Origin: a virus
Reading direction: 5' to 3' (one strand)
Length of the DNA: 11,042 bases
Virus genome (UHGV): UHGV-0292601
Shown: positions 1 through 11,042 of the stretch, in pieces
Position numbering within the stretch: the first letter of the stretch is position 1
How the letters are laid out: the number at the start of each line of letters is the position of its first letter
Notes under the pieces: generated by a model
What the model was told of the DNA's origin: nothing
Databases searched by the model: none
The model's input: the letters and a program-made list of their open reading frames with translations, nothing else
Position numbers and translations under genes: made by a program

Positions 1-246
1 TTGTCATCAGCACAACCGGGCGATGTGCTGCTGTGCTGTTTTGGTTCATCGGTGCCGAATCATGCCGCCATTTACTGTGGTGATGGCGAGCTGCTGCACC
101 ATATTCCTGAACAACTGAGTAAACGAGAGAGGTATACCGACAAATGGCAGCGACGCACACACTCCCTCTGGCGTCACCGGGCATGGCACGCATCTGCCTT
201 TACGGGGATTTGCAACGATTTGGCCGCCGCATCGACCTTCGTGTGA
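1..246 (+). CDS. K: Tail assembly protein K, C-terminal part (5' end lies outside the window)
   Basis: The frame is open from base 1 and the translation (…GDVLLCCFGSSVPNHAAIYCGDGELLHHIPEQLSKRERYTDKWQ…) matches my recollection of the lambda gpK C-terminus. It overlaps the start of the next gene exactly as K and I do in lambda. The 'M' shown by the ORF track at TTG is an artefact of window truncation. Confidence 0.8.
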   Translation: MSSAQPGDVLLCCFGSSVPNHAAIYCGDGELLHHIPEQLSKRERYTDKWQRRTHSLWRHRAWHASAFTGICNDLAAASTFV

Positions 247-791
247 AAACGGGGGCTGAAGCCATCCGGGCGCTGGCCACACAGCTCCCGGCGTTTCGTC
301 AGAAACTGAGCGACGGCTGGTATCAGGTGCGCATTGCCGGGCGTGATGCAGGCGAAAATGAATTATCTGCCCGTCTTAATGAACCGCTGGCAAATGGTGC
401 CGTGATCCACATCGTTCCGCGTCTGGCGGGTGCCAAAAGTGGCGGTGTGTTTCAGGCGGTGCTGGGTGCGGCGCTGATTGCGGTGGCATGGTGGAACCCT
501 GTGGGCTGGCTGGGGGCCGCGGCTGTATCGGGTATGTATGCAGCAGGGGCCAGTATGATCCTGGGTGGTGTGGCGCAGATGCTGGCACCGAAAGCCAGAA
601 CTCCCCGTACACAGACAACGGATAACGGTAAGCAGAACACCTATTTCTCCTCACTGGATAACATGGTTGCCCAGGGCAATGTTCTGCCTGTTCTGTACGG
701 GGAAATGCGCGTGGGGTCGCGGGTGGTCTCTCAGGAGATCAGCACGGCAGACGAGGGGGACGGTGGTCAGGTTGTGGTGATTGGTCGTTGA
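144..791 (+). CDS. I: Tail assembly protein I
   Basis: 215-aa ORF starting MAATHTLPLASPGMARICLYGDLQRFGRRIDLRVKTGAEAIRALA and ending …VSQEISTADEGDGGQVVVIGR, both matching lambda gpI as I recall it; the middle is divergent. It sits between K and J. Confidence 0.88.
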   Translation: MAATHTLPLASPGMARICLYGDLQRFGRRIDLRVKTGAEAIRALATQLPAFRQKLSDGWYQVRIAGRDAGENELSARLNEPLANGAVIHIVPRLAGAKSGGVFQAVLGAALIAVAWWNPVGWLGAAAVSGMYAAGASMILGGVAQMLAPKARTPRTQTTDNGKQNTYFSSLDNMVAQGNVLPVLYGEMRVGSRVVSQEISTADEGDGGQVVVIGR

Positions 792-809
792 TGAAAAACG
801 TTTTATGTG

Positions 810-829
810 AAACCGCCTCAGGGCGGTTT
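810..829 (+). other. Short stem-loop in the I-J intergenic region
   Basis: AAACCGCC (810-817) / TCAG loop / GGCGGTTT (822-829), followed by a T-rich stretch, about 20 nt upstream of the J start. Could be an attenuator or mRNA-processing/stability element; function not established. Confidence 0.3.
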
Positions 830-851
830 TGTCGTTTCTGGAGCGTGAGGA

Positions 852-3800
852 ATGGGTAAAGGCAGCAGTAAGGGGCATACCCCGCGCGAAGCGAAGGACA
901 ACCTGAAATCATCCCAGATGCTGAGCGTGATAGACGCCATCAGTGAAGGGCCGATTGAAGGTCCGGTGGACGGATTAAAAAGTGTGCTGCTGAACAGTAC
1001 GCCAGTGCTGGACAGTGAGGGGAATACCAATATCTCCGGCGTCACGGTGGTGTTCCGGGCAGGTGAGCAGGAGCAGACACCGCCGGAGGGATTTGAATCC
1101 TCCGGCTCCGAGACGGTGCTGGGTACGGAAGTGAAGTACGACACGCCGATTACCCGGACCATCACGTCTGCAAACATCGACCGTCTGCGCTTTACCTTCG
1201 GTGTGCAGGCACTGGTGGAAACCACCTCAAAGGGGGACCGGAATCCGTCGGAAGTCCGCCTGCTGGTTCAGATACAGCGTAACGGTGGCTGGGTGACGGA
1301 AAAAGACATCACCATTAAAGGCAAAACCACCTCGCAGTATCTGGCCTCGGTGGTGGTGGATAACCTGCCGCCGCGCCCGTTCAACATCCGGATGCGCAGG
1401 ATGACGCCGGACAGCACCACAGACCAGCTGCAGAACAAAACGCTCTGGTCGTCATACACCGAAATCATCGATGTGAAACAGTGCTACCCGAACACTGCAC
1501 TGGTCGGCGTGCAGGTGGACTCGGAGCAGTTCGGCAGCCAGCAGGTGAGCCGTAATTATCATCTTCGCGGGCGCATTCTGCAGGTGCCGTCGAACTATAA
1601 CCCGCAGACGCGGCAATACAGCGGTATCTGGGACGGAACGTTTAAGCCGGCATACAGCAACAACCCGGCCTGGTGTCTGTGGGATATGCTGACCCACCCG
1701 CGCTACGGCATGGGGAAACGTCTTGGTGCGGCGGATGTGGATAAATGGGCGCTGTATGTCATCGGCCAGTACTGCGACCAGTCAGTGCCGGACGGTTTTG
1801 GCGGCACGGAGCCGCGCATCACCTGTAATGCCTGGCTGACCACGCAGCGTAAGGCGTGGGATGTGCTCAGTGATTTCTGCTCGGCGATGCGCTGTATGCC
1901 GGTATGGAACGGGCAGACGCTGACGTTCGTGCAGGACCGACCATCAGATAAGGTGTGGATCTATAACCGCAGTAATGTGGTGATGTCGGATGATGGCGCG
2001 CCGTTCCGCTACAGCTTCAGCGCCCTGAAGGACCGCCATAATGCCGTTGAGGTGAACTGGATTGACCCGAACAACGGCTGGGAGACGGCGACAGAGCTTG
2101 TTGAAGATACGCAGGCCATTGCCCGTTACGGTCGTAATGTCACGAAGATGGATGCCTTTGGCTGTACCAGCCGGGGGCAGGCACACCGCGCCGGGCTGTG
2201 GCTGATTAAAACGGAACTGCTGGAGACGCAGACCGTGGACTTCAGCGTGGGCGCAGAAGGGCTTCGCCATGTACCGGGCGATGTCATTGAAATCTGCGAT
2301 GATGACTATGCCGGTATCAGCACCGGTGGTCGCGTGCTGGCGGTGAACAGCCAGACCCGGACGCTGACGCTCGACCGTGAAATCACGCTGCCATCCTCCG
2401 GTACCACGCTGATAAGCCTGGTTGACGGAAGTGGTAATCCGGTCAGCGTGGAGGTTCAGTCCGTCACCGACGGACTTAAGGTGAAAGTGAACCGGGTTCC
2501 TGACGGCGTTGCAGAATACAGTGTGTGGGGGCTGAAGTTGCCGACGTTGCGTCAGCGCCTGTTCCGCTGTGTGAGTATCCGTGAGAACGATGACGGCACG
2601 TATGCCATCACTGCCGTGCAGCATGTACCGGAAAAAGAAGCCATCGTGGATAACGGGGCGCACTTTGACGGCGACCAGAGCGGCACGGTGAATGGTGTCA
2701 CGCCGCCAGCGGTGCAGCACCTGACCGCCGAAGTCACCGCAGACAGCGGGGAATATCAGGTGCTGGCGCGCTGGGACACGCCGAAGGTGGTGAAGGGCGT
2801 GAGCTTCCTGCTCCGTCTGACCGTAACAGCGGATGACGGCAGTGAGCTGCTGGTCAGCACGGCCCGGACGACGGAAACCACATACCGCTTCACGCAACTG
2901 GCGCCAGGGAACTACAGGCTGACAGTCCGGGCGGTAAATGCGTGGGGGCAGCAGGGCGATCCGGCGTCGGTATCGTTCCGGATTGCCGCCCCGGCAGCGC
3001 CGTCGCGGATTGAGCTGACGCCGGGCTATTTTCAGATAACCGCCACGCCGCATCTTGCCGTTTATGACCCGACGGTACAGTTTGAGTTCTGGTTCTCGGA
3101 AAAGCGGATTACCGATATCAGGCAGGTTGAAACCACAGCCCGCTATCTTGGTACGGCGCTGTACTGGATAGCCGCCAGTATCAATATCAAACCGGGCCAT
3201 GATTATTACTTTTATATCCGCAGTGTGAACACCGTTGGCAAATCGGCATTCGTGGAGGCCGTCGGTCGGGCGAGCGATGATGCGGAAGGTTACCTGGATT
3301 TTTTCAAAGGCAAGATAACCGAATCCCATCTCGGTAAAGAGCTGCTGGAAAAAGTTGATCTGACGGAGGATAACGCCAGCAGACTGGATGAGTTTTCGAA
3401 AGAGTGGAAGGACGCTAACGATAAATGGAATGCCATGTGGGGCGTCAAAATTGAGCAGACCAAAGACGGCAAACATTATGTCGCGGGTATTGGCCTCAGC
3501 ATGGAGGACACGGAGGAAGGCAAGCTGAGCCAGTTTCTGGTTGCCGCTAACCGTATCGCGTTTATTGACCCGGCAAACGGGAATGAAACGCCGATGTTTG
3601 TGGCGCAGGGCAACCAGATATTCATGAACGACGTGTTCCTGAAGCGCCTGACAGCCCCCACCATTACCAGCGGTGGCAGTCCTCCGGTATTTTCCCTGAC
3701 ATCAGACGGAAAGCTGACCGCTAAAAATGCGGATATCAGTGGTAGTGTGAATGCGAACTCAGGAACGCTCAACAATGTCACGATTAACCAGAACTGTACG

Positions 3801-4265
3801 ATTAAGGGCATGCTGGAGGCGACTCAGGTCAGAGGTGACTTCGTTAAAGCTGTATCCAAATCATTTCCGAAACAGGCTGGTACGTGGGGTAACACGGAAA
3901 CGCCAAACGGGACGGTTACAGTCACCATCAGCGATGATCATAACTTTGACCGTCAAATCATTATTCCGCCCATTATCTTTAACGGAATAGCGTATAGCGA
4001 TCCGGGAAGTGGTAATAACCCGGGAGGTACAAGATACACGGGTTATGGTTTTGAAGTTCGCAAAAACGGTGTATTAATCGCATCCAGAGAAACTAAAGGG
4101 GCCATTCCCGGTAGCTACAGTGCGGTTATTGATATGCCGAGTGGCAGGGGAAGCGTCACTCTGGAGTTTAAGGTTTTCCATAAAGGCAATCAATGGGCAG
4201 GTAATATCACCGACTGTACGGTGATTGTGACCAAAAAAGCCGCTTCCGGCATCAGTATTCGTTGA
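852..4265 (+). CDS. J: Tail tip / host specificity protein J (central tail fiber)
   Basis: 1137-aa ORF with a GAGG Shine-Dalgarno at 845-848. The N-terminus [20 protein letters not shown]… and most of the length are near-identical to lambda gpJ as I recall it. The last ~150 codons diverge and become AT-rich. Confidence 0.95.
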
Positions 4266-4285
4266 AATTGTTATAACCCATATAA

Positions 4286-4310
4286 GGGCACCAGAAATGG
4301 TGCCTTTTTT
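4286..4310 (+). terminator. Rho-independent terminator downstream of J
   Basis: GC-rich hairpin GGGCACC (4286-4292) / AGAAAT loop / GGTGCC (4299-4304), followed immediately by TTTTTT (4305-4310). Confidence 0.6.
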
Positions 4311-4334
4311 ATTGCAGAAAAGCGAGAGGTAATT

Positions 4335-4934
4335 ATGCGTAAACTTTATGCCGCCATTTTGTCCGCAGCCATTTGTCTGGCCGTATCCGGTGCGCCTGCA
4401 TGGGCATCTGAACATCAGTCCACGCTGAGCGCGGGGTATCTTCATGCCCGGACCAACGTTCCCGGCAGTGATGATCTGAACGGGATTAACGTGAAATACC
4501 GTTATGAGTTTACGGATACGCTGGGGCTGGTGACGTCATTCAGCTATGCAGGAGACAAGAATCGCCAGCTGACCCGTTACAGCGATACCCGCTGGCATGA
4601 AGATTCCGTTCGTAACCGCTGGTTCAGCGTAATGGCGGGGCCGTCTGTGCGCGTGAATGAATGGTTCAGCGCGTATGCGATGGCGGGTGTGGCTTACAGC
4701 CGTGTGTCGACTTTCTCCGGGGATTATCTCCGCGTAACTGACAACAAGGGGAAAACGCACGACGTGCTGACCGGAAGTGATGACGGTCGCCACAGCAACA
4801 CGTCTCTGGCGTGGGGAGCTGGCGTGCAGTTTAACCCGACCGAATCCGTGGCCATTGATATTGCTTATGAAGGCTCCGGCAGTGGCGACTGGCGCACTGA
4901 CGGTTTCATCGTGGGTGTCGGTTATAAGTTCTGA
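4335..4934 (+). CDS. lom: Outer membrane protein Lom (Ail/Lom family beta-barrel)
   Basis: 199-aa ORF with a GAGAGG Shine-Dalgarno upstream. It has an N-terminal signal peptide (MRKLYAAILSAAICLAVSGAPAWA) and a C-terminal aromatic residue (…GVGYKF) typical of outer membrane beta-barrels. The sequence is near-identical to lambda Lom as I recall it. Confidence 0.93.
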   Translation: MRKLYAAILSAAICLAVSGAPAWASEHQSTLSAGYLHARTNVPGSDDLNGINVKYRYEFTDTLGLVTSFSYAGDKNRQLTRYSDTRWHEDSVRNRWFSVMAGPSVRVNEWFSAYAMAGVAYSRVSTFSGDYLRVTDNKGKTHDVLTGSDDGRHSNTSLAWGAGVQFNPTESVAIDIAYEGSGSGDWRTDGFIVGVGYKF

Positions 4935-4960
4935 TTAGCCAGGTAACACAGTGTTATGAC

Positions 4961-4988
4961 AGCCCGCCGGTTCAGGCGGGCTTTTTTG
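4961..4988 (+). terminator. Rho-independent terminator downstream of lom
   Basis: Hairpin AGCCCGCC (4961-4968) / GGTTCA loop / GGCGGGCT (4975-4982), followed by TTTTTT. Confidence 0.6.
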
Positions 4989-4998
4989 TGGGGTGAAT

Positions 4999-6759
4999 AT
5001 GGCAGTTAAGATTTCAGGTGTACTGAAAGACGGCACAGGAAAACCGGTACAGAACTGCACAATCCAGCTGAAAGCAAAACGTAACAGCACCACGGTGGTG
5101 GTGAACACGCTGGCCTCAGAAAATCCGGATGAAGCCGGGCGTTACAGCATGGACGTTGAGTACGGTCAGTACAGCGTTATTCTGTTGGTGGAGGGATTCC
5201 CGCCGTCACATGCCGGGACCATCACCGTGTATGAAGATTCCCGACCCGGTACGCTGAATGATTTTCTCGGTGCCATGACGGAGGATGATGCCCGTCCGGA
5301 GGCTCTGCGCCGTTTTGAACTGATGGTGGAAGAGGTGGCGCGTAACGCGTCCGCGGTGGCACAGAACACGGCAGCCGCGAAGAAGTCAGCCAGTGATGCC
5401 GGCACATCTGCCAGTGAGGCGGCAACCCATGCGACTGATGCTGCAGGCTCAGCGCGTGCAGCCAGCACGTCAGCCGGACAGGCCGCGACGTCGGCTCAGG
5501 AGGCGTCTTCCAGCGCAGGAACGGCATCAACAAAGGCCACTGAAGCATCAAAAAGTGCTGCCGCTGCAGAGTCCTCAAAAAGCGCGGCGGCCACCAGTGC
5601 CGGTGCCGCGAAAACGTCAGAAACGAATGCTGCAGCGTCACAACAATCAGCAGCCACTTCTGCATCCACCGCGACCACGAAAGCGTCAGAAGCTGCCTCC
5701 TCAGCCCGGGATGCGTCGGCTTCAAAAGAGGCGGCAAAATCATCAGAAACGAACGCATCATCAAGCGCCAGTAGTGCCGCTTCCTCGGCAACGGCGGCAG
5801 GAAATTCCGCGAAGGCGGCAAAGACGTCTGAGACAAACGCTAAGTCCTCTGAAACGGCAGCGGAACAGAGTGCCTCAGCTGCGGCAGGCTCAAAAACAGC
5901 GGCTGCATCATCTGCCAGTGCCGCGTCAACAAGTGCCGGGCAGGCCTCAGCCAGTGCCACCGCCGCCGGAAAATCGGCAGAAAGTGCTGCATCGTCCGCT
6001 TCAACAGCCACAACGAAGGCTGGCGAAGCCGCTGTACAGGCCAGCGCAGCAGCGAGGTCTGCTTCCGCAGCGAAGACATCCGAGACGAACGCGAAAGCGT
6101 CGGAAACCAGCGCAGAATCCTCAAAAACGGCTGCCGCATCGTCCGCCAGTTCGGCGGCGTCATCGGCATCATCTGCGTCTGCTTCAAAAGATGAGGCGAC
6201 CAGACAAGCGTCCGCAGCGAAGGGCAGCGCCACGACAGCATCCACGAAGGCGACAGAGGCAGCTGGCAGTGCGACGGCGGCAGCACAGAGCAAAAGTACG
6301 GCGGAATCCGCGGCAACGCGCGCCGAGACAGCGGCAAAACGGGCAGAGGATATTGCATCCGCCGTGGCGCTTGAGGATGCGAGCACGACGAAAAAGGGGA
6401 TAGTACAGCTCAGCAGTGCGACCAACAGCACTTCCGAGTCACAGGCGGCAACGCCAAAAGCCGTTAAGGCCGCGTATGACCTGGCTAACGGGAAATACAC
6501 CGCACAGGATGCAACGACAGCACAGAAAGGGATAATCCAGCTAAGCAGCGCGACCAACAGCACATCTGAAACGCTTGCCGCGACACCAAAGGCAGTAAAA
6601 ACAGCCTATGACAATGCTGAGAAACGTCTGCAGAAAGATCAGAACGGTGCGGATATCCCTGGCAAAGACACCTTTACGAAAAATATTGGTGCCTGCCGTG
6701 CCTTCGGTGGGTCAGTAAGCACAACAACAGGAAACTGGACGACTGCACAGTTTATCTAG
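4999..6759 (+). CDS. stf: Side tail fiber protein Stf, N-terminal and shaft part (ends at an in-frame TAG)
   Basis: MAVKISGVLKDGTGKPVQNCTIQLKA… matches the lambda Stf N-terminus. The ORF track starts at GTG 4993, but ATG 4999 gives the lambda-like start. A long Ala/Ser/Thr-rich shaft is followed by two copies of the conserved GI(V/I)QLSSATNSTSE…ATPKAVK tail-fiber repeat. The frame stops at TAG 6757-6759 and reopens immediately in the same frame. Confidence 0.85.
   Translation: MAVKISGVLKDGTGKPVQNCTIQLKAKRNSTTVVVNTLASENPDEAGRYSMDVEYGQYSVILLVEGFPPSHAGTITVYEDSRPGTLNDFLGAMTEDDARPEALRRFELMVEEVARNASAVAQNTAAAKKSASDAGTSASEAATHATDAAGSARAASTSAGQAATSAQEASSSAGTASTKATEASKSAAAAESSKSAAATSAGAAKTSETNAAASQQSAATSASTATTKASEAASSARDASASKEAAKSSETNASSSASSAASSATAAGNSAKAAKTSETNAKSSETAAEQSASAAAGSKTAAASSASAASTSAGQASASATAAGKSAESAASSASTATTKAGEAAVQASAAARSASAAKTSETNAKASETSAESSKTAAASSASSAASSASSASASKDEATRQASAAKGSATTASTKATEAAGSATAAAQSKSTAESAATRAETAAKRAEDIASAVALEDASTTKKGIVQLSSATNSTSESQAATPKAVKAAYDLANGKYTAQDATTAQKGIIQLSSATNSTSETLAATPKAVKTAYDNAEKRLQKDQNGADIPGKDTFTKNIGACRAFGGSVSTTTGNWTTAQFI
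5341..6390 (+). repeat. Ala/Ser/Thr-rich low-complexity coding repeats in the Stf shaft
   Basis: Degenerate reiteration of units such as AAKTSETNA, SSASSAASSA and TKATEAA at the protein level. The GC-rich GCN/TCN codon runs generate long spurious ORFs in other frames and on the - strand. Confidence 0.7.
6391..6612 (+). repeat. Tandem duplication of the tail-fiber repeat (two ~132-bp units)
   Basis: Unit 1 is 6391-6480 (KKGIVQLSSATNSTSESQAATPKAVKAAYD). Unit 2 is 6523-6612 (QKGIIQLSSATNSTSETLAATPKAVKTAYD). Confidence 0.8.
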
Positions 6760-6798
6760 TGGCTGGATTCTCAGGGAGCATTTAACCATCCCTACTGG

Positions 6799-8070
6799 AT
6801 GTGCAAGGGTTCCTGGTCTTATGGCAATAATAAAATCATTACTGATACTGACTGCGGTAATATTCATCTCGCCGGAGCTGTCATTGAAGTAATGGGGATA
6901 AAGTCAGCGATGACGATCCGCATTACCACACCGACCACCTCCACTGGTGGTGGAACAACTAACGCCCAGTTTACCTATATTAATCACGGAACAGATTATT
7001 CACCTGGCTGGCGAAGGGACTATAACTCCAGAAATAAGCCAACGGCATCAGAGATCGGGGCGTTACCGTCAGGTGGAACAGCAGTATCATCAGTTAATCT
7101 GGCTTCAAAAGGTCGGGTAACCGCGCTGACAGACAATACGCAGGGGGCAACAGGTCTTGAGTTATACGAGGTGTATAACAACGGATATCCAACAGCGTAT
7201 GGAAATATCATTCACCTGAAAGGGATGACAGCCGTTGGCGAAGGTGAGTTACTCATCGGCTGGAGTGGTACAAGCGGTGCTCATGCTCCGGCATTTATTC
7301 GTTCACGACGGGATACGACCGACGCAAACTGGTCGCCGTGGGCGCAGCTTTACACCTCGGCTCATCCTCCTGCAGAGTTTTATCCAGTCGGTGCACCAAT
7401 CCCGTGGCCATCAGATACCGTTCCGTCTGGTTATGCCCTGATGCACGGGCAGACTTTTGACAAATCTGCCTACCCGAAACTTGCAGCCGCTTATCCGTCA
7501 GGCGTGATCCCTGATATGCGTGGCTGGACGATTAAGGGCAAACCTGCCAGTGGTCGTGCCGTATTGTCTCAGGAACAGGACGGCATTAAATCGCACACCC
7601 ACAGCGCCAGCGCATCCAGTACGGATTTGGGGACGAAAACCACATCGTCGTTTGATTACGGCACTAAATCCACGAATAACACCGGGGCTCATACGCACAG
7701 TCTGAGCGGCTCTACAAGCTCGGCCGGAGCACACTCGCACGTTGATGGTCGCAGGTTTAATACAAGCACTTTTAAAGACACCTATCAGTATGGTTCTACA
7801 GCTGTCGGAAGTAACTCATACCAGGTACAAGGGGCGGTTGGTCTGGGCATTGGCACGATGGCGAATACGAACTCTGCTGGCGCGCATACCCACTCACTGT
7901 CCGGCACTGCTGCAAGCGCAGGTGCACACGCACATACTGTCGGTATTGGTGCTCATACGCACTCCGTTGCGATTGGTTCACATGGACACACCATCACCGT
8001 TAACGCTGCTGGTAACGCGGAAAACACCGTCAAAAACATCGCATTTAACTATATTGTGAGGCTTGCATAA
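6799..8070 (+). CDS. stf: Side tail fiber protein Stf, C-terminal part (same frame as 4999..6759; sense codons run from 6760)
   Basis: In frame with the upstream stf ORF ((6799-4993) is divisible by 3). The 13 codons from 6760 to 6798 contain no stop. The C-terminal ~230 aa (…[19 protein letters not shown]…GAHTHSLSG…[22 protein letters not shown]) match the lambda Stf C-terminus, including the His-X-His repeats. The stop TAA 8068-8070 overlaps the tfa ATG (TAATG). Confidence 0.8.
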
Positions 8071-8654
8071 TGACATTCAGAATGAGTGAACAAGCACGGA
8101 CCATAAAAATTTATAATCTGCTGGCCGGAACTAATGAATTTATTGGTGAAGGTGATGCATATATTCCGCCTCATACAGGTCTGCCAGCAAACAGTACCGA
8201 TATTGCACCACCAGATATTCCTGCTGGCTTTGTGGCTGTTTTCAACAGTGATGAGGCATCGTGGCATCTCGTTGAAGACCATCGGGGTAAAACGGTTTAT
8301 GACGTGGCTTCCGGCGACGCGTTATTTATTTCTGAACTCGGTCCGTTACCGGAAAATGTTACCTGGTTATCGCCGGAAGGGGAGTTTCAGAAGTGGAACG
8401 GCACAGCCTGGGTGAAGGATACGGAAGCAGAAAAACTGTTCCGGATCCGGGAGGCGGAAGAAACAAAAAACAGCCTGATGCAGGTAGCCAGTGAGCATAT
8501 TGCGCCACTTCAGGATGCTGTAGATCTGGAAATCGCAACGGAGGAAGAAACCTCATTGCTGGAAGCCTGGAAAAAGTATCGGGTGTTGCTGAACCGTGTT
8601 GATACATCAACTGCACCTGATATTGAGTGGCCTACGAACCCTGTCAGGGAGTAA
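8070..8654 (+). CDS. tfa: Tail fiber assembly protein Tfa
   Basis: 194-aa [57 protein letters not shown]… near-identical to lambda Tfa as I recall it. Its start overlaps the stf stop, consistent with translational coupling. Confidence 0.9.
8489..8610 (+). repeat. Direct repeat, copy 1 (tfa 3' region)
   Basis: About 120 bp matching 9538..9659 at an estimated 85% identity (for example TATTGCGCCACTTCAGGATGCTGTAGATCTGGAAATCGCAACGGAGGAAGAAA versus the same with one mismatch at 9547-9599). Confidence 0.85.
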
Positions 8655-8668
8655 TCATTGGGATTATG

Positions 8669-8701
8669 CCGCAGCACGTCTTAAGCAAGAACGTGCTGCG
8701 G
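8669..8701. terminator. Hairpin between the convergent tfa and methyltransferase genes (possible bidirectional terminator)
   Basis: Perfect 11-bp stem CCGCAGCACGT (8669-8679) / ACGTGCTGCGG (8691-8701) with an 11-nt loop. On the + strand a T6 run follows about 10 nt later (8712-8717). On the - strand it lies directly after the methyltransferase stop but has no U-tract. Confidence 0.4.
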
Positions 8702-8708
8702 TTGGATG

Positions 8709-9377
8709 CTATTTTTTCCCTGAAGCGGAAAACATTACTACAGTACCTTGAACCTTGGTTTTAACATTCTCGAAATGCTCTGAGAGTATATGTGTTAAGC
8801 CTTCTTCGGAATCTTTTGTGTTTGAAAAGATGCCTTTCTGATTGTAAATGCGCATCAGTTTTTGACCGAAGCTATTGTGCACAACTCCATCGCCAAGAAT
8901 TGTGGCTCCGTATAGAGTTCCATCGTCAGTTAAGGCCTGCGCCGCATTGCGTATTACACAGCTTTTTGTAGATATATTTCCAGGCAGGCAGTGAAGAAGG
9001 TAAAACATGGAAATGGAATCAAATTGACCATGTAACGCCGCGGGATAAGGTTCAAAAACATCATGGCTAATTTTATGTTTAATTTTTGATTCCCCAGCCC
9101 TTGTAGATGCCGCGTTCAGGCTAGCTTCGTTCAAATCCATTAAAGATATCAGACTACTCTCAGGTACGTGAGTAAGGTAAAACCCAGTTCCAACACCAAT
9201 ATCCAGATGGTTGTTACCTAAATGTTCCAGAAAGTGTGGAAGAAGGTGTTCCTTTGTAGGACATCCCCATGCAAGCCGATTTGATACTCCCAAAACCCAC
9301 CAGTCATAAAGCTTTAGGGTAAGTGGTGTGTAAATTTTAGCCCCATCATCTGTGTTTTTTTTCATTAATTTCACCAT
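8709..9377 (-). CDS. Class I (Rossmann-fold) SAM-dependent methyltransferase, likely small-molecule or protein methyltransferase; phage cargo (moron) gene
   Basis: 222-aa ORF with the motif order typical of this fold: motif I LDIGVGTGFY, an acidic residue ending beta-2 (LMDLNE), motif II FDSISMFYLLHCLP, and motif III LTDDGTLYGATIL. I see no DNA-methyltransferase DPPY or PC motifs. Its position between tfa and a tfa remnant recalls the putative methyltransferase ybcY between tfaD and tfaX in the E. coli K-12 DLP12 prophage; that equivalence is from memory and unverified. A GGTGA Shine-Dalgarno better serves the second ATG (codon 5, base 9365), so the true start may be there. Confidence 0.75.
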   Translation of the reverse strand: MVKLMKKNTDDGAKIYTPLTLKLYDWWVLGVSNRLAWGCPTKEHLLPHFLEHLGNNHLDIGVGTGFYLTHVPESSLISLMDLNEASLNAASTRAGESKIKHKISHDVFEPYPAALHGQFDSISMFYLLHCLPGNISTKSCVIRNAAQALTDDGTLYGATILGDGVVHNSFGQKLMRIYNQKGIFSNTKDSEEGLTHILSEHFENVKTKVQGTVVMFSASGKK

Positions 9378-9433
9378 GTTATAGTTTTATTTGTGAATTA
9401 AATCAATTATGGCGATGAATTACAAGGGGTTAA

Positions 9434-9739
9434 ATGCTGCCGCAACATAGCGATATTGAAATAGCCTGGTATGCTTCGATACAACAGGAGCCGAATGGCT
9501 GGAAGACCGTCACCACACAGTTCTACATCCAGGAATTCAGTGAGTATATTGCGCCACTGCAGGATGCTGTAGATCTGGAAATCGCAACGGAGGAAGAAAG
9601 ATCGTTGCTGGAGGCATGGAATAAATATCGGGTATTGTTGAATCGAGTTGATACATCAGTAGCTCTGGGTATGAAGCTGTTTGTAACTCATGTTACAGTA
9701 ACAGTCATTACTATCTCGAAGGTGCAAAATGTATATTGA
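9434..9739 (+). pseudogene. Truncated tail fiber assembly (tfa-like) remnant with an unrelated N-terminus
   Basis: 101-aa ORF whose central segment [38 protein letters not shown] duplicates Tfa residues encoded at about 8497-8610. The N-terminal 37 aa and the C-terminal tail show no Tfa similarity. An AAGGGG Shine-Dalgarno lies 5 nt upstream of the ATG, so it may still be translated. Confidence 0.55.
9538..9659 (+). repeat. Direct repeat, copy 2 (inside the tfa remnant)
   Basis: See copy 1. The two copies are in the same orientation and flank the - strand methyltransferase gene. Confidence 0.85.
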
Positions 9740-9847
9740 TTTGATATTTTATAAATTTACTTCGAATCTGGCACGTCAACTTTTGATTAAAGTAATATCA
9801 GTTTTCGGCGAAAAAAGGACCGTGTACATGAGACGATTTCATACAAT

Positions 9848-9863
9848 GGAAGGTGCGAACAAG
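9848..9863 (+). repeat. IS5 left terminal inverted repeat
   Basis: GGAAGGTGCGAACAAG; one mismatch to the reverse complement of the right end. Confidence 0.9.
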
Positions 9864-9870
9864 TTCCTGA

Positions 9871-10896
<1,026 letters not shown>

Positions 10897-11026
10897 AAAC
10901 TGGGGATAACGCCTTAAATGGCGAAGAAACGGTCTAAATAGGCTGATTCAAGGCATTTACGGGAGAAAAAATCGGCTCAAACATGAAGAAATGAAATGAC
11001 TGAGTCAGCCGAGAAGAATTTCCCCG

Positions 11027-11042
11027 CTTATTCGCACCTTCC
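11027..11042 (+). repeat. IS5 right terminal inverted repeat
   Basis: CTTATTCGCACCTTCC, the reverse complement of GGAAGGTGCGAATAAG. Confidence 0.9.

What the first reader, a model, noticed from the sequence alone, without database searches (positions are those of the whole stretch)
3815..4265. J has a lambda-like body but a divergent, AT-rich C-terminal receptor-binding end
Through about base 3800 the J product tracks lambda gpJ almost residue for residue, from my recollection. The final ~150 codons (…[149 protein letters not shown]) do not, and the DNA there is visibly more AT-rich. In lambda the C-terminal domain of gpJ contacts the LamB receptor, so a swapped C-terminus implies a different receptor specificity obtained by recombination.
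Basis: partly seen in the sequence, partly recalled or inferred. Interest (0 to 1): 0.45.

Follow-up and report, generated by a model that had tools for sequence, protein, structure and literature searches.

The report
Phage-434-type receptor tip on lambda J
The tail-tip protein J of this lambda-like E. coli prophage has a lambda-type body and the well-known, very common "h434" receptor-binding end, which in phage 434 targets the porin OmpC instead of LamB; this is a textbook case of module swapping and not a new feature.

Summary
J (852-4265, 1137 aa) is 96.8% identical to lambda gpJ over aa 1-985. It is 37.5% identical over the last 152 aa, with indels at four loop positions. DNA identity to lambda falls from about 0.96 to about 0.5 between nt 3760 and 3825. 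GC is 47.5% in 3815-4265 (GC3 45.7%), below every 451-nt window of the J body (mean 58%), whereas lambda's own end has 55%.

The divergent end is a known allele. It is 95.4% identical in protein to the end of phage 434 J and has the same length. It is 100% identical to the ends in Stx1a/Stx2c phages, ev099, PhiR49_1 and IdasGreatGrand. It occurs in 2111 of 5426 complete E. coli genomes. It keeps the gpJ receptor-binding-domain fold (Pfam PF12421; best structural matches are lambda gpJ-LamB and A8 gpJ-OmpC).

Phage PhiR30_1 matches the window on both sides of 3809-4226 but not inside it, which shows a clean cassette exchange.

Published work assigns OmpC as the receptor of 434 and of lambda h434, and describes the J "specificity region" as an independently recombining module.

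Verdict: interpretation supported, receptor most likely OmpC, already known, low interest.

The parts
852..4265 (+). gene J (tip attachment protein / central tail fibre), 1137 aa
   Evidence: ORF, translation. Pfam domains: Phage-tail_3, FNIII-A_GpJ, Ig_J, Ig_J_second, Phage_Tail_Tip, Ig_GpJ_C. 98.2% aa identity to phage 434 J and 88.8% to lambda J.
852..3808 (+). lambda-like J body (hub domains, FNIII domains, helical shaft, straight fibre)
   Evidence: 96.8% aa identity to lambda gpJ over aa 1-985. BLASTN homology to lambda runs to 3821 and to PhiR30_1 to 3808.
3809..4226 (+). exchangeable receptor-binding cassette, phage-434 (h434) type
   Evidence: No homology to PhiR30_1 here although both flanks match at 93-96%. 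About 0.5 DNA identity to lambda. 95.4% aa identity to the 434 J end and 100% to ev099, PhiR49_1, Stx1a/Stx2c phages and IdasGreatGrand. GC 47.5%, GC3 45.7%.
3852..4259 (+). Pfam PF12421 Ig_GpJ_C receptor-binding domain (aa 1001-1136)
   Evidence: E = 9.5e-26, 90.9 bits against a cut-off of 26.2. phmmer against PDB: A8 gpJ713 at 6.5e-49, lambda gpJ at 8.5e-40. Foldseek top hits of the AF2 model: 8xcj, 8xck, 9wca, 9wcb.
4227..4265 (+). conserved C-terminal tail of J plus stop codon; right-hand homology arm of the cassette
   Evidence: Homology to PhiR30_1 resumes at 4227. The KK..GISI motif is shared with lambda and A8 gpJ.
4284..4315 (+). terminator-like hairpin plus T-run between J and lom
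   Evidence: Pattern scan. A terminator is annotated at the equivalent place in phage 434.
4335..4934 (+). lom (Ail/Lom outer-membrane protein), 434-type allele; relative to lambda it belongs to the replaced segment
   Evidence: Pfam Ail_Lom, E = 1.5e-120. 98% aa identity to 434 Lom and 45% to lambda Lom. DNA homology to lambda resumes solidly only at 4807.

Best explanation
Gene J of this lambdoid E. coli prophage is a mosaic. Its first ~985 codons are the lambda-type tail-tip body. Its last ~150 codons are the phage-434 ('h434') allele of the gpJ receptor-binding domain (RBD).

The RBD is a beta-sandwich (Ig-like) domain that sits as a trimer at the tip of the central fibre. Four distal loops insert into a trimeric outer-membrane porin, and binding triggers the rearrangement that opens the tail tip. 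In this allele those loops differ from lambda's in sequence and length, so the tip should dock to OmpC rather than LamB.

The allele reached this J body by homologous recombination between the conserved sequences that flank the cassette. These are the end of the straight-fibre coding region on the left, and the last ~12 codons of J or downstream lom on the right.

Shown here: the mosaic structure, the identity with the 434 allele, the retained fold, cassette exchange among relatives, and purifying selection on the cassette. Inferred: OmpC as the receptor of this particular variant, and that the phage particle is still made.
For: Mosaic structure:
- aa 1-985 are 96.8% identical to lambda and aa 986-1137 are 37.5% identical.
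- The DNA break lies at ~3760-3825.

Identity with the 434 allele:
- 145 of 152 aa are identical to 434 J with no indels, and DNA homology to 434 is continuous over 1..5420.
- The hybrid 'Lambda h434 imm21' carries this RBD type (95.4%), whereas 'Lambda imm434' carries the lambda type (36.3%).
- The left crossover of that hybrid lies inside J at about codon 705-711.

Cassette behaviour:
- PhiR30_1 shares both flanks but not 3809-4226.
- RBD identities among 243 phage records are bimodal.

Fold:
- PF12421 hit.
- PDB sequence hits to gpJ only.
- Foldseek top hits are lambda gpJ713 with and without LamB, and A8 gpJ713 with and without OmpC.

Indels and selection:
- Indels against lambda fall at lambda aa 1011/1012, 1051, 1078, 1099 and 1109-1114. 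These match the four indel hotspots (1012, 1048-49, 1077-78, 1107) that define J specificity-region lineages in PMC6646904.
- dN/dS between the window and 434 RBDs is 0.07.

Receptor (literature):
- 434 and lambda carrying the 434 J use OmpC (PMC3509688; PMC11101478; PMC12502783).
- Swapping only the gpJ C-terminus retargets lambda particles to OmpC (PMC11338833).
Against: - No adsorption data exist for this exact variant. It differs from 434 at 7 of 152 residues.
- Those 7 positions fall within the 30 genuinely variable positions of the 434-type RBD. Those positions cluster in a few patches that may tune specificity for OmpC alleles or another porin.
- The classical lambda h434 hybrid also carries 434 lom and stf, so by itself it does not map OmpC use to the RBD alone.
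- The A8 gpJ solved with OmpC is only 43% identical to this RBD. It shows that the fold can bind OmpC, not that this allele does.
- The AF2 model is of moderate quality: mean pLDDT 63, with the loop at aa 1049-1061 below 50.
Confidence: 0.85

Rival explanations
1. The end diverged in place from a lambda-type RBD through accelerated point mutation under diversifying selection, with no recombination.
For: J specificity-region residues evolve fast and are hotspots for indels (PMC6646904). The two ends are still homologous at 37.5% identity.
Against: - The boundary spans about 60 nt, with ~96% DNA identity before it and ~50% after it.
- GC3 drops from 72.9% to 45.7%, which selection on amino acids cannot produce.
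- The same RBD (100% aa) sits on different J bodies, and a near-identical J body (PhiR30_1) carries another RBD with homology resuming at 4227.
- No intermediates exist between 60% and 90% identity.
- dN/dS within the type is 0.07, indicating purifying selection.
Confidence: 0.02
2. It is the 434-type module, but this variant recognises something other than K-12-type OmpC. That could be only certain OmpC alleles (as reported for the gpJ chimera 1A2, which works on EDL933 OmpC but not MG1655 OmpC) or another porin such as OmpF.
For: - Seven substitutions against 434 lie in the polymorphic patches aa 1004-1009, 1019, 1049, 1099 and 1115.
- The exact variant is the one carried by O157:H7 Stx1a/Stx2c phages.
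- OmpC-allele-specific delivery by natural gpJ ends is documented (PMC11338833).
- Four point mutations suffice to add OmpF use to lambda J (PMC6646904).
Against: 95.4% identity and an identical loop length pattern to 434. The database record of the phage PhiR26_1, whose J gene matches the window's J over its full length at 97.4% DNA identity, names E. coli K-12 MG1655 as its host (H3). The 1A2 sequence could not be retrieved for comparison.
Confidence: 0.12
3. The gene is an inert relic. The prophage is defective, so the RBD allele has no present function and its receptor specificity is moot.
For: stf carries an in-frame TAG (6757-6759) relative to an intact orthologue. An IS5-family transposase sits at 9916-10896, where homology to relatives stops.
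Against: - J itself is an intact 1137-aa ORF with no frameshift and is 98% identical to functional phage J genes.
- Lambda PaPa is fully infective with a broken stf (PMC11338833 describes Ur-lambda versus the laboratory strain).
- Only 11 kb are visible, so defectiveness cannot be judged.
Confidence: 0.15

Closest known systems
Phage 434 central tail fibre J (UMO75286.1, OL657226 15505..18918) and the classical 'h434' host-range allele of lambda h434 hybrids
   Same: Same length (1137 aa). 98.2% identity overall and 95.4% in the last 152 aa, with no indels. Same downstream terminator and same lom allele (98%). DNA homology is continuous over window 1..5420.
   Different: Seven substitutions in the RBD: S1004A, Q1008K, A1009V, N1019D, S1049D, R1099G, W1115R (window residue first). 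Synonymous divergence is 0.33 in the RBD against 0.11 in the body. The side tail fibre downstream is different: homology to 434 ends at 5420.
Lambda gpJ receptor-binding domain bound to LamB (PDB 8xcj / 8xck; PMC11101478)
   Same: Same Pfam domain (PF12421), same fold (Foldseek E ~1e-14), same position at the tip of an almost identical fibre, and a conserved core (GD.VK, DDH.FDRQ, DMP.GRG, KK..GIS).
   Different: Only 37.5% identity. Indels at the four loop regions: +2 at lambda aa 1011/12, +6 at 1051, +1 at 1078, and +2/-6 around 1099-1114. Lower GC. The receptor is expected to be OmpC, not LamB.
A8 gpJ713, a natural gpJ C-terminus grafted on lambda J and solved alone and with OmpC of E. coli EDL933 (PDB 9wca / 9wcb; chimera described in PMC11338833)
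   Same: It is the best PDB sequence hit (E = 6.5e-49) and has the same fold. It shares the NNVTIN.NC junction sequence with the window and 434 rather than lambda's SNVTIAENC. It shows experimentally that a gpJ RBD can use OmpC.
   Different: A different RBD type: 43% identity over aa 986-1136, with different loop lengths.
J 'specificity region' module of natural lambda J homologues (Maddamsetti et al. 2018, PMC6646904)
   Same: That paper describes residues 960-1132 as an independently recombining module whose lineages are defined by indels at 1012, 1048-49, 1077-78 and 1107. The window's J shows this pattern and the module exchange.
   Different: Nothing of substance. The window is one more instance.

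Membership tests
Lambda-type tip attachment protein J (central tail fibre) | Domain architecture from hub domains through FNIII/Ig domains and tail-tip fibre to the C-terminal RBD | tested here: met
   Six Pfam gpJ domains in order, all above their cut-offs. 96.8% identity to lambda gpJ over aa 1-985.
Lambda-type tip attachment protein J (central tail fibre) | Gene order (K)-I-J-lom-stf-tfa in a lambdoid tail module | tested here: met
   Lambda_tail_I, gpJ, Ail_Lom, phage_tail_N fibre and Caudo_TAP occur in that order on the + strand. The order matches lambda and 434.
gpJ C-terminal receptor-binding domain (Pfam PF12421, Ig_GpJ_C) | Sequence match to the family profile above the gathering score | tested here: met
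   90.9 bits against a cut-off of 26.2, aa 1001-1136, profile positions 1-134 of 135.
gpJ C-terminal receptor-binding domain (Pfam PF12421, Ig_GpJ_C) | All-beta fold superposable on solved gpJ RBDs | tested here: met
   The AF2 model is all beta with pLDDT 70-90 in the core. Foldseek top four hits are 8xcj, 8xck, 9wca and 9wcb at E ~1e-14; the next hits are at E > 1e-4. Model quality is moderate.
Phage-434 (h434) allele of the J RBD | High identity and identical indel pattern to the 434 J C-terminus, distinct from other RBD types | tested here: met
   145 of 152 aa identical with no gaps. It falls in the >=90% mode of a bimodal distribution, with all other types below 60%.
Phage-434 (h434) allele of the J RBD | Adsorption and infection depend on OmpC and not on LamB | not testable with these tools
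   Known for 434 and lambda h434 from the literature (PMC3509688, PMC11101478, PMC12502783).
Lambda-type, LamB-binding allele of the J RBD | Close sequence similarity to lambda aa ~986-1132, including loop lengths at 1012, 1048, 1077 and 1107 | tested here: not met
   37.5% identity, with indels at all four loop regions.

The most novel reading that the evidence does not exclude
The seven substitutions that separate this RBD from the phage 434 RBD lie in patches that are polymorphic across the 434-type family. They may retune the tip to particular OmpC alleles, for example those of O157:H7-like strains, whose Stx1a/Stx2c phages carry the identical RBD. The 434-type family would then be a set of OmpC-allele-specific keys in an arms race with polymorphic OmpC.
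Probability: 0.25. Interest if true: 0.3.

Novelty: already known. Interest (0 to 1): 0.1.

Why it matters
It matters little as a discovery. Exchange of the J host-range end between lambda and 434 has been used genetically since the 1960s-70s, and the modularity of the J specificity region is published.

For annotation it is useful. The gene should be labelled as J with a 434-type RBD that probably binds OmpC. That label predicts which strains this prophage could infect: those with a compatible OmpC, independent of LamB and of maltose regulation.

The clean cassette boundaries (3809 and 4226) are also practical junction points for engineering gpJ chimeras.

Tried and rejected
- I looked for the sequence of the OmpC-targeting gpJ chimera 1A2 in the supplements of PMC11338833, to test whether it equals this RBD. 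Peptide searches found nothing, so this stays open.
- I looked for published receptor assignments for phages with the identical RBD (PhiR49_1, ev099, Perceval, IdasGreatGrand). Searches found no such data. The 2026 receptor-screen preprint deals with Drexlerviridae GpJ, not lambdoid J.
- phi330, an OmpC-dependent Stx siphophage, turned out to have a different RBD type, 35-40% identical to both 434 and lambda according to its authors. It is not direct evidence for this allele.
- I considered whether the classical lambda h434 hybrid maps OmpC use to the RBD alone. It does not: 434 DNA runs from J codon ~705 through lom and stf.
- The search for homologous proteins returned mostly J fragments above 90% identity. 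The alignment for structure prediction was therefore shallow and the model only moderate.
- GC as a stand-alone breakpoint marker was rejected, because the decline starts about 800 nt upstream and lambda shares it.

Full report
**Observation.** The window encodes a 1137-aa protein at 852..4265 (+).

A global alignment with lambda gpJ (NC_001416 15505..18903, fetched) gives these protein identities:

| Region of J | Identity to lambda gpJ |
|---|---|
| every 50-aa block up to aa 950 | 92-100% |
| aa 951-1000 | 76% |
| blocks after aa 1000 | 30-42% |
| aa 1-985 overall | 96.8% |
| aa 986-1137 overall | 37.5% |

DNA identity to lambda is 0.91-0.99 up to nt 3701, 0.77 for 3702-3851 and about 0.5 from 3852 onward. 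A three-way DNA alignment shows mismatches to lambda accumulating from about nt 3760, with homology lost after about 3822. BLASTN homology to lambda stops at 3821.

**Base composition.** The segment 3815-4265 has 47.5% GC. Windows of 451 nt within the J body have mean 58.0%, sd 3.5 and minimum 49.4%. GC3 is 45.7%, against 72.9% in the first 2100 nt of J. The homologous end of lambda J has 55.2% GC and GC3 62.3%, while phage 434 has 48.3%.

Two caveats apply. GC already falls from about nt 3000, and lambda shares that fall (52.7% versus 53.4% for J nt 2100-2960). Relative to the whole 11-kb window, the value is only at the 18th percentile.

**What it is.** Megablast of J against phage genomes finds full-length matches at 94-98% identity. 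These include phage 434 (96.3%) and the laboratory hybrid Lambda h434 imm21 (95.6%).

- Against 434 J (OL657226 15505..18918) the window's J has the same length. It is 98.2% identical overall and 95.4% identical (145/152, no gaps) in the last 152 aa.
- DNA homology to 434 is continuous from window 1 to 5420, that is through J, the intergenic terminator, lom and the start of stf.
- TBLASTN of the last 152 aa against 50,697 phage records gives a bimodal result: 74 records at >=90% identity, 169 at <60% and none between.
- Identical (100% aa) ends occur in ev099, PhiR49_1, IdasGreatGrand and many Stx1a- and Stx2c-converting phages.
- 'Lambda h434 imm21' has this type (95.4%), while 'Lambda imm434' and lambda itself have the other (36.3%).
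- The cassette DNA (nt 3830-4265) is found in 2111 of 5426 complete E. coli genomes, in up to 7 copies per genome.
- The protein database holds thousands of member sequences from E. coli, E. albertii and Shigella sonnei.

This is a common, discrete allele: the 434 or 'h434' type of the J receptor-binding end.

**Same fold, different loops.**
- Pfam places PF12421 (Tip attachment protein J, C-terminal receptor binding domain) at aa 1001-1136, with 90.9 bits against a cut-off of 26.2.
- The only PDB sequences that match are gpJ chains: A8 gpJ713 (E = 6.5e-49) and lambda gpJ (about 1e-39).
- An AlphaFold2 model of aa 951-1137 is all-beta. pLDDT is 70-90 through the domain core and below 50 in the loop at aa 1049-1061.
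- The four best Foldseek matches of that model are lambda gpJ713 open with LamB (8xcj), lambda gpJ713 closed (8xck), A8 gpJ713 closed (9wca) and A8 gpJ713 open with OmpC of E. coli EDL933 (9wcb). All have E ~1e-14; the next hits are at E > 1e-4.
- Relative to lambda, the window's domain has indels at lambda aa 1011/1012 (+2), 1051 (+6), 1078 (+1), 1099 (+2) and 1109-1114 (-6).
- These coincide with the four indel hotspots (1012, 1048-49, 1077-78, 1107) that Maddamsetti et al. found to define lineages of the J 'specificity region' (PMC6646904).
- According to the lambda-LamB structure paper, the RBD is an Ig-like domain whose four bottom loops L1-L4 insert into the porin. Binding spreads the three RBDs and triggers the twist that opens the tail tip (PMC11101478).

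**Recombination.** Phage PhiR30_1 (PV340558) is homologous to the window over 1..3808 (93.1%) and again over 4227..6480 (95.8%), but not over 3809..4226. Its RBD is 42% identical. This is a clean cassette replacement with conserved arms on both sides.

- The left arm is the end of the straight-fibre coding region (...[19 protein letters not shown]).
- The right arm is the last ~12 codons of J plus the downstream DNA.
- Relative to lambda, the right junction lies further downstream. Homology resumes solidly only at 4807, inside lom. Lom is 45% identical to lambda Lom but 98% identical to 434 Lom.
- Between the window and 434, dS is 0.33 in the RBD against 0.11 in the body, and dN/dS is about 0.07 in both. 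The cassette is an older lineage under purifying selection that has been moved between J bodies.
- Maddamsetti et al. reached the same general conclusion from incongruent trees (PMC6646904).

**Receptor.** Reviews and structural papers state that replacing lambda J with the 434 gene switches the phage to OmpC, the receptor of 434 (PMC3509688; PMC11101478; PMC12502783). I compared the sequenced hybrid Lambda h434 imm21 with its parents. Its left crossover lies inside J between record positions 17619 and 17637 (J codon ~705-711), and 434 sequence continues rightward through lom and stf. The classical hybrid therefore confines the determinant to the region from J codon ~705 onward, but not to the RBD alone.

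Independent support comes from Brödel et al. They grafted only natural gpJ C-termini onto lambda J, supplied an unrelated P2-type side fibre, and obtained OmpC-dependent, LamB-independent delivery (PMC11338833). One of those chimeras (A8) has since been solved with OmpC. A8 is only 43% identical to the present RBD, so it shows what the fold can do, not what this allele does.

On balance, OmpC is the most likely receptor here (about 0.8). This is an inference from 95% identity to the 434 domain.

**Residual uncertainty.** The seven differences from 434 are S1004A, Q1008K, A1009V, N1019D, S1049D, R1099G and W1115R (window residue first). They fall in the patches that are polymorphic among 26 sequences of the 434 type: aa 1004-1009, 1019, 1049-1050, 1097-1101 and 1108-1115. 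The variability listed there for aa 986-993 comes from fragmentary database entries and should be ignored.

Two of these patches line up with lambda residues 1012 and 1107, which control the LamB-to-OmpF expansion in the laboratory (PMC6646904). OmpC is polymorphic, and one natural gpJ end (1A2) works on EDL933 OmpC but not on MG1655 OmpC (PMC11338833). Fine tuning to OmpC alleles is therefore plausible. I could not retrieve the 1A2 sequence to compare.

**Context.** On the + strand the window holds:
- the tail assembly gene I (ORF 144..791);
- J;
- a terminator-like hairpin (4284-4307);
- lom (4335..4934);
- a side tail fibre gene (4993..8070);
- tfa (8070..8654).

A class I SAM methyltransferase lies on the minus strand (8709..9377). 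It is followed by a tfa fragment (9434..9739) and an IS5-family transposase (9916..10896).

The closest matches are E. coli chromosomal prophages. In strain A8 the prophage end lies next to an alpha/beta hydrolase gene and ompT.

**Verdict.** The feature is the long-known 434-type host-range module of J, present in about 39% of complete E. coli genomes. It is ordinary and already known.

Noticed in passing
window 4993-8070, stop at 6757-6759: The side tail fibre gene stf is one reading frame interrupted by an in-frame TAG. The change is GAG to TAG (E589*) relative to the intact 1023-aa orthologue of E. coli strain A8 (NZ_CP028766; 99% aa identity). This explains the two ORFs 4993..6759 and 6799..8070. 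It recalls the broken stf of laboratory lambda. If the mutation is real, J would be the only adhesin.
   Followed up: yes
window 9916-10896 (homology to relatives ends ~9847): An IS5/ISKpn26-like transposase (DDE_Tnp_1, DUF772) sits at the right end. In related prophages an alpha/beta hydrolase gene and ompT follow at this point. The element is probably an IS insertion at the prophage end.
   Followed up: partly
window 8709-9377 (-) and 9434-9739 (+): A minus-strand class I SAM-dependent methyltransferase (YbcY-like) lies between the full tfa and a second, N-terminally truncated tfa copy. Window 9527-9658 repeats 8478-8609 of relatives at about 87% identity. Some relatives have a recombinase/invertase nearby, so this may be a remnant of an alternative tail-fibre segment.
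   Followed up: no
window 4335-4934: lom is the 434-type allele: 98% aa identity to 434 Lom and 45% to lambda Lom. Only the last ~25 residues are identical to lambda. Relative to lambda, the replaced DNA therefore spans the J RBD, the intergenic region and about 470 nt of lom (3822-4806).
   Followed up: yes
L006 (OM418627, Lambda h434 imm21), record 17619-17637: In the classical hybrid, the left lambda/434 crossover lies inside J at about codon 705-711. 434 sequence continues through lom and stf. The h434 marker as carried by this stock therefore includes more than the RBD.
   Followed up: yes
window 3807-4262 (J aa 986-1137): Among 26 sequences of the 434-type RBD, the variable positions cluster in patches at aa 1004-1009, 1019, 1049-1050, 1097-1101 and 1108-1115. 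Synonymous divergence from 434 is three times higher in the RBD than in the J body (0.33 versus 0.11), with dN/dS about 0.07.
   Followed up: partly
window 852-4265 versus L004/L005: Near-identical tail regions in different E. coli strains carry different J ends. Strain 135 has a 3399-nt lambda-length J, while strain A8 has a 3414-nt J like the window. This illustrates RBD exchange within one prophage lineage.
   Followed up: no

Follow-up and report, generated by a model that had tools for sequence, protein, structure and literature searches.

An amber codon within a lambda-type side tail fibre gene of a lambda-like Escherichia coli prophage

The best-described counterpart of the locus reported here is the side tail fibre gene (stf) of phage lambda. 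A frameshift in lambda stf keeps the side fibres from being made and assembled; these fibres accelerate adsorption 10-30x but are dispensable (PMC12617516). The gene that we have analysed belongs to the same family as stf of lambda PaPa and Ur-lambda, occupies the same J-lom-stf-tfa position and encodes a homologous N-terminal collar (9E7M/9MGH). As in lambda PaPa, one small mutation splits stf into two open reading frames (ORFs), with side fibres expected to be lost and J-mediated infection to be kept (PMC12617516). However, while the lesion in lambda PaPa is a frameshift, the one described here is an amber substitution at codon 587, and the downstream part of the gene is still in frame. The Stf of Ur-lambda has 774 residues. 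In contrast, the Stf encoded here is longer (1,023 residues), and its middle resembles Mu S and P1 S'.

Fibres of other phages share parts of this protein. The block around the stop (...NGADIPGKDTFTKNIGACRA...WTTAQFI[E/S]WL[D/E]...) is conserved in Mu S/S' (8JU3, 5YVQ), P1 S' and P2 H, where it is continuous in one chain. In contrast to the present gene, these are myovirus fibres, and the block is part of an invertible segment in Mu and P1. The DNA analysed here contains neither an invertase nor an inverted second copy. The last ~230 residues of Stf match the receptor-binding tip of T4 gp37 (PDB 2XGF, E 1.8e-86), HxH repeats included. However, the distal fibre of T4 is a separate product joined to gp36, while here the equivalent is the C-terminal part of a single Stf. 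The nearest relatives are in E. coli RM10042 (WP_089585292.1) and strain A8 (WP_230047279.1), whose genes have the same length, context and domain order and differ at 20-21 of 3,072 bases. The side tail fiber protein of phage PhiR26_1 also agrees in length, context and domain order and is more divergent (~155 bases). In contrast to the gene analysed here, codon 587 reads GAG in all three, and the protein that they encode is full-length. Since the deposited PhiR26_1 record is that of a complete phage genome and gives E. coli K-12 MG1655 as the host, this type of phage can be functional; no paper on the ECOR-derived PhiR phages was found in the literature.

The stf locus and its neighbourhood

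The window, by which we mean the whole stretch of DNA that was analysed (11,042 nucleotides), carries the following features around the fibre gene.

144-791: gene for gpI, identified by Pfam
852..4265, plus strand: gene for gpJ, the central tail tip or host-specificity protein (1,137 aa, intact), with six Pfam domains specific to J, one of which is the C-terminal receptor-binding domain PF12421
4335..4934, plus strand: lom, for an Ail/Lom outer-membrane protein (PF06316, E 1.5e-120), in the lambda position between J and stf
4961..4992, plus strand: terminator-like hairpin and T-run between lom and stf, an 8-bp stem with 7 GC pairs followed by TTTTTTGT
8070..8654, plus strand: tfa, for the tail fibre assembly chaperone (PF02413 Caudo_TAP, E 3.5e-45), annotated as tail fiber assembly protein in homologues
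8709-9377, minus strand: class I methyltransferase gene
9434-9739: second tfa, truncated
9848-11042: IS5-like element, at whose last base (terminal inverted repeat) the window ends exactly

Near-identical loci with the same I-J-lom-stf-tfa-methyltransferase order are present in RM10042, A8 and PhiR26_1. Beyond the methyltransferase gene, all three run into an alpha/beta hydrolase gene, and for RM10042 and PhiR26_1 the stretch that was fetched extends past this gene to ompT. On its sequence, the element is a lambda-like E. coli prophage of the type that is integrated next to ompT at the DLP12 position. The exact Lom protein of the window is widespread in E. coli prophages.

The domain organisation of Stf was established on the intact orthologue, in which Pfam identifies PF08400 (phage_tail_N, the prophage tail fibre N-terminal domain) at residues 1-134 with an E value of 1.4e-71, two copies of PF03406 ending at residue 546, a Collar domain (PF07484) at residues 798-845 and a Phage_fiber match (HxH repeat) at residue ~893. 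Residues 1-94 match the collar chain of Ur-lambda Stf (9E7M/9MGH, E 5.3e-52), and the middle of the protein, on both sides of the stop, matches the Mu fibre S (PDB 8JU3, E 8.4e-49). The N-terminal collar domain, the place after J and lom and before tfa, and the gp37-like C-terminal tip are all those of a lambda-type Stf, but the uninterrupted full-length frame of such a gene is broken by the TAG at codon 587. By ancestry, as judged from sequence comparison, the split gene is a lambda-type side tail fibre gene, and as written it is a disrupted allele. At its 3' end, the TAA of stf overlaps the ATG of tfa (TAATG; junction sequence GCATAATGACA), and tfa is therefore probably translationally coupled to stf.

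A single reading frame with one internal stop

The disrupted gene itself consists of the following parts.

4999..6756, plus strand: 5' part of stf, codons 1-586, encoding the collar domain, an Ala/Ser-rich shaft and two Phage_fiber_2 repeats
6757..6759, plus strand: amber codon TAG (codon 587), which arose from GAG (Glu) via G->T at 6757 according to the alignment to three homologues
6760..8070, plus strand: 3' part of stf, codons 588-1023 and TAA, encoding a Mu S-like domain, a Collar domain, a T4 gp37-like receptor-binding tip and HxH repeats
6799..6801, plus strand: first ATG in frame downstream of the stop, a Met codon that is there incidentally (...PYWMCKGSW...) and not a gene start

In the list of ORFs, this region appears as two pieces, 4993..6759 and 6799..8070. 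The initial annotation had read them as one stf frame from ATG 4999 to TAA 8070 with a single amber codon, which is confirmed both by translation and by the existence of intact homologues of the same length (3,072 nt). From ATG 4999 to the TAA at 8068-8070 there is a single frame of 1,024 codons, composed of 1,022 sense codons, one internal stop (TAG 6757-6759, codon 587) and the terminal TAA. The first start of the upstream piece is GTG 4993, and it is ATG 4999 that the annotation of the RM10042 orthologue uses. After the TAG, the frame stays open for 436 codons, an outcome to which base composition assigns a probability of ~2e-9. Since, in addition, none of 20,000 shuffles remained open over these 436 codons and the two remaining frames here contain 11 and 29 stops, the open frame downstream of the TAG is not due to chance. 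The 3' part of stf is intact, but untranslated unless the amber codon is read through. The predicted products are a truncated protein of 56.9 kDa (586 residues) and, for full-length Stf, one of 102.5 kDa.

Homologues treat the whole region as one gene. In RM10042 and A8, stf is a single 3,072-nt CDS, equal in length to 4999-8070, and intact 3,072-nt copies are also present in RM11911 and TK3046; in PhiR26_1, the annotated start of the gene is a GTG that lies 6 nt further upstream. When the intact orthologue is aligned to Mu S, it runs unbroken along one chain (8JU3) across the site, the stop falling ~50 codons inside the aligned block. Similarly, when 100 aa with the site at their centre were used as a query, 57 phage records matched over at least 80% of them, lambdoid Stf, P2 H, P1 S' and Mu S/S' among these records, and each of the matches listed is one uninterrupted piece. 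Mu S and all intact homologues have an internal Met at the position of ATG 6799, and no Shine-Dalgarno-like match is found in the 20 nt upstream of this codon. Together with the sense codon found at position 587 in the homologues (below), these observations uphold the original view that the two ORFs are one fibre gene split by a nonsense codon. Homologues that naturally end at this point, followed by a separate gene with its own ribosome-binding site at 6799, would have spoken for two genes, and this is not the arrangement that we see.

Origin of the amber codon

When the 121 nt around the stop were aligned with three homologues, all three had GAG where the window has TAG, and relative to RM10042 this is the only difference within the aligned 121 nt. 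A 61-nt query centred on the stop matched at 768 places, spread over 672 of 5,426 complete E. coli genomes. Not one of these places is identical to the 61 nt of the window, the best matches differing by one base. The codon at the site was also read in 96 other loci, comprising viral contigs and one genome contig from a scan with the codon wildcarded as well as the loci retrieved for the other comparisons: it is GAG in 95 and GGG (Gly) in one, and TAG in none. Scans of the genome, viral and metagenome collections found no exact copy of the TAG-bearing 33-mer, and neither the truncated N-terminal products (586 aa and 588 aa) nor the J protein of the window have an exact match on record. In an alignment with 40 full-length homologues, every base of the 3,072-nt gene except T6757 is shared by at least one of them. 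The initial annotation had named CAG and TGG as examples of a sense codon that TAG might replace, but the actual sense codon is GAG (Glu). GAG is thus the reconstructed ancestral codon 587, the TAG allele being private to the window. This E587amber allele occurs in none of the collections searched, and this kind of event is well known.

The remainder of the gene indicates how old the change is. Compared to RM10042, 21 codons of the window stf differ, namely 19 within codons 3-211, the stop itself and a synonymous difference at codon 993; the comparison with A8 gives nearly the same pattern. On the 3' side of the stop, there is a single synonymous difference in 1,311 nt and not one indel relative to RM10042 and A8, which argues that the lesion is very recent. 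As in a recent pseudogene, the orthologues have a sense codon at the site and there is no secondary decay downstream. We conclude, with a probability of roughly 0.8, that the lesion is a private and very recent nonsense mutation, a G->T transversion at 6757 that converted Glu-587 (GAG) to amber on an otherwise standard allele. Three readings had been offered originally, namely an inactivating mutation, a fibre that depends on a suppressor and a sequencing error. The first is favoured over the other two with the same confidence, while for the second nothing beyond the amber codon itself was found to call for it.

The main rival reading is a sequencing or consensus error, with GAG at 6757-6759 and an intact stf in the true genome, which we consider unlikely. 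It would account for a single base that is private to the window, in a gene that otherwise agrees with intact alleles in length and is near-identical to them. Moreover, the last base of the window is exactly that of the IS5-like element, which suggests a short-read draft contig, not a finished genome. However, substitution errors in short-read consensus sequence are rare, and the alignment with A8 contains 118 mismatches and 0 gaps over 9,301 nt, so the assembly is not noisy or indel-prone. Collapsed paralogous fibre genes would not help either, since they would import an existing allele and no homologue has a T at the site.

We regard as very unlikely that an amber-suppressor tRNA in the host restores a full-length, working Stf with Gln, Ser or Tyr at position 587. 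That the stop is an amber codon, that the part downstream of it is fully intact and that position 587 tolerates substitution (Gly in one homologue, Ser in Mu S) would all suit such a host. However, there is no tRNA gene within the window, and the window sequence is present in none of the 5,426 complete E. coli genomes, a set in which common laboratory strains should be represented. To our knowledge, K-12 supE strains do not have this J-stf region at DLP12, and natural isolates rarely carry amber suppressors. The substitution is also of the wrong kind for classical mutagen-induced ambers, which are transitions from CAG or TGG and not a GAG->TAG transversion. Finally, the base after the stop is U (TAG-T), and U after UAG favours termination, so that this would be a poor context for suppression. 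We give even less credence to an amber codon that is real and leaky, or suppressed, in the natural host, with full side fibres on a minority of virions; if this were true, there would be a built-in mixed virion population with two adsorption modes.

Least probable of all is that there are two real genes, or that programmed readthrough or reinitiation gives a short and a long product by design: in two draft assemblies, gene callers did mark a 423-aa product whose start corresponds to ATG 6799, but no homologue has a stop at codon 587 (768 E. coli places; 96 loci), ATG 6799 has no upstream Shine-Dalgarno sequence and the stop sits well within the block aligned continuously to Mu S. In both of these assemblies, unrelated DNA extends upstream up to window position 6791/6792, and they are therefore rearranged remnants and not a conserved two-gene layout. 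For the same reason, we rejected the 423-aa ORF as a trace of TAG alleles. Programmed readthrough was rejected because the stop is unique to the window and the RNA there folds no better than shuffled sequence, with -25.5 kcal/mol for the segment 6730-6830 and a mean of -25.65 for its shuffled versions (z = 0.05), which is not an unusual structure.

Predicted consequences for the fibre and the virion

If Glu-587 has indeed been lost to a nonsense mutation, translation in a host without a suppressor would end after 586 residues. The resulting fragment would retain the collar and the shaft but none of the distal domains (Mu S-like, Collar and T4 gp37-like receptor-binding tip). The trimers of such fibres are thought to fold starting from the C-terminal end, assisted there by Tfa, which makes the 586-residue fragment unlikely to form fibres. 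Any virions would be expected to have no side fibres and, since J is intact and has its receptor-binding domain, to adsorb via the J tip only, as lambda PaPa does. Because the stop of stf overlaps the start of tfa (TAATG), expression of the coupled tfa may drop as well, through lost coupling and polarity.

For annotation, this implies that both ORFs should be recorded as one disrupted stf (pseudogene, E587amber) instead of two genes, and host-range prediction for this prophage should assume J-only adsorption without side fibres. The E587amber allele would be a clean natural counterpart of the stf defect of lambda PaPa, revertible by one base.

Other stf copies are disrupted or rearranged as well. 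The copy in 2014C-3599 is frameshifted and that in L107 is split, and the two draft assemblies with rearranged remnants described above (L004 and L005) also belong here. The RefSeq name "phage tail protein" was considered as a marker of such pseudogenes and discarded, the three genes checked being intact and one of them lying in a P2-like context. Shortened frames occur in 10 of 70 related loci, and these are a mix of P2/Mu-type architectures and true disruptions.

The fibre module around the stop

The block of the side tail fibre gene stf that surrounds its in-frame TAG (window ~6600-7080) is homologous to Sv', the variable, invertible-segment part of the genes for the tail fibres of P1 and Mu. 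Its homologues are listed below.

Homologues of the stop-region block
P1, AF234173.1 32856-33143
Mu and D108, S/S'

Whereas the corresponding fibre part lies in an invertible segment in P1 and Mu, neither an invertase gene nor an inverted second copy of the block was found within the window, and the fibre module of this prophage is therefore fixed.

Two draft E. coli assemblies (GCA_902838585.1 and GCA_902840185.1) retain only the 3' part of stf, from "...YW|MCKGSW" on, and the 423-aa ORF called there by gene callers is the same ORF as in the window.

Remnant loci, with their junction at window 6791/6792
L004 1-290
L005 1-130

In L004, the contig of which extends far enough upstream, an apparent tail-fibre-assembly gene ends ~190 nt upstream of the junction. 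The two stf pieces look like remnants left by recombination at the edge of a fibre module.

An exact 30-nt E. coli-type stf motif is also present at positions 561-590 of a contig labelled "MAG: Bacillota bacterium" (JAEWTL010000011.1, locus L098), which is probably mis-binned or contaminating enterobacterial phage sequence.

Upstream of stf, an element lies in the intergenic region that separates it from lom.

4961-4992, strong terminator-like hairpin (8-bp stem with seven GC pairs, then a T-run)

Since this hairpin ends only ~7 nt before the stf ATG, stf transcription probably depends on readthrough; late transcription under antitermination, of the lambda kind, is one way in which this might happen.

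A second tfa copy and a methyltransferase gene

Downstream of stf, sequence related to the tail fibre assembly chaperone gene tfa occurs twice, and an intact gene lies between the two copies on the opposite strand.

8489-8609 and 9538-9658, tfa-copy repeat pair
8709-9377 (-), class I SAM-dependent methyltransferase, YbcY-like (222 aa, intact)
9434-9739, second, truncated tail-fibre-assembly ORF (101 aa, Caudo_TAP match)

The Caudo_TAP match of the 101-aa ORF is limited to profile positions 75-121, and its RefSeq homologues are flagged as an incomplete pseudogene. A 121-nt segment of this ORF is ~90% identical to the matching part of tfa in E. coli strain A8, which carries a near-identical intact prophage locus. 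The reciprocal comparison agrees, and the two tfa copies are thus diverged repeats. The methyltransferase gene, which is conserved in related prophages and in phage PhiR26_1, looks like cargo (a "moron").

The window end and a mosaic patch

An insertion sequence occupies the end of the window.

9848-11042, IS5-like element (1,195 nt; 16-nt terminal inverted repeats and a transposase)
9916-10896, DDE transposase of this element (326 aa)

The terminal inverted repeats, 16 nt each, are GGAAGGTGCGAACAAG and CTTATTCGCACCTTCC. The last base of the element is the exact end of the window, so that the window probably represents the whole of a short-read contig that broke off at a repeat. In the alignment with strain A8, homology ends at window 9846, ~77 nt before the alpha/beta hydrolase gene, next in line in intact loci, would be reached at its 3' end, which places the IS5-like element in the intergenic region.

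At the other end of the window, within gene I, megablast similarity to A8 is lost over ~200 nt (344-545), with identities of 95% and 98.7% on either side. This segment is a small mosaic patch, typical for lambdoid tail genes.

Follow-up and report, generated by a model that had tools for sequence, protein, structure and literature searches.

Organization of the stf locus

The window, that is the whole 11,042-nt stretch of virus genome UHGV-0292601 that was analysed, carries at positions 4999–8070 of the plus strand the lambda-type side tail fibre gene (stf) of an E. coli lambdoid prophage, which runs for 1023 codons in one frame throughout with a single in-frame stop inside. In close relatives stf is annotated as one 3072-nt CDS, and the gene order given by Pfam, I-J-lom-stf-tfa, is identical to that of lambda. 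Pfam placed PF08400, two matches to PF03406, PF07484 and PF03335 on stf, and the gene for the tail fibre assembly chaperone, tfa, is found at 8070–8654 on the plus strand (PF02413, E = 3.5e-45). The N-terminal collar domain (aa 1–94; 4999–5280, plus strand), the part of Stf that joins the fibre to the tail, matched residues 1–94 of the ‘Tail fiber protein’ in PDB 9e7m with E = 5e-52; the tail-attachment family PF08400 matched aa 1–134 (E = 6e-72), and gpStfN of Ur-lambda comprises residues 1–91 (PMC12617516). The gene and its fibre shaft are an ordinary, previously known feature.

The distal half of stf (6760–8070, plus strand) encodes a collar domain and GAHTHS-type fibre repeats, with PF07484 and PF03335 matched on the ORF at 6799–8070, and is joined to the N-terminal half in one frame in relatives. 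In the present copy an in-frame amber codon (TAG) lies at codon 587 (6757–6759, plus strand), where three close relatives have GAG, and the residue after ‘TAQFI’ in other stf alleles is E or S. No intact full-length frame with a receptor-binding tip is found in this copy. The amber codon truncates Stf ahead of its distal receptor-binding half and inactivates the gene, leaving a pseudogene or the source of a tip-less product; positions 6760–8070 are no longer translated as part of the fibre here unless the amber is suppressed. Without suppression this prophage is thus unable to produce an entire side fibre. An exact look-up of the 586-aa truncated product found no record.

In lambda PaPa (orf-401 plus orf-314) stf is likewise inactivated after the fibre repeats, but there a frameshift just after the single fibre repeat ends the orf-401 frame at codon 401. 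Window positions 4999–5906 are collinear with lambda orf-401 at 87% nucleotide identity over 908 nt, a span that takes in the N-domain together with heptads 1–28 of the shaft, and a further block is 79% identical over 217 nt; global alignment showed two collinear blocks with one 315-nt gap between them. The heptad register of lambda Stf begins at residue 109, as it does here, and in both the shaft is followed by the Phage_fiber_2 module and the tfa chaperone, whereas the lambda shaft has 35 heptads compared with 50 here, one fibre repeat compared with two, and a different distal half. The 315-bp block without a lambda counterpart (5907–6221, plus strand; 15 heptads) is the only difference in shaft length from lambda. 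It was considered as a recent internal duplication and rejected, with a best in-register identity of 51% and a best 63-nt window of 43/63.

E. coli Stf alleles, including those of phages mEp460_ev081 and PhiR26_1 and RefSeq entries named ‘prophage tail fiber N-terminal domain-containing protein’, share 95–99% DNA identity with the window. The E. coli prophage and phage alleles have the same 50-heptad shaft with one to four fibre-repeat copies, and differ from the present copy in that codon 587 is intact. Of 5426 complete E. coli genomes, 653 carry the same 1023-codon gene, with presence scored where the stf-tfa query (window 4993–8654) was covered to 80% or more; stf places in complete E. coli genomes number ∼26,000 altogether.

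Periodicity of the shaft protein and of its DNA

The sequence-only reading had described the stretch as an Stf fibre shaft of about 350 codons built from degenerate short units, and both the homology with lambda stf and the periodicity of the protein agree with this. The shaft (5323–6372, plus strand; aa 109–458) is exactly 350 codons long and, when laid out in sevens, consists of 50 uninterrupted heptads with the consensus S-A-x-x-A-x-x and an unbroken register. Heptad position 5 (d) is Ala in 47 and Val in 3 of the 50 heptads, position 2 (a) is Ala in 35, and position 1 (g) is Ser in 37, so that the a and d positions carry the small or hydrophobic residues of a coiled coil. In the Ala/Ser/Thr-rich stretch at aa 115–458 (codons 117–460 if numbered from the upstream GTG at 4993), Ala makes up 38%, Ser 24% and Thr 12% of residues, 74% together. 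The Ala indicator had a power of 10.3 at period 3.5 (maximum in 2000 shuffles, 2.0) and of 4.3 at period 7 (maximum in the shuffles, 1.6), and a search of the shaft for hendecad (11-residue) periodicity, including period 3.67, gave no signal.

An AlphaFold2 monomer model, which was used for secondary structure only, predicted helix over aa 98–248, 259–382 and 398–476. Its mean pLDDT was 66, with shaft block means of ∼67–89 outside two low-confidence breaks (aa 249–258 and 383–397), and the model bends the helix back on itself. We attribute this fold-back of the rod to the modelling of a single chain; the same was reported for AlphaFold3 by the authors of the Ur-lambda study (PMC12617516). Their cryo-EM/ET showed residues 102–393 of Ur-lambda Stf as a proximal trimeric coiled coil, and the lambda Stf homolog was seen as a rigid rod (PMC12617516). 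By analogy, aa 109–458 presumably form a proximal alpha-helical coiled-coil rod, and its trimeric state is carried over from Ur-lambda. A coiled coil rises by ∼0.15 nm per residue, and at this value 50 heptads would extend for roughly 52 nm as a rigid rod.

The DNA of the shaft presents a different picture from that suggested by the sequence-only reading, in which this coding DNA was prone to slippage and recombination. When the shaft DNA was compared with itself at offsets of whole 21-nt units, identity was 0.439 (codon shuffles, 0.371 ± 0.004, maximum 0.388). The 21-nt units are 43% identical on average, and exact repeats reach 12 nt at most, as expected from codon shuffles. Run at its lowest threshold on the shaft, Tandem Repeats Finder returned nothing beyond one 9-bp × 2.1 array of Ala-Ser-Ser units (6155–6173, plus strand), which is the sole DNA-level tandem repeat there. 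The high-identity head-to-tail DNA units of a contingency locus are absent from the shaft, and the length polymorphism among close copies that is also expected of such a locus is seen for the 132-bp fibre repeat only and not for the shaft. The shaft DNA looks reiterated because the protein is periodic; its codons have been scrambled by synonymous and conservative changes, and hence no repeat reaches the length that slippage or RecA-type recombination would need. With no long DNA repeat, the shaft is expected to be genetically stable within a lineage.

Length variation in the shaft and in the 132-bp repeats

Among related prophage loci sharing this N-terminal anchor and shaft spacing, the shaft was exactly 1050 nt in 77 of 77 (70 distinct sequences, 3.5–10.7% diverged from this one), and a single locus among all those fetched with this N-domain had 4 additional shaft residues. 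At the protein level, shaft length was unchanged in 81 of the 120 nearest clusters, and the largest cluster (4246 members) is at the standard length of 1023 aa. The other 39 clusters carry rare small in-frame indels of 1, 2, 3, 6 or 12 residues, not multiples of seven, at ∼20 sites, some of which may be assembly errors. One of these, a three-residue ‘ASS’ deletion at aa 387, is present in 12 of the 120 clusters. At the ends of 13 deletions in relatives, some have 4–7 nt of microhomology, within the top 2–7% of the null distribution, which is suggestive only because the placement of deletions from protein alignments is ambiguous.

Across the family, shaft length ranges from ∼14 to 50 heptads (∼3.5-fold) and the heptad register is constant along the shafts. 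Of 29 family representatives, 23 differed from the window by 7n aa in the distance from the anchor to the first fibre repeat and the other 6 by 7n−1, with length classes of 50, 43, 35, 34, 21, 19 and 18 heptads; these classes are phylogenetically non-independent, and thus 23/29 overstates the number of independent events. Moreover, since 39 of the 120 close clusters have indels that are not multiples of seven, the heptad rule is a tendency and not a law. Comparison of the present shaft with itself shifted by 84 aa gave 30 matches in 42 residues, a value reached by 1 of 200 register-preserving shuffles, and relatives P0154 and P0156 contain a 63-aa (9-heptad) tandem block with 39–40 of 42 residues matching; these similarities would be traces of block duplication. 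Literature searches for heptad quantisation of Stf shafts found no paper.

After the shaft, the two ∼132-bp copies of the fibre repeat noted from the sequence were recovered as two adjacent matches to the 42-residue profile PF03406 (E = 8e-39). Copy 1 (aa 460–503) lies at 6376–6507 and copy 2 (aa 504–547) at 6508–6639, both on the plus strand and in the coordinates of the repeat HMM; they correspond to a direct repeat (D3) with arms at 6374–6480 and 6506–6612, 132 nt apart and 72% identical. The longest word common to both copies is 14 nt, and with such low identity this allele is a poor recombination substrate. Alleles sharing this shaft carry one copy (46 alleles), two (28), three (6) or four (1), as counted by motif and checked by eye; a two-sequence HMM of the repeat was also tried for counting and was dropped because it overlooked one-copy alleles. 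The inner copies of three- and four-copy alleles are 90–98% identical in nucleotide sequence, one-copy alleles are exact hybrids of copies 1 and 2, and relative P0001 has an exact 44-aa insertion. Among related prophages, only the 132-bp repeats and not the shaft vary in copy number.

The contractile-tailed phage Mu shares this module. One Phage_fiber_2 unit and the following ‘NGADIP’ segment are common to the window and to Mu S and S' (PDB 5yvq, 8ju3), with copy 2 matching residues 100–172 of Mu tail fibre S, and a ‘GKDTFTKNIGACRA...WTTAQFI’ segment is also shared with Mu S'. The solved Mu S chains (∼490–500 residues) match from the Phage_fiber_2 unit onward only, and no match to the Ala-rich heptad shaft or to the lambda-type N-terminal collar domain of the window was found in them.

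Interpretation and competing readings

Very probably, then, the stretch encodes a coiled-coil shaft in which the repetition belongs to the protein and not to unstable DNA, with rare in-register changes of shaft length and with turnover of the 132-bp unit. Periodicity, homology, length statistics and copy-number variation are direct observations, and from them we infer how length may change. Over long times shaft length would shift via rare in-register events, for which block duplications or deletions and exchange with other stf alleles are candidates, and survivors would mostly have whole numbers of heptads because the distal domains are kept in register. The copy number of the 132-bp unit may turn over by unequal crossing-over between copies. 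The length variation expected from the sequence alone is therefore found at the scale of the family (∼14–50 heptads) and in the 132-bp repeat (1–4 copies), but not in the shaft of close relatives. The sequence-only reading had named, as evidence against it, an identical repeat architecture in all homologs and no periodicity beyond amino-acid composition; since the architecture is not identical across homologs, that outcome was not obtained.

If the shaft were instead hypervariable, contingency-type repeat DNA whose frequent slippage or recombination alters fibre length and tunes its reach, the ∼3.5-fold range of family lengths, the indel sites with their recurrent 9-bp ‘ASS’ deletion at the sole micro-tandem, the microhomology flanking several deletions and the recent 9-heptad tandem duplication in relatives would all be in keeping. 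However, DNA repeats are at chance level and the Tandem Repeats Finder result is negative, the length of 1050 nt is constant in the 77 loci despite up to 10.7% divergence, the largest cluster keeps the standard length, and no recent duplication accounts for the 315 bp by which the shaft differs from lambda. For this allele the hypervariable reading is already largely refuted, and we regard it as improbable. More doubtful still, and very improbable in our estimate, is an intrinsically disordered linker of low-complexity Ala/Ser/Thr sequence, either mucin-like or serving as a flexible tether, whose units arise from composition alone. The high Ala, Ser and Thr content and the moderate model confidence would fit such a linker, whereas a strict seven-residue register kept throughout the 350 residues, one position being Ala or Val in every one of the 50 heptads, periodicity well above composition-preserving shuffles, homolog lengths quantised in sevens, the helical model and the rigid rod of the lambda homolog argue against it.

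The long open frames that overlap the shaft were also considered as a real overlapping gene, comparable to orf206b, a minus-strand ORF that the lambda reference record annotates in this region. The frames in question are an ORF of 336 codons on the plus strand (5393–6403), with no stop in the shaft, and one of 355 codons on the minus strand (5496–6563), in a nearly stop-free frame; further antisense ORFs of the same kind lie at 5222–5836 and 5840–6358 (minus strand). Their openness is explained by the T-poor codons of stf: the shaft is 12% T, with 2% T at second codon positions, and three of its five other frames have 0–1 stops per 350 codons. Substitutions fall mainly at third positions of stf codons (49 compared with 18 and 17 at the other positions against lambda, and 35 compared with 9 and 5 against relative L002). 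A Pfam search of the alternative-frame ORFs gave no match, and their products, rich in Arg, Pro and Gln or in Ala and Asp, mirror the stf codons. That 5393–6403 or 5496–6563 is a gene is thus extremely improbable, and the earlier view of these ORFs as spurious stands.

Within the coiled-coil reading, as regards any functional role of length, we infer only tentatively, and with low probability, that the shaft is a selected, heptad-quantised ‘ruler’. Its classes of ∼14, 18–21, 34–35, 43 and 50 heptads (rods of roughly 20–52 nm) may be matched to the thickness of the host's O-antigen or capsule layer or to how far the central fibre J extends, and the 44-residue modules may be a second, faster-evolving adjuster of length or hinge. 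The data cover the discrete classes and the copy-number variation, and the link to host surface and adsorption is hypothetical. YadA-type trimeric autotransporter stalks are rod-like coiled coils that set the distance from anchor to head and vary in length by whole repeats; they belong to an unrelated sequence family with another anchor, and the likeness to the Stf shaft is one of analogy only.

These results settle a recurring annotation question, in that a repetitive stf gene with big ORFs in other frames reflects side effects of coding for a coiled coil, and the appearance of stf points neither to an unstable locus nor to overlapping genes. Since shaft lengths in nature (14 to 50 heptads) vary mostly in steps of whole heptads, in-register indels are the natural way to alter fibre length, and for engineers of lambda-type fibres the 44-residue module is a unit that occurs naturally in one to four copies.

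The stf locus and the identity of the shaft

The ORFs and Pfam matches identify the window as a lambdoid prophage tail end, with genes for tail assembly protein I (144–791), J (852–4265), Lom (4335–4934), the side tail fibre protein Stf (stf, 4999–8070) and the tail fibre assembly protein (tfa, 8070–8654). Downstream of tfa lie a class I SAM methyltransferase gene on the minus strand (8709–9377) and then an IS5 transposase gene (9916–10896). The closest relative (L001, 9717–15662) has the methyltransferase, then a tfa fragment, an alpha/beta hydrolase, ompT, envY and ybcH, which suggests that the prophage is sited near ompT/envY/ybcH and that IS5 was inserted at the prophage end in the window genome. 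In K-12 this neighbourhood is the DLP12-type site. Hundreds of complete E. coli genomes carry the stf–tfa segment at 95–99% identity; at least 80% of it is covered in 653 of 5426, and the median is 4 matching stf places per genome. The segment is also found in isolated phages of the lambdoid group, among them mEp460_ev081 and PhiR26_1, where it is labelled ‘side tail fiber protein’.

In the annotation of close relatives stf is a single 3072-nt CDS. In the window an in-frame TAG (amber) at 6757–6759, codon 587, causes it to be listed as two same-frame ORFs (4993–6759 and 6799–8070); this codon is GAG in three close relatives and Glu or Ser in other alleles. An exact look-up found no record of the truncated product elsewhere. 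The distal half of the side fibre is lost in both lambda PaPa and the window prophage, by a frameshift in the former and a nonsense mutation in the latter.

Residues 1–94 of Stf match a solved ‘Tail fiber protein’ chain (PDB 9e7m, E = 5e-52). From its start codon to codon 302, lambda stf (orf-401) aligns gaplessly with the window, the DNA being 87% identical; beyond one 315-nt gap the alignment resumes at 79% and reaches into the first fibre repeat. The lambda heptads begin at residue 109, as in the window, and number 35 ahead of the same ‘KGIVQLSS’ repeat. Cryo-EM and cryo-ET of Ur-lambda showed that the side fibre is a trimer of Stf, with a collar domain (1–91), linker (92–101), proximal coiled-coil domain (102–393), hinge (394–422) and then a distal domain (PMC12617516). 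By the lambda alignment and this domain map, the Ala/Ser/Thr-rich stretch of Stf is the homolog of the Ur-lambda proximal coiled coil. An AlphaFold2 single-sequence monomer of residues 95–560 was helical at 98–248, 259–382 and 398–476, with pLDDT mostly ∼70–89 (block means 67–89 outside two breaks), and doubled back on itself at the two breaks. Because the Ur-lambda authors report the same fold-back with AlphaFold3 (PMC12617516), we regard it as an artefact.

Heptad periodicity and stability of the shaft

The sequence-only reading had described 5341–6612 (Stf residues 115–538) as about 350 codons of degenerate short units followed by two tandem ∼132-bp repeats, and this description was accurate. 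Residues 109–458 (window 5323–6372) comprise exactly 350 codons, or 50 consecutive heptads with zero register shifts and the consensus S-A-x-x-A-x-x. Position 5 is Ala in 47 heptads and Val in 3, position 2 is Ala in 35 (the remainder mostly Lys or Glu), and position 1 is Ser in 37. This periodicity exceeds a composition effect: the period-3.5 and period-7 components of the Ala-indicator spectrum had powers of 10.3 and 4.3, compared with maxima of 2.0 and 1.6 over 2000 shuffles, and the spectrum had no peak at 11 or 3.67 residues. Shaft DNA self-identity peaked at lags of 21, 42, 63, 84 and 105 nt, averaging 0.439 at multiples of 21 nt versus 0.371 ± 0.004 in codon shuffles, and the short direct repeats found were mostly spaced by multiples of 21 nt. 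The two tandem copies (6374–6480 and 6506–6612) show 72% identity with a 132-nt spacing, and both match PF03406 (Phage_fiber_2). At a rise per residue of ∼0.15 nm, the calculated shaft length is about 52 nm for the window (350 residues) and about 36 nm for lambda (245).

The proposal that this shaft is prone to slippage and recombination was not borne out; the shaft is a stable periodic structure at the protein level, not slippage-prone DNA. Its 21-nt units share a mean identity of 43% (46% for adjacent units), and its longest exact repeated word, 12 nt, equals the median of codon-shuffled controls. When viral and genome contigs were scanned with the N-domain alone, the 77 prophage loci with the window's shaft spacing (70 distinct shaft sequences) were 89.3–96.5% identical to the window, all exactly 1050 nt and gaplessly aligned; one further locus was longer by 4 residues. 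The same length was found in 81 of the 120 nearest protein clusters, a set biased towards rare singletons, and the remainder carried small in-frame indels of 1–14 residues at ∼20 different sites. The largest cluster, of 4246 members, has the standard length of 1023 residues. Tandem Repeats Finder detected nothing in the shaft except a 9-bp × 2.1 array of Ala-Ser-Ser units at 6155–6173. The sole recurrent indel, an ‘ASS’ deletion at residue 387 (12 of 120 close clusters), coincides with this array, which is the only shaft site where slippage is plausible.

Length variation in the fibre repeats and across the family

Length variation had also been predicted for the shaft, as a possible means of tuning fibre reach. 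The prediction of variable length is partly supported: shaft lengths differ over evolutionary time and the number of fibre repeats changes, but the shaft itself is stable, and the variable part of stf is the fibre repeats. Of 81 prophage alleles sharing the window's 50-heptad shaft, 46 carry one copy of the 44-residue unit, 28 carry two, 6 carry three and 1 carries four. One-copy alleles join the copy 1 start exactly to the copy 2 end, inner copies in three- and four-copy alleles show 90–98% DNA identity, and an insertion of exactly 44 residues distinguishes the related protein P0001 from the window Stf. This pattern is the signature of unequal crossing-over. The window copies are of diverged ‘first’ and ‘last’ types; they show 72% identity and their longest word in common is 14 nt, which makes the window allele a poor substrate for such exchange. 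Prophage alleles part ways directly after ‘ADIP(G/D)K’, so that this motif looks like a shared mosaic joint. Window 6508–6756 corresponds to Stf residues 504–586. Residues 100–172 of S, the tail fibre protein of Mu (PDB 5yvq and 8ju3), match the second fibre repeat plus ‘NGADIP’, and Mu S' (8ju3, residues 177–227) matches the ‘GKDTFTKNIGACRA...WTTAQFI’ segment just ahead of the amber codon.

To cover the wider family, 1.8 billion representative proteins were searched with the N-domain only, and in each match length was taken as the distance between a conserved N-domain motif and the first fibre repeat. The offset from the window was an exact multiple of 7 residues in 23 of 29 informative representatives, a fraction that overstates the number of events since these are not independent, and 7n−1 in the other 6. 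The length classes were 50, 43, 35, 34, 21, 19 and 18 heptads, along with three that fell short by one residue, at least six distinct classes being exact heptad multiples, and the heptad register was constant along family shafts. Shaft length in the family thus varies in heptad quanta.

The 315-bp block at 5907–6221 (15 heptads) lacks a counterpart in lambda Stf; a recent duplication was ruled out as its origin, the best in-register identity to other shaft parts being 51%. An old 12-heptad duplication has left a faint imprint on the window shaft: at lag 84, 30 of 42 residues match, a value reached by 1 of 200 register-preserving shuffles. Unlike the window, with this ancient trace only, the relatives P0154 and P0156 carry a fresh 63-residue (9-heptad) tandem duplication at shaft residues ∼182–310 (39–40 of 42 residues identical), and this shows that recent block duplication in register can lengthen shafts. 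The duplicated block is rich in ‘AAKTSETNAK’ units, and one bearer is a 774-residue, lambda-length protein. Microhomology of 4–7 nt beside some deletions in relatives is suggestive only as a cue to the deletion mechanism. Rare in-register block duplication or deletion would change shaft length, as would exchange among the several stf alleles carried by most E. coli genomes, and selection would then retain whole heptads.

Alternative-frame ORFs and significance

The long alternative-frame ORFs, which had been called spurious and ascribed to the reiterated DNA, are indeed spurious and have no Pfam matches, but their cause is codon composition (T-poor GCN, TCN and ACN), not repetition as such. 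T makes up 12% of shaft bases and 2% of second codon positions, and three of the five non-stf frames have 0, 1 and 1 stops per 350 codons; ORFs 5393–6403 (+), 5496–6563 (−), 5222–5836 (−) and 5840–6358 (−) arise because these frames are almost stop-free. Substitutions fall mostly at third positions of the stf frame, with 49 versus 18 and 17 elsewhere against lambda and 35 versus 9 and 5 against the relative L002. At the same place the lambda reference record (NC_001416) annotates orf206b, a ‘hypothetical protein’ at 20147–20767 on the minus strand, opposite the sequence for the Stf coiled coil. This ORF seems to lie in the same stop-free frame as the window's spurious ORFs (e.g. 5496–6563, minus).

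The genome contig scan also returned lambda-type stf in its 401-codon form (L087–L094, L100 and others) from assemblies labelled Kitasatospora, Pseudomonas, Shewanella, Oceanobacillus, Leeuwenhoekiella, Desulfosporosinus and others. Several of these contigs are ∼48.4–48.5 kb and some are at ∼1× coverage; lambda control DNA contamination is the most likely source.

The shaft is one of the known parts of a much-studied fibre, and the allele is common in E. coli. Two descriptive results, the quantisation of shaft length in heptads and the range of 1–4 copies of the 44-residue module, could inform fibre engineering.

Follow-up and report, generated by a model that had tools for sequence, protein, structure and literature searches.

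The side tail fibre of Ur-lambda (Stf, 774 aa) is encoded in the locus J-lom-stf-tfa; it begins with StfN and a proximal shaft, ends in a gp37-like tip, and its gene is followed by that for Tfa. The domain map comprises StfN (aa 1-91), a proximal coiled coil (aa 102-393), a hinge (aa 394-422) and then the distal coiled coil (aa 423-525), after which comes the receptor-binding domain (PMC12617516). Functional chimeras of lambda with P2 and other Stf proteins have been engineered by fusion at lambda residues R393 and S528 (PMC11338833), and the exchange of stf between unrelated phages has been called a "well documented case" (PMC3945230, with references to Montag 1989, to Haggard-Ljungquist 1992 and to Sandmeier 1992/1994). 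In lambda PaPa (orf-401 / orf-314), a frameshift in stf removes the side fibres and leaves viability unaffected (PMC3945230, PMC12617516). The fibres of the myoviruses P2 (gpH), P1 (gpS, Sv') and Mu (gpS') have other N-terminal attachment parts and other distal tips, and the C-, G- and P-segments of the Cin/Gin/Pin systems have alternative fibre C-termini between cix/gix inverted repeats, with a serine invertase next to them.

Here we analyse a stretch of 11,042 nucleotides of the virus genome UHGV-0292601 (the window), which the ORF map and Pfam scans assign to the distal tail part of a lambdoid prophage. Its stf agrees with that of Ur-lambda in locus, StfN, proximal shaft, gp37-like tip and the Tfa gene that follows, and differs from it in a longer proximal part and in that 247 aa of P2/P1/Mu-type modules stand in place of lambda aa ~399-529. 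One of these modules (module A, below) is shared with P2 gpH, P1 gpS and Mu gpS'; of the hallmarks of the Cin/Gin/Pin segments, neither inverted repeats (in 6000-9900) nor an invertase ORF was found. A collar domain with His-rich repeats is common to this fibre and to the T4 gp37 tip (2XGF), with the likeness to gp37 confined to the C-terminal tip. One small mutation interrupts the gene in its middle, as is also the case in lambda PaPa, the PaPa lesion being a frameshift and the present one a nonsense substitution. Intact alleles in E. coli (WP_137556693.1) and in the phages mEp460_ev081 and PhiR26_1 are collinear with it over 3081 nt at 94.7-99.6% identity, with equal module order and neighbours; they differ in having GAG at codon 587, and the isolated phages also have another tip patch (~60-67% identity at ~7690-7890). 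It is very likely that we are dealing with a standard mosaic stf allele in which a single private G-to-T change made Glu587 an amber codon, with no tie to a recombination junction.

Layout of the locus and its match to lambda Stf

The features of the window are as follows (positions in the window; strand where assigned; basis in brackets).

1-246: K, end only (ORF map)
144-791: I (ORF map)
852-4265: J (ORF map)
4335-4934: lom (PF06316)
4999..8070, + strand: stf, side tail fibre gene (translation; Pfam PF08400, PF03406 twice, PF07484)
4999..5400, + strand: StfN / phage_tail_N domain, aa 1-134, collar on the tail (PF08400, E 1.4e-71)
5341..6390, + strand: Ala/Ser-rich proximal shaft, lambda-like but longer (blastn against lambda)
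6374-6480 and 6506-6612, + strand: two Phage_fiber_2 repeats, 72% identical (PF03406 twice)
6640..7059, + strand: module A, aa 548-687, globular, of the P2 H / P1 Sv' / Mu S' type, holding the amber codon (tblastn, PDB 8ju3)
6757..6759, + strand: amber TAG, codon 587 (GAG, Glu587, in all close relatives)
7042..7380, + strand: module B, aa 682-794 (tblastn 64%, PHROG)
7381..8067, + strand: distal tip of the lambda / T4 gp37 type, aa 795-1023, with collar domain and His-rich needle; receptor-binding region (PDB 2xgf)
7668..7932, + strand: hypervariable patch in the tip (59-64% identity or unalignable at ~7690-7890 in most relatives)
8070..8654, + strand: tfa, tail-fibre assembly chaperone, intact (PF02413, E 3.5e-45; the lambda match spans tfa)
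8709-9377, - strand: SAM-dependent methyltransferase (Pfam scan)
9434-9739: tfa remnant, 101 codons (PF02413, E 9e-18)
9848-11042: IS5, complete, 1195 bp

The stf gene lies 3' of J and lom and directly 5' of tfa, an order common to E. coli OkiPb01681, mEp460_ev081 and lambda. In a translation of 4993-8073, its frame runs from ATG at 4999 to TAA at 8068-8070 and is open except for a single in-frame TAG; the full coding capacity is 1023 aa, of which the amber codon leaves a 586-aa N-terminal product. The StfN domain, the position before the Tfa gene and the gp37-like tip are those of a lambda-type side tail fibre gene; the interrupted frame is not. Homologues of solved structure were found for StfN, for the Phage_fiber_2 repeats together with module A, and for the tip: aa 1-94 align with the 94-aa chain 'Tail fiber protein' of PDB 9e7m (E 1.3e-51), in our reading Ur-lambda StfN, the fibre repeat aligns with Mu S (5yvq), aa 538-695 with PDB 8ju3 (Mu S', gp52; E 6e-85), and aa 794-1023 with PDB 2xgf (T4 gp37 tip; E 1.4e-86), with PF07484 on aa 798-845. 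Among the PDB matches, the Ala/Ser shaft and module B had no solved homologue.

The first-pass annotation had described Stf as a mosaic with lambda-like ends around a non-lambda middle, and the comparison with lambda confirms this in both DNA and protein. Matches to lambda DNA (J02459, blastn) cover 4993-5906 (87% identity), 6214-6469 (78.5%), 6506-6599 (as a second copy of the repeat) and 7390-8659 (82.5%), and there is no match to it at 6600-7389. Against the 774-aa Ur-lambda-type Stf (KT232076), window aa 1-326 correspond to lambda aa 1-326 at 84% identity, aa 343-547 to lambda aa 231-398 at 48%, and aa 795-1023 to lambda aa 530-774 at 71%; for aa 548-794 (nt 6640-7380) the protein comparison gave no counterpart in lambda aa 399-529. 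The lambda-like start had been put at ~110 aa, which was right as to its kinship and too short as to its extent, since the likeness runs to aa 326 and, more diverged, to ~547; the lambda-like end, put at ~230 aa, comes to ~229 aa. The foreign region had been taken to begin at the amber codon. Lambda similarity is indeed lacking there; however, the start of the region is at ~6600-6665 instead of 6760, and its end at ~7349-7390.

The N-terminal part and shaft are 149 aa longer than in lambda (window aa 1-547 against lambda aa 1-398), which bears out the earlier impression of an extended shaft. The first two lambda blocks (4993-5906 and 6214-6469) abut in lambda at 20550-20557, so that the window has 307 extra nt at 5907-6213, in addition to the duplicated Phage_fiber_2 repeat; no tandem repeats were found in the shaft by TRF. 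From the lambda domain map, the exchanged part corresponds to the lambda hinge and distal shaft, and the engineered chimeras, with their fusion points at R393 and S528, were joined at these same natural module borders (lambda aa ~398 and ~529).

The region after the amber codon is AT-richer than its surroundings, as had been noticed, with a GC content of 0.46-0.48 in the middle, whereas the shaft has 0.62 and the tip 0.53. We considered whether this marks a compositional island or a recent import. The drop is real, yet GC at third codon positions is nearly constant (module A 0.486, shaft 0.526, tip 0.507), and the drop is therefore no evidence for recent import. The AT-richness of the middle largely reflects amino-acid composition, namely the Ala (GCN) codons upstream.

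It should be noted that the Ala/Ser shaft also contains long ORFs of 204-355 aa in other frames (5393-6403 on the + strand, 5496-6563 and 5222-5836 on the - strand). These are almost certainly artefacts of the GCN-rich composition, like lambda orf206b opposite stf.

The non-lambda middle and the distribution of the allele

The DNA at 6600-7390 matches P2 H (78% nucleotide identity) and P1 Sv' (74%), as well as P7, D108/Mu S' and others. The marks of the P2 H / P1 S / Mu S family of fibre modules are present: a Phage_fiber_2 repeat and, after it, the conserved 'QNGADIPGKDTFTKNIGA...NHPYWMCK' module. The Phage_fiber_2 motif is common to the fibres of lambda, P2, P1 and Mu, and the 5' module border lies at it or just after it. 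With P2 H there is a collinear match of 305 aa (window aa 384-687 to H aa 180-483, 68.5% identity), with no break at the lambda junction or at the amber codon. Module A (aa 544-687) is 80.6% identical to P1 Sv' in tblastn; over aa 548-634 the identity to P2 H and P1 Sv' reaches 86-87%, and the alignment again continues through the amber codon. Module B (aa 682-787) has 64% identity to a stretch of the P1 C-segment that lies immediately within each of its two cix sites (3429-3749 and 7406-7086 of the P1 record). The order of the two is A-B in the window versus B-A in P1, and the PHROG matches divide between two sub-modules along the same A/B split. An origin of the middle in T-even gp37 was considered and rejected: it is the C-terminal tip that resembles gp37 (2xgf, aa 794-1023), whereas the middle matches P2, P1 and Mu. 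The sole link of the middle to the long-tail-fibre distal-subunit family is a weak PHROG match (E 8e-11).

This arrangement is found in many E. coli genomes. The 3081 nt of stf are collinear in 636 of 5,426 complete E. coli genomes at a coverage of at least 80%. The best of these, OkiPb01681, which is also the closest complete genome, has the same gene order as the window, followed by ompT and envY; its stf is 99.6% identical (12 mismatches in 3081 nt), and an intact orthologue, WP_137556693.1, is annotated at the equivalent coordinates as a 1023-aa CDS. The isolated phages mEp460_ev081 and PhiR26_1 cover 100% of the query at ~94.7% identity, and both are likewise annotated with an intact 1023-aa fibre. 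The comparisons thus indicate an ordinary, widespread mosaic allele of E. coli lambdoid prophages and not a new recombinant. Such mosaicism is of a known kind and already documented, and the sole peculiarity of this copy is one private nonsense mutation.

Alignments against lambda, P2, P1 and lambdoid phages revealed recurrent break-points at ~6600-6665, ~7035-7060, ~7349-7390 and on the flanks of the tip patch (~7670-7930); no recurrent border falls at 6757 in the same comparisons. For example, the phages PhiR34_1, Turner and Chlobot share 4993-6480 and the sequence from 7349 onward and have a different middle, with junctions at 6659-6665 and 7349.

We also mapped identity in 100-nt bins. In ~90 IMG/VR relatives, which were picked by an exact 43-mer around the amber site and are therefore biased to alleles sharing the middle, the middle was the most conserved part (98-100%), compared to 89-97% in the shaft. 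The tip patch at 7668-7932 is the real hot spot of variation among these relatives, and presumably the determinant of specificity. The patch allele of the window occurs in 262 complete E. coli genomes at a coverage of at least 80%, with 199 records at an identity of at least 99%; none of the isolated phages in the collection exceeds ~67% identity to it. The segment that is foreign with respect to lambda is the most conserved part of the gene among these relatives, and variation in host range would be concentrated in a tip patch of ~260 nt. The gene illustrates cleanly how enterobacterial tail fibres are known to be built from modules.

The amber codon and its possible origins

At 6757 the window has T where OkiPb01681 has G, one of the 12 differences between the two, and this change turns GAG (Glu587) into TAG. 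A 63-mer centred on the codon retrieved 675 E. coli records, each with at least one mismatch, and the exact TAG-bearing 63-mer had no match in the 5,426 E. coli genomes. When a 43-mer with N at 6757 was used, G was found in 93 of 93 IMG/VR occurrences, and the unbiased E. coli search agrees with this set on the amber site. The exact TAG version was absent from GTDB species representatives and JGI metagenomes, and an exact-protein look-up gave no record of a gene for the 586-aa truncated product. When the sequences were compared column by column, T6757 alone was private to the window, both in the 791-nt middle and in the whole of stf-tfa (4999-8654), and both flanks of codon 587 are identical to the majority haplotype. 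Among distant homologues the codon is GAA in P1 Sv' and GAC in P2 H, and the residue is Ser in Mu S' (8ju3). A small gene-conversion patch around the amber codon was considered, as three of the 12 differences (6651, 6757 and 6826) form a cluster; it was rejected, since the window carries the majority allele at 6651 and 6826, where it is OkiPb01681 that is odd. Taken together, these comparisons identify the amber codon as a recent private point nonsense mutation (or a base-call error) that arose inside a conserved folded module, later than the assembly of the mosaic.

The parenthesis in the preceding sentence deserves attention because a one-base difference in a single assembly looks alike whether it is a mutation or an error. 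If 6757 were G in truth, stf would encode an intact 1023-aa fibre of the relatives' design. The uniqueness of T6757 within stf-tfa fits such an error, as does the exact coincidence of the window's last base with the outer end of IS5, which suggests that a draft contig broke off at this repeat. However, 6757 lies in neither a homopolymer nor any other error-prone context, substitution errors are rare in consensus assemblies, and prophage fibre genes commonly carry nonsense mutations, with lambda PaPa as a precedent for a lesion in this gene. We therefore regard an error of sequencing or assembly as unlikely.

A good deal less probable are readings in which the truncated state serves or spares the phage: that loss of the fibre is adaptive, as a natural parallel to lambda PaPa with a lower adsorption rate being advantageous in structured environments; that the 586-aa fragment of StfN and shaft still assembles with the tail, forming a stub blind to the receptor; or that an amber suppressor of the host rescues the gene. 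Beyond the undamaged remainder of stf, nothing in the sequence provides a basis for them.

It is also very doubtful that the stop is tolerated in its own right, whether by a suppressor tRNA, by leaky read-through, or by a split of the fibre into 586 aa and a 423-aa product restarted at ATG 6799. The downstream frame is fully open and free of further private mutations, and the ATG lies 39 nt past the stop, as would be expected in these cases. A conserved stop would be the mark of programmed read-through or recoding, however, and it was found in 0 of 93 IMG/VR and 0 of 675 E. coli sequences, with sense codons in P1, P2 and Mu; since no relative keeps the stop, it is not programmed. No tRNA was found in the window. 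A restart at ATG 6799 is itself unlikely, because the sole Shine-Dalgarno-like motif, GGGAG, is too distant at ~19-23 nt upstream and the C-terminal fragment would lack the StfN tail-attachment domain.

The weakest alternative is that of the first-pass annotation, which placed the amber codon at or near the recombination junction and suggested that the exchange had created it or carried it in: the codon is ~100-160 nt from the 5' border of the non-lambda block, but it lies 92-157 nt (31-52 codons) inside that block, identical junctions occur with GAG in hundreds of genomes, the candidate donor families carry sense codons at the site, the flanks match the majority haplotype, P2 H is collinear across it, and a full-length collinear alignment to a single fibre, the outcome that the annotation itself had named as refuting, exists in OkiPb01681, so that an origin with the junction is scarcely credible. 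Because the same mosaic is present with GAG in the relatives, the amber codon is unrelated to the junction.

Predicted consequences and neighbouring genes

Under the preferred reading, that of a private mutation in a common allele, fibre modules would have been exchanged long ago, in the well-documented manner, at borders marked by conserved motifs, to give the mosaic, which was then inherited as a unit. The resulting fibre would consist of the StfN collar, an extended Ala/Ser shaft, two Phage_fiber_2 repeats, a module pair of the P2 H / P1 S / Mu S' type and a gp37-type tip, with the Tfa gene following; the P2/P1/Mu-type pair would replace what in lambda (aa ~399-529) are the hinge and the distal coiled coil. 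In one genome, a G-to-T change would then have occurred at 6757 in module A, 31-52 codons past the nearest module border. Translation is predicted to stop after 586 aa, leaving a product made up of StfN, shaft and fibre repeats plus 39 module A residues. The truncated Stf would have neither the receptor-binding tip nor the Tfa-dependent C-terminal region; trimerisation and folding of the fibre C-terminus are thought to depend on Tfa. By analogy with the stf frameshift of lambda PaPa, particles, if made, would most likely be without functional side fibres and would depend solely on J. For annotation, this means a stf pseudogene of a common allele (nonsense at codon 587), rather than a new recombinant; the importance beyond annotation is little.

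Several further observations were made in the window. Up to window position 3821 (lambda 18474), J shares 95% identity with lambda J; beyond it DNA similarity is absent, and GC content falls from ~0.6 to ~0.47 in its C-terminal part (3822-4265). From the sequence, J also appears to be mosaic, with a different module as its last ~148 aa (the receptor-binding end); with a non-lambda module at this end, the receptor is probably other than LamB. At the I/J junction, positions 755-983 hold 13 of the 18 window-private bases in a comparison with 24 aligned relatives. This cluster looks like a short patch from another lineage, not scattered mutation.

On the 3' side, a direct repeat of 87% identity joins the 3' end of tfa (8478-8609) and the tfa remnant (9527-9658), and the minus-strand methyltransferase gene (8709-9377) separates the two copies. 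We take this layout of tfa, methyltransferase and tfa remnant to resemble tfaD-ybcY-tfaX of K-12 DLP12. The left inverted repeat of IS5, GGAAGGTGCGAAC, begins at 9848, and the right inverted repeat ends at the final base of the window; where the window has IS5, relatives have, from ~9846, an alpha/beta hydrolase gene, ompT and envY.

An invertible-segment mechanism was considered for the region and rejected, because 6000-9900 contains no inverted repeats and no invertase ORF, and the tfa remnant is a direct repeat. In phage mEp460_ev081, a serine recombinase (invertase-like; record positions 6751-7341) lies directly 3' of tfa, the place occupied in the window by the methyltransferase gene. Some members of this stf family may have, or may have had, an invertible fibre segment.

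Follow-up and report, generated by a model that had tools for sequence, protein, structure and literature searches.

A ybcY-type methyltransferase gene and a tfaX remnant behind tfa in the accessory arm of a lambdoid phage genome

Introduction

In the DLP12 prophage of Escherichia coli K-12 the tail fibre assembly gene tfaD is followed by ybcY (b0562), on the opposite strand, and then by tfaX (b0563), at the chromosomal site argU ... ompT-envY-ybcH-nfrA. An RpoD SELEX study reported an RNA polymerase peak, with polymerase binding in vitro only, together with an H-NS site in the K-12 ybcY spacer (PMC3946193). Literature searches on ybcY, tfaX and the RefSeq accession of the methyltransferase returned no functional study.

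Here we analyse the same arrangement, tfa-ybcY(-)-tfaX, in the 11,042 nucleotides of the virus genome UHGV-0292601, the whole of which we call the window. The two loci share their chromosomal site, the divergent spacer with its listed RpoD/H-NS site, and 97.3% nucleotide identity over window positions 8216-9663. They differ in that K-12 ybcY carries a 2-nt deletion at the M5 ATG, whereas the methyltransferase gene of the window is intact. The K-12 tfaX ends at a TGA stop, keeps its tfa-like 3' end and has appY next to it, whereas the window tfaX diverges past 9658 and is followed by a hydrolase-ompT type of flank, cut by an ISKpn26-like element. We consider it likely that the window element is an intact ybcY with a tfaX remnant, and that it opens the cargo of the leftward accessory arm, equivalent to the lambda b region, of DLP12/lambda-like prophages at argU. 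A preliminary description had called it the least characterised element of the window. It is instead the ybcY/tfaX locus of K-12 DLP12, an arrangement for which K-12 and thousands of other genomes already have annotations, and the gene region occurs in 3836 of 5426 complete E. coli genomes (71%).

Results

The methyltransferase gene has the following features:

8709..9365, minus strand: methyltransferase gene (ybcY orthologue), 218 aa from M5; the RefSeq annotation is 8709-9377, 222 aa
9371..9375, minus strand: GGTGA Shine-Dalgarno serving the M5 start; unlike the M1 ATG, it is conserved among E. coli, an Enterobacter prophage and an E. hormaechei chromosomal copy

The preliminary description had read 8709..9377 on the minus strand as a class I SAM-dependent methyltransferase of 222 aa. 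The open reading frame is present, and in a profile search its product exceeded the Pfam gathering scores for Methyltransf_12, _23, _25 and _11. The protein is 100% identical to WP_000239881.1 of O26:H11 11368 and matches phrog_2132 over profile positions 1-218 (E 7.9e-157); this full-length match and the tfa-ybcY-tfaX synteny place it in the ybcY family. Residue 5 is the first position in 39 of 39 aligned homologues and also in the 218-position PHROG profile. The first ATG of the 222-aa frame is AAG or ACG in relatives, while the Shine-Dalgarno sequence and the M5 ATG (9365-9363) are conserved. A 218-aa product is therefore the most likely one, and the true start is probably M5 at 9365. The 5' region, comprising the Shine-Dalgarno sequence and a TTGATTTAATTCAC box that is likewise conserved, accompanies the gene and is also found in non-phage copies.

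The product is a predicted cytoplasmic class I SAM-dependent methyltransferase of ~218 aa, with the seven-stranded alternating beta/alpha fold and a profile score over the curated threshold. Motif I reads H57-L-D59-I-G61-V-G63-T-G65, in which D59, G61, G63 and G65 are invariant among 40 sequences; D81 and D106, also invariant in the alignment, supply the acidic residues of strand 2 (ribose binding) and of motif III, and the predicted strands 76-81 and 99-104 end at or near them. Around 60 positions are invariant in the family, all SAM-binding motifs among them.

Among PDB sequences the best profile matches were juvenile hormone acid methyltransferase (JHAMT; 3e-5) and UbiG, and the best Foldseek match in the PDB was the bacterial PE N-methyltransferase 8ys9, of similar size (E 1.8e-11, TM 0.61-0.67). 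With JHAMT (7ebs/7ec0), UbiG, 8ys9, DhpI and BelI/CysG the protein shares a Rossmann-type seven-strand fold, SAM motifs I-III and a similar single-domain size, and the 'FYxLH' segment after strand 4 of JHAMT aligns with it. Identity to these enzymes is, however, just 12-21%, with no common substrate-binding residues established, and the N-terminal YDWWV...SN..AW.C.T helix is specific to the ybcY-type family, unlike the JHAMT/UbiG/PE N-methyltransferase group. The enzyme would methylate a small molecule, and the JHAMT/UbiG-like profile matches give a weak lead towards carboxyl or hydroxyl O-methylation. A PmtA-like phospholipid N-methyltransferase, methylating phosphatidylethanolamine in the lysogen membrane, would suit both the 8ys9 match and the neighbouring cargo genes lom and ompT, which act on the envelope; we find this assignment highly improbable.

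An orphan DNA or RNA methylase, shielding phage DNA from restriction or altering host expression, is equally hard to credit and very unlikely. The catalytic motif IV (D/N/S)PP(Y/F/W), or PCQ plus ENV, is absent from the 222-aa sequence, the motif IV region being FDSISMFYLLHCLPG. The protein is a single domain of 218 aa, lacking the catalytic motif and target-recognition domain of DNA methyltransferases, and no DNA methyltransferase appeared among the top structural matches. The preliminary description had assigned the motif set to small-molecule or protein methyltransferases, not to DNA methyltransferases, and the nearest relatives act on small molecules.

Fold and profile searches returned only generic small-molecule methyltransferases. 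The BFVD viral fold search gave distant generic methyltransferases only, NCBIfam only RquA and CpaM matches far below threshold, and PADLOC a single sub-threshold match, to mad2. Fusion partners of distant homologues (P450, RCC1 repeats) offered no usable functional hint, the clusters of distant relatives bear generic names, 'UbiE' and similar automated labels, and no characterised member of the family was found in the homologue clusters examined. We also considered a functional link with the adjacent alpha/beta hydrolase (494 aa in the phage, 276 aa in Enterobacter) and set it aside, as the two hydrolases are unrelated beyond their fold.

The composition of the gene is foreign to the phage. 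GC is 0.408 and GC3 0.359, against 0.561 and 0.668 for the tail gene J, and the codon usage (RSCU) of the two genes correlates at -0.06, which confirms the earlier judgement by eye that the gene and its flanks are richer in AT than the tail genes. Since other Enterobacterales carry homologues at 56-65% identity as solitary chromosomal genes, a bacterial origin of the gene is plausible. The family also occurs as cargo downstream of tfa in several prophages.

On either side of the methyltransferase gene lie tfa and a second, partial copy of it:

8070..8654, plus strand: tfa, complete lambda-type tail fibre assembly gene, 194 aa (Caudo_TAP E 3.5e-45)
8478..8609, plus strand: direct repeat copy 1, from the tfa 3' coding region, 132 nt, the reference copy; inside an Rfam IS009 match at 8413-8611
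9434..9739, plus strand: tfaX-like remnant ORF, 101 aa (phrog_2341 E 5e-56; phrog_3893 at residues 3-37)
9434-9526, plus strand: part 1 of the tfaX ORF, from a small accessory gene of the phrog_3893 type (its 5' end)
9527-9658, plus strand: part 2, the tfa-derived repeat copy 2
9659-9739, plus strand: part 3, an unrelated tail

The tfa gene is 94% identical to lambda tfa, and the match continues to 8703. The repeat copies, 8478-8609 and 9527-9658, are 87% identical over 132 nt at a spacing of 1049 nt. Repeats of ~120 bp had earlier been placed at 8489..8610 and 9538..9659; the duplication and its identity hold on alignment, while these limits fall slightly short on the 5' side. Differences within the repeat core are mostly synonymous (9 vs 3 after the first four codons). 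We read the repeat as real tfa homology, not chance, and its copies as two diverged tfa alleles.

The second copy had been described as a truncated tfa-like ORF with an unrelated N-terminus, and it is. Caudo_TAP covers residues 31-77 only, corresponding to profile positions 75-121 of 131 and not to a full-length domain, and no match to any other Tfa was found for the first ~30 residues. For this N-terminal part there is an intact 79-aa homologue in Klebsiella phage Kp4882-3. The gene is truncated differently in K-12, O157 and ST131, and PGAP labels the window ORF a partial tfa pseudogene. In the tfaX ORF, then, the 5' part of a small accessory gene runs in frame into the 3' end of another tfa allele; the ORF is a remnant, not a functional Tfa. 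A match of its N-terminus in Ayreon, considered as the ancestral small gene, proved to be a decayed cassette scar.

The match to Rfam RF02111 'IS009' around repeat copy 1 is full-length (229 bits), whereas copy 2 scores 107 bits, under the gathering score of 117. It lies wholly within the tfa reading frame on the coding strand, for which reason IS009 was left out of the ncRNA analysis in one EHEC study (PMC5331693). Most simply, the match would be conserved tfa 3' coding sequence, with no evidence for a separate RNA gene here.

The regions upstream and downstream of the methyltransferase gene contain candidate signals for its transcription:

9378..9433, no strand: AT-rich spacer between the divergent genes, 26.8% GC, in which two candidate sigma-70 promoters of the methyltransferase lie
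-35 9406-9401 TTGATT, -10 9383-9378 TATAAC, minus strand: candidate promoter P1, a prediction; the RpoD SELEX study (PMC3946193) lists it as the promoter of K-12 ybcY
-35 9433-9428 TTAACC, -10 9411-9406 CATAAT, minus strand: candidate promoter P2, a prediction from the promoter scan
8668..8702, no strand: stable inverted repeat, stem 12-15 bp, separating the stop codons of the convergent tfa and methyltransferase genes (fold z-scores -4.0 on the plus and -4.5 on the minus strand)

In the scan, promoter consensus matches were no commoner than in shuffled sequence. The hairpin lies 6 nt past the methyltransferase stop, has no U-tract on either strand and is also part of the lambda sequence downstream of tfa. 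A terminator scan around 8668..8702 found no canonical terminator; from its predicted fold the hairpin is a possible bidirectional terminator or RNA end. In the lysogen the methyltransferase would be transcribed from its own predicted sigma-70 promoter in the AT-rich spacer, which is bound by H-NS in K-12. During lytic growth the leftward early transcript may also cover it near its distal end, if pL read-through is extrapolated from lambda.

Beyond the tfaX ORF the accessory arm is interrupted by an insertion sequence:

9848..11042, plus strand: ISKpn26-like IS5-family element, 1195 bp, with its transposase at 9916-10896

The element begins 108 bp past the tfaX ORF, its right inverted repeat forms the end of the window, and in relatives the position it takes is held by the alpha/beta hydrolase and ompT genes. 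The free phages PhiR26_1, Turner and ev243 have the order ybcY-tfaX-hydrolase-ompT-(att)-int, in which everything but tfaX runs leftward. The methyltransferase is indeed antisense to the tail operon, as first noted; this is no peculiarity of an insertion, the whole arm (ybcY, hydrolase, ompT, int) being so oriented in these phages. An Enterobacter prophage has the order stf-tfa-mig-14-...-methyltransferase, and in O157:H7 NE1127 catalase and ferritin-like cargo separates tfa from the methyltransferase.

Alleles of the region that lack the methyltransferase bear on how the arrangement arose. In SFE8 and nine similar genomes tfa runs straight into the 3' end of tfaX and the appY flank; the SFE8 tfa has the tfaX-type 3' end, and the gene-less prophages have tfa followed at once by the flank that follows tfaX in K-12. 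The tfa of EM18-18-42 is a tfaD/tfaX chimera bearing the TGA of tfaX. This allele is a repeat-mediated deletion, showing natural loss of the methyltransferase gene by way of the repeats. For the SFE8-type alleles, which could be old deletions rather than ancestral, the direction of change, gain or loss, is itself inferred. A synthetic K-12-type empty-site junction gave matches; one made for the window's own flank (8250-8560 + 9610-9860) found no full-length match in 5426 genomes. Two candidate empty sites in the BLAST table, ev099 and PhiR42_1, were rejected, since on alignment their tfa proved to be a separate allele, followed by unrelated sequence.

The preliminary description had pictured an insertion within a duplicated tfa 3' end. 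A better reading of the locus is as a scar left when two phage genomes recombined once, out of register. A single non-homologous crossover would have joined two phage right arms to give tfa-ybcY-tfaX. The first, with the order stf-tfa-hairpin-ybcY(-)-small gene(+), would have been linked to a point midway along tfa in another phage (stf-tfa-appY-ompT), and the cassette would then have spread among tail modules as these recombined homologously within the conserved 3' end of tfa.

It is also conceivable that the 1049-bp cassette excises as a circle via its repeats and re-enters a lambda-type tfa by a single Campbell-type crossover. A unit flanked by direct repeats, its repeat-mediated loss, the same core behind different tail-fibre modules and at different integration sites, and the continuation of K-12 tfaX as a tfa 3' end past the repeat are all as such a circle would predict. 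However, the cassette has no fixed left boundary (full tfa; position 8535 in ev243 and 8669 in Turner), so that many cassette copies have no left repeat. The N-terminus of tfaX comes from part of a different gene, which argues for an illegitimate joint, and neither a circular form nor a recombinase is associated with the cassette. We therefore regard a circular intermediate as unlikely and favour the crossover between two right arms.

Discussion

The locus itself adds nothing new, its gene, neighbours and prophage context being already annotated. What it offers is a traceable example of how a lambdoid right arm is assembled, through an illegitimate in-frame joint, spread via the tfa 3' end and repeat-mediated loss.

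We propose that the methyltransferase would act as a lysogenic-conversion or fitness gene, and not in DNA modification or the virion. An intact 218-aa gene is retained in a minimal int'-tfa'-methyltransferase-ompT remnant bereft of nearly all phage genes, where the changes are 6 synonymous vs 2 non-synonymous. A decaying passenger without current function, carried between tfa and the selected cargo ompT, might also look like parts of this record: the K-12 copy is a pseudogene, deletion alleles exist, the Ayreon scar has the methyltransferase gene internally deleted, the spacer is bound by H-NS (PMC3946193), and a K-12 ybcY mutant had no effect in an Hha screen (PMC2408971), the one such screen found. 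Yet the gene is intact and at least 99% identical in most of the 3836 genomes, its 222-aa cluster has 6589 member sequences with truncated clusters a small minority, and neither the mostly synonymous substitutions nor the invariant SAM-binding positions are those of a decaying gene. We consider mere passage improbable and retain the view of a fitness gene.

Going further, ybcY might be a domesticated prophage gene, under selection in most E. coli and even in minimal remnants by ompT, whose product adds methyl groups to a specific small molecule or to an envelope lipid, detoxifying a competitor metabolite, for example, or modifying a membrane component. This is a speculative and quite unlikely reading; if true, lysogens would gain a selectable phenotype, and the enzyme would represent a new family common to other Enterobacterales and fungi. 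Because ~70% of E. coli carry it, degraded prophage remnants retain it intact, and its family has no characterised member, ybcY is a reasonable and cheap target for enzymology and metabolomics.

The moron concept for lambdoid phages, exemplified by lom and bor, is that of Hendrix and Juhala. The gene had been taken for a moron acquired by recombination. Like lambdoid morons it has a foreign composition and varies in presence among relatives, and in SFE8-type genomes the genes on either side of it are adjacent. Morons are defined by a promoter and terminator of their own, and for the window methyltransferase both are only predicted. As in the lambda b region (ea47, ea31, ea59) and lambdoid morons, the window cargo consists of non-essential genes between tfa and att, running leftward and convergent with the late operon. 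The content of the lambda ea genes is unrelated to this cargo, while lambda and the window have in common the tfa stop and the hairpin, as far as 8703.

The ybcY locus in the window and in E. coli

The window is the right arm of a lambdoid prophage, starting with the tail genes K/I ahead of J and continuing as follows:

852-4265, J
4335-4934, lom
4993-6759 and 6799-8070, side tail fibre gene, two ORFs divided by an in-frame amber codon
8070-8654, tfa
8709-9377, minus strand, methyltransferase
9434-9739, truncated tfa-like ORF (tfaX)
9848-11042, ISKpn26-like IS5-family element, 1195 bp, reaching the window end

The annotation of the cryptic prophage DLP12 in K-12 MG1655 has the same arrangement, tfaD, ybcY (a pseudogene on the minus strand), tfaX, appY and ompT, and window positions 8216-9663 align to it with 97.3% identity. 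A 2-nt deletion, at nt 15-16 of the intact window gene, has cost the K-12 pseudogene (8153-8807 of the K-12 locus, L004) its conserved M5 start codon. Of 5426 complete E. coli genomes, 3836 have the 730-nt gene region at ≥95% identity, in up to four copies; the whole stretch 8000-9900 is covered to at least 80% in 1129 genomes. PHROG lists both the methyltransferase (PHROG 2132) and the downstream ORF (PHROG 2341) as 'unknown function'. These results support the preliminary description of an AT-rich methyltransferase cargo gene in a duplicated tfa 3' end, but the locus is not the least characterised element it was taken for: ybcY is already annotated in K-12 and is a very common prophage gene.

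The methyltransferase gene and its product

The protein scored above the Pfam gathering scores of Methyltransf_12, _23, _25 and _11, confirming its proposed identity. The AT-richness relative to the tail genes also stood up to measurement: GC is 0.408 and GC3 0.359, against 0.561 and 0.668 in J, and the RSCU profiles of the two genes are uncorrelated (r = -0.06). The spacer at 9378-9433 has 26.8% GC. The 222-aa ORF is present as described, but its start needs revision. Residue 5 is where 39 homologues and the PHROG profile begin, and relatives vary at the first ATG but keep the second, together with a GGTGA Shine-Dalgarno; because of this the real product is probably 218 aa, starting at 9365.

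The AlphaFold2 model (40-sequence alignment, pLDDT 90.2) has the usual alternating order of strands and helices. Its top Foldseek match in the PDB was a bacterial phosphatidylethanolamine N-methyltransferase, with juvenile hormone acid methyltransferase (JHAMT), phosphoethanolamine methyltransferases, NodS and polyketide C-methyltransferases also among the leaders (TM 0.54-0.67, 13-21% identity). Against PDB chains, sequence and profile searches reached only JHAMT (3e-5) and UbiG. Invariant in the alignment are motif I (D59, G61, G63, G65), D81 and D106, together with a family-specific N-terminal helix (Y24-D-W-W-V, N33, W37, C39, T41) and the segment S121-x-S-x-x-Y126-L-x-H129-C-L-x-G. The protein belongs to the class I SAM methyltransferases and to the ybcY/PHROG 2132 family. 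It has neither DPPY/NPPY nor PCQ motifs and is too small to accommodate a target-recognition domain; judged by these features, and in line with the preliminary description, it is not a DNA methyltransferase, and action on a small molecule is supported. A PADLOC search returned nothing meaningful. In a 50%-identity library the family comprises about 200 clusters (E below 1e-30), among them members from Acidobacteria and an Aspergillus protein with 45% identity, none with a functional name. The homologues of Salmonella, E. hormaechei and Yersinia (56-65% identity) stand alone among unrelated neighbours, and no partner gene beside them indicates a pathway.

Expression signals

In K-12 the ybcY/tfaX spacer is listed as containing an RpoD-holoenzyme SELEX site and an H-NS site, with a predicted ybcY promoter, TTGATT-17-TATAAC (PMC3946193). 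Both hexamers are found in the window (9406-9401 and 9383-9378), where this promoter would start the transcript inside or just after the Shine-Dalgarno. Our promoter scan gave a second candidate, TTAACC-16-CATAAT (9433-9428 and 9411-9406), which would yield a roughly 34-nt leader containing the Shine-Dalgarno. Promoter-like sites in the scan were no more frequent than in shuffled sequence, so both promoters are predictions. Phage-borne and chromosomal copies share a conserved 5' region, which suggests that the gene moved together with its own control region.

A hairpin at 8668-8702, stable for either strand (z about -4) and with no U-tract, lies between the convergent stops. A small plus-strand ORF (8596-8751) overlaps tfa at its stop, crosses the hairpin and reaches the 3' end of the methyltransferase gene; the RefSeq annotation here is a 45-aa 'hypothetical protein' (WP_001309429.1), probably a spurious call over the hairpin.

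The repeats and tfaX

The proposed direct repeats of about 120 bp are real on alignment, although their extent is 132 nt: a repeat finder returned a single family, 8478-8609 and 9527-9658, 87% identical and 1049 nt apart. The copies differ at 17 positions, and past the first four codons nine of the 12 differing codons are synonymous; this pattern marks them as a pair of tfa alleles that stayed functional as they diverged, and not as a recent in-place duplication. Rfam RF02111 'IS009' matches over its full length at 8413-8611 (plus strand, 229 bits), on the coding strand within the tfa frame and over the first copy, and again in tfaX at 9457-9660 (107 bits, under the gathering score). It appears to model conserved tfa 3' coding sequence and not a separate RNA gene.

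The unrelated N-terminus noted for tfaX was likewise recovered. Only residues 31-77 match Caudo_TAP, and the N-terminal 31-37 residues match PHROG 3893, as well as the N-terminal part of a 79-aa ORF that Klebsiella phage Kp4882-3 has intact. Judging from these matches, tfaX is an in-frame fusion of the 5' end of a small accessory gene to a tfa 3' end; it is a remnant, not a Tfa. In K-12 its tfa-like part runs to the natural tfa end, followed by the appY flank. The next ORF in Kp4882-3 (L027 2504-3071), of 130 aa and overlapping the 79-aa one, has a GFPSPAADY motif that looks like the UmuD/S24 peptidase family; an SOS-related accessory pair is thus a possible context for PHROG 3893.

Origin, spread and loss

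A synthetic junction of tfaD 5' end, tfaX 3' end and flank was found uninterrupted in nine to ten genomes. The described insertion thus has counterparts without the insert for the K-12-type flank: in SFE8 (L020 4814-5389) an intact tfa with its own substitutions and a tfaX-type 3' end is followed directly by appY-ompT, with no ybcY. The right flank in the window is of the hydrolase type and diverges after 9658; none of 5426 genomes has an empty-site counterpart for it. The tfa of EM18-18-42 (L019 4814-5389) changes from tfaD-type to tfaX-type within the repeat and carries the tfaX TGA, which makes the allele a clear case of ybcY deletion by recombination between the repeats. Phage Ayreon retains a scar in which an internal part of the methyltransferase is missing.

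On the simplest reading, the cassette would have arisen in a single crossover, non-homologous and out of register, between a phage with tfa-hairpin-ybcY-small gene and one with tfa-appY-ompT, and may later have spread via the conserved tfa 3' end. The left boundary of the cassette differs: full tfa, 8535 in ev243 and 8669 in Turner.

Settings of the cassette

The ISKpn26-like element sits 108 bp past tfaX, its right inverted repeat forming the exact window end, and this insertion junction was absent from all 5426 complete E. coli genomes searched. At the insertion point relatives run on into an alpha/beta hydrolase gene, then ompT; in E. coli O26:H11 11368 the equivalent region lies at the DLP12 site, followed by the hydrolase, ompT, envY, ybcH and nfrA. 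In PhiR26_1 (L014 5924-8548) and Turner (L015 4489-7113), the stretch from tfaX to the attachment site contains ompT and the gene for a 494-aa alpha/beta hydrolase (Abhydrolase_1 with a TAP-like C-terminus). Since ompT is present in free temperate phages, it travels as phage cargo. O157:H7 NE1127 (L017 2295-4508) has genes for manganese catalase, two ferritin-like proteins and a general stress protein between tfa and ybcY, a block that is further cargo in the same arm; its tfaX is broken by ISEc8. Elsewhere the cassette lies behind an invertible fibre segment (ST131 prophage at ompW-trpA) or in a minimal remnant, int'-tfa'-methyltransferase-ompT (strain FP4), and an Enterobacter prophage has the methyltransferase (69% protein identity) downstream of tfa and mig-14.

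The free temperate phages with ybcY (PhiR26_1, Turner, ev243 and 2G7b) have ybcY, tfaX, hydrolase, ompT, attachment site and int after the tail fibre genes, all accessory-arm genes except tfaX being leftward. The b region of lambda has the same position and orientation, and lambda shares sequence with the window through the tfa stop and hairpin, to 8703. From this gene order, antisense orientation is the rule for the arm and no mark of special insertion. The locus still behaves like a moron in its foreign composition and presence/absence polymorphism, with its own promoter and terminator predicted only. The side tail fibre gene is cut in two by TAG at 6757-6759 (GAG in PhiR26_1); side fibres are therefore probably not made by this prophage, a condition resembling the stf defect of laboratory lambda.
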